In this document: one piece after another, positions 1 through 64,000 of the stretch | How the letters are laid out: each line of letters opens with the position of its first letter | Numbering within the stretch: the first letter of the stretch is position 1 | Source: an uncultured Chloroflexia bacterium | GTDB taxonomy: Bacteria; Chloroflexota; Anaerolineae; Anaerolineales; UBA4823 | Direction: 5' to 3' | Length of the DNA: 64,000 nucleotides | NCBI GenBank assembly: GCA_963725685.1 | Contig: CAVRYZ010000006.1 | Location: forward strand, 10,684-74,683 | The notes under the pieces: model-generated | The model's input: only the letters and a program-made list of their open reading frames with translations | Databases searched by the model: none | What the model was told of the DNA's origin: nothing | Program-made: the position numbers and the translations under genes

Positions 1-275
1 GGAACCTCCATTGGAATCTGATAAGTGGCACCACCCACACGGCGTGGTTTTACCTCAAGGATTGGAGATACATTTTTAATAGCCTGGTCAAAGATTTCAA
101 GAGCACTACGCTTTGAACGTTCCTCGATCATGTCAAATGCATCATAAACGATGGTTGTGGCAACACTTTTCTTACCGGCGCGGATCACACGGTTGATAAA
201 GTTCTGCACATGCTCGCTATTGAAGCGGACATCACCAGTAATTTCATGTTTTTCGGGTTTACTACGTCTGGACAT
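1..275 (-). CDS. rpsG: 30S ribosomal protein S7 (runs off window start; missed by ORF track)
   Basis: Manual translation from ATG at 275: MSRRSKPEKHEITGDVRFNSEHVQNFINRV...VSPILEVKPRRVGGATYQIPMEV; follows rpsL. Confidence 0.97.
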   Translation of the reverse strand, partial: MSRRSKPEKHEITGDVRFNSEHVQNFINRVIRAGKKSVATTIVYDAFDMIEERSKRSALEIFDQAIKNVSPILEVKPRRVGGATYQIPMEV

Positions 276-293
276 TCTATAACTCCCAGGAGA

Positions 294-713
294 TTATTCT
301 TTAGGACGCTTAGAGCCGTATTTTGAACGACCCTGTTTCCGGTTATTGACGCCGCCAGTATCCAATGAGCCACGCACGATGTGATAGCGCACACCAGGCA
401 GGTCTTTCACACGACCGCCACGCACCAGCACGACAGAGTGTTCCTGTAAGGCGTGACCTTCACCCGGGATATAAGCAGTGACTTCGATGCCATTAGTCAA
501 CCGTACACGCGCGATCTTGCGTAACGCTGAGTTAGGCTTTTTAGGCGTCATGGTCTTGACGACAGTGCAAACGCCACGCTTTTGAGGTGCGCCTTTGCTC
601 TGGCGAATCCGGTTTTGGTTGTAAAGATTGAGAGTGTATAACAGGGCAGGAGCCTTGCTCTTCTCTTTCTTTGATTTGCGTCCTCTACGGACTAGTTGAT
701 TAGTTGTTGGCAC
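294..713 (-). CDS. rpsL: 30S ribosomal protein S12
   Basis: [19 protein letters not shown] and [11 protein letters not shown] motifs. Confidence 0.99.
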
Positions 714-855
714 CTTCGCCTCCGAACCTTTATGAATAAATTAGATAATTCCATTAAGGGAGGCCATCAATAACCTCGATGGCCTCGCCTTACTTGCATT
801 GGTATACGATTCTGGTAGGGAATCTACCTGCGTATGTTAAAGACGACGAGAAAGG

Positions 856-884
856 ATTTTACCATGCGCTCATAGGAGCGTCAA
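856..884 (-). promoter_or_regulatory. sigma70-type promoter for rpsL
   Basis: TTGACG-17 bp-TAAAAT on minus strand, just after the rpoB stop. Confidence 0.7.
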
Positions 885-889
885 GGATT

Positions 890-3800
890 TTACAGATGTG
901 GATCAAGGTCCAATAGACCGGTTTGTAACCTGGGCGGACGTGAACGTTCCTCGTCTTTACCAAATTTGATCACTTCACCAGTGTCAGTTACAGCCTCGAC
1001 AGCCAACCCCAAACTTTGGAGCTCCTTCACCAAAACACGGAAGGAGGCAGGAATGCTGGGTTCTTCTATAGGCTCACCTTTGACGATGGCTTCATAAGTC
1101 TTCACACGACCTTGAACATCGTCTGATTTCACCGTCAGCATTTCCTGGAGGGTGTAAGCCGCCCCATAGGCTTCTAATGCCCAGACTTCCATTTCACCGA
1201 AGCGCTGACCACCAAACTGAGCTTTACCACCTAAAGGCTGCTGCGAAACCAGGCTGTATGGACCAGTCGAGCGGGCATGAACTTTATCTTCAACCAGGTG
1301 GTGCAGCTTGAGCATGGTCATCACACCTACGGTCACTGGTCGATCGTAAGGATCACCGGCTTTCCCATCGCGGACAATTTGCTTGCCAAGTGTTGGGACG
1401 GGTCTACCTGTATCCAGAGCATATTTTTCAGCCTGACCAGCTAAGGCCTCATCTTTGACCTTTGATACATTCACACCTTCTTGATCCAGCCACAGACGAA
1501 GGCAGGTATTCAAGGTATAACTATCCATTTTCTCCTGCTGAGAAACATCACCGACGATGCCTTCGGAGGGGATCACCAGATCGGGATCGTAACCATAGAC
1601 GCGCAGCCATTCGCGCAACACGGAGCGTCGTGCATAGTAATAATCCGACTTGAACATGGATACATCATACCCAAGATCACCCAGCCAATCCTCCAGGTAC
1701 AGGTTGCGAACTTCATTATCATCCTCATATTGGCCAGGATCATGTTCAGTCAGGTTGAGCTGTTCCCAGGCTTTGAGACCAACTTCTTTCCAGGCCTGGT
1801 CAATCAACCAGGCACGGGCAAGCTCAGCATCGATCTCGTATTCCGTGGCACCATCAAATACCGGCGTAATGGCGCGGAAACCCAGCCGACTTGATGCCCA
1901 CCCAAGGTGGGTCTCCAGCACCTGACCGAGGTTCATACGACCTGGAACACCCGTTGGGTTCAGGATGATATCTACAGGAGTGCCATCCTCAAGGAAGGGC
2001 ATATCTTCTTCGGCAACGACACTCGAAACCACACCCTTATTGCCGTGGCGTCCAGCCATCTTATCGCCTGCAGTGATCTTGCGGCGCTGGGCAACCGATA
2101 CCCGCACCATCATGTCTACACCAGCAGCCAGGTCAGTATTATCCTCACGAGTAAATACTTTCACGTCGACTACTTTACCGCGCTCACCGTGGGGCATACG
2201 CAGGGAAGTATCTTTTACATCGCGGGATTTTTCACCGAAAATTGCGCGTAGTAAGCGCTCCTCGGGGGTCAGCTCTTTTTCACCCTTAGGTGAGATTTTG
2301 CCCACCAGGATGTCGTTAGGCCCAACTTCAGCACCGATGCGAATGATACCGGTCTCATCGAGGTCCTTGATTGCTTCCTCGCCTACATTGGGAATATCGC
2401 GTGTGATCTCTTCCGGACCCAGGCGGGTGTCGCGTGATTCAACTTCATACTTCTCGATGTGAACTGAAGTGAAGCGGTCTTCCTGAACCAGGCGTTCGGA
2501 GATGACGATGGCATCTTCGAAGTTAGCGCCTTCCCAGGATAAGAAAGCAACAATAACATTCTGACCCAAAGCCAGCTCACCATTTTCGGTGGAGGATGAG
2601 TCAGCAATCACTTCCCCTTTTTTGATGCGCTGCCCCTTGACTACAGCAGGGCGCTGGTCGATGCAGGTGGATTGGTTCGAGCGCTGGTACTTGCGCAGCT
2701 GGTAGATGTGGTCACTCTTGGGGGTGTGGATAACGATTTTATTCCCCGTCACAGAAGTGACTTCGCCATCCTCTTCCGCAATCACTACCTGGCCTGAGTC
2801 CATGGCGGCGTGATATTCCATCCCGGTAGAGACGGCAGGGACATCAGGGTTTAATAATGGGACTGCCTGGGTCTGCATGTTCGAACCCATCAAGGCACGG
2901 TTGGCATCATCATGCTCCAGGAAGGGGATTAAAGCGGCACTGATTCCCACGATCTGGTGCGGGGCAACATCCATGTAATCGATGTTGTCACTGGTGGCGA
3001 AGATGAAATCGGAATAGTGACGTGAGGAAATACTTGTGAGCACAAACTCATTGAATTCATTCAAGGGTGTGTTGGCCTGGGCGATGACGAAGCGGTCCTC
3101 AACATCGGCGGAGAGATATTCTGTTTCCTCAGTTACGAATGGTATAACAAGAACCTCTTTCAGCTTGAGCTTCTTGATTTTTTCTGCTAGGTCTAATGTA
3201 ACCCGCTCGCCATTTTTGGCCACCACCTTACCCGAGTCAGGGTGTTTCACATCTTCGCGCAATAAGCGTCCCACCAAACGCTCATCGGTGGGTGATATTG
3301 ATTTGCGCACCCGCCGGTAGGGAGTTTCAATGAAACCGTATTCATTTACACGGGCAAAAGAAGCCAAACGACCGATCAGACCGATGTTCGGGCCTTCAGG
3401 GGTTTCGATAGGGCAGATACGGCCATAGTGTGAGTGGTGGACATCCCGGACATCAAAGCCCGCCCGCTCTCGACGCAGACCTCCAGGACCAAGGGCGGAG
3501 AGGGTGCGTTTGTGGCGCAGCTCTGCCAATGGGTTGGTTTGATCCATGAATTGAGATAGCTGGCTCGAGCCGAAGAATTCACGCAAGGCAGCCACGACCG
3601 GGCGAATATTGATCAAAGTGATCGGGGTCAGCTGATCCTGGTCACGGATCGACATGCGTTCCTTGATCACCCGCTCCATACGGCGTAAACCGATCCGCAG
3701 CTTGTTTTGGATCAGCTCGCCGACTGTTTTTGCACGACGGTTACCCAGGTGGTCGATATCATCCGGTGCCTGGGTGCCATTATTGATCATGATCATACGG

Positions 3801-4794
3801 CGAACAAGCCTGACGATGTCCCATTTGGTGATCATGCGGTGCGTGATGGGCACGCGGTCATGTAAATCCAGTTTCTGATTGAGCTTGTAGCGACCTACGC
3901 GTTCCAGGTCGTAATGGCGCTGGTCGAACAATTGCTCCTGCAGGAAACCACGTGCATTATCCAGCGTGGCTGGGTCACCTGGTCGCATACGCTTAAAGAA
4001 TTCCAACAGAGCTGCCTCGGAGATCGTTTGCTTGCTGGTTATATCCCATTGGGGCTCCTGGGCGAAGGAAGAAGGTATAAACATGCGATCGGGGTTATTA
4101 TCCACATCCTGGAAAAGCGACAGTAATTCCTCATCGGTGCCAGTGTTGAGCGGTGAATCAGGCAGACCGTCATTTACAGCGGCCAAAGCCCGTAAAAAGA
4201 TCGTAATGGGTACGGTGCGCTTGCGGTTAAACCGGAGGGTGAGATAGTCGCTTTTGCGGGTCTCGAATTCCATCCAGGCACCGCGATCGGGGATCAGCTT
4301 GGCGATTGCTAAAAGACGCCCGGTCGAACGGTCAATTGGAGCTTCGAAGTACACACCTGGAGAACGAATTAACTGTGAAACGACCACACGCTCGGTACCA
4401 TTGATAATAAAGGTGCCTTTTTCCGTCATCTCGGGGAAATCACCCAGAAAGATATCCTGCTTGATAGGCTGCTGGACTTCGGGTCCGGCGAGCAGGACTG
4501 AGACGTATAGTGGACTGGCGTAAGTCAGGTCACGCTCAACGCATTCCTCAAGTGAGTGTTTAGGCTCACCGAATTTATAGGTTAACTCCCATTGATCTGA
4601 TTCAGGAGTTCGGGAGGGGAAGTACAGCTTCATCCCCTTGTTATAGGATTCGATGGGTGATATTTCATGGAAGAGATCAGCCAGGCCTTCTTTTTTAAGC
4701 GCTCGAAGGATTCAAGCTGAACTTCGATCAAGTCCGGCAGCTTCAGGTCAATAGTAATCCGCGCATAGGACTTGGTAGGCAGTTTAGGTGCCAT
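890..4794 (-). CDS. rpoB: RNA polymerase beta subunit; true start ATG 4794, one-base frameshift at ~4691-4696
   Basis: [12 protein letters not shown] and [18 protein letters not shown] motifs. N-terminal [13 protein letters not shown]...[15 protein letters not shown] lies in another frame and rejoins as [18 protein letters not shown] if one A is added. Confidence 0.97.
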
Positions 4795-4841
4795 ATATCT
4801 CTCCTAGTTCAACGATTTTTCGCTGAAGAAAATATGTTGTG

Positions 4842-4883
4842 AACAACAAATAAGGCGTGATGAAAACCGTTCCATCACGCTTT
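4842..4883 (-). terminator. terminator-like hairpin in rpoB 5' leader
   Basis: GCGTGATG...CATCACGC stem followed by TTATTTGTT on minus strand. Confidence 0.45.
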
Positions 4884-4955
4884 GAAATTTTTATATCCCT
4901 AATTTATTGTCCATTTCATCCAAAATTATCGCACAGGGCAAACACGCAAACGAAT

Positions 4956-4983
4956 ATTATATCATGTGCCTTGAAAAGGTCAA
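4956..4983 (-). promoter_or_regulatory. sigma70-type promoter for rpoB
   Basis: TTGACC-16 bp-TATAAT with extended -10 TG. Confidence 0.65.
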
Positions 4984-5073
4984 GATACCTGGATTAACAG
5001 TTGATGAAACTTTACGACGATTTACCCGTGTTTATCAGTTCACAAGGCTATCTTATCCTGTTAGAATTCGAGT

Positions 5074-5979
5074 ATGGATAATAACGCAGCAAATTTTAAA
5101 GCTGGATTCGTAGCTGTGATGGGCCGTCCGAATGTTGGCAAATCGACTTTGATCAATGCCATGATTGGCCAGAAAGTGGCAGCCGTATCACCGCGACCTC
5201 AAACCACGCGTAGACGGCAAGAAGGCATCTTAACCACCAACGAATATCAGGTGATATTTATCGATACACCCGGGGTGCATAAACCGCATACTAAATTTGG
5301 TGAAAGTATGAATGCTGAAGCCCGCTCAGCTCTGGAGCATTGTGACCTGGTCTTATTCATGGTGGATGCCAGCCAGATGCCGACGGATGAAGATAGGCTA
5401 CTGAGCGAGATGCTTGCCACGTTGCGTAGACCAGACAAAGTAGTGGTGGTGCTGAATAAAATTGACCTGATTCAGTCTGGAAAGCTGCCTGAAATACGCG
5501 AAGCCTATCAGAGCCTGATTCCAGGTGGGACTTTAATTACTATCTCTGCCACACGTGGGGATAACAGGAATACATTGCTTAAAAATGTCATTGCTCATAT
5601 ACCGGAGGGAGAGCCATTTTACCCTGAAGAGCAGGTGACAGATTTATTTGAACGGGACATTACGGCAGATCTGATCCGGGAGGCATGCCTGAATAACCTG
5701 CGATACGAGGTGCCCCATGGAATTGTGGTCAGGATTGACGAGTACACCGAACGAAATGAGCAGGGCGTATATATCGAAGCAACCATATTTGTGGAGCGTG
5801 AATCACATAAAGGCATCGTGATCGGTCAGAACGGCCAGATGCTGAAGAAAATCGGGATGGCAGCCCGTAAGGGAATCGAAGCCATGAACAGCAAGAAGGT
5901 GTACCTGCTCTTACGCGTGAAAGTGCGGAAAAACTGGCGGGATGACGAAAAAATGGTAAAGCAGATGTTCAATTCCTAG
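5074..5979 (+). CDS. era: GTPase Era
   Basis: GRPNVGKST, PQTTR, DTPG, NKID motifs and C-terminal KH domain (GIVIGQNG). Confidence 0.97.
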   Translation: MDNNAANFKAGFVAVMGRPNVGKSTLINAMIGQKVAAVSPRPQTTRRRQEGILTTNEYQVIFIDTPGVHKPHTKFGESMNAEARSALEHCDLVLFMVDASQMPTDEDRLLSEMLATLRRPDKVVVVLNKIDLIQSGKLPEIREAYQSLIPGGTLITISATRGDNRNTLLKNVIAHIPEGEPFYPEEQVTDLFERDITADLIREACLNNLRYEVPHGIVVRIDEYTERNEQGVYIEATIFVERESHKGIVIGQNGQMLKKIGMAARKGIEAMNSKKVYLLLRVKVRKNWRDDEKMVKQMFNS

Positions 5980-5994
5980 TTGAGGAGGGAGAGC

Positions 5995-6666
5995 ATGTCG
6001 TATTACCCGATCATTGTCGTTTTGATATTGGCTATATTGGATTGGATTGCGGCAGAGAAGAAAATAAAACCGCTTGAGTATATTGCTAAACCGGCTACAA
6101 TGCTGGCTTTACTTTGGTGGATGTGGCAAAGCGTGGGTCTGGGTAGCTCGATGCTCTGGTTTACGCTGGGGGCAATATTTTGCCTGGCTGGGGATGTGTT
6201 CCTGATGGTTCCACGTGATATGTTCATATTTGGGCTACTTGCCTTCCTGGCAGGACATGTATTTTATATAATCGGCCTGAATAATATTGCTCCGTATATT
6301 AACCTATGGGGAGGAGCCGTGATCATCCTGTTGGGGGTTTATCTCTTATGGTTATACCCGAAATTAGCCGCTGGGTTGAATGAAAAGGGGAAGACCGTAT
6401 TAAAAATCCCGGTGCTTATTTATTCACTGGTGATCAGCCTGATGGTCTATTCTGCCCTTATGACGTGGACCCGACCTGGATGGCTTACGATCCCAGCTTT
6501 ACTTGTCAGCCTGGGTGCATTATTATTTTTTGCTTCCGATTCGATGCTGGCATGGGACCGGTTTATCCATCCACTCTCGCATGCCCGCTTACGGGTGATG
6601 ACGACCTATCATTTAGGTCAAATTGGGATACTCTTGGGGGCGATGCTTCATATCGTTCTAAAATAA
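5995..6666 (+). CDS. YhhN/lysoplasmalogenase-family membrane protein
   Basis: KP, GDVFL, FLAGH, SDSML and TYHLGQ motifs; multiple TM helices; RBS GAGGAGG before ATG 5995. Confidence 0.85.
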   Translation: MSYYPIIVVLILAILDWIAAEKKIKPLEYIAKPATMLALLWWMWQSVGLGSSMLWFTLGAIFCLAGDVFLMVPRDMFIFGLLAFLAGHVFYIIGLNNIAPYINLWGGAVIILLGVYLLWLYPKLAAGLNEKGKTVLKIPVLIYSLVISLMVYSALMTWTRPGWLTIPALLVSLGALLFFASDSMLAWDRFIHPLSHARLRVMTTYHLGQIGILLGAMLHIVLK

Positions 6667-6667
6667 A

Positions 6668-6881
6668 GGGCTGTCTCAAAAGTAGAAGCGCGACCAGTCC
6701 AGTCAAACTTTAACCGGAAGGGTGGAATTCCGAAAATGCCATGATTGATTACTGCAGCGCTTTGAATGAAGGTGCATTGTACGGGCGTAGGGTTATTTTT
6801 GGTGTATTTTGTTCAAATCCCACCCCTACGCCACTACATTGCAGAATATTATCCCCAATATTGTGACTTTTTAGACAGCCC
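6668..6881. mobile_element. MITE-like non-autonomous element or IS remnant
   Basis: Terminal inverted repeats GGGCTGTCTCAAAAGT / ACTTTTTAGACAGCCC (1 mismatch in 16); no transposase inside. Confidence 0.6.
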
Positions 6882-6929
6882 CTTGATCTGGCATATATAT
6901 AAAAGTACGATCGAAATTACATCTTCTAA

Positions 6930-7913
6930 TTAAGAGGGAAGAAGCTCTCCAGTGGAGCTTGGGGGTATGCTCGTGCTACTAATATACGGCTTCATCCCAA
7001 ATTGAGTCAACAAGACTGCGCCCAGACCCCACAAACCAACCAGGGCTTTAGGGATCCAGCCAATGCATGGGATGATTACTTCCAGACCACTCAGTGTGGT
7101 CATCAATACCAAAGTGCCCAAGCCGGCAGCAATCGCTGGGTGCCATTCCTTTTTGAATGCGGCGCTGATCCGCTTTCCGAGCTCAAGACTGATTGCGACC
7201 AATCCAAATACCCAGGCAAGCACCAGTAGAAATACACCGAGTAATGAAACTGGAATCAGGCAGATAGTTATCGCCAGGAGAACCAGGATGATGGGCAGGA
7301 TAATGACGGTAAGGATACCCATGCCTCCAGAAATAAGCGGCTGCGAGAGGGCGGTTTGGGAGATACGGGACATATGTACGGGGATGAACATCGCTGCCAG
7401 CATGGCAGCCAAAGTCCACAGGAATAATCGCAAGAAGAAGCCGACAACTTTAAAGAATGGATCAACATTACTGTTCAAAGTGGGGAAATGGACCCCTCCG
7501 GGGAGGAGAACATAAGGAGTGTTATTGTTTGTGTTGACCTGTCCTTTGATCTGGGCAGCCGGATCTCGATTAACCACCGTACCAGCGCTGGTGAGGTTGC
7601 CACTCAGGGTAAATGTCGCTGTCAGATTTACAGTTCCACCGAGGACGGTGAAATCACCATTAACTGCACCGGCAGCCTGAACGCTCCCACCAATGATGAG
7701 CACGCTTCCATTGATATTCGAGCCACTCATCAAATTTACGGTTCCACCCAAGATAAACAAATCATCATTCAGGGTTTGCCCACTCTGCAGTGTATAGCTG
7801 TTCCCGATGACTACATAATTCTGAGAAGCTGCAAATGCTGTAACGGGAAATAATCCCAGGAGCATGATTGCGATGATAGTAGCGGATAACAATTTCTTAT
7901 TAAGATATTTCAT
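6930..7913 (-). CDS. membrane protein with polymer-forming/bactofilin-like beta-helical repeats
   Basis: Signal peptide, repeated (I/V)xGD/GGxV units, then several TM helices; third gene of ECF operon. Confidence 0.65.
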   Translation of the reverse strand: MKYLNKKLLSATIIAIMLLGLFPVTAFAASQNYVVIGNSYTLQSGQTLNDDLFILGGTVNLMSGSNINGSVLIIGGSVQAAGAVNGDFTVLGGTVNLTATFTLSGNLTSAGTVVNRDPAAQIKGQVNTNNNTPYVLLPGGVHFPTLNSNVDPFFKVVGFFLRLFLWTLAAMLAAMFIPVHMSRISQTALSQPLISGGMGILTVIILPIILVLLAITICLIPVSLLGVFLLVLAWVFGLVAISLELGKRISAAFKKEWHPAIAAGLGTLVLMTTLSGLEVIIPCIGWIPKALVGLWGLGAVLLTQFGMKPYISSTSIPPSSTGELLPS

Positions 7914-8443
7914 ACAACCCTCCGAGCCAGGCTAAATTTTCGGTATGCTGTCAGCCAGAGCACGCTCATAAAACTGATGATACCGACTAAAAAGAACATC
8001 CCCAAAAATGTGTAGAGTGGAATCGGCCATGAATACGAGCTGGCTACATTGCGTATCATATAGTACAGAGATGCAAGGCCTACCAGGCGATTAAGCCACA
8101 CCGCTAAATATGGTCCAGGTGCCTGAATCAACGACCAGAGTTGGGAAATCAATAAAACCAATAATCCGGTTGCAATCAGCGTGGTGGCAGCGATAGATAC
8201 CCAGCCCCAACGTGATTGTTGATGCGATTGGTATTCGATCAGGTGTCTCTGCCAGCGGGCTGTGAAACCTGAAGCCGGCTCGACCTGGGGGACTTTTCGT
8301 ATGGCAAATTCCACTTCCTGCAAGGCAGTTTCGACCTGTTTACAGGAATCACACACGCTCAGGTGATCCTGCAGAGCCTGGTTCTGCTCAGTAGAAAGCG
8401 GTTGATCAGCTCCCAGTAACTCTCTAAAAGGCTGATGATTCAT
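7910..8443 (-). CDS. zinc-finger (HxxxCxxC) anti-sigma factor
   Basis: HLSVCDSC motif plus TM helices; overlaps end of ECF sigma gene. Confidence 0.85.
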   Translation of the reverse strand: MNHQPFRELLGADQPLSTEQNQALQDHLSVCDSCKQVETALQEVEFAIRKVPQVEPASGFTARWQRHLIEYQSHQQSRWGWVSIAATTLIATGLLVLLISQLWSLIQAPGPYLAVWLNRLVGLASLYYMIRNVASSYSWPIPLYTFLGMFFLVGIISFMSVLWLTAYRKFSLARRVV

Positions 8444-9017
8444 GCGGTTTCCTTTCCGGCACAAAATTACTTCCTTTTTGATTTACCCAGGATTGTGCCA
8501 TAGTCAGTCTGGCGCGATGAAGGCGGCTTTTAACTGCGCTTGAGGATAATGAAAGGCTTTTTGCGATCTCATCGTATGAAAAATCGTACCAATAATACAT
8601 GATCACGGCTGCTCGATCATGTGGCGAAAGTGTTTTTAACAAAGTCTGCACTCGTTTTTGATCCTCATGATTATAAAAAGTAGTTTCAGGACCGGGTAAT
8701 CCATCCGGCGGATCGAGATAGGGTGTAGTGTCCATCGAGATGACGATCATCCGCCGCTTACGCAACTGGTCGATGCAATGATGGGCTGCAATAGATAACA
8801 GCCAGGTGGTAAAAGGACGTTTCGCATCATAATGCATTATATTTTTATACACCCGCAGGAATGTCTCCTGAGATGCATCCTCGGCTTCATCTGGATCTCC
8901 CAGCATTCGATAACACAGGTTATATACTGGTTTCTGATAAGTTTCAACCAGCTGGGTGAAAGCGTCTTCATTACCTTGATGAACCCGGTCGAGAACTTCA
9001 GGCTCTAGGTTATTCAC
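8424..9017 (-). CDS. ECF sigma factor (SigW-like)
   Basis: AEDASQETFL, FTTWLLSIA, SYDEIA...VKSRLHRAR. Confidence 0.93.
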   Translation of the reverse strand: MNNLEPEVLDRVHQGNEDAFTQLVETYQKPVYNLCYRMLGDPDEAEDASQETFLRVYKNIMHYDAKRPFTTWLLSIAAHHCIDQLRKRRMIVISMDTTPYLDPPDGLPGPETTFYNHEDQKRVQTLLKTLSPHDRAAVIMYYWYDFSYDEIAKSLSLSSSAVKSRLHRARLTMAQSWVNQKGSNFVPERKPHESSAF

Positions 9018-9049
9018 GTCGTACTCCTGTATGGTTATCTGATCCTATA

Positions 9050-9075
9050 TACGCACGCCTTTTTCAAATGTTGCA
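9050..9075 (-). promoter_or_regulatory. putative ECF autoregulatory promoter
   Basis: TGCAAC-N16-CGTA upstream of the ECF gene; resembles SigW-type TGAAAC-N16-CGTA. Confidence 0.65.
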
Positions 9076-9159
9076 TAGATAGGTTAATCATAAAAAAACA
9101 CTTTATCATTTAACCATAACCATCCAAATCAACACTAATATTATCTTAGGTCCGCATTG

Positions 9160-10044
9160 TCATTGCCGGAGAGGCCGAAAGCCTTCTCCCAAGACTTCAT
9201 GTGCCTGACCAATCACAATGAACGCCCCTGGATCTATTTCCCGAACCAGGCTTTTTAGCACGCTGACTTCTGAACGATTGATGACACAATAAAGCATACA
9301 GCGTTCCGTTCCTGTATAAGCACCGGTGGCGTTTATGGAAGTTACCCCACGTTCCAAATCTGTCAGTATCGAATGGGATACCTGATCAGGTTGCGTGGTA
9401 ATGATGAAGGCAGTACGCACGACGTTGGGACCTTCCGTAGTTACTTCCGCCGCAATCCCGCTGATAAACAACATAATGATAGCGTATAAAGCATTCCGCC
9501 AGCTGTATGCCAGTCCACCAAGCAGCATGATGAGCGAATCGGTGATCAGGTAACTTTGAGATATGGGGATGCTGCGCCAATTTGTAATGATACGGACGAG
9601 GATATCGGTGCCACCACTCGTGCCATGCCCCCGGTAGACCAATCCATAACCGATACCGCTGATCACGCCTCCATACAGGGTGGTGAGCACCAGGTCGGTA
9701 GATAAACCTTCCTTAGGTAAAAAGAAAACCAGACCATCGGTGAATAATGAAACCATAACCACGGCAAAGGCTGTACGGACGGCAAAACGCTTGCCTCCCA
9801 GGTGACGCCATCCCAGGATCAATAAGGGGATGTTACCGATTAGGATCATGACACCGATGGGAAATCCTGTGTAAAAGTTGATCAGTTGAGCCAACCCGCT
9901 GACGCCTCCGTTGACCAGATGACCGGGGACGAGGAAGAGGCGAATCGAAAGGGCTTGCAGTAAAGCGCCGAGTGTGATTAATAAATAATCGCTCCCGGAT
10001 GCCCAGGAGAATCTACCGAAGGATGATTTTAGGCTTGTGCTCAT
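9160..10044 (-). CDS. YitT family membrane protein
   Basis: GGVSG, GTSGGTD, RGVT...GAYTG and DPGAF motifs. Confidence 0.9.
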   Translation of the reverse strand: MSTSLKSSFGRFSWASGSDYLLITLGALLQALSIRLFLVPGHLVNGGVSGLAQLINFYTGFPIGVMILIGNIPLLILGWRHLGGKRFAVRTAFAVVMVSLFTDGLVFFLPKEGLSTDLVLTTLYGGVISGIGYGLVYRGHGTSGGTDILVRIITNWRSIPISQSYLITDSLIMLLGGLAYSWRNALYAIIMLFISGIAAEVTTEGPNVVRTAFIITTQPDQVSHSILTDLERGVTSINATGAYTGTERCMLYCVINRSEVSVLKSLVREIDPGAFIVIGQAHEVLGEGFRPLRQ

Positions 10045-10937
10045 TCGAGTAATTTCGTATTCGCCAGGGATTCGATAACCCCCAGCACTGCAGAATTATC
10101 CAGCTCACCCATATCCATTTCCAACATGGCGTTGAAGAGCTGGGCATTTACTGCAGTAGAAGGCAGTGGAATTCCGTACTGCCGGGCAGTATCCATAATA
10201 ATGTTCAGGTCTTTGGCCTGCATGTGGGCTTTAAATCCAGGCGAGCGGTTACCGGAGAAAAGACGCGGGGGTTTGACATCCAAAGTCCAGCATTGAGCCG
10301 CCCCTGCTTTGATGGCTTCTACCACTTTTTGCGGGTCAGCGCCGGCTTTCTTGGAGAAGATCAGCAGTTCACCCATCGCCACCATCTGAGCCGCGACCAT
10401 GATCTGATTGGCGGCTTTGGCGATCTGACCCGCCCCTGAAGCGCCCACATGGGTGATGGTTTTTCCCATGGCAGCGAGGACGGGGCGTACAATTTCTAAA
10501 GCAGCTGCAGGACCTCCAACCATGATTGCCAGAGTACCCTGGCGGGCACCGATATCACCTCCACTGACCGGTGCATCCAGGCATTGAACGCCCTTGGCAG
10601 CAAAAACAGATGCAATTTCACGTGCCGTTGCTGGTTTGATGGTCGAATTATCCACGTAAATGAGGCCAGGGTGTGCCCCAGAGATGATCCCACTTTCACC
10701 AAGGGCGACCAGTTCCACATCCGGAGTGTCTGGCAGGTTGGTAAATACCACATCCACCTGGGCAGCCACTTCAGCGGGTGAGGTTGCAGAAAGAGCACCT
10801 TCACCGACCAGCTCGGTAACTGCAAATTGACTGCGATTATGTACTACCAGGGGAAATCCGGCATGCAGGATATTACGGGCGATCGATTTTCCCATTAAAC
10901 CAAGACCGATATAGCCTATTTTTAAAAGTTCAGTCAT
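10041..10937 (-). CDS. beta-hydroxyacid dehydrogenase (2-hydroxy-3-oxopropionate reductase-like)
   Basis: GYIGLGLMG, DAPVSGG, KAANQ, KDL. Confidence 0.9.
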   Translation of the reverse strand: MTELLKIGYIGLGLMGKSIARNILHAGFPLVVHNRSQFAVTELVGEGALSATSPAEVAAQVDVVFTNLPDTPDVELVALGESGIISGAHPGLIYVDNSTIKPATAREIASVFAAKGVQCLDAPVSGGDIGARQGTLAIMVGGPAAALEIVRPVLAAMGKTITHVGASGAGQIAKAANQIMVAAQMVAMGELLIFSKKAGADPQKVVEAIKAGAAQCWTLDVKPPRLFSGNRSPGFKAHMQAKDLNIIMDTARQYGIPLPSTAVNAQLFNAMLEMDMGELDNSAVLGVIESLANTKLLE

Positions 10938-10951
10938 AGGGACTCCTGCTC

Positions 10952-12122
10952 TTAATTATATTGAAACGGCAATTTCTTGCTCACCGGGCCTTCATCAGTA
11001 TCCATTATTTCCCATCCCAGCTTTGCAATCTGCTGGCGTAATTCATCTGCGACCGCCCAATTACTCATTTGACGGGCGTTTTGACGCGCCTGGATAAGCA
11101 GTAATACATCCTCTGAGGGTAGCTCGACCACGCCTGAATCAACCCGGTCGCGTGCCTGGATTGCTTTTTGCCAGATAGAAGCAGGCAGGTATGCTTCAGG
11201 ATAATATGTATGGAAAGGTCCCAGCTCACTCATCGGAAAAACCTGCCCCTCCTGGTAGCGGTGTACATGCCCATTGTGTTGTTCGGCGATTATTACCAGG
11301 TCTTGATCAGTTCCAGCCGTATGGTCCATGACCGGTGGAGAGGTATGCAAGTGTTTATGCCCCGTGTGCAGCAGGGTGACCGCACCCAACCCCATCACAT
11401 GACACTCACTTCTTGCCGGATCCATTATCATCGCTGTCTTTTCGTCCAATCCGACGATGGTAACCTCATCCGGGAGCATTTCCATTAAATGGGCAAATCG
11501 CTCCCGACCCATAAAACAACAGCTGGTATCAAGCTCCGTACCACCTTCGTGGTTATTCCAATGCGGAATAATGACAAGCCGTAATCCATAAAGTCTGAAA
11601 AAGTCCAAACCTTCGACCCAATGCAGGTCTTCGCCAACCTTATAGATTTCGTAAACCGGTAAGGCGCAGGTACTAAAGGCGATCGAGGCAGCACTGGCAA
11701 GAGCAAGCACAGCACCCAGGCGGTGACGCGCAACCAGGTAGTACCAGGCCAGAACTCTCTCGCAGCTGGTGAACTGCGTATGTAGGGCTGCCGGGACCCA
11801 TGAAGATAAGATCGGAGGTTAATATGGGTGAAACCGTATCAGAATCATCCGGACTATATTTTGTTCCGCGCTTGCGAGCAGGGATGATATCTACCCGAGG
11901 AGTGTAATTTTGTAAGCGCTGGATAAAGAAATTTCCCACCCGGTTGATCACCTGGTGTGAATTCAGCTCAAACCCGGCGGGTGTTTCCAATAATGCCAGG
12001 CGGGGTGATGGGGGGAGTGATTTAAAGATATATTCGAAGATCTTTCGCCCGGTAGGGGATGTTTCACCTGAGCCAAACAGGATAATTAATCCAGGTTCCG
12101 GGAGGAATTGATCACCAGTCAT
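10952..12122 (-). CDS. peptidase S51/cyanophycinase-like protein with C-terminal CysRS anticodon-binding-like domain; one frameshift at ~11753
   Basis: LFGSGE, IFMGPGSP, IPHWNN, GLDEKT. Removing one T gives LRESLAWYYLVARHRLGAVLALASAA. C-terminus RQNARQMSNWAVADELRQQIAKLGWEIMD. Confidence 0.7.
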
Positions 12123-12176
12123 CGCTATCTTGGAATGTCTACCAGCTGCACCAAAGAACTTAAGAAAATGAACACA

Positions 12177-13193
12177 TCATTTCCCATTGTACATGTTGCG
12201 AATATTTGGCACCAGATACTCGGCAAATGAACGTTGAATGTCATAGTCGGGAAGCCAGCTCCAATTGCGTTTGGCGGCACTATCATCCAAATCAGCCGGC
12301 CATGTATCCACAATTGCCTGGCGTTTTAGATCCGGCTGGAAGGTGATCTGCGCATCGGGGAAGAATTTTATTACCCATTCCCTGAATTCAGCCGCGGAGA
12401 GGCTGAAACTGGTCACATTGTAGACCGAATGTTTTAGACTTGATTTCGGTGCACCTGTGAGCATTAGGATGGATTTAACCGCATCCGGCATGACCATGAA
12501 GGGAATGCGCACATCTTCACGCACAAAACATGCATAAGCTTTCTTTTGGGCGGCATAATGCAACATCTCAGGACCATAGTCGCTGGTGCCTCCGCTCGGT
12601 ACGGTAAAAGCACTGATCAACCCAGGGAATCGTAAGCAGCGGAAATCCAACATGACGGGCAGGTCAGCTGCCAGCTGGCGGTAATATTTGCTGTAGTAGA
12701 TCCCCAATTGTTCACAGTAGAGCTTGTTGCAGCCATACATGGTGCGCGGGTTATTCCACTCCCATTCACGCACCCGGGTGTAAGCCAACTTGGTCTCCAT
12801 ATCTGGCAATCCATAAGCTGCGATCGAGCTCGGAAAGAAGAATTTTACCGGCTCATCACGCCATTCAGACTGTTCAGCGGCAAGATTGAGCAATCCCAAC
12901 GTCCCTTCCACATTGACTTTATGGGCAGCCTCGGGTGAAAACTCAGCCCGGGTTGAAAGCAAAGCTGCCAGATGAAAAATTGTATCGAACTCGTATTCGC
13001 TGACCAGGCGGGAAAGTAACGATTTATCCATAATATCACCCTGAAATGGGGTGACTAAGGCATGAACATCAGCGGGAAGGGGAGCGATATCAAGGGTGAG
13101 GATGGGCATTTCATTCTGCCTGGCCAGGCTTTTTACCAGTGCCTGACCAATTTCGCCGGATGCACCCGTGATGAGGATGGCTTTTTTGCGCAT
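12177..13193 (-). CDS. NAD-dependent epimerase/dehydratase, L-threonine 3-dehydrogenase-like SDR
   Basis: ITGASGEIG, HLAALLS, YGCNK, PSGGTSDY. Confidence 0.85.
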   Translation of the reverse strand: MRKKAILITGASGEIGQALVKSLARQNEMPILTLDIAPLPADVHALVTPFQGDIMDKSLLSRLVSEYEFDTIFHLAALLSTRAEFSPEAAHKVNVEGTLGLLNLAAEQSEWRDEPVKFFFPSSIAAYGLPDMETKLAYTRVREWEWNNPRTMYGCNKLYCEQLGIYYSKYYRQLAADLPVMLDFRCLRFPGLISAFTVPSGGTSDYGPEMLHYAAQKKAYACFVREDVRIPFMVMPDAVKSILMLTGAPKSSLKHSVYNVTSFSLSAAEFREWVIKFFPDAQITFQPDLKRQAIVDTWPADLDDSAAKRNWSWLPDYDIQRSFAEYLVPNIRNMYNGK

Positions 13194-13345
13194 AACTTCT
13201 CCTTATTGAAGCAGATTGGGATTGGTTTGCAGTATTTTATTACATTGTGCTAGAATGACCACACCAATTGTACAACACCTTGATAATAATTCTCCATATT
13301 TTTGTTTACGATTTGGATTTCAAACCTGATTGACATAATTTTGAT

Positions 13346-14113
13346 GTGTGCATGAAAAGTCTCTTTTACTATTGTATGCTGATCCTTTCGAGTAGTGCCT
13401 GCACTGTTGCACCGACGATCGCCGTTTTACCCACTGAGACACAACTACCCGCGACTGCAACAATTACCCCGACGATTGTATGGTTCCCATCGACGGCAAC
13501 TCCGACTGCTTTCCCCACACCAGTCGTAACCTCAACCGCGGATATGCGCCCTAAAATTGGGAAAATCTTGTTTGAAGACGATTTTACCGATCCGAGTACC
13601 TGGACGTCAAGCCAATCAGAGGCAGGCAGTGTTGCCTTGGGAAAGAATGAGCTGGCGATTGCAATTGGTGAAACGAATGTGTATTTATTCAGTGTACGCG
13701 AAGAACCCATCTTTACGAATTTCTACCTGGAAATCACGGCACAAACCAGCCTGTGCCGAGATTTGGACGAATATGGGGTGCTGTTTCGCGTCTCTCCAAC
13801 CATTGATTATTATCGTTTCTCACTTTCCTGTAATGGTCAGGTTCGATTGGACAGGATCTTCGCAGGTAATGCTTCGTCTCCACAGCCATGGACGCTGAGT
13901 GGTTCAGTACCTCCAGGTGCACCGGCCTCAGTCCGGATAGGGATTGCTGCGCTGGGGACTGAGCTGAGTTTCTTTGTCAACGGCCAATTCCAGTTTTCAA
14001 TCCACGACCCCTCCCTGAGCTCGGGAGGGTTGGGAGTGTTTGCCCGGTCTGCTAACAAAAAGGCGGTGACAGTGAATTTTTCTGACCTGGTTGTCTATGA
14101 AGTGAATCCATAA
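13346..14113 (+). CDS. putative lipoprotein with Pro/Thr linker and lectin-like beta-sandwich (DUF1080-like) domain
   Basis: SSAC lipobox-like motif, PT-rich linker, LFEDDF...FFVNG...GGLG...FSDLVV pattern. Confidence 0.55.
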   Translation: MCMKSLFYYCMLILSSSACTVAPTIAVLPTETQLPATATITPTIVWFPSTATPTAFPTPVVTSTADMRPKIGKILFEDDFTDPSTWTSSQSEAGSVALGKNELAIAIGETNVYLFSVREEPIFTNFYLEITAQTSLCRDLDEYGVLFRVSPTIDYYRFSLSCNGQVRLDRIFAGNASSPQPWTLSGSVPPGAPASVRIGIAALGTELSFFVNGQFQFSIHDPSLSSGGLGVFARSANKKAVTVNFSDLVVYEVNP

Positions 14114-14147
14114 GCCGAATTCATCGCTCCTGACTGAATCGAACACG

Positions 14148-14980
14148 ATGCCTAAACGCACATTGATCAACAAGCTTAACGAATTATCACCGAAGGAATG
14201 GCTGAAATTCCAGAAATCCTGGTTTATCCATAACCCGCCCCCCCGGCAAAAAAGTGTCCTGCGCCACCCAGCCAAATTCCCTGAGACCCTGGTAATGGAA
14301 TTTATCACCTTTTTTACCAAGCTCAACCAGGTGGTGTTTGACCCGATGGCTGGTACTGGCAGCACACTGGTAGCAGCATTACGCTGTGGCCGGAATGCGT
14401 ACGGAATTGAGCTTAATCCCACTTACGCCGATATCGCCCGCCAGGTAGTTGCCGAAGAGATGCTTAATCTTGAATCAACGGGCACGGGGTTAAGCTGGGA
14501 GCTGATCACCGGCGATGCGTCTAATGTAATCGAGATCGCCGCAGAGCACCAAATCCCAGCGATTGATTATGTGATCACATCTCCACCATATTGGGACATG
14601 TTACATGCACATGGTGCTACCACGCAAAAGAATCGAAGGTCAGCCGAAGAGCTGGATGTATTCTATTCTAATGATTCCAATGACCTGGGAAATATCAGCG
14701 ATTACGAGGAGTTTACCGGGCGCCTGACGCGAATTTATACCGGAATGCGAGCCATATTGCGTCCGGGTGCCTACCTGACCATCATCGTCAAAAATATCAA
14801 GAAGGGGGGAAAATTTACCCCCTGGCATGGGACCTGGCAAATCGACTTGGTGAGACTTATGTACTCAAAGATGAAAAAATTTGGTGCCAGGATAACCAGC
14901 GGCTGTCTCCCTATGGGCTTGGAAATGCCTGGGTGAGCAACACTTTCCATCATTATTGCTTGCAGTTCAGGAACGAGTGA
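14148..14980 (+). CDS. orphan amino-type (N4/N6) DNA methyltransferase-like protein; one frameshift at ~14810
   Basis: HPAKFP, DPMAGTGST, TSPPY. Adding one A at GGGGGAAAA continues as IYPLAWDLA...KDEKIWCQDN...HHYCLQFRNE* ending at 14980. Confidence 0.75.
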
Positions 14981-15019
14981 ACCCCCATTCGCCAGACCTT
15001 TTATTTTTTCCAATTAAGT

Positions 15020-15031
15020 GTACAATTGTTC
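15020..15031. promoter_or_regulatory. candidate LexA box overlapping TACAAT -10 of ssb
   Basis: GTAC-aatt-GTTC, one mismatch from GAAC-N4-GTTC. Confidence 0.45.
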
Positions 15032-15040
15032 TGTACAGCT

Positions 15041-15107
15041 CAGTGAGTGCCCCATAGGCTTTGGCCCGGATGGCGTTCATCCGGAACTTCTTCCAAACCG
15101 CTCACTG
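15041..15107 (+). ncRNA. structured 5' leader of ssb (candidate cis-regulatory RNA or ssDNA element)
   Basis: Nested stems CAGTGAG/CTCACTG, TTTGG/CCAAA and CCGGATG/CATCCGG ending just before the RBS. Confidence 0.4.
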
Positions 15108-15125
15108 CAACGAAAGGAGCTCCAC

Positions 15126-15551
15126 ATGTCTTACCACACGATTATATTGGTTGGAAATCTTGGCAGAGATCCAGAGATGCGTTATACGCCCTCGGGTCAG
15201 GCAGTCACAAACTTCTCGGTGGCTGTTAATGATAACTTTACCAGCAGCAATGGTGAGAAAGTTGAGAGAACGATTTGGGTGCGTGTTTCCACCTGGGGGA
15301 AACAAGCAGAAATATGCAACCAGTATCTCAAGAAAGGGAGGAAAGTTCTCGTTGAAGGGCGCCTGGTAACAGATCCCAGCACTGGCGGCCCACGCATTTG
15401 GGAACGGCAAGACGGCACCAAGAGCGCCTCCTTCGAAGTCAGCGCACAAACCGTACGCTTCCTATCGCAGCGAGGTGAAGATGACGGCGGTGCCACTCCA
15501 CCGGGTGAAGCAGCCGGGCAGTCAGATGATGGCGGTGATATCCCGTTCTAA
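15126..15551 (+). CDS. ssb: single-stranded DNA-binding protein
   Basis: LVGNLGRDPEMRYTPSG, acidic tail ending DIPF; RBS AAGGAG before ATG 15126. Confidence 0.97.
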   Translation: MSYHTIILVGNLGRDPEMRYTPSGQAVTNFSVAVNDNFTSSNGEKVERTIWVRVSTWGKQAEICNQYLKKGRKVLVEGRLVTDPSTGGPRIWERQDGTKSASFEVSAQTVRFLSQRGEDDGGATPPGEAAGQSDDGGDIPF

Positions 15552-15564
15552 TCCACAATCCAAA

Positions 15565-15600
15565 AAGGTGCGGAGCTGTGCTCCGCACCTTAATTCTTTA
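15565..15600 (+). terminator. intrinsic terminator after ssb
   Basis: 12-bp perfect stem AAGGTGCGGAGC-tgt-GCTCCGCACCTT with T-rich tail. Confidence 0.75.
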
Positions 15601-15632
15601 AACACAGTCCCGCGATAATAGGAAAAATACTT

Positions 15633-15971
15633 ATGTCAAACCCTGCTCAGAACCGTCCAATGGCTCCAGCACCTCCTGCGTTGGAGGTGCCTGCAGATTT
15701 AAGAACCGAGTATGCTAACGTGGTACGCATTGCCCATTCGCCGTCAGAATTGGTCCTGGATTTTGCCCACCTGCTGCCTGGCGTTACCCCAGCAAGGGTA
15801 TGCACTCGGGTGGTCATGTCTCCATTAGGGGCAAAATTACTTCAACGTGCGCTGACAGAAAACCTGGCACGCTACGAATCTGCCTTTGGAGAGATTAAAA
15901 TACCCGGCGAGAGCACACTGGCGGATTTCCTTTTCCACCCACCTACACCACCCACACCACCGAAAGAGTGA
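15633..15971 (+). CDS. DUF3467-like protein
   Basis: YANVVRI.HS..E..LDF...RVVMSP..AK.L..AL..NL..YE..FGEI pattern. Confidence 0.8.
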   Translation: MSNPAQNRPMAPAPPALEVPADLRTEYANVVRIAHSPSELVLDFAHLLPGVTPARVCTRVVMSPLGAKLLQRALTENLARYESAFGEIKIPGESTLADFLFHPPTPPTPPKE

Positions 15972-15976
15972 GACCG

Positions 15977-16627
15977 ATGCCTGAAAAATTGGATGATATT
16001 GCAGAAAAGATCCACCGTTCATTCGAGGTCTGTACCGAGGAACGTGACCGAGCACTTGCCCAGGCGCGCACGCTCACCCGGCATTGTGCCAATGCTATCC
16101 GGGCAGTCCATCGCGAAGAAAATTCACTGGCACAACAACATCTTGGTGAAGCCCGTCTATTAGTTATATCCTTGCGTGATAATCTTAAGGATCTGCCAGA
16201 CCTCTTTTATGCTGGTTATACCCAGGACGCGCTCAAAGAATATGCAGAAGCTGCCCTGGTGAATGCCTTGATCAACGAGAATGGATTTCCAGATCCAGAG
16301 GACTTATTACTCGAACCAGCCACTTACCTGCAAGGTCTGGCGGAAGCAGTGGGTGAATTACGCCGACGGATCCTGGATTTGCTGCTCAAAGATAATGCCA
16401 TAGAGGCGGCCCGCCTGTTAGGCGAAATGGATGACATCTATGCAGTTTTAGTGACCATGGACTATCCGGATGCAATCACCGGTGGTCTGAGGCGCCTGAC
16501 GGATGTGGCACGCGGGATCATCGAACGGACGCGGGGCGATTTTACTCTCAGCTTAAGGCAAGAACGACTGGAGAATAGCATTCGGGAATTGGAAACCAGA
16601 TTGGATGGATACAGCCAAAAAGAATGA
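15977..16627 (+). CDS. translin/TRAX-family protein
   Basis: All-helical; AIRAVHR, QDALKEYAEA, YLQGLAEAVGELRR, LRRLTDVARGIIERT. Confidence 0.85.
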   Translation: MPEKLDDIAEKIHRSFEVCTEERDRALAQARTLTRHCANAIRAVHREENSLAQQHLGEARLLVISLRDNLKDLPDLFYAGYTQDALKEYAEAALVNALINENGFPDPEDLLLEPATYLQGLAEAVGELRRRILDLLLKDNAIEAARLLGEMDDIYAVLVTMDYPDAITGGLRRLTDVARGIIERTRGDFTLSLRQERLENSIRELETRLDGYSQKE

Positions 16628-16860
16628 GAATCATCCGGGCTTCCGAGATAGGTACGTATCAATTTTGCAACCGTGCCTGGTGGTACCAGCTACAGGGATA
16701 CGAACCTGAGAATCAAGTGGAATTAGCAGGGGGGAACGAAATTCACGAAAAACATGCACGCGTGGTGGTGGCAAGCAATTGCCTGCAAGTGATTGCTTAT
16801 GCATGCCTGCTGCTGGCAATCCTGGCTGCTGTCATATGGATCATCCAGGCTAATTTGTAA
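16624..16860 (+). CDS. N-terminal module of a Cas4-like nuclease with C-terminal TM anchor
   Basis: IRASEIGTYQFCNRAWW (first Fe-S Cys) and GNEIH (motif I), followed by a hydrophobic helix. Confidence 0.7.
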   Translation: MRIIRASEIGTYQFCNRAWWYQLQGYEPENQVELAGGNEIHEKHARVVVASNCLQVIAYACLLLAILAAVIWIIQANL

Positions 16861-16886
16861 ACATTCATTGATGTGATGGTGGGTTA

Positions 16887-17408
16887 ATGGTTGAGTTGTA
16901 TCTGGCGATCCTGTTTGCGATCATGGCTGTAATCTTATTCGTGCTGGCTGCCCGTCAAAAGCGGCAAGCAGGAATCCCTGGGGGTAGGGTAATTTATATT
17001 GATACCAAGCAATGGGGCAAAGTCGAGAAACCGTTATATGATCCGAACCTTCGATTGACCGGTAAACCTGATTACCTGGTGAGCCAGGGAAAACAAGTCA
17101 TCCCGATTGAGGTGAAATCGAGACAGGCGCCTGCGAATCCTTTTGATTCACACATCTTCCAGCTGGCTGCATATTGTATGTTAGTCGAGCATGAATATGG
17201 AACGCGCCCAACCCATGGGATCATCCATTATTCAAATAAGAATTTTGCGATCGATTATACAACCGAGCTGGAAGGATCCATCCAGGCGCTCATCCGCGAA
17301 ATGCAGGGGCGGACCAATCGCTCTGAGGTAGACCGCTCTCACCAGGATGAGAAACGCTGCCAGCATTGCGGGTATCGTTCCATCTGTGATCAGTCACTCA
17401 GGATATAA
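16887..17408 (+). CDS. Cas4-like PD-(D/E)xK nuclease core with N-terminal TM anchor (solo, no CRISPR in window)
   Basis: GKPDY, PIEVK, QLAAY and C-terminal CQHCGYRSIC; residues ~4-22 hydrophobic. Confidence 0.85.
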   Translation: MVELYLAILFAIMAVILFVLAARQKRQAGIPGGRVIYIDTKQWGKVEKPLYDPNLRLTGKPDYLVSQGKQVIPIEVKSRQAPANPFDSHIFQLAAYCMLVEHEYGTRPTHGIIHYSNKNFAIDYTTELEGSIQALIREMQGRTNRSEVDRSHQDEKRCQHCGYRSICDQSLRI

Positions 17409-17415
17409 TTGAGCC

Positions 17416-18291
17416 ATGATGACCGAAGAGAAGAAGCCAATCCACAAGATAGCCATTGTTGGCGCCCAAAACCTGCCGGATACGGAAAAGGAATCAATTG
17501 CCATTGCTGCTTTCTTAAATAAGAAAGGCATTGAAACCCAGCATGGCTTTTTATACGACGAAGCAATTTACAGGCGGGTGAAGCAGGGAGAGTTTGATGT
17601 CCTGATCGCTTTAGGGGGAGATGGAACCATGCTTCGGGCTGGTCACTTGGGAGGTCCTTCGGAGGTTCCCATCCTGGGGATCAATCTGGGCAGGTTTGGA
17701 TTCCTGACTGAGATTGCACAAAATCAATGGGAAGAATTCCTATTGCGCATGATTGAGGGCGATTATTGGCTGGAAAAACGCATGATGTTGACCGCTGAAC
17801 AATGGCGGGCAGATGCACTCCTGGGTAAATGGGATGTTTTAAATGAAGTAGTTGTCAGCCGAGGACAAATCATCCGACCCGTACATGTGACCGCCCATGT
17901 GGATGGACGTTTTCTGACCACCTACGTTGCAGATGCCTTAATCGCAGCGACTCCAACCGGATCGACTGCCTATGCACTGGCAGCTGGTGGTCCCATCCTG
18001 CCACCCGAGCTGCGCAATATATTGCTGGTACCCGTCGCCCCGCATCTATCACTCGATCGAGCAATTGTGCTGGCGGAAGGTTCTTCAGTGAGCATCACTG
18101 TAAATGTCGACCACCAGGCAGTATTCAGCATTGACGGGCAGGTACCGATCGGATTGACGAATGATGACAGGGTATATGTATATGCCTCACCGCATGTGGT
18201 CAAATTTATCCGTTTTCAGGATCCTGGGTATTTTTATCGTAATTTAACCCCCCATATGAGTCAAAACCCATCTGCAGGGAATCATCGCTAG
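17416..18291 (+). CDS. nadK: NAD(+) kinase
   Basis: LGGDGTML, GINLGRFGFL, NE, ATPTGSTAY. Confidence 0.95.
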   Translation: MMTEEKKPIHKIAIVGAQNLPDTEKESIAIAAFLNKKGIETQHGFLYDEAIYRRVKQGEFDVLIALGGDGTMLRAGHLGGPSEVPILGINLGRFGFLTEIAQNQWEEFLLRMIEGDYWLEKRMMLTAEQWRADALLGKWDVLNEVVVSRGQIIRPVHVTAHVDGRFLTTYVADALIAATPTGSTAYALAAGGPILPPELRNILLVPVAPHLSLDRAIVLAEGSSVSITVNVDHQAVFSIDGQVPIGLTNDDRVYVYASPHVVKFIRFQDPGYFYRNLTPHMSQNPSAGNHR

Positions 18292-18300
18292 AGGTTTAGT

Positions 18301-18801
18301 ATGACCGTCGAAGCTCCGAAGATGTACTGTGCCAATCATCCGAATGTGGAAACATCCCTGCGGTGCAACAAATGTGAGAAGCCCATTTGTGCCAGGTGTG
18401 CCATCCTTACACCCACGGGATATCGCTGCAAGGAATGTGTTAAAGGCCAGCAGAAGGTTTTTGAGACCGCAAAATGGCTGGATTATCCATTGATTTTTAT
18501 CGTTGTGGCAATTCTAGCGTATTTGGGCAGCATGATCGCATACCGGTTGGGTTTCTTTATCATCATCCTGGCTCCAATTGCCGGAGGAGCAATTGCTGAA
18601 ATCGCACGCTTCATTACCCGGCACCGACGAGCGAGGAATTTATACATTCTGGCGGCAATTGCAGGCGTATTCGGCTGTATACCGCTTGGACTTCAAATCA
18701 TCTTCAACTTTAGCTTGTTGGGTTTGATTTGGCATTTAGCCTATGCAATTTTAATGACATCAGCCTTATATACGCGCTTAGCGGGAATCAGAATCGGTTA
18801 G
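18301..18801 (+). CDS. B-box-like zinc-finger membrane protein
   Basis: CANHP...CNKCEKPICARC...CKEC followed by ~4 TM helices. Confidence 0.75.
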   Translation: MTVEAPKMYCANHPNVETSLRCNKCEKPICARCAILTPTGYRCKECVKGQQKVFETAKWLDYPLIFIVVAILAYLGSMIAYRLGFFIIILAPIAGGAIAEIARFITRHRRARNLYILAAIAGVFGCIPLGLQIIFNFSLLGLIWHLAYAILMTSALYTRLAGIRIG

Positions 18802-18802
18802 T

Positions 18803-20551
18803 ATGCTCAACGAATTACATATTGAGAATTTTGCCATCATAAGCCAGCTGGATCTCAAATTTAACCGCGGCTTGAACATCTTCACCGGTGAAACGGGTGC
18901 CGGAAAGTCAATTATCATCGACGCGGTTGAAGCTATTCTGGGGAGCCGCTCTGACGCAACCATGGTGAGGGCAGGCGCTGACCGGGCGCTGGTTGAGGCC
19001 AGTTTTGAAATTGCGAATCAGGTCAGGCAGCCGGTGCAGCAAATTCTTGAGCGTGAGGAGCTGCTGGATGAATCAGACATACTTACGCTGGGACGAGAAA
19101 TCAGAGATAATGGGCGCAGCATCGCCCGGGTGAACGGACGAAGTGTCAATGCGCACATCCTTAGCGAGCTAAGTGAATACCTGGTGGATGTGCATGGGCA
19201 ATCGGAGCACCTATCCCTCCTGCATGTCCGTCAGCACCTGGGGCTACTAGACAGCTATGCACACGTAGAAAAGGAGTTGGAGGAGTACCAAAAAGCCTAT
19301 TACCAGCTGATGCAGGTACGTAAACAGCTGGCTGAGCTGCGGAAAGCTGAAACCGATGCAGCCAGGCAGATCGATGTTCTCAGCTATCAAATAAATGAGA
19401 TTGAAACAGCCCGGTTGCAAGATGGGGAGGAAGAGGACCTGCGTACCGAACGGACAAGGCTGGCAAATGCAGAAGGGATTTCATCAACCGTCCAGGAATC
19501 AATCCAATTATTGGACGAGGGCAGCGCTGAATCCCCCACGGTTACCGACTTGCTTGGGCAGGTAACCACATTGTTGAATAATCTCAACCGGCTCGACCCA
19601 CAACAGGAAAAACTGGGTGTTCGTGCCCAGGCTGCATTAGACGAGCTGACCGATTTGACGGCTGATTTACGGGAATATATCGAATCGATCGAATTTAATC
19701 CCAAGCGGTTGGATCAGGTGGAAGAACGCCTAAACTTGATCCAAAATATGAAGCGGAAATATGGTGGCGATATTCCAACCATCCTCAAATTCGTTGAGCA
19801 AGCCAAGCAGCAGCTGGATTCGATTACGCATGCCTCTGAACGCATCCTGGAACTGGAAAATGACGAAAATGGGCTGTTGGGCATGCTGGGTAAAATGGGT
19901 GAGCAGCTGAGCTCGCAGCGGCATACCGCCGCAACAAAATTGGAAGCTGCCTTGGAAGCAGAGCTAATGGACCTGAGTATGGCTGGAGCGAAATTCAAGG
20001 TTGAGTTCACTGAGCGCCAATCCGACGAGGGCGTACCGATGGGTGATGGACGCAAGGTGGCATTTGATTCGTCCGGTTTGGAACATATCGAATTTTTAGT
20101 CGCTCCAAACCCTGGAGAAGGATTGAAACCACTCGTAAAAATCGCTTCAGGGGGTGAAACATCGCGTTTAATGCTGGCAATCAAGAACGTCCTGGCGAAA
20201 GCAGACCGGGTGCCCACATTGATCTTTGACGAAATCGACCAGGGCATTGGTGGCCGGGTCGGTTCAGTGGTTGGGAAAAAACTATGGGAATTAGCCCGAC
20301 AGCATCAGGTTTTGTGCGTCACACACCTGCCCCAACTGGCGGTTTTTGGCGAACAGCATTTGAGGGTGAATAAACAAATCAAAGATAACCGCACAGAAAC
20401 CCAAGTGGAAATCGTAAGTGGCGAGGAGCGTTTACTCGAGCTTGCCCAGATGATGGGTGAGGTGAGTGATGGAACCCGCCAATCGGCCAGGGAGCTGATG
20501 CAATCCGTTAGCAAGACCGTGAAAGAGATCCAGAATAGGCCAGAACCATAA
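18803..20551 (+). CDS. recN: DNA repair protein RecN
   Basis: TGETGAGKS, VHGQ, ASGGE, IFDEID, THLPQ. Confidence 0.97.
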   Translation: MLNELHIENFAIISQLDLKFNRGLNIFTGETGAGKSIIIDAVEAILGSRSDATMVRAGADRALVEASFEIANQVRQPVQQILEREELLDESDILTLGREIRDNGRSIARVNGRSVNAHILSELSEYLVDVHGQSEHLSLLHVRQHLGLLDSYAHVEKELEEYQKAYYQLMQVRKQLAELRKAETDAARQIDVLSYQINEIETARLQDGEEEDLRTERTRLANAEGISSTVQESIQLLDEGSAESPTVTDLLGQVTTLLNNLNRLDPQQEKLGVRAQAALDELTDLTADLREYIESIEFNPKRLDQVEERLNLIQNMKRKYGGDIPTILKFVEQAKQQLDSITHASERILELENDENGLLGMLGKMGEQLSSQRHTAATKLEAALEAELMDLSMAGAKFKVEFTERQSDEGVPMGDGRKVAFDSSGLEHIEFLVAPNPGEGLKPLVKIASGGETSRLMLAIKNVLAKADRVPTLIFDEIDQGIGGRVGSVVGKKLWELARQHQVLCVTHLPQLAVFGEQHLRVNKQIKDNRTETQVEIVSGEERLLELAQMMGEVSDGTRQSARELMQSVSKTVKEIQNRPEP

Positions 20552-20600
20552 CCAATCGATTTTCAGATGAATGCGTTCCAGGTATACTGGAACCAAAACC

Positions 20601-23516
20601 ATGCCCGATGTTTCGAAAATCATAAGAATCCGCCAGCAACAGCGAACCCGCCAACAACGCAGCCCATGGCTTAAACTTGGTCTGGCCAGTGGAGTGGTGG
20701 TCAGCCTGTTGATGGTGACTCTGTCGTTGATAGGGGGGCGTTGGTATATCGAGCTGACGCGCGATTTACCTTCGGTGGAAACGCTTGCGTCTTTATTGGA
20801 ACCTCCCAAACGCCCATTGTTCCAGTCCACCCGTCTGTATGACCGCACCGCTGAACATATTATTCTGACCCTTGAAAATCCAGCCGCTGCTAATAAACAG
20901 TACCTTTACGTGGGTAAGAGCGGTCAGGCAGGTTTGGATCAGGTATCACAGGATCTGGTTGATGCGACGATTATCGAGCTCGATCCGCAATTTTGGCACA
21001 ATCCTGGTTACTCCTTAGATGGTATCTATGAAGGAACTCATCCCACTCTAGCACAATGGTTGATCTCTGACCTGGTGCTTGGGGGTGAATCCCCGTCTGT
21101 GAAACGTAATATTCGTGAGCGATTGCTGGCTGCCCAGGTGACGGCAAAGTATGGCCGGGAAAAAGTGCTGGAATGGTATCTCAACATTGCCCAGTTCGGT
21201 GAGCTCATTTATGGGGTTGACGCAGCGGCGCGGGCCTATTACGGAAAATCCGCCGTGGATCTAACGCTCGCAGAAGCTGTCATGCTCACCGCAATTGCAG
21301 AATTCTCTGGGAGTAATCCTTCAAGTGATTTCCAAATGCTCAAGGAGAAGCAGGAACTTATCATTCAGAAAATGCTTGTAGAGGGGTATGTCAGCGGAGA
21401 TGAAGCACGCCAGGCATTGAAGGAAGATGTGCAGCTGAGAGATCAAACTGGGGCTCAGTCACTCGCGCCGTTATTTACCCAGCTGGTATTGATGCAGCTA
21501 AGCACAAGGATGCCCCTGGAGCGCATTCTCAGGGGTGGTTTTGAAATCTTCACCACGCTCGATTATGGTTTGCAAATGCAGTCCGTCTGCACAGCCGAGA
21601 TTCAGCTTGCGCGGGTGCACGGAGCAAAGAACCCAATAATCTCGATTGATGATACACCGTGTGACTCTGGCAATTTACTCCCGACCTTACAAACCGAGGT
21701 GGATAAAAACCTAAAAAACTTGATGACTGAAGTGGTGGTCATTGACCCACTTACCGGACATATTTTGGCTATGGTCGGTGGGGAAGGAGCGGGGATTTCA
21801 CCTGCAAGCCAGGCGACCCATCCTGCTGGAAGCATATTGACCCCATTTTTATACGTTAGCGCATTTACGCGTGGGATGAGCCCCGCAACCCTACTGTGGG
21901 ATTTGCCTGTTAGTCATGCCAAGGAGATGCTTAATCCTGATCAAATCGATGTAAACCTGGAATCATTGACTTCGTATCAAGGTCCGGTGAGCTTGCGAAA
22001 GGTATTCGCCAATGACTATCAGGGTGCAGGAGCTGAAATCTTGGCACAAGTGGGTGCAGATAATCTATGGCTGACCGAAAAGCAGTTTGGGATTAGCACG
22101 AGTGAGCTCACCTCAGGCACGGGAAGTGGTATGGATGATCTTTATTCCCAGCCGGTAAGTTTGTTGGAGAGCGTCCAGGCGTATTCGATCCTTGCGAACC
22201 AGGGAGTCATGTCGGGCCAGACTGCGGTTGGCAGCGCTGGGGGTGAAACCCAGAATGAAATGAGCTCGACTACCATCCTCAGGGTTGTGGATGGAGATGG
22301 CAAAGTGTGGATCGACTGGACCAATCCTGAGAAAATTCCTGTGGTCAGCCCACAGATAGCCTACCTGGCGACCCATATCATGAGCGATGAAAAGGCACGC
22401 TGGCCCAGCCTGGGTCACCCAAATGCACTGGAAATCGGGCGACCCGCGGCAGCCAAGGTCAACCTGACAGTCGAAACTTCCGATGCGTGGACGGTGGGTT
22501 ACACCCCTCGATTGGCAATCGGTGTATGGATGGGGAGGTCGGCTGTCGAGGCTGGTGAAATTAGTGTTGATATGCCAGCTGGGATCTGGCACGCACTGAT
22601 GCAATACGCATCGAAAGAAATGCCTGTCCAGGAATTCGCTACGCCATCCGGAATTAGCAAGCTGCAGGTATGTGACCCATCCGGGAAGCTGGTCACTCCC
22701 TTATGCCAGACAATTGCACAGGAGGTTTTCCTGGCTGGAAATGAACCAACGCAACCCGACGACATGTACCAGAAGTTTTATATCAACCGTGAGACTGGGT
22801 TGTTGGCAACGATATTTACAGATTCTAAATTGGTGGACGAGAAGATTTACCTGGTGGTACCACCAGAAGCGGTAGACTGGGCAAAAGCAGTGGGTTTGCC
22901 TGTACCTCCAGACAGCTATGATGATATCAACCCAGCTACGACCTCATCGGAAGATGTGCAAATCACCAACTTGAAGATGTTTGACCATGTGAGTGGGCAG
23001 CTATCTTTGAGAGGTAGTGCCACCGGGGATGGCTTTGAATACTATCGCATACAGGTTGGCAAAGGGTTATATCCGCAGGAGTGGATCCAGGTTGGAGAAG
23101 ATGTTCATCGATCCGTGAAGGATGGATTCCTGGGTACATGGGACACGACGGAGTTGGATGGAACTTTCATACTAGAACTGTTGGTGGTAAAGGAAGATAA
23201 AAGGATTGAGCGGGCAACAGTCCAGCTGACGATTGATAACAGCTTTCCCCAGGTTCAAATCCTCTCGCCGAGAGCTGGTGAGCAATTTTCTGCCCAGCAA
23301 GACCCAATCATTATCATGAACGCTTCAGTAAGTGATAACCAGGCGATACAGCGGGTTGAGTATTATGTGGATGGTAAGCTGGAATCAATTTTGTACGAGC
23401 CGCCAAGAATCATATTATGGACTGCCCAGCCGGGTAGGCATGTGTTAGGGGTGAAGGCATATGACCTGGCGGGAAATGCGTATGAAACTACCGCAATTTT
23501 TTTGGTGCATGAATAA
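20601..23516 (+). CDS. class A penicillin-binding-protein-like protein with degenerate catalytic motifs and C-terminal Ig-like domains
   Basis: N-terminal TM, LEWYLN...YGVDAAARAYYGK, TTLD, WTVGYTP; catalytic motifs altered. Confidence 0.8.
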   Translation: MPDVSKIIRIRQQQRTRQQRSPWLKLGLASGVVVSLLMVTLSLIGGRWYIELTRDLPSVETLASLLEPPKRPLFQSTRLYDRTAEHIILTLENPAAANKQYLYVGKSGQAGLDQVSQDLVDATIIELDPQFWHNPGYSLDGIYEGTHPTLAQWLISDLVLGGESPSVKRNIRERLLAAQVTAKYGREKVLEWYLNIAQFGELIYGVDAAARAYYGKSAVDLTLAEAVMLTAIAEFSGSNPSSDFQMLKEKQELIIQKMLVEGYVSGDEARQALKEDVQLRDQTGAQSLAPLFTQLVLMQLSTRMPLERILRGGFEIFTTLDYGLQMQSVCTAEIQLARVHGAKNPIISIDDTPCDSGNLLPTLQTEVDKNLKNLMTEVVVIDPLTGHILAMVGGEGAGISPASQATHPAGSILTPFLYVSAFTRGMSPATLLWDLPVSHAKEMLNPDQIDVNLESLTSYQGPVSLRKVFANDYQGAGAEILAQVGADNLWLTEKQFGISTSELTSGTGSGMDDLYSQPVSLLESVQAYSILANQGVMSGQTAVGSAGGETQNEMSSTTILRVVDGDGKVWIDWTNPEKIPVVSPQIAYLATHIMSDEKARWPSLGHPNALEIGRPAAAKVNLTVETSDAWTVGYTPRLAIGVWMGRSAVEAGEISVDMPAGIWHALMQYASKEMPVQEFATPSGISKLQVCDPSGKLVTPLCQTIAQEVFLAGNEPTQPDDMYQKFYINRETGLLATIFTDSKLVDEKIYLVVPPEAVDWAKAVGLPVPPDSYDDINPATTSSEDVQITNLKMFDHVSGQLSLRGSATGDGFEYYRIQVGKGLYPQEWIQVGEDVHRSVKDGFLGTWDTTELDGTFILELLVVKEDKRIERATVQLTIDNSFPQVQILSPRAGEQFSAQQDPIIIMNASVSDNQAIQRVEYYVDGKLESILYEPPRIILWTAQPGRHVLGVKAYDLAGNAYETTAIFLVHE

Positions 23517-23608
23517 TAGCATCTACCTTTTCCAAACCATATACAGATAATTGAATTTGGTGAGCTCATCCAGTCGATCACGTACGAATCTACATGTCGC
23601 CAAGCTCA

Positions 23609-24205
23609 TTACTTGGCTGATTCATCTGGCTCATAGGTAGCAATCAACACCCCAGTGGAGGCGGTCTTCACATCAACCAGGTGGAGTGCTGAGAAGGCGT
23701 TCCCCTCGGGGAAGAGACGCTTACCTGTACCCATGATTAATGGATGGATAAGCAGCACATACTGGTCGATTAAATTCACCTGCATAAGCGTTTTCACCAG
23801 CTCTCCACTCCCAAGGATAACGAAATCAAGGCCAGATTCCTGCGTGAGTTTGGCCACCGTACTGGAAGCCTCGCCCCTGAGCAGAATTGAATTCATCCAT
23901 GGGAGAGGTTCATTCAAGGTCCGTGAAACCACATATTTCTTAGTGTTATTGAGCACATCGGTGAAGGGGTTGGGTTGGGGCATGCCTGACCAGACCGAGG
24001 CAAAATCCTGGTATGTACGGCGACCGAACAATAAAGCGCCTTCTTTAGACATCCCCTCAGCAGCCACACTGCCGATCACCGGGTCGGCGTAAGGTGCTGC
24101 CCAACCACCGTGGGTAAAGCCTCCCCGTCGATCCTCATCTGGTCTACCTGGTGCTTGCATTACCCCGTCCAGGGTCAGGCTCTCGAAAATAGTGATTTTT
24201 CCCAT
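23609..24205 (-). CDS. dihydrofolate reductase/RibD C-terminal family protein
   Basis: LTLDGVMQ, LLFGRRTY, KYVVSRTL, GSGEL, GTGKRLF. Confidence 0.9.
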   Translation of the reverse strand: MGKITIFESLTLDGVMQAPGRPDEDRRGGFTHGGWAAPYADPVIGSVAAEGMSKEGALLFGRRTYQDFASVWSGMPQPNPFTDVLNNTKKYVVSRTLNEPLPWMNSILLRGEASSTVAKLTQESGLDFVILGSGELVKTLMQVNLIDQYVLLIHPLIMGTGKRLFPEGNAFSALHLVDVKTASTGVLIATYEPDESAK

Positions 24206-24476
24206 ACAGTACTCCTTGTGGTAATTGCCCGAATTGATTGGATCTGACAAAGCTATTTACTGACTGTGACTCACAGAAAATTATTCACAATCAAGACGGG
24301 TAATCCTGACTTGCTTAACTTAATAAATAGATATTTGGTTTTTCATACCATTAATCCCCAAATTGAGACATATAAGACCGATTATAGCATAATAGTTTTA
24401 ATTGAAAGAATGATTGTTACTTGAAGGCTAGAAATTAGTAATTGATTTTTACCTACGTCCCTTGAATTGCCATGTG

Positions 24477-25241
24477 CTAGAAGTATACGTAGAAAGTTCC
24501 CCAAATTTGATCTTTGATATAAGTATCCCCGGATTTGATGGAAATTTCAACCAGGATAATCTTTGAGGTTGGATCGACAATGTCCACAGCACTTAATACG
24601 TAGGTAGTAAATCCATCAGTACCACCGCAATCAGTGTACTGGTCGTATTTTCCTCGATAAACACTATCATTATAAACATAGCGACCAACCCAGGTGCAGT
24701 CTTTCTGATATGCTTCAGCATAAATATCCAGAAATTGCACATAGCCACCTATTTGGGCGAATGTGTCTGAGGCTCCGAAGAATAACCCCTCAGAATCATA
24801 TTTGTTCTCATAGTCTGACAGGTTCGGGGCGGCAGATATGGCTACACCGAATACCTCCCCGTTATATGCCCAGGTAGTACCGTTGACTTCCTTCCAAGTA
24901 GCGGGTATGTCTACTGTAATATTCCCAGTATCATCTGAGCAGGTGATAAATCCACTGACATCACTTGCAAGGCATAAGTCAGGGATCGTTGAACCTGAAT
25001 CCGTTGGTGAGACATCTGCAATGCTTGTGGCAGTTGGTGCAGTAGGCTCGGTTGGCACCCTGGTTCGGGTGGGAACAGGCGTATAGGTTGGATAAGGCGT
25101 GTATGTGGGTGAAGCTGTTGATGTTGGAGGAGGGGGTGGAGAGGTGGGAGTCTCGATTTGCGTATTGGTTCCACATGCCGAACTAATCAGCATGAATACT
25201 GTGCAAAGAAATAATAAAGATTTGATCTTATTCCCACGCAT
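24477..25241 (-). CDS. hypothetical lipoprotein with Pro/Thr linker
   Basis: ISSAC lipobox, PT-rich segment. Confidence 0.6.
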   Translation of the reverse strand: MRGNKIKSLLFLCTVFMLISSACGTNTQIETPTSPPPPPTSTASPTYTPYPTYTPVPTRTRVPTEPTAPTATSIADVSPTDSGSTIPDLCLASDVSGFITCSDDTGNITVDIPATWKEVNGTTWAYNGEVFGVAISAAPNLSDYENKYDSEGLFFGASDTFAQIGGYVQFLDIYAEAYQKDCTWVGRYVYNDSVYRGKYDQYTDCGGTDGFTTYVLSAVDIVDPTSKIILVEISIKSGDTYIKDQIWGTFYVYF

Positions 25242-25321
25242 AAATGGGTCCTCTATTCAATTGCAATGAAAAATGATGACAAATGGGCTTCTGTTCGATT
25301 AAAAATTAGTTTACCATACAT

Positions 25322-25816
25322 CTAAAAAAAAGCATCCAAAATTTGATTGGTGGATGCAAATGCCAGAGGGGGAAGTTGGTGAATGGGGAAATAAGCCACT
25401 TGCCTGGCATCATCCCCGGGCTTTAATTCCCCCGATTGGATTTGGGCTTGATATACAATCAGTATATGCGCACCGCGCGGATGTTCCTGACCAAAGATTA
25501 CATTCAGCAGATGGATCTCACTAATCACAAGGCCGGTCTCCTCCAGGCATTCACGCTGAACAGCAACTATTGGATCTTCACCCGCATCCACAAACCCGCT
25601 CGGCAAGGTCCAATAACCCTTTTGGGGATCATACCGGCGTTGAACGAAGAGCACTTGATCATTTTTCCGAATCAGAACCGCGACAGCAACCTTTGGATCG
25701 GGAAAATATACCCAACCACATTTCGAGCAGGCAGGCCTTACTTTCCCAGTATGCAATCGTTCAGTAAGCTCCGTACCACAACGGGGGCAAAACTTGATCG
25801 GACCTTCTAGCATCAA
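25322..25816 (-). CDS. NUDIX hydrolase with N-terminal zinc ribbon
   Basis: CPRCG...CSKCG and GFVDAGE...RECLEETG. Confidence 0.92.
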   Translation of the reverse strand: MMLEGPIKFCPRCGTELTERLHTGKVRPACSKCGWVYFPDPKVAVAVLIRKNDQVLFVQRRYDPQKGYWTLPSGFVDAGEDPIVAVQRECLEETGLVISEIHLLNVIFGQEHPRGAHILIVYQAQIQSGELKPGDDARQVAYFPIHQLPPLAFASTNQILDAFF

Positions 25817-26880
25817 CGTGCTCGAAGACGAAGAATGACGGCGGTTATTCCTGCGAGGATTGCAATTGCTGCCAGGCTGATCTCTACCGTCAAAACGATG
25901 TAGCTCAAGAAAGAGACATTCGGAGCAGATGGGGCTTCTGCAGACCCCCCGACTTCAGCGGGTGAACTACCAGCAGCTAGTGATGAATCGGCTGAGATGC
26001 CTTCTGGGGAAGAAACTTCAACGCCCGGTTCACCCAGTTTTGCAACGGGTGGAGGTGTTTCAGTGGCAACAGGCATTGGTGTATCTGTTGGTGTAGGGGT
26101 AGCAGTAGGTGTGGGTGTTAATGTGGGTGTGGGTGTCTCTGAGGGGGTGGGAGACGGGGTTAAGAGCATGCCCTCCAGAAATTGTGAGTGTGTGCTTGTT
26201 GGAGTAGGGCAATTATTGATACCCATTCCAGACGGCTGCGTGCCGCGGTTGTAATATTCTTCACAGGAAATGCGGGCAGCCTCGGTCTCCTGATCAAAAA
26301 TCGATATTTCAATCTCAGGTGTACCGGTGGGTGGATATGCAAAGAGATATATCGTGGTGGGAGTGGCAACCTCTGTTTGCCCTATCTTTAATGAATTTAT
26401 TTCTGGCGTAAGCGTGGGCAGAATAGGTGCTCCCATCATGATAACCGGTGCTGATTCTGTTGGAGAATCTGGTGAAGCGTTGCTACTCACTGCTTCCCGC
26501 GGTAAAGATTGTTGTGCAAGCGGGTTTAATTCCTGGGGTACACTTGCCACCTGGGTTGATGGAGAAAATATAGAGTTACCGAAGATCACCAACGCAAGCA
26601 ATACACTCGAAACTGCAGAAACAATACCAAAAACCGGGGCTAACCGGAAGGTTGGTCGCGGTTGAAGGGCTTCAGCCTTGACGAAGTAGTTACGTGGAGC
26701 GCGTAACCTGGGCAGACTTCGAACTAAGAGACGCGTTTTACTGATCTCCTGGAGTTCCCTGCGTAGATCAGGATCCGCTTTGAGCTGTGCTTCAAAAATG
26801 GCGCGTTCCTTACCACCTAACTGGTTATCCAGGTATGCAGAGATCAGTTCGTAATCACGCGTTGTCATTTGGTTCTTCAT
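25813..26880 (-). CDS. anti-sigma factor with TM and Pro/Thr-rich extracellular region
   Basis: ELISAYLDNQL...LP...APRN; downstream of ECF sigma. Confidence 0.8.
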   Translation of the reverse strand: MKNQMTTRDYELISAYLDNQLGGKERAIFEAQLKADPDLRRELQEISKTRLLVRSLPRLRAPRNYFVKAEALQPRPTFRLAPVFGIVSAVSSVLLALVIFGNSIFSPSTQVASVPQELNPLAQQSLPREAVSSNASPDSPTESAPVIMMGAPILPTLTPEINSLKIGQTEVATPTTIYLFAYPPTGTPEIEISIFDQETEAARISCEEYYNRGTQPSGMGINNCPTPTSTHSQFLEGMLLTPSPTPSETPTPTLTPTPTATPTPTDTPMPVATETPPPVAKLGEPGVEVSSPEGISADSSLAAGSSPAEVGGSAEAPSAPNVSFLSYIVLTVEISLAAIAILAGITAVILRLRAR

Positions 26881-26889
26881 CTTGCACCC

Positions 26890-27483
26890 TTATTCCAGAC
26901 GAAATCCGGAGGGTAAAAGTTCCGCGAATCCATGCAAGCAATCTCGCAGGCGTAAACGGGCACGCGCCAGGCGACTTTTTATGGTGCCAATCGGCTTACC
27001 GATTGCTTCGGCGGCTTCAAAATAATCCATACCTTGAACGTCTACCATAATCACCGTCGATTTGAAATCATCAGGTAAATTGTCCAGACAATGCTGGATG
27101 GCATTCTGAAGCTCTGCCCGCTGGACTTGCTCCTCAGGTTGGTCCACCGGGTCTACCATCCACTTCGCTGATTCAACTTCTTCGCCCGTATCGTCTAACG
27201 GCTCCAGGGGAACAGTTGGGCGCCGTTTACGCCTGCGTAGTTCATCATAGCAGGCATTTGTCACGATTCGAAGCAACCAGGCTTTAAATGAACCGCCTCG
27301 GAAGGATCCTAAATGGTTGTATGCTGAGATGAATGTATTTTGAGCTGCATCATCGGCAGATTCTTCTTCGCCGATCATGCGGTACGCATGGCTGTAAACT
27401 AAATCTTGATATGCTAATACCAGGCGATTAAAGGAATCCACATCGCCGCCCCTTGCTGCCTGGATCAGTGCAATCTCGTCCAC
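26890..27483 (-). CDS. ECF sigma factor
   Basis: SFKAWLLRIVTNACYD, GTIKSRLARAR. Confidence 0.93.
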   Translation of the reverse strand: MDEIALIQAARGGDVDSFNRLVLAYQDLVYSHAYRMIGEEESADDAAQNTFISAYNHLGSFRGGSFKAWLLRIVTNACYDELRRRKRRPTVPLEPLDDTGEEVESAKWMVDPVDQPEEQVQRAELQNAIQHCLDNLPDDFKSTVIMVDVQGMDYFEAAEAIGKPIGTIKSRLARARLRLRDCLHGFAELLPSGFRLE

Positions 27484-27700
27484 ATCGTTATTTTAACGCA
27501 TATCACGGATGTAAGCTATTGCTTCAGATGGATATGAGGTTTAAAATCGATGGAGAGGCGGCCTATGTCAGATTCATCTCATCCTATATTCTCTTCCTGT
27601 TTAACAATTACGATCGTGATCGTATTGTTTCTGTGTTTATTGTTTCTCATTTGGGCGGGGATCTCGATCTATCCTGTTATTATGCCCGGGTGAGGAGATT

Positions 27701-28387
27701 ATGCCGATTGATTGGAGCCGGGTTAAAGCGATTTGCTTTGACGTGGATGGGACATTAAGTAACACCGACGACCAGTTTGTTCAAAAACTGGATACCTGGC
27801 TGTCACCGTTTCGATTCGCATTCCGAAACCGAGATGTACATAAATTCTCGCGTAAGTTAGTCATGTTAACTGAAGGGCCTGGGAATTGGGCTTACAACCT
27901 TGCAGATCGAATTGGGCTGGATGGTAAAATCGTTGCACTGGGTGATCGATTATACGAGATGGGGACCGGAAAATCTTCTCAGCCATTTCAGATAATCACC
28001 GGCGTAAGGGAGATGATAGTTAGCCTGCACGGCCATTATCCGCTTGGTATTATCAGTATCCGGGGGCATAAATCTACGTATAAATTCCTGTACCAGTTCA
28101 ACCTGATACCATACTTCGCTGCGATTGCTACTGGTCAGACTTGTAAACACACCAAACCATATCCTGAACCCTTAGAATGGGCGGCAGCGAGATTAAACGT
28201 ACCGGCAGCTTCCTGCCTCATGGTTGGAGATACGGTTGTTGATATCCTCACCGGGAAGAAGGCAGGAGCTCAAACTGTGGGTGTTTTATGCGGTTTCGGT
28301 GATAAAAAAGAACTCGAGCGAGCAGGAGCTGACCTCATCTTGGATAGTACAGCAGATTTAGCGAGTTATTTACTGGCGCGCAGCTAA
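27701..28387 (+). CDS. HAD-family phosphatase
   Basis: FDVDGTL, KPYPE, VGDT..D motifs. Confidence 0.9.
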   Translation: MPIDWSRVKAICFDVDGTLSNTDDQFVQKLDTWLSPFRFAFRNRDVHKFSRKLVMLTEGPGNWAYNLADRIGLDGKIVALGDRLYEMGTGKSSQPFQIITGVREMIVSLHGHYPLGIISIRGHKSTYKFLYQFNLIPYFAAIATGQTCKHTKPYPEPLEWAAARLNVPAASCLMVGDTVVDILTGKKAGAQTVGVLCGFGDKKELERAGADLILDSTADLASYLLARS

Positions 28388-28526
28388 ACAAACTGGCGAT
28401 TACTAAGTATCACCACACATTGCAATCCAATTAAATAATTTGCAAGAGCAAGTCAGAGTTCAGAGAGGGGAATGTGATGACGGAAAAACGCCTCATACTG
28501 GCATTCTGCGTATAAAAATATAATGG

Positions 28527-30863
28527 TTAACTGCTATTTTTATCCTCTTCCTGCAAGTCCACCAGCATTCTTTGGTACACCTTGACATTCGTTGGGTTGA
28601 GTGCCAGGATTGTCATCAATGAATCAATAGCTTCTTTGCGATTTCCAGCCTGAATGTACATATCCTTGGATATCTCCAGCTGGTTGATAGCTTCCTCCTT
28701 GCGTCCTAACAGGCGGTAAATTTCAGCTAATCGCCGATAGAGGGTGGGTATATTTTGATTCTCGGCTATTTTTGTATTTATATATTCCAATGCTTCGGAG
28801 GTTCGATGGATACTGATGAGGTGATTCAGGTAATTATCCAATTCAGACATGGCCTGGTTTTCCTGCCCCAGGCGGATATTTAGATCAAATAACATGTCGC
28901 GCGCTTTTCCATCTTCAGGTTCTAAGGTGCGGATTTGCTCGAACACGCGAATTGCATTACGCCAATCCAGGCTTTGAATGTCTATATCCGCCATTCTGTG
29001 CATCAGCTTCACTTTGGTATTCCGGTCAATGTTCGATTGTTGTGCGTATCGATACGCAGTCGTATATGTCTTACGAGCCATGGAAAGGTCAGCCAGATTG
29101 TAATACATCTCTGCCAGCTTACTATATTCCTGTATGGTATCCTGCGCATTTCCATGGGCTACCAGGAGATCAATCAGGTTATTGCGTGCTTCCATATCAA
29201 CAGGGTTTAATTCACAAATGCGCTGATATAGACTGATTGCCCGTTTAGTCTCTCCACGGGTATCATAACTTCGGGCGACAATTGAATATTTCAGTACTGC
29301 TTCAGGGACCAGATTTTCCTGGACCAATAAATCTCCAATGCAAATGTGCAGGGGCAAGTAGGTGGGTGCATACTTTAGTGCATAAAAAGCTTCTTCCATT
29401 GCGGTTACCAGCTTATTGGAACGAGCCAGCTGGTTCACTTTTGCGAGAGATTCCACCAGCTGGCCACTGGTTGCCTCGGTCAGCATTTCTGCTAGAGGCA
29501 CTGGTGAGGCGCCTTCCGGTTGAGGTGGCAGCTGCTGACGTGCATTTTGGATTTGTGTTCGCCAATCCGGGCGGATCAGCAATCTGCTAATGTTCTCGCA
29601 GATTCTTTTTTGTAATTTCATGTCTGATGAGTGGGTATATGATTCGATCAACGGTTCATATAATTGCCTCAATACCTCAGACTGATCTGCCGATACACTC
29701 TCAGCATCAGCAATGCGGAGGGCTTCCAGGTATTGTATTGAAGCATCTTTGATCGAATCCATTTTATATAACGTCAAAGCCAGCAGAAGGCGGGCACCGA
29801 GGTTGAATAATTCATGCTGCACTGACTTGGTAATATTGATCACTGCATAATCCAGCTGATCAGTCTTGGATTGCAGGAATCCCAATAAAAAATAAGCAGC
29901 CGAGCTATCCAGACCTGCCTCCATGGCGTTCTCAAGCTCTGGGATTGCATTTTTTTCCTGTCCATGGGATTGCATATCAATCGCCTGGCTCAGGTGAAGG
30001 ATGATCTTGGCTTGATCATATTGAGGCTGATCATAACTGCTCGTGCCTTTTACAATGGGGGAAAATCCCTGACTGACTTGCTGAGTTCCCTGGGCTTCTT
30101 CCTGCTCGAAAAGTAGTTCGGCGAGCAATGTCAATGCTTTTTGTTTAGCATCTTGAATCGGGTCGAGACGCGGGCGATCTACGTCTCCGCTTTTGGGTGA
30201 ATCCGCCTGGCGAACCTGCGACATCATCAGTGGTCCCGTGCCACCATGAGGGCGGCTTGGGCGGGGTAAAAGCTTCCCCGTCTCCAGGATTGCCAAAGCC
30301 AGGGTAGCTTCCTTGTTATTGGGGTCTACGTCCAAAGCGTGTTTAATGGTTTGGATCGCTTTTTGAATACTTCCCTGGCTTTGAAGCAGACTGGCGATGG
30401 AAATAAATTCAAGGATGGCGAGGGGAGTGCGACCGAGGCGTTCATATACCAGTGCAAGACGAGTGTGAGCGGTCATATTCTCAGGATTTATTGCTACCAC
30501 ATGTGACCAGCTGTGAATTGCTTTCTCTACATCTCTGTTACGGGCAAATAATTCGGCTACATCTATATAGGTTTTGGAAGCATTTCCCAAGTCACCCAAT
30601 CGCTCCTGGATTTCCGCAACTTTTTGCAATGGAATAGGGTCAGTGGGAGATAGTTGAGCGGCACGTAGGTAAAAATTAAGTGCTTCAGGGTATTTCTGAA
30701 GCTCAAATAGTGCCAATGCCAGGCTGGTCAGCGCATTAAGATTCTCCGGGAATTCACTTATCGCCATCCGATAATACGTTGAAGCAGTCTGCCAATCCTG
30801 ATCCCAGGCAGCAGAATGGCCCTGATTCATTGCATCCTGATACTTTTGCTGATCACCACTCAT
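28527..30863 (-). CDS. large tetratricopeptide-repeat protein
   Basis: Many TPR-like 34-aa helical repeats (A...Y..A....P). Confidence 0.85.
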   Translation of the reverse strand: MSGDQQKYQDAMNQGHSAAWDQDWQTASTYYRMAISEFPENLNALTSLALALFELQKYPEALNFYLRAAQLSPTDPIPLQKVAEIQERLGDLGNASKTYIDVAELFARNRDVEKAIHSWSHVVAINPENMTAHTRLALVYERLGRTPLAILEFISIASLLQSQGSIQKAIQTIKHALDVDPNNKEATLALAILETGKLLPRPSRPHGGTGPLMMSQVRQADSPKSGDVDRPRLDPIQDAKQKALTLLAELLFEQEEAQGTQQVSQGFSPIVKGTSSYDQPQYDQAKIILHLSQAIDMQSHGQEKNAIPELENAMEAGLDSSAAYFLLGFLQSKTDQLDYAVINITKSVQHELFNLGARLLLALTLYKMDSIKDASIQYLEALRIADAESVSADQSEVLRQLYEPLIESYTHSSDMKLQKRICENISRLLIRPDWRTQIQNARQQLPPQPEGASPVPLAEMLTEATSGQLVESLAKVNQLARSNKLVTAMEEAFYALKYAPTYLPLHICIGDLLVQENLVPEAVLKYSIVARSYDTRGETKRAISLYQRICELNPVDMEARNNLIDLLVAHGNAQDTIQEYSKLAEMYYNLADLSMARKTYTTAYRYAQQSNIDRNTKVKLMHRMADIDIQSLDWRNAIRVFEQIRTLEPEDGKARDMLFDLNIRLGQENQAMSELDNYLNHLISIHRTSEALEYINTKIAENQNIPTLYRRLAEIYRLLGRKEEAINQLEISKDMYIQAGNRKEAIDSLMTILALNPTNVKVYQRMLVDLQEEDKNSS

Positions 30864-30872
30864 AATTGCATC

Positions 30873-33671
30873 CTATTCCTCTAGTACAGATAAATCTCCC
30901 CAATCGTGGCCTGAACGTGCTTCGGTTTTAAGGGGGATAACCAAATTATAGGCATTTTCCATCATTGTGCGCACTAATTGTGCCGTCTTTTTCAACTCTT
31001 TTTGCGGGCACTCAAGCACAAGCTCATCATGTACCTGTAATAGCATGTGAGCATCTAATCCACTTTCTTTTAATGCATGTGATACCCTAGTCATGGCGAT
31101 CTTCATGATATCAGCAGCCGTTCCTTGAATGGGAGCATTAATCGCTTCGCGTTCTTCGCGGGCACGGGTAGCCTGATTGCCGCCTGATTTTAGTCCGGGG
31201 AAATAGCGTTTACGACCAAGAAGTGTCTCGACGTAACCCTGTTTGGCTGCCAGGCGACGCATATTATCCAGGTAACCTTTCACGCCGGGGAATTGCTGAA
31301 AATATGCTTCAACGAAATCTTCTGCCTCTGCCAGAGTAAGATCGCTGCTGCGTGTGAGTCCGAATGGGCTCATCCCATAAAGCAAGCCAAAATTGATGGC
31401 TTTGGCGTTGCGCCTTTCATCCTTGGTGACCTGATCGAGGGTCTTACCCAGGATGGCTGCCGCCGTGGCCGTGTGAATATCCTGATTGGCGCGGAACGCC
31501 GCTAGCATGGCTTGATCGTTGGACATATGGGCTGCAATCCGCAGCTCCACTTGCGAATAATCCACGGAGAGTAAGGTGAGCCCGGATCCAGCGATGAACG
31601 CCTGGCGGACCTGGCGCCCAAGCTCGCTGCGGATGGGGATGTTTTGAAGGTTTGGATCCGAGGACGCAATTCTGCCGGTAACGGCACCGGCTTGATTGTA
31701 TGAAGTATGTACACGGCCTGTGAGAGGGTTTACTTGCTCAGGTAAAGCATCCAGGTAAGTGGATTTCAGCTTGGAAAGCTCACGATACTCGAGTAAGAGA
31801 TCGACTACAGGATGTTTACCTTTCAATGTTTCCAGCACCTCGGCTGAAGTGGAGAAATTCCCTGCTTCTGTCCGCTTCGTACGATCTGGAGGCACCAATT
31901 TCAAGCGGTTAAAAATAGCGTGAGATAATTGTTGGGTTGAGTTAATATTAAAACGCTCGCCAACATATTCGTAAACCTTATTTTCCAAATCATCCATACG
32001 GGTTTGCAGTTCGCCTGACATACGCCGCAGGAAATTCGTATCCAATGCAATCCCAGCCATCTCCATATCTGCGAGCACAGGGACGAGCGGCATTTCGATC
32101 TCTTCAAACAATTTCAACTCAGCGTTAGCTGCCAACTCTGTTTGCAAACCTGGGAACAAGCGGATCACCGCGATAGCATCCATGGCAGCATAAGAAGCTG
32201 CTTTTTCAATGGGCACCTGGTCCATGGTGATCTGTTTCTTACCCGTTCCAATCAATTCCGCAATCTCGGTCATGCGAAAATCCAACCGCACCCAGGCAAG
32301 GTTTTTTAGCCCCAAATTGTGGGAGGTGGGATTTGTCAGCCACTCGGCGATCATGGTATCGAAGGTGAGGGGTGTTGGGCGCAAACCATTTCTGACCAAC
32401 ATGACGAAGTCATATTTAAGGTTATGGCCAATTTTATGAATCTTGGGATTGGTCAGGGGTTCTCTTAATGCATCGATGACTTGCTTGAGCGGAAGCTGTT
32501 GACCGGGTTCTGCCTGGTGACCCACTGGAATATACCATCCCTCACCAGCGTCCACTGCCAGTGAAATTCCGACTAGGTCAGCCCGCATCTGGTCTGTGGA
32601 AGTGGTTTCTGTGTCAAAAGAGATGATTTTGGCACTATTCAGGTGTATTAATAATTCTTGCAAACTGTGCTCGTCATTGACAACATGAACGGTGATCTGG
32701 CCTTCTTGCTTGGGAATAGGCTTAGATTCTGTTGAGGCAGTAGCGAATAATGATAGTTGCTCTTGTTTTTTCGAGCTGGATTTTCCAAATGCAGGGTACA
32801 GCGCGGCCAGGCGACCCATCAAAGATCGAAATTCAAGCTCGCGAAATAATGCTTCCACCCGGGCTGGATCGAATTTCTCAGTACGCGCCATGTCCAGGTC
32901 TAATTTAACTTCTAGGTCGGTGACAATGGTGGCTAATTTCTGGCTTAGATAAGCATTATCCTTATTTATTTCTAGTTTCTTGCGCGTACTTTCAGAAACC
33001 TCACTCAGGTGGGAGTATATGCCATCCAAAGTCTGGTAGGTGTTTAGCAATGCGGCTGCAGTCTTCTCACCAATGCCAGCCACTCCCGGGATATTATCTG
33101 ATTTATCTCCCACCAGGGCTTTATAATCAACCACCTGGTCGGGTTTAACTCCAAAATAATCGATCACATCTTTGGTAAAAAAATCCCTAGCGTCGGCAAT
33201 GGTTTTACCAGGCAAATTCACCAGGATGCGGTCATCGACCAGCTGAAGCAGATCGCGATCTCCGGTGATGATTTTTACTCCAAAACCTTCGGCTGCCAGG
33301 TGATGTGCAAGGCTACCCAATACGTCATCTGCTTCATAACCTTCCAGCTCAAGGCGGGGAATATTGAAAGCATCCACGATTTGCCGAATGCGCTCCATTT
33401 GAGGGCGCAGGTCTTCAGGCATCTTGGCACGCGTTCCTTTATATTCAGGGAAGAGCTTGTCGCGAAACGTTTTCCCGGTATCAAAAGTCACTGCCAGATA
33501 ATCTGGATGATCCTGTTCAAGCAAACGCAACAAGATAGAGGTGAACCCGAATACACCAGCCGTGGGTTCGCCCCCATGCGTGGTGAAAGCGGTAGAAGAA
33601 CCTCGCGTAAGAGCAAAATAAGCCCTGTAAGCCAGAGCATGTCCATCAAGTAAATAAATAATAGGAGGCAT
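30873..33671 (-). CDS. polA: DNA polymerase I
   Basis: 5'-3' exo (DGHALAYRA, EADD, GDKSDNIPGV), 3'-5' exo DTETT, DYSQVELR, KAINFGLLYG, QVHDEL. Confidence 0.98.
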   Translation of the reverse strand: MPPIIYLLDGHALAYRAYFALTRGSSTAFTTHGGEPTAGVFGFTSILLRLLEQDHPDYLAVTFDTGKTFRDKLFPEYKGTRAKMPEDLRPQMERIRQIVDAFNIPRLELEGYEADDVLGSLAHHLAAEGFGVKIITGDRDLLQLVDDRILVNLPGKTIADARDFFTKDVIDYFGVKPDQVVDYKALVGDKSDNIPGVAGIGEKTAAALLNTYQTLDGIYSHLSEVSESTRKKLEINKDNAYLSQKLATIVTDLEVKLDLDMARTEKFDPARVEALFRELEFRSLMGRLAALYPAFGKSSSKKQEQLSLFATASTESKPIPKQEGQITVHVVNDEHSLQELLIHLNSAKIISFDTETTSTDQMRADLVGISLAVDAGEGWYIPVGHQAEPGQQLPLKQVIDALREPLTNPKIHKIGHNLKYDFVMLVRNGLRPTPLTFDTMIAEWLTNPTSHNLGLKNLAWVRLDFRMTEIAELIGTGKKQITMDQVPIEKAASYAAMDAIAVIRLFPGLQTELAANAELKLFEEIEMPLVPVLADMEMAGIALDTNFLRRMSGELQTRMDDLENKVYEYVGERFNINSTQQLSHAIFNRLKLVPPDRTKRTEAGNFSTSAEVLETLKGKHPVVDLLLEYRELSKLKSTYLDALPEQVNPLTGRVHTSYNQAGAVTGRIASSDPNLQNIPIRSELGRQVRQAFIAGSGLTLLSVDYSQVELRIAAHMSNDQAMLAAFRANQDIHTATAAAILGKTLDQVTKDERRNAKAINFGLLYGMSPFGLTRSSDLTLAEAEDFVEAYFQQFPGVKGYLDNMRRLAAKQGYVETLLGRKRYFPGLKSGGNQATRAREEREAINAPIQGTAADIMKIAMTRVSHALKESGLDAHMLLQVHDELVLECPQKELKKTAQLVRTMMENAYNLVIPLKTEARSGHDWGDLSVLEE

Positions 33672-33909
33672 AGCTGTCTTTTATATTTGCTATTTGCAAG
33701 TTTTACGCCTGTTAAGCAGGTGTGGTTGATTGTTATCGTTGCCACCTGATTCAAGATGCCAGGTGAGATAAAATCTCCAAAGGAAATATTATATATCTGT
33801 TTACACCCTTCGGGGGATCAGTTTATCATGCGCTAATCTTTGCTGCAATGCCCTTTCGATTAAATCATCTTTTAACTTGACAGGGCAATATTGACACTGC
33901 CGAATTTAC

Positions 33910-35559
33910 ATGATAATGTATAACAGGATGGAAAAGCTGAGACGACTTTTCCGCTTGATTTTTGTGTACCTATTCCTGATTATTACTCTAATCGGAACAG
34001 GAGCTGTTCGCGCTGCGGGAGATACCAGTGGGGAAATTGCTCGCAAATCTACCATTGTAATCACGTATACAAGGTATGAATGGTGGCTGCTACAATGGTC
34101 CAATAATAACCTTTTATGCCATGTGTACATCGATCATGAAGGCTGGCCGACAGCAGAAGAAGTATTAACAGATTGCGGCGGCACAATATATAAGCAATGG
34201 ATCAATACTCAAGCGTGTTCTGGCCTGGGCGAAGGCGATATCTCACCATCAGGCTGCGTCGGCTTGTATTTATATTTTATTGGCAGTGCACCTGCAGAGA
34301 AGACAATCGAGGTCGATTTACCCCCCTCACAAATATCTGTAGCTTTAGGTGGGTGTATACCGGTTCCGCCGGAAAATCTATGCCAGACCATACCCAGCCT
34401 CCACCTTGAGGGAATTGAACCTCTTCCAAATGAGCAAATCACAGCGATCCACGTAAAGTTTGATGGGGTCGAAACAACCTGCCTTGGAAATACATGTGAT
34501 GTGCTTTTACATCCAACCCGCTTAATAGGCACGACGGTTGAATTCTGGGCTGATTCGAGTTTTGGGGATACTAGCGCCACGTTCACCGCCATGGTGAGGG
34601 TGATTGATAGTGGTGTGACTGCCTCCCCGACAACTGGGGGTTGGTATGTAGACGTGATATCCGCTCAATGGCAGGGGAACGAGCTCGCCACTTGCTCTCA
34701 GGTATGGCAGGCATTTCCACCGGTGGGGGGTGTGCCCGATTGGTTATCCACCCCTGAAGATACAGCTTTCCTGGCGACGGAACAGCCGTATTCTTACCTG
34801 GCTGGCCGGCTGATTGCCCAGGGTGCAGTGGATGCTTCATCCTGCTCAACAGGGGGTTTGCTCTCGAATGGTTACGCGGATAACTGTGGAATGGATGTGG
34901 CTATGCCGGAGGTCATTATCTGGCAAAACCAATTCGACGACCAGATCATGCAAGTTGCTAATGAGGTCAAAGTACCTGCACAGTTGTTGAAGAATATTTT
35001 CGCTCAGGAAAGCCAGTTTTGGCCGGGTGTATTCCGACAACCCAAGGAATTCGGATTGGGGCAGATCACTGATAACGGGGCGGATGCGCTCTTGCTTTGG
35101 AATCCATCATTTTTCAATCAATTCTGCCCCCTGGTGCTCGATCGAGAGACATGCTCAATCGGTTATCTCAAGCTGGATGCTGAGAATCAAGCCATCCTGC
35201 GCGGTGCATTGGCGACCAGTGCAGCTGCTGAATGTGAGAGCTGTGAATTTGGGATTGACTTAACCAGTATATCCAGCAGCATAAACCTGGTAGCGCACAC
35301 CATGCTGGCAAATTGTGAGCAAGTGGCTCAAATTGTTTATAATGCCACCGGCAAAATTGCTGGCGAAGTTTCCAGTTATGAAGAGTTATGGAAATTTACG
35401 ATTGCGGATTATCACGTTGGCTCAGGCTGCCTGTCCTACGCCATGTACACTACCTGGGCAGCAAAATCTACGATGGATTGGGAGCACGTCTCCACACATC
35501 TCACTCAGCCTTGTGAGACGGTGATCCCTTATGTGACCCAGGTGATTTCTATCCCCTGA
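33910..35559 (+). CDS. secreted Cys-rich protein with SLT/lysozyme-like motif
   Basis: Signal peptide; many Cys; VPAQLLKNIFAQESQF...GLGQIT and ADYHVG motifs. Confidence 0.5.
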   Translation: MIMYNRMEKLRRLFRLIFVYLFLIITLIGTGAVRAAGDTSGEIARKSTIVITYTRYEWWLLQWSNNNLLCHVYIDHEGWPTAEEVLTDCGGTIYKQWINTQACSGLGEGDISPSGCVGLYLYFIGSAPAEKTIEVDLPPSQISVALGGCIPVPPENLCQTIPSLHLEGIEPLPNEQITAIHVKFDGVETTCLGNTCDVLLHPTRLIGTTVEFWADSSFGDTSATFTAMVRVIDSGVTASPTTGGWYVDVISAQWQGNELATCSQVWQAFPPVGGVPDWLSTPEDTAFLATEQPYSYLAGRLIAQGAVDASSCSTGGLLSNGYADNCGMDVAMPEVIIWQNQFDDQIMQVANEVKVPAQLLKNIFAQESQFWPGVFRQPKEFGLGQITDNGADALLLWNPSFFNQFCPLVLDRETCSIGYLKLDAENQAILRGALATSAAAECESCEFGIDLTSISSSINLVAHTMLANCEQVAQIVYNATGKIAGEVSSYEELWKFTIADYHVGSGCLSYAMYTTWAAKSTMDWEHVSTHLTQPCETVIPYVTQVISIP

Positions 35560-35594
35560 ACACCCGTCTGATTCGGATTATTTCTTCGCGAGAC

Positions 35595-35789
35595 TTACTT
35601 TTTCCCCAACAATCGAATCAGCTGTAAGAACTCCTCCCATTCTTCGGTGAAGAAATGGACGGTAACATTATTTAATTCCAGGTGATACGTGGTTTCTCCA
35701 TCCGGTTCATCGGCCTTCCAAACCTGATAATGTAGATTATCAGTCTCTGCAAGTACCTGTGTATTAAAATCCATATCATGTTCTGGCAT
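35595..35789 (-). CDS. small acidic hypothetical protein
   Basis: RBS-like AAGGGA before ATG; co-oriented with the M23 gene; plausible protein sequence. Confidence 0.65.
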   Translation of the reverse strand: MPEHDMDFNTQVLAETDNLHYQVWKADEPDGETTYHLELNNVTVHFFTEEWEEFLQLIRLLGKK

Positions 35790-35851
35790 TGCATTCCCTT
35801 TCATTATTTCTTTAAGCGCATTTGAATTGTTGTGTATTTTATAGGATATTT

Positions 35852-36988
35852 TTATGGTAAAACGTACCAGGGATTGATAAACCCACCCAGATAGCGCACC
35901 TCAAAATGGAGATGCGCCCCAGTTGAATTGCCTGTGCTACCTACCGCACCAATATAGGAACCTGTATATACACTTTGACCACAACCAGTACTGACCGTAC
36001 TCAAGTGAGCGTATAAAGTCTGATATCCATTGCCATGGTCAATCATCACCATATAACCATAACCACCGTTAGCCCAACCCGCGAAAACGATCACACCGGC
36101 ATCGGAGGCAAAAACTCCATCCCCGAGGGAGCCTGCGATATCTATTCCAAGGTGACCTGACCAATAATCATTACCCGAAAGGGAATGAGAAGCCGTTGGC
36201 CAGGCAAATGCACCAGACCCATACGCACCATCATAATTACCCTCACAGGCACCTGTACCGAGAACTGATTTAGAAACCCCCGAATTGGCTCGGGCAATGG
36301 TAGGTACCACCCACTGGCGATATTCACGATGACCTTTTGGGACCATGATCCATTGATCTGGTTCGACCTGGGGATTGGTCAGGTCAAAATTATTACCTTC
36401 CCAGCTGAGGATATCCTGCACTGTGGCATCGAATTTCGCAGCTACTGAATCCAGTGTGTCACCTTCCTGCCACTGGTAATATACTCCATCGACAGGCGGT
36501 ACATTTAGCGTCATCCCAGGGTCGAGCATATCAGGCGAGTCATTCAGCTGATCATAGTTCGCCCACAGGACGGTTTCGGGGTGAAGGTTAAAGCTCTGGG
36601 CAATGCCAAATACCGAATCACCGGTAGTGACCGAGTATTCAATCACCTCGGTGCGCGAGCGGGAAGGGATATTTGTATGCAGTGTTGTCCGCCGGATAAC
36701 CCCTTCTGCAGGTATCCCTCGAAAATAACTGGGCAGGTCCGCGGCTACAGGGATAGACGCTACAACCGCTCTAGCATTCTCAGAGGTTCCATTGGGGGTC
36801 ACTTCGGGTGTTGCAGCCTGGCCTGATCGAGTGTGCCAGGCTAAATAACCGGCTAATAATACCAGGCTCATCGCCAGCATCCATATGCCAGCAAGCATTA
36901 TGCCATTAGGTTCACGCTGTGCTTTTATTACAGCGGGTTTGGGAGCAGGTGTTAATCTCCTGGAGGCTTTACTTCGCTTATCATCCAT
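35852..36988 (-). CDS. LysM-domain M23 metallopeptidase
   Basis: TM, two LysM repeats, HLGID, YAHL, HLHFE. Confidence 0.92.
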   Translation of the reverse strand: MDDKRSKASRRLTPAPKPAVIKAQREPNGIMLAGIWMLAMSLVLLAGYLAWHTRSGQAATPEVTPNGTSENARAVVASIPVAADLPSYFRGIPAEGVIRRTTLHTNIPSRSRTEVIEYSVTTGDSVFGIAQSFNLHPETVLWANYDQLNDSPDMLDPGMTLNVPPVDGVYYQWQEGDTLDSVAAKFDATVQDILSWEGNNFDLTNPQVEPDQWIMVPKGHREYRQWVVPTIARANSGVSKSVLGTGACEGNYDGAYGSGAFAWPTASHSLSGNDYWSGHLGIDIAGSLGDGVFASDAGVIVFAGWANGGYGYMVMIDHGNGYQTLYAHLSTVSTGCGQSVYTGSYIGAVGSTGNSTGAHLHFEVRYLGGFINPWYVLP

Positions 36989-37060
36989 GGGCAATACCAA
37001 TTATAGGCGCGTTTATTATAACTGCATTGTATTCAAACGCGGTTGATGACAATAAACAGA

Positions 37061-38341
37061 TTAATCCTGGTCTTCGTTAAGGGTTTCGAGGAAGGTAAGA
37101 TTATGATCAGTTTTAGAAAGACGCTGGAGGATGGCTTCTGTAGCGGTAGCAGGATCCATGCCGGCTCCAAACGGAGGGGCAGCGATCATCTGGTCATACA
37201 TGCGCCGCATGAGCCAGACCCGGGGGGTCAAATCGGGACCCAGCAAAAGCTCTTCACGCCGGGTGGAGGAGCGTTCGATGTCTATGGCAGGGAACACGCG
37301 CCGTTCTTGCAGTCGGCGGGAAAGCAGGAGCTCCATATTTCCGGTACCCTTGAACTCTTCGTAAACCACGTCATCCATGCGCGAGCCAGTGTCCACCAGG
37401 CAGGTGGCGATGATGGTAAGGGAGCCACCTTCTTCGATGTTACGGGCGGCGCCGAAGAATCGCTTGGGTGGATACAGTGCCGATGGATCTATACCACCGG
37501 ACAGTGTTCGCCCAGAAGGTGTCACCACCAGGTTATAAGCACGTGCCAGACGGGTGATTGAGTCCATCAGGATAACTACATCCCGACCAGTTTCGACAAT
37601 ACGTTTTGCACGTTCCAGGGCCATTTCAGCCACCCGCACGTGAGAAGTAACTGGCTCATCGAACGTGGAGGAGATCACTTCTGCATCCACAGATCGGTCC
37701 ATATCGGTGACTTCTTCAGGGCGCTCACCAATCAGGGCGACCATCAGGTAAACATCCGGATGATTGGTGGAGATCGCATTCGCCAGCTGTTTCAAAATTG
37801 TGGTTTTACCAGCCTTAGGAGGTGACACAATCAACCCTCGCTGCCCTCGTCCAATGGGTGTTACCATGTCAATCAAGCGTGTTGCCAGGGTATGGCGGTC
37901 GGTTTCCAGATTAAACCGTTTGTCCGGGAATATTGGGGTCAGGCTTTCAAAGGCTGGGCGATTACGTACCTCTTCGGGGTCAAAACCGTTGACGGTCTCA
38001 ACTTTGAGCAACCCATAATGTTTTTCAGATTCACGCGGCGGGCGTACATGACCAATAATCAGGTCACCATCCCTGAGGTTGTACCTTCGGATTTGAGATT
38101 GGGAAACGTAGACATCGAAAGCCCCGGGCTGGTAATGACCTGAACGCAGAAATCCCATCCCATCGCTCATGATTTCCAGGATGCCTCCACGCAGTTCAAG
38201 ACCGTCCCGCTCGGCTTCGGCTTGCTGTATTTTTAGAATTAAGTCGTCTTTTTTAAGCCGGTTGGCATTTTGAACATTCAGATCTCTGGCAATTTGACGC
38301 AGATGATCCAGGGGTGTAGTTTGTAATTCAATTACTTTCAT
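37061..38341 (-). CDS. rho: transcription termination factor Rho
   Basis: [40 protein letters not shown]. Confidence 0.98.
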
Positions 38342-38496
38342 ATTTTATCTTCCCTGAGGTAAGATTTTTAGGATTAACAAGATTTTATTTATTTTCTTTA
38401 GCCCCGCCGGATACAGCATTAAAAATAATAAAATGGCGGAAAGCCTGGAAAATATTTTGACTAGTTACTGGTAAGGGGGGAGTTTATAACCTTCTT

Positions 38497-38525
38497 ATTA
38501 TAGCATGTATGTTAGATTTAGGCAA
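38497..38525 (-). promoter_or_regulatory. sigma70-type promoter for rho
   Basis: TTGCCT-17 bp-TATAAT with extended TG. Confidence 0.65.
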
Positions 38526-38878
38526 TCAAACCGCAATGCTTTTTGCTAATATGCTTGTGTATTTTATCTCAAATAGCACCTTAGGCTGATTGCTAAAGTT
38601 AGGACGATCTACTACGATTGGTGATACCCCTTGAAATTCCAAGCTTTATTTATTTGGAGATTTGTTAATATTATGGTGATTTTTGTAAACAAATTAAATT
38701 GAATAGACTGGATTCACTGGTTTGATTTTATAAATTTGCCCCATGCATTTGATTGTTGAATTATACCTGACTTATATATCCATACTATATCACAAAGATG
38801 GTTCTTTTGTTATATTGGATATTGATCAGCACGGGCTATTTTCTAAATCGAAATTAATCAATGGTCCACTTTGGTTTA

Positions 38879-39295
38879 TCATGCATCTTTTATTGTATAT
38901 TTAAGCTCAATTTTACTGGCCTTACTGAGCATGGCTTGTACCGGGCAGTATTTTGTGGATGATAGTTCGATGCAACGTTCGACTGCTTTAGGCTCGACAT
39001 GGTGCCCTTCAATGAGATACTCAATGATGATATTAGTATACACTTTAGGGAATTTTGTTGCTCGGTCTGCGTGCACCTGGACTTCGAAAGCAGTCACATC
39101 CTGACGTTTCTTTTGGAGCAGTGAGATCACGTCCATCCCTGTGCAGCCTGCCAGGGCGATGGCAATCAGCTCCATGGGTTCAAAGCTTTCATTGTCACCT
39201 CCAGCAGCAGTTTCGGTACTTAAAGGGATGGTGATACCATTTAACCCAGTACTGGTAAATGAGAGTCTGTTCTTCCAAATTACTTTCGCTTCCAT
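38879..39295 (-). CDS. OsmC family protein
   Basis: PMEL...LAGCTGMDV and KYCPV. Confidence 0.92.
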   Translation of the reverse strand: MEAKVIWKNRLSFTSTGLNGITIPLSTETAAGGDNESFEPMELIAIALAGCTGMDVISLLQKKRQDVTAFEVQVHADRATKFPKVYTNIIIEYLIEGHHVEPKAVERCIELSSTKYCPVQAMLSKASKIELKYTIKDA

Positions 39296-39303
39296 ATTTT
39301 ATT

Positions 39304-39870
39304 TTACTCCAATAACGGAGTCAGATATTTTTCCAACATTTCCATGCTGATTGGACCCGTCCAGGCTAAGACCACATTTCCGTTATGATCGATCACGTAT
39401 GAGCTGGGCAAGCTGTCATTATGAAAAGAAATCAATGACTTATTGTTGGGGTCCAGCAGGATCGGAAAGGTGAGTCTATATTCATCGACGAATTTAGCCA
39501 CATCCCTGGCAGGATCACCTGCATCAATTCCGAACAACATAAAACCATGATCCGAATGGGCCTGGTAGTACTTCTGCAATGTAGGCATCTCCGCCTTGCA
39601 GGGTGGGCACCAGGTAGCCCAGTTGTTGATCAGGACGATGTCTTGGCGGTAATCAGATATGTTAATTACATTACCTTTCAGGTCGTTTAATTTTAACTCA
39701 GGTACCGGAAAATTCACCACGGACGGGACGACCGAAATCTCTTTGGTTAAGTTCCCGCTAGTGATCACCTTTGCCGAGACTAATCCAAGGATGATCAGTC
39801 CCAGACCGATTATGGCCAGCGGGATTAATTTATGCGCTTTTGCCTTTTGCTGATTGGTGGATTGATCCAT
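39304..39870 (-). CDS. TlpA/ResA-like membrane thiol-disulfide oxidoreductase
   Basis: TM anchor, NNWATWCPPCKAEMP. Confidence 0.93.
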   Translation of the reverse strand: MDQSTNQQKAKAHKLIPLAIIGLGLIILGLVSAKVITSGNLTKEISVVPSVVNFPVPELKLNDLKGNVINISDYRQDIVLINNWATWCPPCKAEMPTLQKYYQAHSDHGFMLFGIDAGDPARDVAKFVDEYRLTFPILLDPNNKSLISFHNDSLPSSYVIDHNGNVVLAWTGPISMEMLEKYLTPLLE

Positions 39871-39875
39871 CAGAG

Positions 39876-40559
39876 TTAGTTAGCTGTATGTATATGCATC
39901 GTACGCGCTAATTCTTTTACCATGTATTCCTCAAGAACAGCACCTAATATTACTCCTTCACCATCATTAATATTTGTTTGTGGGACGCTGCTGACATTAT
40001 ATCGCAAGGAAATTTCGTAAAACTCGTTGGCCTCGATCATTTCTGCCTGGATTAATGGATTCTCCATGGCCATCTGATGTGCAAGCACCACGGCTTGTGG
40101 ACAATAGGGTCAAGTGGGGGTGACAAAAACTTTTAAAAGAACCGGGGTCCGTATATCCCTTAAGTTGAGACGGGTATCAGGTTTCAAACCCGAATCGCGT
40201 TTTGACACCAGCTCGATCGCGTGGATCAGCGAACCGAATTCGTATCCCGAAGGGAGTCCAGCAAAGCGTACACCGTAATCCAATAGTTCGTCCCGATCAC
40301 GGCTGGCAATAACCAACCCGGGGATGAGACTCACGTTGAATTTTTGGGCGAGCTGCTGGTGATCGTGAATATTATAATGATGGAGACTTAACTTATCTGA
40401 TAATGAGCACAGCTCTTCCAATAATTGCCTGGTCTCAGCGTATGATTCGTCTTCGTTTTGGTTTGTAAAGAATATAATTTCTACCGGATATAGTAAGCGG
40501 GTTTCAAATAAAAGCTTGATCTGTTTTATCAGCTCAGCATTGAGCAGTTTTTCAGGCAT
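39876..40559 (-). CDS. protein-disulfide oxidoreductase (AhpF N-terminal-domain-like), predicted selenoprotein with Sec at TGA 40110-40112
   Basis: Two track ORFs are in frame across a single TGA: VFVTPT-U-PYCPQAVVLAHQMA...; GLPSGYEF and YNVSSVP motifs. Confidence 0.85.
40082..40097 (-). promoter_or_regulatory. candidate bacterial SECIS hairpin
   Basis: CAAGC-CGTGGT-GCTTG stem-loop beginning 12 nt after the UGA. Confidence 0.55.
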
Positions 40560-40610
40560 AGTTTCTCCTCAACTTAATGGTTATCTATAAATCATTCACT
40601 CATCCCATTG

Positions 40611-40636
40611 GATGCTGTCCTGATAAAACGGTTGCA
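40611..40636 (-). promoter_or_regulatory. possible ECF promoter for redox operon
   Basis: TGCAAC-N16-CATC. Confidence 0.35.
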
Positions 40637-40719
40637 TTGTATTTTTAATCGAAGACTCATCTGTCATGTTATAATATTTAATAAGCGTGCATTCGATCTT
40701 TTTTTATCATTCTATTTAG

Positions 40720-42297
40720 ATGAAGACGTCGCGGACAAGGCGTGGTAATTACTCTAAGCGTATCACCAGGGTGTGCATATTCACTCTGGGTATTTTGGTA
40801 TTCCTGGGATTGTTACTGCTCCCATTCGCGGAATCAATTGCCCAGCTGAATCTAAATCGCTATCTACCGGTGATTTTAAATAATGCCAACCCCGGACCGA
40901 CTGATACCTTCACTCCTACGGGTACATTGCCGTCACCGACTATAACGAACACGTTTGGACCATCCCCCACCCATACATTAACCCCTTCTCCAACGTTTAC
41001 CGGCACAATCACCCCTGTACCTTCCATCACCATTTCGGTCTCTCCAGTTGCAGGAGCGAAGGTAGACGAGGTCTTAACCTTTACGATTACGGTAAAAAAT
41101 AGTGGCACCAGTCCAACCCATAACAACATGGTCGTTGACAGTTTCGGAGTATCTTACATCGACGTGACTGACGTTACGACCACAAAAGGCACGGTGGTCA
41201 AACAGACGCGTCAATTCATCGTTACGATTGGGGACGTGTTTCCGGGTGAGATCGTGACAATCATTGCCAAAGTAAAGATTAATGCATCGCTTCCCACCAC
41301 CACAACAACCAACACCAACACGGTAACTTTAACCTACGATACTGGAGCGTCAAAACAAGCCAGCGTTGCATACAAAGTTATCGCTTCAACCTTACCCGCC
41401 ACAGGTGAGCTGCCATTGAATTGGCGTGAGGAAAAGGTAAAACCCCTTGCTTTACTACCGGGGATCATTATCATGGCATTAGGTGGAGTCTCTCTATTTT
41501 TGGTGCTATGGTGGGCGAAAGCACGCGACCCGAAAATAAAGCTGTGGTTGACCGTTGGGGGCGCCTTATTGATTTTGATTGGTTTCGCGGTTGGTTTAAC
41601 AGGTTCCGGTCTGATAAGCCCAATCCAGCAGGCTCAACAATTCATGATGACTCCTACTGCAGATGAAATCATTGCACAGGGTCTACCTTCTGCGACCGTT
41701 TTACCTTATCGTCCAGCCTCAGCATTTTCAACACCGGATAACGTTTTGCCAATTGTGCCTTACGTGACCCTTCCGAATTATCCGATTCCAACACCTGAAA
41801 TCACGGTCACACCACAACCTGGCGAACTCGGACCTGATACGAGTGCGATCATGCGGATTGTCATTCCAGTCATTCAGCTGGATACTGAAGTCAAATATGT
41901 GCCATATGATGGCTTTACCTGGTTGATCACTGGACTGAGACAGGAAGTTGCCTGGATGGGAAACACCTCCTGGCCAGGGTTGGGAAGTAATACCAGCCTG
42001 GCTGGTCACATAACCGTCGCGGGGATGGGCGATGGACCATTCCGCCATCTGGACGCTCTGCCAAACGGTGAGCTGGTGATGTTGTACACGGAGAAGAATA
42101 TATACACCTATCAGGTGCGCGAGAGCAAGGTGACCGATGATGGTGATATGTCAGTCATACTTCCATCCGATAATCCCCAGATTTCGATGATCACATGTGT
42201 AGATTGGGACCAGGAAACACGAACCTATTTGAACCGGCTGGTGGTTTTTGCTGACCTGGTGCGGACAGATCCGATCAGCATCGGTTATGCACCATAA
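40720..42297 (+). CDS. fusion of DUF11-like surface domain with LPxTG signal to a class F-like sortase
   Basis: Signal peptide; LTFTITVKNSG; LPATG + TM + basic loop + TM; LAGH...MITC...NR sortase triad. Confidence 0.85.
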   Translation: MKTSRTRRGNYSKRITRVCIFTLGILVFLGLLLLPFAESIAQLNLNRYLPVILNNANPGPTDTFTPTGTLPSPTITNTFGPSPTHTLTPSPTFTGTITPVPSITISVSPVAGAKVDEVLTFTITVKNSGTSPTHNNMVVDSFGVSYIDVTDVTTTKGTVVKQTRQFIVTIGDVFPGEIVTIIAKVKINASLPTTTTTNTNTVTLTYDTGASKQASVAYKVIASTLPATGELPLNWREEKVKPLALLPGIIIMALGGVSLFLVLWWAKARDPKIKLWLTVGGALLILIGFAVGLTGSGLISPIQQAQQFMMTPTADEIIAQGLPSATVLPYRPASAFSTPDNVLPIVPYVTLPNYPIPTPEITVTPQPGELGPDTSAIMRIVIPVIQLDTEVKYVPYDGFTWLITGLRQEVAWMGNTSWPGLGSNTSLAGHITVAGMGDGPFRHLDALPNGELVMLYTEKNIYTYQVRESKVTDDGDMSVILPSDNPQISMITCVDWDQETRTYLNRLVVFADLVRTDPISIGYAP

Positions 42298-42321
42298 CCA
42301 AATTTGCTCAGTAATCACAAG

Positions 42322-42353
42322 AGCGCTGGACGCAGCTTCCGGCGTTTTTTTTT
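42322..42353 (+). terminator. intrinsic terminator after sortase fusion
   Basis: GCGCTGGA...TCCGGCGT stem (G-U pairs) followed by T run. Confidence 0.55.
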
Positions 42354-43947
42354 ATTCCAGCTCAGAATAAACCCATTCACCGCCAACCATCGTTGCCACT
42401 GGATGAACGTCCAATAGTGCCTCGGGAGCGCATGAAAATGGATCGGCGTTTAAGACAAGCAGATCGGCAAGATAGCCAGGGGCAAGCTTGCCAAGCCGAT
42501 CTTCCATTCCAGCAGCATAGGCGGGGCCAGTTATATAAGCCTGGAGAGCTTCCTCAACACGCAAGCATTGCTCTGGGTACCAACCACTAATAGAAGGTGT
42601 ACCATCCGCTCGTCTGCGGGTGACAGCGGCATGAATCCCCCAGAACGGGTTGGGAGACTCCACCGGTGCATCCGAGCCAAAAACCAGGCAGGTATGGTGC
42701 GCTAATTGACTGCGCCATGCATAGGCATAAGCAGACCTGTCACCCCAACAACGGTCAGACATTAGCATATCAGAGGTTGCATGAATGGGTTGCATGGAGG
42801 CAATGATATTCAGTTCCGAGAAGCGGTGGATATCATCCGGGTGGATGACCTGGACATGCTCAATGCGGTGGCGAAAGTAATTTTTGGAAAGGGTGGGTAT
42901 TGAGCGTTCGAAATCCCTCACTTTCGCATAGGCATCAAGGACGGCGCGATTAGCCCGGTCACCAATCGCATGCACTGCCAGGCTAAGACCATTTAGAACG
43001 GCAAGTTTTCCATGTTCAAGGATCGTCTCGGTATCCATCATCAACATGCCCTGGTTCAGGGGTTCATCAGTATATGGCTGATGCATAGCCGCGGTATGTG
43101 GACCCAGGGCACCATCTGCAAACATTTTCACCGATCCGATTCGCAGCAGGTCATCACCGAAACCTGAGTGCAACCCAATTTCCACGGCATGGGGTAAATC
43201 TTCCAAATGGATGCTCTTTTGCACCCTGAATTTAAGCGCCTGCTGCTGATGAAGGACTTGTAAGGCAGAAAAACATTGGCGATGGTCGAAGTCATGTGCA
43301 CCGGTGAGACCTATCTGCCAGAGCACGGGTATAGAAAGCTGTAAGGCATGTACCACTTGTTCCACATTTGGTGCAGGAATCACCGCTTCAATTAGCCCCA
43401 TAGCTGCTTCGAACAAAACACCATCCGGATCACCGTTTGAGAGGCGTCCAATCCGCCCATCCTGGGGGTCAGCGTCATCATGGGTGATTCCAGCCATGTG
43501 GATGGCACTGGAATTCGCCCAACCGCAGTGGAGTGATTTGTGGGTCAGGTAGACAGGATTGTCGGGAGCAGTCCTGTCCAGGAGGGCTGCAGTTCCGTAA
43601 CCTTCGACCCAATTATTTTGGTTCCAACCATGACCCAGGATCCATTCACCAGCAGGGGTGATCTGCGCACGTTTTGCGATGCGTTGCAGGCACTCCTGAC
43701 GGGTTGATGTTTCACAATCAATCTTTTGCAGGCTTAAGGCATATTCTTCCAGATGGATATGGGCATCGGTGAGACCTGGAATGACCGTCCGGCCTCCGGC
43801 ATTTACAATATTTGGCGTGGAAAATGAAGAAAGGATTTCATCATCTGAACCAAGCGCGATCACAATGCCATGATCAATGGCAAGTGCGGTTGCTAGAGGA
43901 TGATTGGAATCGAAGGTATGGAGGTTGCCATTATGGATGAGACGCAT
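42352..43947 (-). CDS. amidohydrolase (YtcJ-like)
   Basis: PGLTDAHIH, HAIGD, RIEH, GSDAPV, GKLAPGYLADL. Confidence 0.92.
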   Translation of the reverse strand: MRLIHNGNLHTFDSNHPLATALAIDHGIVIALGSDDEILSSFSTPNIVNAGGRTVIPGLTDAHIHLEEYALSLQKIDCETSTRQECLQRIAKRAQITPAGEWILGHGWNQNNWVEGYGTAALLDRTAPDNPVYLTHKSLHCGWANSSAIHMAGITHDDADPQDGRIGRLSNGDPDGVLFEAAMGLIEAVIPAPNVEQVVHALQLSIPVLWQIGLTGAHDFDHRQCFSALQVLHQQQALKFRVQKSIHLEDLPHAVEIGLHSGFGDDLLRIGSVKMFADGALGPHTAAMHQPYTDEPLNQGMLMMDTETILEHGKLAVLNGLSLAVHAIGDRANRAVLDAYAKVRDFERSIPTLSKNYFRHRIEHVQVIHPDDIHRFSELNIIASMQPIHATSDMLMSDRCWGDRSAYAYAWRSQLAHHTCLVFGSDAPVESPNPFWGIHAAVTRRRADGTPSISGWYPEQCLRVEEALQAYITGPAYAAGMEDRLGKLAPGYLADLLVLNADPFSCAPEALLDVHPVATMVGGEWVYSELE

Positions 43948-43957
43948 ACGCGGCCAG

Positions 43958-44836
43958 TCACTCACTCTGACCAAGGATGCGTAAGATCAATGCATCCAAC
44001 TCCTCATCGGAATAATAATGGATGACGAGGGTGCCACCTTTATTTCGAGGGCGTAAATTGACCTTTGTCCCCAGGCGTTCGCGCAGTCGTTCCTCGAGGA
44101 ACGTCACATCAGGCTTTGGAGTGGGTTTCTCGGGGGTTGGTGGTCGTTGACCGAGAAATTTACGCACCAGATCTTCTGTTTTCCGGACGTTCAGTTCGTG
44201 TTTGAGGATTGTCTGAAGCACAGCCGATTGCGCTTGTGGGTTTGGCAGGCTGAGCAAAACCCGGGCGTGCCCTTCGCTAATATTACCACTGGCAAGCGCC
44301 TGGCGTACATCATCAGGCAGCTTGAGCAGGCGTAATGTATTGGTGATAGCGACCCGACTCTTCCCCAGCTGTTGTGCGATTTGCTCATGCGAAAGGCTAA
44401 AATCATCCACCAGCTGGCGGTAGGCTTCAGCAGCCTCCAATGGGGTAAGGTCTGCTCGCTGAACGTTTTCGATGAGTGCCAGTTCAAGGCGTTGTTGGTC
44501 TGAGGCTTCACGCACGATAACTGGCACAGTTTCAAGCCCTGCCATACCAGCAGCTAAAAGACGCCGTTCACCTGCAATCAGTATATACATATTCGGCTCA
44601 TCAGTTGGGCTGACGATGAGAGGTTGTAAAATGCCGTTCTCGCGGATAGAAGCTGCCAGCTCAGCCAATTCTTCCTGATCCATCTGAGAACGTGGTTGGC
44701 GTGGGTTGCGGCCGATATTAGCGATGGGCAATGTCTCGAAGCCGCTTGAGGCTGTAGTTGTGGGAGATTCTGGTGCGAATTCTCCTCCGGGAATGAGGGC
44801 ATCGAGCCCTCTACCTAGACCAGTTTTTTTTGTCAT
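43958..44836 (-). CDS. parB: chromosome partitioning protein ParB/Spo0J
   Basis: GLGRGL, NPRQPR, AGERR, ENVQRADL, HTH SRVAITNTLRLL. Confidence 0.96.
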   Translation of the reverse strand: MTKKTGLGRGLDALIPGGEFAPESPTTTASSGFETLPIANIGRNPRQPRSQMDQEELAELAASIRENGILQPLIVSPTDEPNMYILIAGERRLLAAGMAGLETVPVIVREASDQQRLELALIENVQRADLTPLEAAEAYRQLVDDFSLSHEQIAQQLGKSRVAITNTLRLLKLPDDVRQALASGNISEGHARVLLSLPNPQAQSAVLQTILKHELNVRKTEDLVRKFLGQRPPTPEKPTPKPDVTFLEERLRERLGTKVNLRPRNKGGTLVIHYYSDEELDALILRILGQSE

Positions 44837-45642
44837 TCTGTGCTCACCAGGGTTTGAATCGGTTCAGGAAGCAATACACCGTCACCCACCAGGATCTCAC
44901 GGGCCAGGTTTGAATAAGCAATCGCACCATTTGAGCCAGGAGCGTATACTGAGATTGGCTGCCCATAAGAAGGCGCTTCTGCCAGGCGGACCGAGCGCGG
45001 TATGATCGTAGAAAAAACCTGGCTGGGAAAGTGACGATTGATTTCACGGACGACATCCGCACTCAGCTTGGTTCGGACATCGAACATGGTCAAGATGACA
45101 CCGCGTATATGGAGTGTGGGGAAAAGTGCAGAGCGAATGCGTGATAAAGTCTGATTGAGCTGCCCGATACCTTCCAGCGCTAAATATTCGCATTGAACTG
45201 GGATTAATACGCCATCCTTGGCAGCTACGACACCATTCAAGGTGAGTAATCCAAGCGAAGGCGGACAATCGATAAGAATATAATCGTAGCGGTCGACAAC
45301 CGGCTGTAGGGCTTCTTTTAATCTAGTTTCACGGGCGATCACCGGAACGAGCTCAACTTCAGCTCCTGCCAGGGCAGGGGATGATGGCAGGAGGGACAAT
45401 TTCAGGCGTTGGTTAAATAGAATATTTTTAATCGCAGGTGTCGCACCGATAATAACATCGTAAACACTATTTTTTACCGTTCGTTTGTCAATTCCCAAAC
45501 AAGAAGAAGCATTAGCTTGTGGATCCAAGTCAACCAAAAGGATGCGCTGACCCAGACTTGCCATGAAAGCGCCCAGATTGACCGCGGTGGTTGTTTTTCC
45601 TACGCCGCCTTTCTGGTTGGCAATCGTATAGATCCGCCCCAT
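44833..45642 (-). CDS. parA: chromosome partitioning ATPase ParA/Soj
   Basis: NQKGGVGKTTT, DLDPQAN, DCPPSLG, EAPSYG. Confidence 0.96.
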   Translation of the reverse strand: MGRIYTIANQKGGVGKTTTAVNLGAFMASLGQRILLVDLDPQANASSCLGIDKRTVKNSVYDVIIGATPAIKNILFNQRLKLSLLPSSPALAGAEVELVPVIARETRLKEALQPVVDRYDYILIDCPPSLGLLTLNGVVAAKDGVLIPVQCEYLALEGIGQLNQTLSRIRSALFPTLHIRGVILTMFDVRTKLSADVVREINRHFPSQVFSTIIPRSVRLAEAPSYGQPISVYAPGSNGAIAYSNLAREILVGDGVLLPEPIQTLVSTE

Positions 45643-46490
45643 TAAAGTACCTCGATCAAGTATTCCTGGATTTCCTCAGGCGTTGGTATCCCTTCCAGGC
45701 CTCTGCGAGTGACTGATACGGCAGCGATTTGGTTGGCGAAGCGTGCCGATTCCCATGGGTCGCGGGTCAGGTAAAGGCGGGTGAAGAAAGCGGCTGCAAA
45801 TATATCTCCTGCGCCGGTCGAATCTACCTCAACCTCCTGAGGTGGCCTGAACCGCCGGACATCACCATTCCAGTAAACCCTCGCACCGGCAGCACCCTCG
45901 GTAATTACCAAAATGCGGGAAGCAGCAGCCATTTCTTCGATGCGTGATTCATCATTCTGCACATCTTCAACGCTTAATATTGCTGCACCAGATTGCTGCA
46001 GGGTGAAGGCAGCCTCTGGCCATTCTGTTGGTCTGACATGGCCATTCTCATCCCAGGCACGCAACCACCCCTGTGGGGTGATCCCTACCAAAGCGTTGGG
46101 AAAATGCCTTACCAATCCTGGCTCAACCTCCTGGGCCACGGGACCCAGATGTACAATTGGGGCTTGCCTCCAGGGTTCGGGGATGAGGTGATAATCCAGG
46201 CTTGGTGCAATGGTATGGACGACTTGAATTCGTCCCTTATCAGTGTAAATGTTTTCAAACGTGGTCGAATGTTCAGCAGGGTAACTGATGATAGGAATAT
46301 GTTTTAAATTACCCAGGGGTAATTCTCCTCCCCAGGAGGTTACAATCCCTACACGAAGGCCAAGTGCATGGGCAGTTAATCCAGCATACGCAGCAGTCCC
46401 GCCGATGCGCGGGCCTGATGGTGTCAGATCATAGGTCAGATGACCGATGATCAGGTAGTTAATGGGTTCGAGTGGGGCAAGGCTGAACAT
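45642..46490 (-). CDS. PfkB-family carbohydrate kinase
   Basis: GGTAAY and DSTGAGD motifs. Confidence 0.88.
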   Translation of the reverse strand: MFSLAPLEPINYLIIGHLTYDLTPSGPRIGGTAAYAGLTAHALGLRVGIVTSWGGELPLGNLKHIPIISYPAEHSTTFENIYTDKGRIQVVHTIAPSLDYHLIPEPWRQAPIVHLGPVAQEVEPGLVRHFPNALVGITPQGWLRAWDENGHVRPTEWPEAAFTLQQSGAAILSVEDVQNDESRIEEMAAASRILVITEGAAGARVYWNGDVRRFRPPQEVEVDSTGAGDIFAAAFFTRLYLTRDPWESARFANQIAAVSVTRRGLEGIPTPEEIQEYLIEVL

Positions 46491-46510
46491 GGATAAATTA
46501 TACCTGAAAT

Positions 46511-46551
46511 AAAAAGGATGCTGTCTGGTCTATCAAAACAGCATCCTTTTT
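46511..46551 (-). terminator. intrinsic terminator after jag
   Basis: AAAAAGGATGCTGT...ACAGCATCCTTTTT perfect inverted repeat. Confidence 0.75.
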
Positions 46552-46558
46552 ATAATAT

Positions 46559-47335
46559 TTACTCTTTTGGTATGATCGTTATTTTTCGATGGGGTTCTTC
46601 CCCGAAGCTCTCGGTGGTCACATGAGAATCATCCCGCAGCTCCATGTGAATGATGCGACGTTCATTGGGAGGCATGGGTTCGAGAGTCTGTTTACGCCCT
46701 GTTTTAATGGCCTGTTCAGCGATGCGGTGGGCAAGCTGGCGCAGCTGGCGATCGCGCCGTGAACGATAGCCTTCCACATCAATCACCAGGGTGATATTTT
46801 CTCCTAGCTCTTTGCTGACGATCAGACGGGCAATATACTGCAATGCATTCAGGGTTTCGGATCGTTTACCAATCAGGACGCTTAAATCTTTGCCTGAAAT
46901 ATCGACTAATATTGCACGTGTTCCCCTCACCTCATCGACCTCACCGTAGGAAGCTTCTACCTGAGCGTCAATATGCATTTTTACCAGCAGCTCACTGACT
47001 GTCTCCTGGGCGACATGTAAAGGAATCTGCTCCTTCGCATTTGAGGCGGGGATCCGAATAGGTTTCACCGTCGACTCTTCCTCGGCTTCGTCCGCGTAAG
47101 TTGATTCGCTTGGAGTGGACGTTACTTCTGTCTCTGTGGAATCTGGCACGTTTTTCTTGACGATCAAGCGAACACGTGCCTGATGAGAGCCTAATCCGAA
47201 CAATCCTCGGCCACCTTCATCAAGAATTTCTATATCAACAGCATCCCGGCTTAACTCCAACTCGGCTAAACCTTTCTCGATAGCCTCATTGATGGTAGGG
47301 GCAATGATTTCAAGGGTCGCATGTTGTGAATTCAT
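46559..47335 (-). CDS. jag: RNA-binding protein Jag/KhpB (Jag_N-KH-R3H)
   Basis: GLFGLG, LIGKRSETLNALQ, ERRIIH, SFGEEPHR. Confidence 0.95.
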   Translation of the reverse strand: MNSQHATLEIIAPTINEAIEKGLAELELSRDAVDIEILDEGGRGLFGLGSHQARVRLIVKKNVPDSTETEVTSTPSESTYADEAEEESTVKPIRIPASNAKEQIPLHVAQETVSELLVKMHIDAQVEASYGEVDEVRGTRAILVDISGKDLSVLIGKRSETLNALQYIARLIVSKELGENITLVIDVEGYRSRRDRQLRQLAHRIAEQAIKTGRKQTLEPMPPNERRIIHMELRDDSHVTTESFGEEPHRKITIIPKE

Positions 47336-47362
47336 AGGTTTATCTCTGTATTAATTAACGAC

Positions 47363-48187
47363 TTATTTTGTAGATTTCGCAGCCGCGATTTTTTTCTTGG
47401 GTAACAAGTTGCTCCAATGGATTTTACCCATGGCGGCATACTGGGCAATACCCAAGACATTACTGACGATAAAGTAGAGCGCCAGCCCAGAGGAGAGGGT
47501 AAGAGAAATCCAACCCATGATGAGGGGCATATACAAATTCATCATCTTCGACATCTGTGCACCCTGATCTGAAGGATTGGCCGGTGGTGGGGTCATCAAT
47601 TTGGATTGCAGGTAAGTAGTGACGACCACAATGATGGTCAGGATAGGTATTGCTGCTCCGATTAGCGGAAGTGAAAAGGGGAGTGGAATCAACGGCGTAG
47701 CTGTCTCTGGAAGACCCAGGTTCAGCCATAAGAACTTGCTGTTTAATGGGATGAGCTGGGCGGCAGGAATGAAGGAATATAGAGATCGGCTGAGGTTTAG
47801 CAATTGTATCGGTGCGGCCGCCATAGCTAACGAGATGGATTGGTAAAGACCGATCATGATGGGGAATTGGATGAGTAATGGTAAGCAAGAACCAAGCGGG
47901 TTGATCCCCATCTCCTTGTAAATGTTCATCTGTTCCTGAGACAGCTTCTGTTTATCATCCTTATACTTCTTTTGGATCTCCTGCCACTTCTTTGACCCTT
48001 GAAGTTCCTGCATTTTAGACTGGCTCTTCAGCTGTTGGGCTGTGAGAGGGTATGTGATCAGGCGGATGACGATGGTAAAGACAATGATCGCAAGTCCGAA
48101 ATTATGGAAGAGTAAGTTATAAATCCATATCAGGACATTGACCATCGGTTCGAGAATGATTGAGTTCCAAATGAGTGTGAACGACAT
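47363..48187 (-). CDS. yidC: membrane protein insertase YidC (short form)
   Basis: GLAIIVFTIVIR, NPLGSCLPLLIQFPI, GLALY...SN. Confidence 0.95.
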   Translation of the reverse strand: MSFTLIWNSIILEPMVNVLIWIYNLLFHNFGLAIIVFTIVIRLITYPLTAQQLKSQSKMQELQGSKKWQEIQKKYKDDKQKLSQEQMNIYKEMGINPLGSCLPLLIQFPIMIGLYQSISLAMAAAPIQLLNLSRSLYSFIPAAQLIPLNSKFLWLNLGLPETATPLIPLPFSLPLIGAAIPILTIIVVVTTYLQSKLMTPPPANPSDQGAQMSKMMNLYMPLIMGWISLTLSSGLALYFIVSNVLGIAQYAAMGKIHWSNLLPKKKIAAAKSTK

Positions 48188-48221
48188 GTGGGATTTTCTC
48201 CGTATTTACTAACTAATACCA

Positions 48222-49292
48222 TTATTTGGCAGGTCTGAAGGGCCACTTCTGTGTGCCATTCAGATCCATAGCAACCAGCAACGAATCAAATCCAGTGGGT
48301 GCTACCAGGATTGTATCGCCAACGATAAACGGTGATGAATATATCAATCCACCAATTATCGGGCTGCTTATAATATCTCCGGCTGTGCTTACAATGGCTA
48401 GGGCATCCGTCTCGGTTGTAAAATATAGATTATCTCCTGCCAGCGCGGGTGTATTAACAATTGCCTTCGGGCGTTGGATTCTCCATAAAGAGGTGCCGTT
48501 CGTTGCATCCAGGCTATAGAAATACCCGGATAAGTCTCCAAAAAATAAGGAATTATCGGCTAATATCGGTCCAGACCAGACCCAATCCTCGGTGGCGAAA
48601 CGCCATTTAATGGATCCATCGTTCGTACTCATGGCGATCATCTCTTTACCAAACGTGCCAGCATAGAGAGTTCCATCCGTAGCTATTGCAGGTGTACCCA
48701 CCAGCGCACCACCTAAATCAGTCTCCCATTTCTTTACCCCGGTCAGAGCGTCTAGAGAATACACTTTATGATCCATCGAGACAACATAAATACAACCACA
48801 AGTCGGATCCGTTGCTGGTTGAGCCCATATCGGTCCACCGGTTGTAAAATCCCAAACCAGCTGACCTGACATATTAATTGCGTAAACCTTCCAATCTGAT
48901 GAAGGTTGGTAGATCATATTTTTTGTAGCCAGGGGACTAGCTACCAGGCGATTGGTTGACTCAGCGAAGAGCACCTTACCGGCACCCGTCGCAGGGTCGA
49001 TGGAATAAAGTTTGTGATCATAACTTGGAACAAGTAACTGCCCATCCTCGGTAAGAACGGGATTGGCATAAAAAGCAATTTTTGCGTCGAGTTTAAGTGG
49101 AAAGCGCCACTTCTCAGTTCCAGTTTTCAAATCCACTGCATACACCTGGTTCCCCGCCGCAAGGTAGGCAACCTCAGAGCTGGCAGTCAGTCCATGCCAA
49201 CCGGTGGAAGCATAGATTGTGCTGCTGCACGAGGAGATAAATATGCTTAATAATATCAATATGCTGATCAAGATTATTTTTTTTGATTTCAT
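48222..49292 (-). CDS. PQQ-like beta-propeller lipoprotein (BamB-like repeats)
   Basis: ISSC lipobox; repeated Y(A/S)LD..TG..KW motifs. Confidence 0.85.
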   Translation of the reverse strand: MKSKKIILISILILLSIFISSCSSTIYASTGWHGLTASSEVAYLAAGNQVYAVDLKTGTEKWRFPLKLDAKIAFYANPVLTEDGQLLVPSYDHKLYSIDPATGAGKVLFAESTNRLVASPLATKNMIYQPSSDWKVYAINMSGQLVWDFTTGGPIWAQPATDPTCGCIYVVSMDHKVYSLDALTGVKKWETDLGGALVGTPAIATDGTLYAGTFGKEMIAMSTNDGSIKWRFATEDWVWSGPILADNSLFFGDLSGYFYSLDATNGTSLWRIQRPKAIVNTPALAGDNLYFTTETDALAIVSTAGDIISSPIIGGLIYSSPFIVGDTILVAPTGFDSLLVAMDLNGTQKWPFRPAK

Positions 49293-49304
49293 CGGTTATC
49301 TTTT

Positions 49305-49598
49305 CTACGGTACAGGATCAAATCCGCCTTGGTTGAATGGATTGCAGCGTAATACACGCCAGGCAGCCATCAGACTGCCTTTAATAGCCCCAAATTTATA
49401 GATTGCCTGGTAGCCATAGTGCGAACAGGATGGATAAAAACGGCAAGTTCCTTCAGGCAGGGTGCGTGAAATGGTCATTTGATAAAGACGTATCAGTGCC
49501 AATAATGATATACGTGGCAGGTTCCAAAAAGTTATAGGCAGATCGCGTAATCGAGGTTCGATCTGGCTTTCTGTTTCATGTGAAGTGTCGTTATTCAT
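49305..49598 (-). CDS. yidD: membrane protein insertion efficiency factor YidD
   Basis: [10 protein letters not shown] and RCNPF..GGFDPVP. Confidence 0.95.
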
Positions 49599-49938
49599 TG
49601 CTCTTATTAATCAAATTTGCTTTTAAAAAGAGCTGGTGCAGGGCATCATTGATTTCTGTCAGATTTGCGTTGTGGATGGGATTTCGTGATATCAGAATGA
49701 CCTTCCAACCTGGATGTACCAGGGGTAGAATGGGTCGCAGACCTTCTCGAATCAATCGCTTGGCTCGATTCCTCTGAACTGCATTACCCACTGACCTGCC
49801 AGCCGTCACTCCAAAACGAGTGGGCATTCCATCCACGGGCAGAACAACCAACACAATTAGCGGGTGAGCATAAGACTTTCCAGAACGCCTCACCCGCTTG
49901 AAGTCTGTTGATTGCGTCAGACGGAAATTGCGGTTCAC
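49591..49938 (-). CDS. rnpA: RNase P protein component
   Basis: RL....[12 protein letters not shown]. Confidence 0.95.
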
Positions 49939-50111
49939 CCACGCCAGTTGATCTTCTTAACGTGATTATTCTTTATGACGGATAGACGATAGCGCCCTTT
50001 AAGACGACGGGCTTGTAAAACCTTCCTCCCATCAGCAGTTGACATTCGTTGCCGGAACCCATGCACGCGTAGTCGGCGACGAATTTTTGGTTGATAAGTT
50101 CGCTTTGGCAT
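49935..50111 (-). CDS. rpmH: 50S ribosomal protein L34 (missed by ORF track)
   Basis: Manual translation [45 protein letters not shown]...; GTGA overlap with rnpA. Confidence 0.97.
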
Positions 50112-50165
50112 TCTATGTTACCTAAATCCTTTGAGTAAATTAACCGGTTGATTAAACGATTGTGG

Positions 50166-50194
50166 ATTATACCCGATGGATGAGGTTTGGTCAA
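50166..50194 (-). promoter_or_regulatory. sigma70-type promoter for rpmH operon
   Basis: TTGACC-17 bp-TATAAT. Confidence 0.75.
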
Positions 50195-50205
50195 ACATCA
50201 ATTTC

Positions 50206-51565
50206 GAGAGTGTTGAAAAACAACTCCAATATTGACCCTTTTAGGAAAATGTGATTCAATCGGAGCATCTCAATCCCAACACTGAGAGGCAGCGATGGAA
50301 AAACAACGCTTTGTCGAAACCGGCGACCATTCCTTCTATGGTGAGTATGTCTATGACCAGATCATACCAACGGATCATTTTCTACGCAAGCTGCGTGCAC
50401 TTATCGACTGGGAGCGCTTCACGCGCAAGCTGATCCGCTTGTACAAGGGAGAAGGGATGGTTGGTCGCCCACCCTTTGACCCGGCGTTAGTGCTCAAGAT
50501 GGAACTGGTAGCCTATCTGTACAACCTTTCGGAACGCCAGGTGGAAGTCTATATCGATGAGAACTTGCCCGCCAAGTATTTTGTCGGCCTGGCGGTTGAT
50601 CAGAAAGCACCGGACCATTCCACACTGACGGTCTTTCGCGAGCGACTGCTCAAGCGCGGCAAGTTGAAGGTCTTCGAAGACATGCTGGAAGAGATTGTCC
50701 AAATCGCCCTGCAAGGGGGGGTTCGATTTGGTTCCATTCAGATCGTGGATAGCGTTCATAGTGTGGCGAACGTGAACACTGCCAAAGATAAGAAACGGCA
50801 GAACAAAGGCAAAGGGCCGCATGACCCAGATGCCCGTTGGGGTGTTAAACACAAACGCAAGGTCAAGAACGAAGCAGGTAAGGAAATCGAACAAACCGAA
50901 TACTTCTTCGGCTACAAAGCTCATGTCAGCTTGAATGCGCACTCAGGTTTCATCACCAGTCTGGAAGTTACTTCTGGGGAAGCCTGGGATGGGCACTATT
51001 TCTGCTCACTGGTTGATCATGACCTCACACAGCGGTTGCCGGTGAAGATTTATACGGCCGATAAAGGCTATGACGATGGCGGTAACCATTTCTATCTGGA
51101 ACATCGTAAGCTGAAGTCAGCCATTCGCCTGAAGGATAACCGCATCGAAAAGAAAGATGACAACAAAGAAGTCTGGATAGCCCTGCGTAATACGCCCCAT
51201 TATCAGCAGGGGTTGAAGGAACGCTACAAAATCGAGCGCAAATTTGGAGAAGGAAAACAGGGGCATAGCCTGGGGCGCTGCCGGTATATCGGCAGGGCGA
51301 AGTTTGCCGTGCAAGCCTTTTTCATCGCCATGGCACTCAATCTCAAACGGATGGTCAGAGTCTTGGCACATGTTGGCTTCAAGACCCGCTACGCACCTGC
51401 CGCCTAGCCCAGGGTGAATTGTCTCTCCAGACAGAAAGGAGCTCTAATGTTCCAATCAAAAGATCATTTTCGGAGCGTTGAAACCATCACCTGAGGCTGT
51501 TCTTCGGTAAAATGCCTGCCTATGAGCAGGGATTGTCAAGATTTTCTACCTATTTCAACACCCTC
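50206..51565 (+). mobile_element. insertion sequence (IS5/IS1182-like DDE), 1360 bp
   Basis: IRs GAGAGTGTTGAAAAA / TATTTCAACACCCTC; direct repeat AATTTC at 50200-50205 and 51566-51571. Confidence 0.9.
50295..51407 (+). CDS. DDE transposase
   Basis: GRPPFDP, PDHSTL..FR, IVDS, GYKAH, ADKGYD, R..IERKF. Confidence 0.95.
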   Translation: MEKQRFVETGDHSFYGEYVYDQIIPTDHFLRKLRALIDWERFTRKLIRLYKGEGMVGRPPFDPALVLKMELVAYLYNLSERQVEVYIDENLPAKYFVGLAVDQKAPDHSTLTVFRERLLKRGKLKVFEDMLEEIVQIALQGGVRFGSIQIVDSVHSVANVNTAKDKKRQNKGKGPHDPDARWGVKHKRKVKNEAGKEIEQTEYFFGYKAHVSLNAHSGFITSLEVTSGEAWDGHYFCSLVDHDLTQRLPVKIYTADKGYDDGGNHFYLEHRKLKSAIRLKDNRIEKKDDNKEVWIALRNTPHYQQGLKERYKIERKFGEGKQGHSLGRCRYIGRAKFAVQAFFIAMALNLKRMVRVLAHVGFKTRYAPAA

Positions 51566-52594
51566 AATTTCGGTGTGGTTATTGTTTGAAGTGGGCTTAA
51601 TACCCACTTTTTCTAGCACCCGTAATGAGATCATCCCAAATAACAAGGGGATCCAAAATGTGATCCCACGATAACTGAGCGTAATCACGGCTGCATCTTC
51701 AAGAGATATATACATTCGGGTGAGTGCCAGGGTAAGTGCGCCTTCCACTACTCCGATGCCTGCCGGGGTAGGTGAGATAATTACGAAAAGGTAGCCAATA
51801 CTGAAACAGGCGATGATCGTCCCGATGGAGATCGGTACTTTAAATGCCAGGAAAACGAGGGTTAGGATAAGGAGCAAAGCGGTTTTATTGGTAAAAGCCA
51901 GGAATAATGGCATGAGCATACTTTTAGGCTCACTGCGCATTTTGATCAATCCTTCGGCTGCGTCATGTGCAAACTCATGTGCACGGGCTTCGGATAAGTA
52001 ATCCCGGTGAATGAATGGACGCATCAGGCGATTGATAATACGGGATATTTTTGCCAGGGCATTTCCCAAGGCCAGCGCAGATTGAGATCCGAGGTTAAGC
52101 AAAAATCCGAACAACATTGCCAACCCCAACAGAGCGCATGAAGCAATGATCACGATAAGCGTTAGGTCATTTCTCCTGATCAAGACGATCAAACCGACCA
52201 GTAAAATCCCGATCAAGCCTAGATAATCGAAAAACAGGAAAAGCACGCCTCCAATCGCTGCCCGGGCAGGCGAGTAATTCCGGCGACGGGCTTCACTCAT
52301 AAAAATTGCCAGACCGCTTACTCCACCGGAAGGTGCCACGATATTCATGAAATTGCCTGCTGAAACGATCAGGGATAATGTCCCTAGCTGTTCTTCAATC
52401 CCTAAGGCACGGTATATCGCCCTGAATGAAGCTCCGCAGTTCAAGAACCAAAGGAACTCAACGATGAGGGCGAGTCCAATGAACCACCAGATACCGGTTT
52501 GTAATGTCTCGGCGATGCTTTGCAGTTCTGCGAGTTTTGCGACAACAAAGATAAATCCCAGGAACAATGCGATAGCGATGACGAATTTCCGCAT
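51536..52594 (-). CDS. lysylphosphatidylglycerol synthase TM / flippase-like membrane protein; last 9 codons derived from IS
   Basis: N..APSGG.SG, PTPAGIGVVE, YRGITFW; multiple TM helices. Confidence 0.85.
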   Translation of the reverse strand: MRKFVIAIALFLGFIFVVAKLAELQSIAETLQTGIWWFIGLALIVEFLWFLNCGASFRAIYRALGIEEQLGTLSLIVSAGNFMNIVAPSGGVSGLAIFMSEARRRNYSPARAAIGGVLFLFFDYLGLIGILLVGLIVLIRRNDLTLIVIIASCALLGLAMLFGFLLNLGSQSALALGNALAKISRIINRLMRPFIHRDYLSEARAHEFAHDAAEGLIKMRSEPKSMLMPLFLAFTNKTALLLILTLVFLAFKVPISIGTIIACFSIGYLFVIISPTPAGIGVVEGALTLALTRMYISLEDAAVITLSYRGITFWIPLLFGMISLRVLEKVGIKPTSNNNHTEIEGVEIGRKS

Positions 52595-52667
52595 AAGGTG
52601 GATTATACCAACCTTCGCAGGCGATTTTCGTCAGGTTCTATGTCAAAGTTTGGTAAACAAGCACAGC

Positions 52668-53363
52668 TTAGCGCCTACGCCCACCTAGACCCCCAATCAT
52701 GGAAACAAAATAAAGCAGCTGCATCACAGCAGTGACAAGGCCTGCTACATAAGTTAAGGCTGCAGCATTCAGGACGTGATTAACACCGCGCCTTTCATCT
52801 TCTCCGATGATCATGCCAGTATTGGTCAAGAGCGCTTTGGCGCGTGCTGAGGCATTGATTTCAACGGGGAGGGTTGCCAGGGCGAAAATAGCGCCACCGG
52901 AAAATACCAGCACACCTAACCAGGCAAGCTCTGTCAGTCGCAGCAGTAACCCGATGAAAATCAGGATCCAGCCCAGATAAGAACCGATGTTAACCGCTGG
53001 AACCATAGCAGCCCGCAAACGCAAAGGAAAGTAACCATCCCGATCTTGCATCGCATGACCGAGCTCATGGGCAGCAATGGCAAGTGAAGCCACCGATGAG
53101 CTATTGTATACACCTTCAGAGAGATGAAGCACTTTTTGACGGGGATCATAGTTATCGGTGAGATTGCCATGGATTGCATCGACATTCACATTCAATCCAC
53201 CTGCTGAAATCAGGCGTTCGGCTGCCTGTGAGCCGGTATAACGGCTGGTTGCCATCACCTGACCCCATTTCTTATACGCACTATTAACATATCCCTGAGC
53301 AATCAACATTAATATAAATGCCGGGATCATAAACAGCATGTAAGTTGGATCATAGAATAACAT
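52668..53363 (-). CDS. neutral zinc metallopeptidase (YugP-like membrane protein)
   Basis: LTDNYDP, AAHELGHA, LPVEINAS, AAALTYVA. Confidence 0.92.
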   Translation of the reverse strand: MLFYDPTYMLFMIPAFILMLIAQGYVNSAYKKWGQVMATSRYTGSQAAERLISAGGLNVNVDAIHGNLTDNYDPRQKVLHLSEGVYNSSSVASLAIAAHELGHAMQDRDGYFPLRLRAAMVPAVNIGSYLGWILIFIGLLLRLTELAWLGVLVFSGGAIFALATLPVEINASARAKALLTNTGMIIGEDERRGVNHVLNAAALTYVAGLVTAVMQLLYFVSMIGGLGGRRR

Positions 53364-53397
53364 AAACTACCTCCTACATTATTTATCCTCTCTATTT

Positions 53398-53423
53398 AAC
53401 GAAAATTCACGACACAGGTTGCA
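53398..53423 (-). promoter_or_regulatory. putative ECF promoter
   Basis: TGCAAC-N16-CGTT, same architecture as 9050-9075. Confidence 0.55.
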
Positions 53424-53432
53424 CCTTTCAGA

Positions 53433-54662
53433 TTAAGGTTGGGAAAGAATTTCGATAGCTCGATTTAATTGGCTGTCTATCCCAGCTTGAGTATCTGCAT
53501 CGGTAATTTCCACCTCGATATCAGGTGTCAAACCCGTATCGGTGACGTTACGAGCGTTGGGAGTAAGCCAGCGGGCAATCGTCACCCGAATTGCGCCTTC
53601 ATTATCCAGTAAATCGATCCAATTTTGAACGGTACCCTTTCCATATGTCGTCACACCCACCAGCTGTGCACGTCCACGATCTTGAAGTGCTCCAGCTACC
53701 AGCTCTGAAGCCGAGGCTGACCATTCATTTACCAGGACCACCATCGGGATCTTGGTTGCAATCCCCTTACCGGAAGCATTAAATGTATCACGGGTGCCAT
53801 CTGCATATTCTTCAAAAGCCACTACACCATTCGGCAGGAATTCTGATCCCACATCGATGGCAGCATCCAGGTATCCGCCAGAGTTAAACCGCAGGTCAAG
53901 GATCAGACCGGTCGGATTTTGAGCAAGCAGCTCGTCCAGGGCAGCATGCAGTTCTGCACCGGAGGTGTTACTGAACGCATTCAAGCGTACATACGCGATT
54001 TGATTATCCAGCATTTTGTATTCTGTGCTGGGGATGGATATCTGGGCTCGTGTAACGGTCACATCAAATGGTTGTTCCACTCCTTCCCGCAGGATCGTTA
54101 ATACCACCTGGGTATCTACTGGACCTAGCACTTTTTGGCGGGCAAGCTCAGCCAGTGTTCCGGTCATATCCACACCATCGATGGAAATGATCTGGTCGCC
54201 AGCTTTTAATCCAGCTGTCTCAGCGGGTGAGTCTTTCATGGGTTCAGTGATCGTCAGATATTGACCCTCGGTATTAACCCAGGCACCGATGCCGGAATAA
54301 CCTTCCAGAGGTGCGGTTGCATCACTATACTCGACAGGATTCATATATCCTGAGTGAGGGTCACCGAGGGAATCCATCATACCTCGGATGGCACCCTGCA
54401 TCATTTTCTCATCGTCCACAGGTTGCACCAGGTATTCGTCATGAACGATCTGCCAGGCTTCCCAAAATGGCTTAAACAACTCATCGGTGCTTATCGTAGG
54501 CGTAATAACCTCCGATGTGTTCGTACTGGCAAAGAATGGCAGCTTTAAAGATAAGCTATGGGTCAAATAACCACCCACAAATCCAAGCGTTAAAAAGCAT
54601 ACGAGTAATATGGCAAACCCGCAGCCTATGAGGATTTTATTATTGTTTCGGTTCGATTCCAT
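53433..54662 (-). CDS. S41 carboxy-terminal processing protease with PDZ domain
   Basis: DPHS, GIG, DLRFNSGG, SASASE, TYGKGTVQ. Confidence 0.93.
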   Translation of the reverse strand: MESNRNNNKILIGCGFAILLVCFLTLGFVGGYLTHSLSLKLPFFASTNTSEVITPTISTDELFKPFWEAWQIVHDEYLVQPVDDEKMMQGAIRGMMDSLGDPHSGYMNPVEYSDATAPLEGYSGIGAWVNTEGQYLTITEPMKDSPAETAGLKAGDQIISIDGVDMTGTLAELARQKVLGPVDTQVVLTILREGVEQPFDVTVTRAQISIPSTEYKMLDNQIAYVRLNAFSNTSGAELHAALDELLAQNPTGLILDLRFNSGGYLDAAIDVGSEFLPNGVVAFEEYADGTRDTFNASGKGIATKIPMVVLVNEWSASASELVAGALQDRGRAQLVGVTTYGKGTVQNWIDLLDNEGAIRVTIARWLTPNARNVTDTGLTPDIEVEITDADTQAGIDSQLNRAIEILSQP

Positions 54663-54732
54663 CGGATCTCCTGACGAAAAAACAGTATATTCTATTCGTG
54701 TCTAAAGATTATCATAATTGGGTGAGAAAGGG

Positions 54733-55527
54733 TTAATCCAGGTTGGCGAGGTAGCGGTTGAACGATTCCTGGTCGCTAACCCGTTCAGCATAGTCAAGGA
54801 TGGCTTCGGTATCCAGGGGATATATGGGATGGCAAGAGCTGGGCAGTGCCCCTTGAGGGGCATGCACCACCGCGTGAACACAAGGTGCCACCAGATCGGC
54901 TTTTTCCAGCTCAGGCACCAGCTCTTCCGCAGTGACGATCACCAGCTTGGATGCCACGCATAATTCGGCATCGACCCCCTTGTTATCCCCGATCAGAGCA
55001 TTTCCATCAAAATCGGCTGTTAAAGCGTGGATCACCGCAACATCGGGTCGTATGGCGGGGAAAGCCATCAGCTCCTCACCGGTATAAGGATCGACCACCG
55101 TGCGAACATCAGGCCGAAGACGGGGCAGGTCCGTTCCGATCCAACCGCGGCCTGGCATGAACCCGATGGATGCCATTTGGGCACGCAAGCCCATGGAAAT
55201 GCTGGTTTCTGTCTCCTCGATAATATCAATCTGACCCAAGTTGGCCAGCGCAGTGAACATAGGAGCGAACCCGAAAATTTCCAGGCCGAAATAACACGTC
55301 CGGACGTGAGAAACCAGACCGGCTCCAAGAAGAAGGTCACTTTCATAGCCAGCTGTAAATGCCAGTAATGTAAGCTCGCTTGGTTGGTTGGAGATTTGAT
55401 AATGTTTGATCAATGCGCGCACAAATGCGACTGGACGCCGGTAGAGCGTCATTCCACCCAAGGCGAGCATGTTGCCAGGATGGACGAGTTCAACCGCGGC
55501 TTCCATCGATATCTGTTTACTTTTCAT
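54733..55527 (-). CDS. CoA-transferase subunit A (glutaconate CoA-transferase-like)
   Basis: GTDL, DPYTGE...PAIRPDVAVIH..AD..GN, P.GA.PSSC; ATGA overlap with upstream gene. Confidence 0.85.
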   Translation of the reverse strand: MKSKQISMEAAVELVHPGNMLALGGMTLYRRPVAFVRALIKHYQISNQPSELTLLAFTAGYESDLLLGAGLVSHVRTCYFGLEIFGFAPMFTALANLGQIDIIEETETSISMGLRAQMASIGFMPGRGWIGTDLPRLRPDVRTVVDPYTGEELMAFPAIRPDVAVIHALTADFDGNALIGDNKGVDAELCVASKLVIVTAEELVPELEKADLVAPCVHAVVHAPQGALPSSCHPIYPLDTEAILDYAERVSDQESFNRYLANLD

Positions 55528-56189
55528 ATACTCACTGATTGTCGATCCTTCTCCCACAAATCTGGCATGCTGTCTTTCAGGTCGTGCAAACTGGAAATTG
55601 ATCGATCCACCTTTGGATCGGAGCCATTTTTACCCACCAGAATGGTATAAAAACCAAGCTCGCGTGCAGGGGCCAGGTTCCGTACCGAGTCGTCAAAGAT
55701 GGCACATTGGGTTGGATCATCATCACCCGCGATTTTCATCGCCCTTTGGTAAGCGGTAACATCAGGCTTACAAGCGAAATCGATTGCCCGGATGTCGATT
55801 ATCCCCTCGAAACATCCATCCAGACCAATTATCTTAAGCACCCGGTTGGCATGGTTATGATCTGAGTTGGTGAAAATCCAACGTCGCTGGGGCAAGCTGA
55901 GAATCAGAGTGCGTAAATTTGGATCTGGATGGATATACTTTTCAAGCGGGAGATCGTGAACGAAAGCCAAATACTCGTCCACATCTACGACATAATGAGC
56001 CTGTAAACCCCGTAATGTGGTGCCATACTGTTCGAGATACCTCTGGCGGAGGCTTACGATATCTGCAAGGGGTAGGTCGATAAACTTTTGCATGTAGATA
56101 TTCATGCGATCCCGGATTGCATCCCATAAGCCACTGCTGGCAGGGTAGAGCGTGTCATCGAGGTCAAAGTACAGGCTTTTAAACCGCAT
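55524..56189 (-). CDS. pyrimidine 5'-nucleotidase (HAD)
   Basis: FDLDDTLY, YGTTLRGL, FTNS, CKP, FDDS.RN. Confidence 0.9.
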   Translation of the reverse strand: MRFKSLYFDLDDTLYPASSGLWDAIRDRMNIYMQKFIDLPLADIVSLRQRYLEQYGTTLRGLQAHYVVDVDEYLAFVHDLPLEKYIHPDPNLRTLILSLPQRRWIFTNSDHNHANRVLKIIGLDGCFEGIIDIRAIDFACKPDVTAYQRAMKIAGDDDPTQCAIFDDSVRNLAPARELGFYTILVGKNGSDPKVDRSISSLHDLKDSMPDLWEKDRQSVSI

Positions 56190-56248
56190 GGGGGTTATTA
56201 TACGAGATATTGAAGGAAAAGCGTAATCCTTTGTTATATAATATCCGT

Positions 56249-58039
56249 GTGCCCATTCATCTGTTATCTCCCGAAGTAGCCTCACAAATCGCAGCCGGTG
56301 AAGTGGTTGAAAGACCTGCCTCAGTGGTCAAAGAGCTCTTAGAAAATGCCCTGGATGCGGGAGCTAAACAAATCACCATCCAGGTGCGTGAGGCGGGGAC
56401 GCGGTTGGTGGAAGTCGCAGATGATGGATGTGGAATCCCCGCCGATGAGATTCTGCTCTCGGTCGAACGCCATGCCACCAGCAAGCTGAGCTCCGCCGAT
56501 GATCTGTTCAAGATTGAAACACTGGGTTTCAGGGGTGAAGCCCTGGCATCGATCGGGTCGGTGGCTCACCTGACGATTACATCCCGCGTCGCAGGGTCAT
56601 CCACTGGATGCTGCCTGCGGATAGAAGCTGGTAAGGTGGGCAGGCTTGAAACGGTAGGTACACCGGTGGGTACGGTGGTTTCGGTTGAGGATCTATTTTA
56701 TAATGTTCCCGCCCGCCTGAAGTTCCTAAAACATCCCACTACTGAGCGCCGGCACATTGATGAGATGGTCACTCGATACGCACTCGCTTATCCGCATGTG
56801 CATTTTCGCCTGATTCAGGATGATCGACCTGCCTTGATGACCAGTGGAAATGGGAACCGGCGTGAAATCCTGGCGACTTTGTACGGGGTGGAAGTTGCCC
56901 GGCAGATGTTGGAAGTTCTAGCCGAGGAAGAAGATTTATCGGTTGCAGGTTATATCAGCCCAATCAGCCTCACTCGCTCGAACCGACGGGAGATCACCTT
57001 TTTTGTTAATGGGAGGCCCGTCCAAGACCCGGCGCTCGGGAGTGCATTAGTCCAGGCATATCACACATTGCTCATGGTTGGCAGATACCCTTTATCCATC
57101 CTTTTCTTGCAATTACCGCCCGAGATGGTGGATGTAAACGTCCATCCGACTAAGGCCGAGGTGCGTTTTAAAAATGCAGACCTCATCTTCCGAGGGGTTC
57201 AACGTGCTGTAAGAAGGGCGTTGCTGGCACACACCCCCGTCCCGTCGTTAGGTGGAAACCTCCATTGGATCGGTTCACAGGCTCATCAGGAATTTGGGCG
57301 CCAAATGGACCCCGCCTGGAAAATTTCTGCCGATCTGAAAGAACTTCCTGCCGGTGATAGCTTTCCTCAATCCGACTCTATCAGCTCAACACCAATGAAA
57401 CAACCCGGGTTGGCAGGTGCAGGCGTTCCCCTTTTGCGCCTGATCGGCCAGATTGCCTCAGCCTACCTGGTGGCTGAAGGACCGGACGGGCTTTACTTGA
57501 TTGATCAACATGCCGCACACGAAAGGGTGTTGTTCGAGAGTTTTATGGCCATGTGGATCGCGACGAACCAATCTCAAGATGGTTCAGTGAGAAGTAATAT
57601 TCCCGCACAGGTTTTGCTGCAGCCGGTCACGGTCGACCTGCCATCCAGCAGTGCACGTTTGATCGAAGAACAGCTTCCCATTCTGAATCGACTGGGATTT
57701 CAAGTGGAGCTCTTTGGGAAGGGCAGTTTCCTGGTGCGTTCCATCCCAACCCTGTTAGTCGGGATGGACCCGAGTGCAGCCCTGGCTGTCATTGTAGAAG
57801 ATTTCGAGGAAGATGAAACCCCACTGCAAGCCGAGACCGAAGCCAGGATCATCGCCCGGGTTTGTAAAAGGGCAGCTGTCAAAGCTGGCCAGGCACTCTC
57901 CGCGGAGGAACAGAAGGCATTATTGAATGATCTTGAAGCCTGCCAATCTCCTCGCACCTGTCCGCATGGCCGACCAACCATGATCCACCTCTCGGTAGAC
58001 CTACTCGAGCGTCAATTCGGGCGTAGAGGAGCAAGGTGA
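56249..58039 (+). CDS. mutL: DNA mismatch repair protein MutL
   Basis: IAAGEVVERP, GFRGEAL, DVNVHP, DQHAAHER, CPHGRP. Confidence 0.97.
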   Translation: MPIHLLSPEVASQIAAGEVVERPASVVKELLENALDAGAKQITIQVREAGTRLVEVADDGCGIPADEILLSVERHATSKLSSADDLFKIETLGFRGEALASIGSVAHLTITSRVAGSSTGCCLRIEAGKVGRLETVGTPVGTVVSVEDLFYNVPARLKFLKHPTTERRHIDEMVTRYALAYPHVHFRLIQDDRPALMTSGNGNRREILATLYGVEVARQMLEVLAEEEDLSVAGYISPISLTRSNRREITFFVNGRPVQDPALGSALVQAYHTLLMVGRYPLSILFLQLPPEMVDVNVHPTKAEVRFKNADLIFRGVQRAVRRALLAHTPVPSLGGNLHWIGSQAHQEFGRQMDPAWKISADLKELPAGDSFPQSDSISSTPMKQPGLAGAGVPLLRLIGQIASAYLVAEGPDGLYLIDQHAAHERVLFESFMAMWIATNQSQDGSVRSNIPAQVLLQPVTVDLPSSSARLIEEQLPILNRLGFQVELFGKGSFLVRSIPTLLVGMDPSAALAVIVEDFEEDETPLQAETEARIIARVCKRAAVKAGQALSAEEQKALLNDLEACQSPRTCPHGRPTMIHLSVDLLERQFGRRGAR

Positions 58040-58055
58040 TCAGGGATTGAATTCA

Positions 58056-59012
58056 ATGCGTGCTTTATGGCTTGAAAATCAAATACTTAAATATAAAGGC
58101 GATGTACCCATACCTCATCCGACTGACACAGAAGCCTTGATCCAGGTTAGATTGGCAGGCGTGTGCAGCACCGACCTTGAGCTGGTGAAAGGATATTATC
58201 CATTTTCAGGTATCCCCGGGCACGAGTTCGTCGGGGAGGTGGTTGAGGCACCCGGTGCTCCATCTTGGGTGGGAAAAAGGGTAGTCGGGGAGATCAATAT
58301 TGCCTGTGGTGAGTGTGAAACCTGCAGGTCAGGCCTCATTCGCCACTGCGAAAGGCGAAAAACCCTTGGAATCCATGATTGGAATGGAGTTTTCGCTGAA
58401 TTCCTGGTTTTACCCCTGGTTAATCTTCACCAAGTTCCTGACCAAGTTCCCGATCGATCGGCCGTTTTTACCGAGCCCCTGGCAGCATCTTGTGAAATTC
58501 TTGAGCAAATCCAACTGACTCCTGAAGATAGAGTGTTGGTCATTGGGGCAGGGCGGTTAGGGCAGCTGGTAGCGCAGGTCTTACAGTCAACAGGTTGCCA
58601 GCTTGAGGTGTTAGCACGCCATAGGAAGCCGCGTGAGCTGCTGGCAAAACGGAACATCCATGTAATTAACGACCAGGATCTGGGGAATATAAAGTATGCT
58701 GTGGTGGTCGAAGCGACTGGCTCACCAGATGGATTTTCATTAGCCAGGCAATCTATCCGCCCATGCGGGACGATCATCCTGAAAAGCACCTATACTGGGA
58801 ACCTGGAGCTGAACTTTTCAGCGCTTGTGGTGGATGAAGTTACCCTGATCGGATCGCGCTGCGGACCCTTCGAGCCAGCCCTAAAACTACTGGCAGAAGG
58901 CAAGGTGAACCCTGAGCCGTTGATCGAGGCGGTCTATCCATTGGAACAAGGCCAGGTGGCTTTTGTAAAAGCTGCCATGCCAGGGGTTCTGAAAGTCCTT
59001 CTTCAGCCCTGA
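58056..59012 (+). CDS. zinc-dependent alcohol dehydrogenase family protein
   Basis: CSTD, GHEFVG, C..C..C...C, GAGRLG. Confidence 0.92.
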   Translation: MRALWLENQILKYKGDVPIPHPTDTEALIQVRLAGVCSTDLELVKGYYPFSGIPGHEFVGEVVEAPGAPSWVGKRVVGEINIACGECETCRSGLIRHCERRKTLGIHDWNGVFAEFLVLPLVNLHQVPDQVPDRSAVFTEPLAASCEILEQIQLTPEDRVLVIGAGRLGQLVAQVLQSTGCQLEVLARHRKPRELLAKRNIHVINDQDLGNIKYAVVVEATGSPDGFSLARQSIRPCGTIILKSTYTGNLELNFSALVVDEVTLIGSRCGPFEPALKLLAEGKVNPEPLIEAVYPLEQGQVAFVKAAMPGVLKVLLQP

Positions 59013-59047
59013 TAATTTCTTCCCCAGCAATTACGGGCTACGATTGA

Positions 59048-59824
59048 CTACGGCTTTAGTACTTCATCCGTAATCTGCGGCAATATCTCGGTCACATCAG
59101 CCTGGATGACTACATCTGCCCTTACGTCCATAAAAGTATCGGCATTGTTGAGGATGATCAGATGTGCCCCATGGTCCATTGCTTGGACGGGTAGTTTGGC
59201 CGATGGCATGACCTCCAGGGATGTTCCAATCACCAAAAATAATTCACAATCCCTACAAGCTTCTTCAGCTTTTATCCAGGTTTTTACAGGTAATTGTTCC
59301 TCGTAAAGAATGACATCTGGTTTCAGGATGCCCCCACACACCTGGCAGTGGGGTATGGCACAATGATTGATATATTCATCCATGATGATTGAGGCTGATA
59401 TTTGGCGGTAACAATTGGTGCAGCTCAATGTATACATTGTGCCGTGCACTTCGAGCACATTGGCAGCGCCTGCCCGTGAATGCAATCCGTCGATATTTTG
59501 GGTAATGATGGTGGATAAATATCCCGCAGTTTGAAGTCTTACCAGAGCCAGGTGGGCAGGATTCGGCCTGGCATTGACCACCTTGACTGCCATTGGGTGG
59601 AACCAATTGTAGAATTGCTCAGGATCATGCCGAAATGCAGTTAATGAAGCCACCTGCATGGGTTCTACTTGCGTCCAGATACCTGTACCTGGGCTGCGAA
59701 AATCTGGGATCCCGGAATTCGTTGAGATACCCGCGCCAGTGAGCACGACTGTGTTATGCGATTGTTTGATTAAGTTTGAGGCAAGATTAATATTATGGAT
59801 GATCTCGGCAGAATGACTGCTCAT
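59048..59824 (-). CDS. cobB: Sir2-family NAD-dependent deacylase
   Basis: GAGIS..SGIPDFR, TQNIDGLH, HG, CxxC pairs, GTSL. Confidence 0.92.
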   Translation of the reverse strand: MSSHSAEIIHNINLASNLIKQSHNTVVLTGAGISTNSGIPDFRSPGTGIWTQVEPMQVASLTAFRHDPEQFYNWFHPMAVKVVNARPNPAHLALVRLQTAGYLSTIITQNIDGLHSRAGAANVLEVHGTMYTLSCTNCYRQISASIIMDEYINHCAIPHCQVCGGILKPDVILYEEQLPVKTWIKAEEACRDCELFLVIGTSLEVMPSAKLPVQAMDHGAHLIILNNADTFMDVRADVVIQADVTEILPQITDEVLKP

Positions 59825-60987
59825 TCTTTCACCCGCACGCGTTTGACAATATTATCAGCCAGCTTGGCGAATTGTTGGGAGGTTAAATTATCGGGATGCT
59901 GCATAACAAGAGGAACATTCGCTTTTGAACACTGATAAGTCAGCTCAGGTGCGGCGGTAAAGACGATACTGATCGGGTGCCGGTAGTCCATTTGGACTTG
60001 TGCCAGGGTGTACTGCATTTCGGTACGTTGGCGATTATATAGGACTGTATTGACCCTGCCTTCTCCAAACCCCTTTTTTGCCAGTTCATCGACTAAGGCT
60101 AAAGTTCGCAGGATGGTATTTGGAATGGGCTCCAGGACGACAATGATTTCATCGCAATGAGCCAGGATTCGATCTGTTACCGGTGGAATTCCAGGTCCCA
60201 GATCAATCACAATGTGACCTGCCATGTAAGCCAGGTAGCGCGAAATCGCTTCAAAATGATCCACTGCGTTGAGAAATTTGGCATCCGCAGGATTATACGA
60301 GGCTACCAATAGCCTCACGCCTGATTTGTGAAGGTAAAGCTCACTATCGATGGAGGTTTGATTGATGTCTTCAGGTGAAGCTTCTAACAAGCGGCTTAAA
60401 CCTTCAGGATTCAGAAATCCGAGATCTAACCCCATACTTCCAAAGCCGGGACGAAATTCTGCAATAATTACATTCTTTTTGCTGCGATCCTGCAGGCTAA
60501 TCCCTAAATTCATTGCCAGTGTAGAGATACCCAGGCCGCCTTTTACCCCCAATACCCCAGTTACGTACCCGCGATTTCTTGAAGTCGGTGGAGGTGGAAC
60601 AGGCATGCTGGGTTTTTTCCCGCGCGCAATCACGGCCTTGACATGGGCAAACAACTCTCGCGGCTGGGTGGGTTTGGTGAGGTAGTCGTCTGCCCCGGCT
60701 TCAAATCCTTCCACTTTATCGTCCACCTGGGTCTTGGCGGTGAACATGATGATGGGAATTGGATTGGTAGCTGGATCAGATCGCAACTTACGTGCTACCT
60801 CATAGCCATCCATATCGGGCATCATGATATCGAGCAGGATTAAATCTGGTTTATCGGTCTGAGCCATTGCGATGGCCTGGATCCCACTATTGGCTGCATT
60901 GATACGATACCCCTGGTGTTGTAACATCAACCCAACCAAACGTAAAGTATCCAGATCATCATCGACGACGAGGATTTTTTCCAGCAT
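59821..60987 (-). CDS. response regulator receiver fused to CpaE/MinD-like ATPase
   Basis: VVDDD, LDIMMP, KP; then GVKGGLGIST deviant Walker A. Confidence 0.85.
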   Translation of the reverse strand: MLEKILVVDDDLDTLRLVGLMLQHQGYRINAANSGIQAIAMAQTDKPDLILLDIMMPDMDGYEVARKLRSDPATNPIPIIMFTAKTQVDDKVEGFEAGADDYLTKPTQPRELFAHVKAVIARGKKPSMPVPPPPTSRNRGYVTGVLGVKGGLGISTLAMNLGISLQDRSKKNVIIAEFRPGFGSMGLDLGFLNPEGLSRLLEASPEDINQTSIDSELYLHKSGVRLLVASYNPADAKFLNAVDHFEAISRYLAYMAGHIVIDLGPGIPPVTDRILAHCDEIIVVLEPIPNTILRTLALVDELAKKGFGEGRVNTVLYNRQRTEMQYTLAQVQMDYRHPISIVFTAAPELTYQCSKANVPLVMQHPDNLTSQQFAKLADNIVKRVRVKE

Positions 60988-61094
60988 GAGGCTTACTCCC
61001 TACGATTGAAAAATTTCAACAAATATCCCAATAATATTATCATCCTGCAATATAAAACAGTGATAATTCATTATACGCTATAATTTATTTTAAG

Positions 61095-62531
61095 ATGCTT
61101 GACAAAATTGATAGTATTCTACAACGCGATTGTTTGCTGACCAGGGATAATTTACTGCTGGTGGGTGTGTCAGGTGGACCCGATAGCCTGACCCTGCTTC
61201 ACAGTGTGCACAAGTTGGGATACCCAATCACTGCTGCCCACGTCAATCACGCCTTGCGTCCCGAAGCAGATCAGGAAGAGCAAATCGTTAAGCAATATGC
61301 AGCCCAATTGGGGATTGATTTTATTGCGTGCCACATGGATGTGAAGTCTTTTGCCGGGAATCATTCGATTTCTATTGAAGAATCTGCCCGGATATTACGT
61401 TATCGCTATCTCTTTGAACAGGCTGAGAAGATCCAAGCGAGTGCTGTCCTGGTGGGTCATAATGCAGATGACCAGGTCGAAACCATTCTGATGCATCTAT
61501 TACGTGGCTCTGGGCTGAGTGGTTTACGAGGCATGGATTACTTTTTGTTGCCAAATCCATGGAGCGAACATATCCCCCTTGTCCGTCCATTATTGTCTAT
61601 CTCGCGGGAAGAAATCTTGATCTACCTGGCTGAAAATGAGCTGGATTTTGTATCGGATAACAGTAACCTGAATACTACATTTTTCCGCAACCGATTGCGA
61701 CATGAATTACTGCCCATCCTCGAAAGGTTCAGCCCCAATATTCGTGAGAACTTGCTGCGGGCAGGAATAATCATGCGAGATGATTACTCGATTATCCAGC
61801 AGCTGGTTGGCGATGCATGGGACAGAACCCTCCGCAGGCAAGGACCGGGGTATCTGGAAATCGACCTGGCTGGTTACTTGGAATTATCCCCTTCCATCCA
61901 GCGCTATCTCTTGAGAAAAGCGATCGCTTGCTTTCTCCCCGGTTTAAGGGATGTGGAATTTGATTGTATTGAACGAGGTTTGGGTTTTCTATCGGAACCT
62001 AAACCGCGCGGTCAGGTTGATCTGATAGCAGGATTATGCATTATCAAAGAAGGGGATACATTTTGGTTGGCTAATGGGATAGATGCACTGCCATTATCTG
62101 ATTATGCGATGGTCCAGTGCGGGGTTCAATATACTCTTGAAATTCCTTCGACGCTGTATTTAGCTAACGGTTGGGAGCTGCATGCCGAGGAAGCACCTGA
62201 CCCGGTTCTGGCATTTCAATTAAGTAATACCAACGTGGATAATAACCAAGCATGGTTGGATGCCGGAGAAATCAGCATGCCGATGGTCGTTCGCTGCCGC
62301 AAATCCGGTGATCGATTCAAACCGCTAGGGATGAATGGCCATTCGATGAAAGTCTCTGATCTGATGATCAATCTCAAGCTGCCCAGAAGGGCACGCCGCT
62401 CGTGGCCGCTGGTCTGCTCTGGCGCAGATATTTTATGGATCCCCGGTTATCGCCAAAGCCACCTGGTACAGGTAAAGCCAGGCAGTCGGCTGGTGGTTCA
62501 CTTATTCTTGAGCAAGATCACCAGCACCTAG
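61095..62531 (+). CDS. tilS: tRNA(Ile)-lysidine synthetase
   Basis: VSGGPDS, NHALR, GHNADDQVET, RPLL, RNRLR. Confidence 0.96.
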   Translation: MLDKIDSILQRDCLLTRDNLLLVGVSGGPDSLTLLHSVHKLGYPITAAHVNHALRPEADQEEQIVKQYAAQLGIDFIACHMDVKSFAGNHSISIEESARILRYRYLFEQAEKIQASAVLVGHNADDQVETILMHLLRGSGLSGLRGMDYFLLPNPWSEHIPLVRPLLSISREEILIYLAENELDFVSDNSNLNTTFFRNRLRHELLPILERFSPNIRENLLRAGIIMRDDYSIIQQLVGDAWDRTLRRQGPGYLEIDLAGYLELSPSIQRYLLRKAIACFLPGLRDVEFDCIERGLGFLSEPKPRGQVDLIAGLCIIKEGDTFWLANGIDALPLSDYAMVQCGVQYTLEIPSTLYLANGWELHAEEAPDPVLAFQLSNTNVDNNQAWLDAGEISMPMVVRCRKSGDRFKPLGMNGHSMKVSDLMINLKLPRRARRSWPLVCSGADILWIPGYRQSHLVQVKPGSRLVVHLFLSKITST

Positions 62532-63413
62532 TTTTTGCAACTTCAGTCTTACTTCACGCCACTGGATCTTGGATAGGCCCATTTTTTGGCGTACTTTATT
62601 GGATTCCATCCCCGATCGGAGATCATTCAGGGCACAGGTCCAGCGGCACATTTCAAATGAGAGATGTTTGGATAAGCCTGCTTCTTCACCGAGATCCTCC
62701 AGCAGGTATTCCAACCGGCGCTGTGACCATGGGAAAAGGCGATCTCCGGCCTGGTACTGACCTTTATACTCATCATATGCCTGGATCCAATCCTCGGAGA
62801 TAGAAATCTTGCGTTCTTTATAACGGTGTTGTGGGCTGGCATAGCGCACGAACAGGAACGGACCTCCCGGCGCATCCAGATCGATGTGGTTGGCACTGAG
62901 CGCAAGGCATTCACTTTTCTTGATCCCGGTTTCCAACAGCAAGTCTAGCAATGTGAAGTAGCGTGCATCCGGCTGCTGGGCGTTGCGATGTTTACGCGCC
63001 ACTTCGAGCACGGATTGGGTTTCATCTTCCGTGAGCACCTGGGGTAACGGGCTGATCACCGACTGCTGCAGCACTTTTTCGCCCGGGTCCAGCAGGATCA
63101 CCCCATACTGGGTCAGCCACCTGAAAAATGCTTTTATTGAAGTGATGCGACGGGCGAGGGTTTTGGGGCTGCAAGGCACCCCGCGAGATTTCTGCATCCA
63201 GTCCAGGAAGTTATTCAGTTCATTGGTGGTAATGGCTCCCAGTGGGCGGTCGGGGGGTAGAAAACTGGCCAGCAGCAGCATATCCGCCACAAATGCCTTG
63301 ACCGTGTGGGGCGACTTCCCCTGGTCATTCAAGTAAATCCGCCAGGAATTAATTGCCGGAATCAAGGATGTGCGGGCAGTGATATGGGAAGGGATTTTAG
63401 TATCTGGGCTCAT
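62502..63413 (-). CDS. XerC/D-like tyrosine recombinase homologue with degenerate active site
   Basis: SAM-like N domain (SPHTVKAF, TLARRITSIKAFFRWL), LP.VL, ETGIKKSE; RBS GAGGA before ATG 63413. Confidence 0.8.
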   Translation of the reverse strand: MSPDTKIPSHITARTSLIPAINSWRIYLNDQGKSPHTVKAFVADMLLLASFLPPDRPLGAITTNELNNFLDWMQKSRGVPCSPKTLARRITSIKAFFRWLTQYGVILLDPGEKVLQQSVISPLPQVLTEDETQSVLEVARKHRNAQQPDARYFTLLDLLLETGIKKSECLALSANHIDLDAPGGPFLFVRYASPQHRYKERKISISEDWIQAYDEYKGQYQAGDRLFPWSQRRLEYLLEDLGEEAGLSKHLSFEMCRWTCALNDLRSGMESNKVRQKMGLSKIQWREVRLKLQKLGAGDLAQE

Positions 63414-63708
63414 GGGTTCCTCACATTCAAGTGCGCATAGTTTGTTCGTATAGTCAATTTCGCATAGTATAATATCCTGTTTGTAATTTGTCAATGGCTT
63501 GTCCCTTATTGTCAAGGCAAAGTAGAGATGTCCCCTTTTTCAAGGGTTGATAACGCTTTTTAGTCTGTGCCATGGGTAAGAATCTCTTGAATGGGTTCGC
63601 CATTGAGATGACTGCCATAATGGCGCCAGGTAGATTAGGAGCAGATGGTTTGGGGATTTTTGTTCGATTGAGCATACCGATTTTTCGTGCGCAACCCAGC
63701 GTATAGTA

Positions 63709-63844
63709 AACCTGCCAACCTGCCAACGTTCCTACGTGTCAACTTGTCAACGTGCTAACGTGCCAACGTGTCAACTTGTCAACCTGTGAACATGCCCATG
63801 TGTAAACCTGCCAGCGTTCCAACTTTCCAACGTTTGAACGTTTA
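63709..63844. repeat. degenerate 8-bp tandem repeat array, 17 units, consensus AACNTGYC
   Basis: aacctgcc aacctgcc aacgttcc tacgtgtc aacttgtc aacgtgct aacgtgcc aacgtgtc ... aacgttta, all in phase. Confidence 0.9.
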
Positions 63845-64000
63845 TCACCCCGCCAACCCGAGCTCAGGCGCTACCGTCCGCATGGCCAGGATGACGTTCC
63901 CCACATGCTCCCACAGCTCAAGACCGAATTCCTGGGTAGCCTTGGCAATCTCCTCCCGGTTGGCACCCGCAGCAAAGGTCTTGTCCTTCCACTTTTTCTT
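63845..64000 (-). CDS. C-terminus of a probable HD-superfamily hydrolase (starts beyond window)
   Basis: Manual translation KKKWKDKTFAAGANREEIAKATQEFGLELWEHVGNVILAMRTVAPELGLAG*. Confidence 0.65.
   Translation of the reverse strand, partial: KKKWKDKTFAAGANREEIAKATQEFGLELWEHVGNVILAMRTVAPELGLAG

Follow-up and report, generated by a model that had tools for sequence, protein, structure and literature searches.

Introduction

The locus considered here raises a straightforward question: is a TGA codon that interrupts a redox gene a stop signal, or is it read as selenocysteine (Sec)? The gene lies on the minus strand of a 64,000-nucleotide stretch of DNA from an uncultured bacterium (hereafter "the window", which means this whole stretch at its full length), and it would encode a protein disulfide oxidoreductase (PDO) whose C-terminal redox motif has TGA in place of its first Cys codon. 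On the evidence set out below, the gene is, with a probability of about 0.93, a genuine selenoprotein gene whose UGA codon 150 is read as Sec.

The family in question is not a new one. In the table of PMC13188914, ABB15282.1 is given as an example of a TIGR02187-type selenoprotein "predicted with high confidence", the table of PMC9312934 holds the same family row, and both cite Kryukov and Gladyshev (2004). An earlier paper (PMC1794560, 2006) counts three selenoprotein families for the Chloroflexi and names two members of the present one, from Carboxydothermus hydrogenoformans and Symbiobacterium thermophilum; the BSepDB paper (PMC13326102, 2026) speaks of Chloroflexota genomes with 46-49 selenoproteins. 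As regards Sec-containing PDOs in the Chloroflexi, Chloroflexota or Anaerolineae, the papers found are general selenoproteome papers only, and the tables of BSepDB (PMC13326102) may list such proteins.

The PDO gene and its in-frame TGA codon

Two features are at the center of the analysis:

39876..40559, minus strand: predicted gene for a Sec-containing protein disulfide oxidoreductase (PDO), from translation with TGA read as U and from matches to TIGR02187.2, Thioredoxin_3 and 1A8L
40110..40112, minus strand: UGA codon 150, first position of the UPYC motif, assigned as Sec from the codons of homologues

The gene starts at ATG 40559 and comprises 227 codons plus a stop. The original prediction had put an in-frame TGA where a CPYC motif would have its first Cys, with 77 more sense codons beyond it, and both points hold: codon 150 lies at 40112-40110 in the context VTPT-TGA-PYC (K-V-F-V-T-P-T-U-P-Y-C-P-Q-A-V-V-L-A-H when TGA is translated as U), and the 77 sense codons run on to TAA 39878-39876 with no stop other than TGA 150 anywhere in the frame. 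Under genetic code table 11, ORF calling splits this frame into ORFs of 149 and 71 aa, the latter of which (39876..40091) opens with GTG 40091. The description of the gene as a "hidden" selenoprotein is, hence, apt in one sense, as it goes unseen by table-11 ORF calling, but not in another, as the family is already listed and its NCBIfam model is even named PDO_seleno_TRX.

Family membership and redox sites of the encoded protein

The protein scores 233.5 bits with TIGR02187.2 (PDO_seleno_TRX), whose cut-off is 185; the match extends over its residues 10-218 and over positions 4-207 of the 209 in the profile, and Pfam Thioredoxin_3 covers its residues 142-217. Among proteins of solved structure, its sequence matches the PDOs 1A8L (E=4.8e-32, residues 12-201), 1J08, 2YWM, 2AYT and 2HLS, with residues 5-211 aligning to 2YWM/2AYT, and also the AhpF N-terminal domains 1ZYN, 1HYU and 4O5Q (E 3.9e-11 to 1.4e-8). 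The AhpF-type model TIGR03140 gives 73 bits, its cut-off being 503. From these matches, the protein is predicted to contain two tandem thioredoxin folds, at a length within the ~220-240 residues of the family, and it is assigned to the family formed by the TIGR02187 PDOs and the N-terminal domain of AhpF.

The closest comparison is that with the PDO of Pyrococcus furiosus (1A8L), which shares the two-thioredoxin-fold architecture and has ~226 residues. The stretch FVTPTCPYCP around its C-terminal site recurs in the window protein except for Sec in place of the first Cys, and U150-P-Y-C153 aligns with the CPYC of 1A8L at the start of a helix in the C-terminal unit. In this respect the solved PDOs differ from the window protein, since they use Cys at the C-terminal site. 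Of the 80 homologues read, 78 have C/U-P-[YHW]-C here, while the second residue of the motif is R or S in the other two.

The N-terminal unit presents a different picture:

40440..40451, minus strand: degenerate N-terminal redox site D37-E-S-Y40, not CxxC, aligned with CQYC of 1A8L

That this unit lacks a CxxC, as had been proposed, is true for the copy in the window, where residues 37-40 read DESY and the second site of 1A8L reads CQYC. The loss sets the window copy apart from most of its relatives: among 20 close relatives with an intact gene, 18 keep an N-terminal CxxC (CETC, CATC, CDYC and similar), and in the nearest relative (L018) the site retains its first Cys only. A second CxxC in the N-terminal unit is present in archaeal PDOs and absent in AhpF. 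The site thus varies within the family, so its absence does not exclude the window protein from TIGR02187. As a consequence of this loss, the Sec of UPYC would be the sole redox center in the window lineage. The AhpF N-terminal domain likewise consists of two fused thioredoxin folds with a redox motif in the second fold only, as in the window protein. AhpF differs, in turn, in being fused to a FAD/NAD(P)H reductase module, whereas the PDO of the window is free-standing and would need a separate reductase.

Conservation of the TGA codon and selection downstream of it

Homologues were collected at two scales: (i) 41 related genomes, among them the one that holds the window, were searched in six frames; and (ii) 401 genomes sampled across the phylum were screened with the TIGR02187 model at E<=1e-30. 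In the first search, a PDO match was found in 26 of the 41 genomes and was near full length in 22, all of which were extracted and translated. TGA stands at the first Cys of the CxxC in 15 of these 22, that is, in the window, in 12 congeneric genomes (52-81% protein identity) and in two genomes from other genera of the family; five have TGC or TGT at the equivalent codon (one of the same family, four of the same order). In two genomes of the same genus (L032 and L038) the PDO gene is broken: its frame is interrupted by TAG/TAA stops, and its motif is damaged. The phylum-wide sample yielded 111 TIGR02187 matches in 106 of the 401 genomes, with exactly one TGA in 52 of them and none in 59. Fifty of the 52 TGA forms were fetched (the window itself and G265, a genome flagged as unpublished, being left out), together with 10 of the 59 Cys forms, hand-picked over the score range. 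In 50/50 of the former the TGA is the first residue of U-x-x-C, and in 10/10 of the latter this codon is TGT or TGC.

Altogether, 65 TGA codons (the window included) and 15 TGT/TGC codons were read at one and the same position in Chloroflexota genomes, so the expected pairing of Cys and TGA in homologue alignments is indeed there. Since the codon is identical in 15 of 22 close homologues and in 50 of 50 TGA-bearing homologues of the phylum sample, its placement in the motif is more than chance. On a protein tree of 80 sequences, which was quick, unrooted for this purpose and under-sampled for Cys forms, Sec forms lie intermixed with Cys forms; at least 10 changes between the two states are needed, and well-supported branches force five of them.

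The region beyond the TGA was also examined for selection, using the 60 downstream codons and comparing the window with 13 Sec-form relatives. In 10 of these comparisons dN/dS is 0.03-0.11 (pS 0.22-0.73), and in the other three synonymous sites are saturated. The region is, therefore, under strong purifying selection, which argues that it is translated, as a genuine stop would leave it untranslated.

These data bear directly on the possibility that the TGA arose by nonsense mutation or through an error of assembly, and that the PDO gene is a pseudogene in this genome. Such an explanation would account for the split into two ORFs under table 11; besides, real PDO pseudogenes do occur in the two congeners mentioned above, and tRNA-Sec was not found in the assembly (see below). 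It is, nonetheless, extremely improbable and can be taken as refuted for practical purposes, given that 64 other genomes, with PDO proteins of 44-81% identity, have TGA at the equivalent codon, that the downstream dN/dS is as low as stated and that the frame holds no further stop.

A different way of accepting the TGA as a stop is to suppose two polypeptides: the first 149 codons would give a thioredoxin-like N-terminal unit, and initiation at GTG 40091 would give a C-terminal piece of 71 residues. The GTG-started ORF does exist. The 71-residue piece, however, would be without the first beta strand and without both redox residues of the motif, the residues P-Y-C-P-Q-A between TGA and GTG are kept as coding in all relatives, and the Cys forms are single proteins, all of which leaves this reading with a virtually negligible chance of being correct. 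The PDO gene is thus best read as one continuous frame through the UGA.

Candidate SECIS hairpins

Insertion of Sec at the UGA would depend on a hairpin in the mRNA, and two mutually exclusive candidates are found just downstream:

40082..40097, minus strand: candidate SECIS hairpin CAAGC / CGUGGU / GCUUG, from conservation and a compensatory pair
40069..40094, minus strand: alternative hairpin of 9 pairs with loop CUUGCA, from the minimum free energy (MFE) fold of nt 4-45 past the UGA (-8.1 kcal/mol)

The first corresponds to the CAAGC/GCUUG hairpin with a GU-containing loop that had been predicted 12 nt past the TGA, and it was located there: 12 nt (CCCUAUUGUCCA, 40109-40098) separate the TGA from CAAGC (40097-40093), which is followed by the loop CGUGGU (40092-40087) and GCUUG (40086-40082). 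Counted from the U of UGA, columns 16-32 (CAAGCCGUGGUGCUUGC) are the same in 12 of 13 genus-level Sec forms, the lone exception (L023) having AC instead of GU in the hairpin loop. Across the 13 genomes, 5/5 synonymous third positions inside the hairpin stretch are fixed and 6/6 of the nearest flanking third positions are variable. Six distant Sec forms (L034, L035, L053, L062, L066 and L074) have CGAGC...GCUCG instead, so that the A-U found at pair 17:30 in 13 sequences is replaced by G-C in these six. Over these 19 sequences, 94.7% of 114 cells of the helix are paired, and none of 500 shuffles equals its observed covariation score or percent paired. In five close Cys forms the codons at the hairpin positions are varied and the stem is not kept. 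The candidate hairpin is, hence, kept among these Sec forms, with a compensatory change at pair 17:30. In any case, the 5' change of this pair is also a Q-to-R replacement, and R is found in 11 of the 15 Cys forms read; this replacement confounds the compensatory signal, and the 13/6 split may come from few events.

When compared with the bacterial SECIS model of Zhang and Gladyshev (2005), as summarized in the legend of Fig. 2 of PMC13188914, the window hairpin agrees in most respects: the loop of 6 nt and the UGA-to-loop spacing of 17 nt are within the ranges of that legend, as is the stem of 5 bp (a CCG codon just before it adds a sixth), and the loop has G at position 2 followed by U, as the rule has it. 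Its energy does not agree, as the hairpin alone gives -5.0 kcal/mol, weaker than the limit of -7.5 in the same legend. Actually, thermodynamics do not single out the candidate hairpin. The 76-nt region folds no better than shuffled sequences (z = 0.29; 114 of 200 shuffles fold at least equally well); an MFE of -7.5 kcal/mol or lower over nt 4-45 is reached by 64 of 65 Sec forms, yet by 14 of 15 Cys forms too; and over nt 10-42 the gap between Sec (-9.89) and Cys forms (-8.04) is small (Mann-Whitney p = 0.039, computed on kin that are not independent).

The alternative hairpin is as compatible by pairing, with 95.3% of cells paired in the 19 sequences. Its changes are one-sided only and no better than shuffles, and its loop starts without G. 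CAAGC-CGUGGU-GCUUG is tentatively taken as the likelier SECIS of the two.

In relatives, at least two other hairpin designs occur at shifted registers. The following designs were seen: (i) GGCCA-G[G/U]N-UGGCC, in 34 Sec forms and five bases further 3', with 165/165 cells paired and an outer pair that is GC in 23, CG in 4, GU in 3, AU in 2 and UG in 1; (ii) C[A/G]GGC-CGUGA-GCCUG, in eight Sec forms; and (iii) CAGCC-GUGC-GGCUG, in three Sec forms. The designs among Sec-containing PDOs may be non-superimposable solutions within the same few conserved codons past the UGA, and on the 80-sequence protein tree they group by clade.

Sec machinery in the genome

The genome from which the window comes amounts to 3.31 Mb in 8 contigs and is 78.6% complete. 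The presence of selA, selB, selC and selD had been put forward as a check on the Sec reading, and three of the four genes were found: selA (531 bits), selB (331 bits) and selD (361 bits), all above their cut-offs. The selD gene itself carries an in-frame TGA (S-S-C-A-G-U-A-S-K), at what we take to be the catalytic position of Sec-type SelD. Besides, the genome holds, away from the window, two DsbA-like genes with a Sec motif, one as Y-Q-U-P-Y-C and the other as F-Q-U-P-Y-C.

The fourth gene, selC, was not found in the 78.6%-complete assembly. Three approaches gave this result: (i) the Rfam model RF01852, with 150 of 376 candidates scored, had as its best match in this assembly a tRNA-Ser (47.5 bits), the others being Arg, Gly and Met look-alikes; (ii) ARAGORN reported 32 tRNAs over all 8 contigs, SeC not among them; and (iii) blastn and tblastx with the 3-kb tRNA-Sec locus of the nearest relative recovered neither the tRNA nor its flanking genes in the assembly, as blastn gave only three matches of 30-39 nt, from a stretch ~1.3 kb off the tRNA, and tblastx gave no match at 1e-10. 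In the five relatives tested, on the other hand, tRNA-Sec is present in all (RF01852 72.1-72.6 bits; ARAGORN call tRNA-SeC(tca)). In three of the relatives tRNA-Sec and the PDO gene share a contig and are 126-131 kb apart, whereas the contig of the window is only 78 kb long. Since both tRNA-Sec and its flanking genes are missing and the contig is this short, the simplest reading is that selC falls in an unassembled region, rather than having been lost.

The missed selC is what would favor the view that the PDO is a former selenoprotein in a genome with no Sec decoding now, be it through loss of selC or through near-cognate insertion of Cys or Trp, so that the product would be truncated or altered. 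This view is very unlikely: the fact that three methods missed selC in the assembly has to be set against intact selA, selB and Sec-type selD, against the two further UPYC genes, which are intact as well, and against the distance of 126-131 kb and the missing flanking genes just described. Reading UGA 150 as Sec remains the preferred interpretation. The proposal of a UxxC disulfide oxidoreductase selenoprotein is, all in all, backed by the Sec machinery, by the TGA/Cys pairing and by hairpin conservation.

A global reassignment of TGA was also considered and rejected, as the neighboring OsmC gene ends on TGA and so does the PDO gene of one relative (L026).

Neighboring genes

Two genes follow the PDO gene on the same strand:

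39304..39870, minus strand: TlpA/ResA-like AhpC-TSA/Redoxin protein of 188 residues with an N-terminal hydrophobic anchor and WCPPC (Pfam)
38879..39295, minus strand: OsmC-family protein of 138 residues, putative hydroperoxide reductase (Pfam OsmC 2.6e-18), with a TGA stop

The first of these has Pfam matches to AhpC-TSA (1.6e-25) and Redoxin (5.1e-19), and it is its hydrophobic N-terminal segment together with WCPPC that makes this AhpC-TSA/Redoxin protein TlpA/ResA-like. In the window, 5 nt separate the PDO stop from the TlpA-like gene and 8 nt separate the latter from the OsmC gene. The TlpA-like gene adjoins the PDO gene in 22 of 22 near-full-length loci, Cys-form loci included, and OsmC comes next in 19 of the 22; in two loci rho is found directly there, and one locus ends early. 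The three genes thus form a conserved, tightly spaced cluster, for which a redox relay has been proposed, and they are probably transcribed as one unit. As to signals of transcription, promoter-like sites are at chance level (8 versus 7.0 +/- 2.5 expected), and terminator-like sites (5/5) are all on the plus strand, opposite to the cluster.

The location of the products bears on any such relay. Having no signal sequence, the PDO should be cytoplasmic, whereas the basic residues before the N-terminal hydrophobic anchor of the TlpA-like protein indicate that its redox domain should be outside the membrane and, hence, outside the cell. There it would be beyond the direct reach of a cytoplasmic PDO, and a direct relay would need a transporter of the CcdA/DsbD type; CcdA/DsbD (PF02683) was not found in the incomplete assembly of the window's genome. 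By analogy, a cytoplasmic OsmC-family peroxidase seems a more plausible client of the PDO than the TlpA-like protein. As for the electron donor, the best thioredoxin-reductase match in the genome is to TIGR01292 (227 bits, below the cut-off of 343), and this thioredoxin-reductase-like gene, at C5:904550-905437, would be the best candidate.

Proposed mechanism

The scheme that we infer for Sec insertion, for the choice of SECIS between the two hairpins and for the donor and clients of the PDO would run as follows: (i) SelB, carrying Sec-tRNA(Sec), would bind a short hairpin of the transcript, for which CAAGC-CGUGGU-GCUUG, 12 nt past the UGA, is the best candidate; (ii) with SelB bound to this stem-loop, the UGA of the PDO mRNA would be decoded as Sec and not as a stop; (iii) the product would be a 227-residue cytoplasmic PDO whose sole redox motif, U150-P-Y-C153, lies in the second thioredoxin fold and has Sec as its attacking residue; (iv) the resulting selenolate/thiol pair would probably be kept reduced by a thioredoxin-reductase-like flavoprotein; and (v) the reduced PDO may pass electrons to thiol peroxidases, the likeliest client being the presumably co-transcribed OsmC-family protein. 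The donor and client parts of the scheme rest on analogy with studied PDOs and with AhpF.

Relationship to known selenoproteins and significance

The window gene adds one more member to an established selenoprotein family, and use of Sec had been described for its phylum before. With the PDO selenoproteins listed in the literature it shares one NCBIfam model, Sec as the first residue of UxxC and one Sec per protein; it differs from them in its host, an uncultured Chloroflexota bacterium of the Anaerolineae type, the comparison being made by family model and listings. As the selenoprotein family has been described since 2004, the gene is one that annotation missed, not one of a novel type. Sec-containing PDOs are common in the Chloroflexota sample (52 of 111 matches), and the presence of TGA in so many homologues means that the missed annotation is systematic. 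By cutting the PDO gene, a conserved antioxidant gene, ORF calling removes the half with the redox activity from the gene catalogues of Anaerolineae-type bacteria.

For biology at large there is little new in kind here, given that earlier work had described the family, the place of Sec in it and the way the UGA is decoded. A modest new value lies in (i) the frequency of the Sec form in the phylum; (ii) the variety of SECIS hairpins; and (iii) the conserved PDO-TlpA-OsmC neighborhood. From these, a broader and rather doubtful picture may be sketched, in which Sec-containing PDOs are common and possibly ancestral in the Chloroflexota, with at least three clade-confined SECIS designs and repeated swaps between Sec and Cys, and in which the gene cluster of the window lineage, with selenium as its sole redox center, is perhaps a selenium-dependent defense against hydroperoxides. 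If this tentative picture is true, the PDO family would be a natural series for the study of how a SECIS is remodeled under a near-fixed encoded peptide. In any case, the PDO set provides data on SECIS variation inside a single coding segment, as well as some value for annotation.

Gene neighbourhood and decay of the disulfide oxidoreductase gene

The gene of the protein disulfide oxidoreductase (PDO), whose TGA codon is predicted to be read as selenocysteine (Sec), is flanked by a divergently transcribed gene that is conserved beside PDO in many relatives of the genus:

40720-42297 (+), sortase-domain protein of 525 residues

This protein has a region of DUF11 repeats, a stretch rich in Thr and Pro, and hydrophobic segments; its C-terminal domain is a sortase (Pfam Sortase, 4.3e-20). 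In two loci (L022 of genome G018 and L026 of G007), the cluster is devoid of the OsmC gene and rho directly follows the TlpA-like gene.

The PDO gene itself is decayed, with TAG/TAA stops, in two members of the genus: (i) G013 (locus L032), where the redox motif reads T-S-T-S-P-Y-C; and (ii) G019 (L038), where the motif is gone. In G003 (L042), the PDO match is reduced to a remnant only. The adjoining TlpA-like and OsmC genes are still intact in all three genomes (3/3).

Unusual codon and hairpin states

The PDO orthologue L021 (G011:C1:207133-207798) carries an additional in-frame TGA (E-Q-L-U-G-E-L) at a position occupied by Leu in other orthologues; this second TGA may be erroneous, a nonsense mutation of recent origin or another site of recoding. 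Separately, the Cys-form homologue L106 (G375:C74) retains GCCGCCAGGTTGGCC 3' of its TGT; this sequence, the hairpin of the second SECIS design, is what a recent Sec-to-Cys replacement would be expected to leave.

Selenocysteine genes in the genome and its relatives

In three relatives (tRNA-Sec loci L046 of G011, L047 of G009 and L048 of G015), the genes of tRNA-Sec and PDO share a contig and a strand and are 126-131 kb apart. Such spacing suggests a stable chromosomal arrangement, beyond the reach of the 78-kb contig of the window.

The window's own genome (G000) contains two genes of DsbA-like thiol oxidoreductases in which TGA is the first position of U-P-Y-C:

G000:C8:435763-436398, L201, context FSDYQUPYC
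G000:C5:333209-333829, L202, context YSDFQUPYC

Their NF041057 scores, 159.9 and 64.6 bits, respectively, are both below the cut-off of 190.

Finally, selD of this genome (L009, G000:C8:27161-28093) has a single in-frame TGA (...SSCAG-U-ASKLN...) and is a predicted selenoprotein gene itself; therefore, Sec would be needed for Sec synthesis in this genome.
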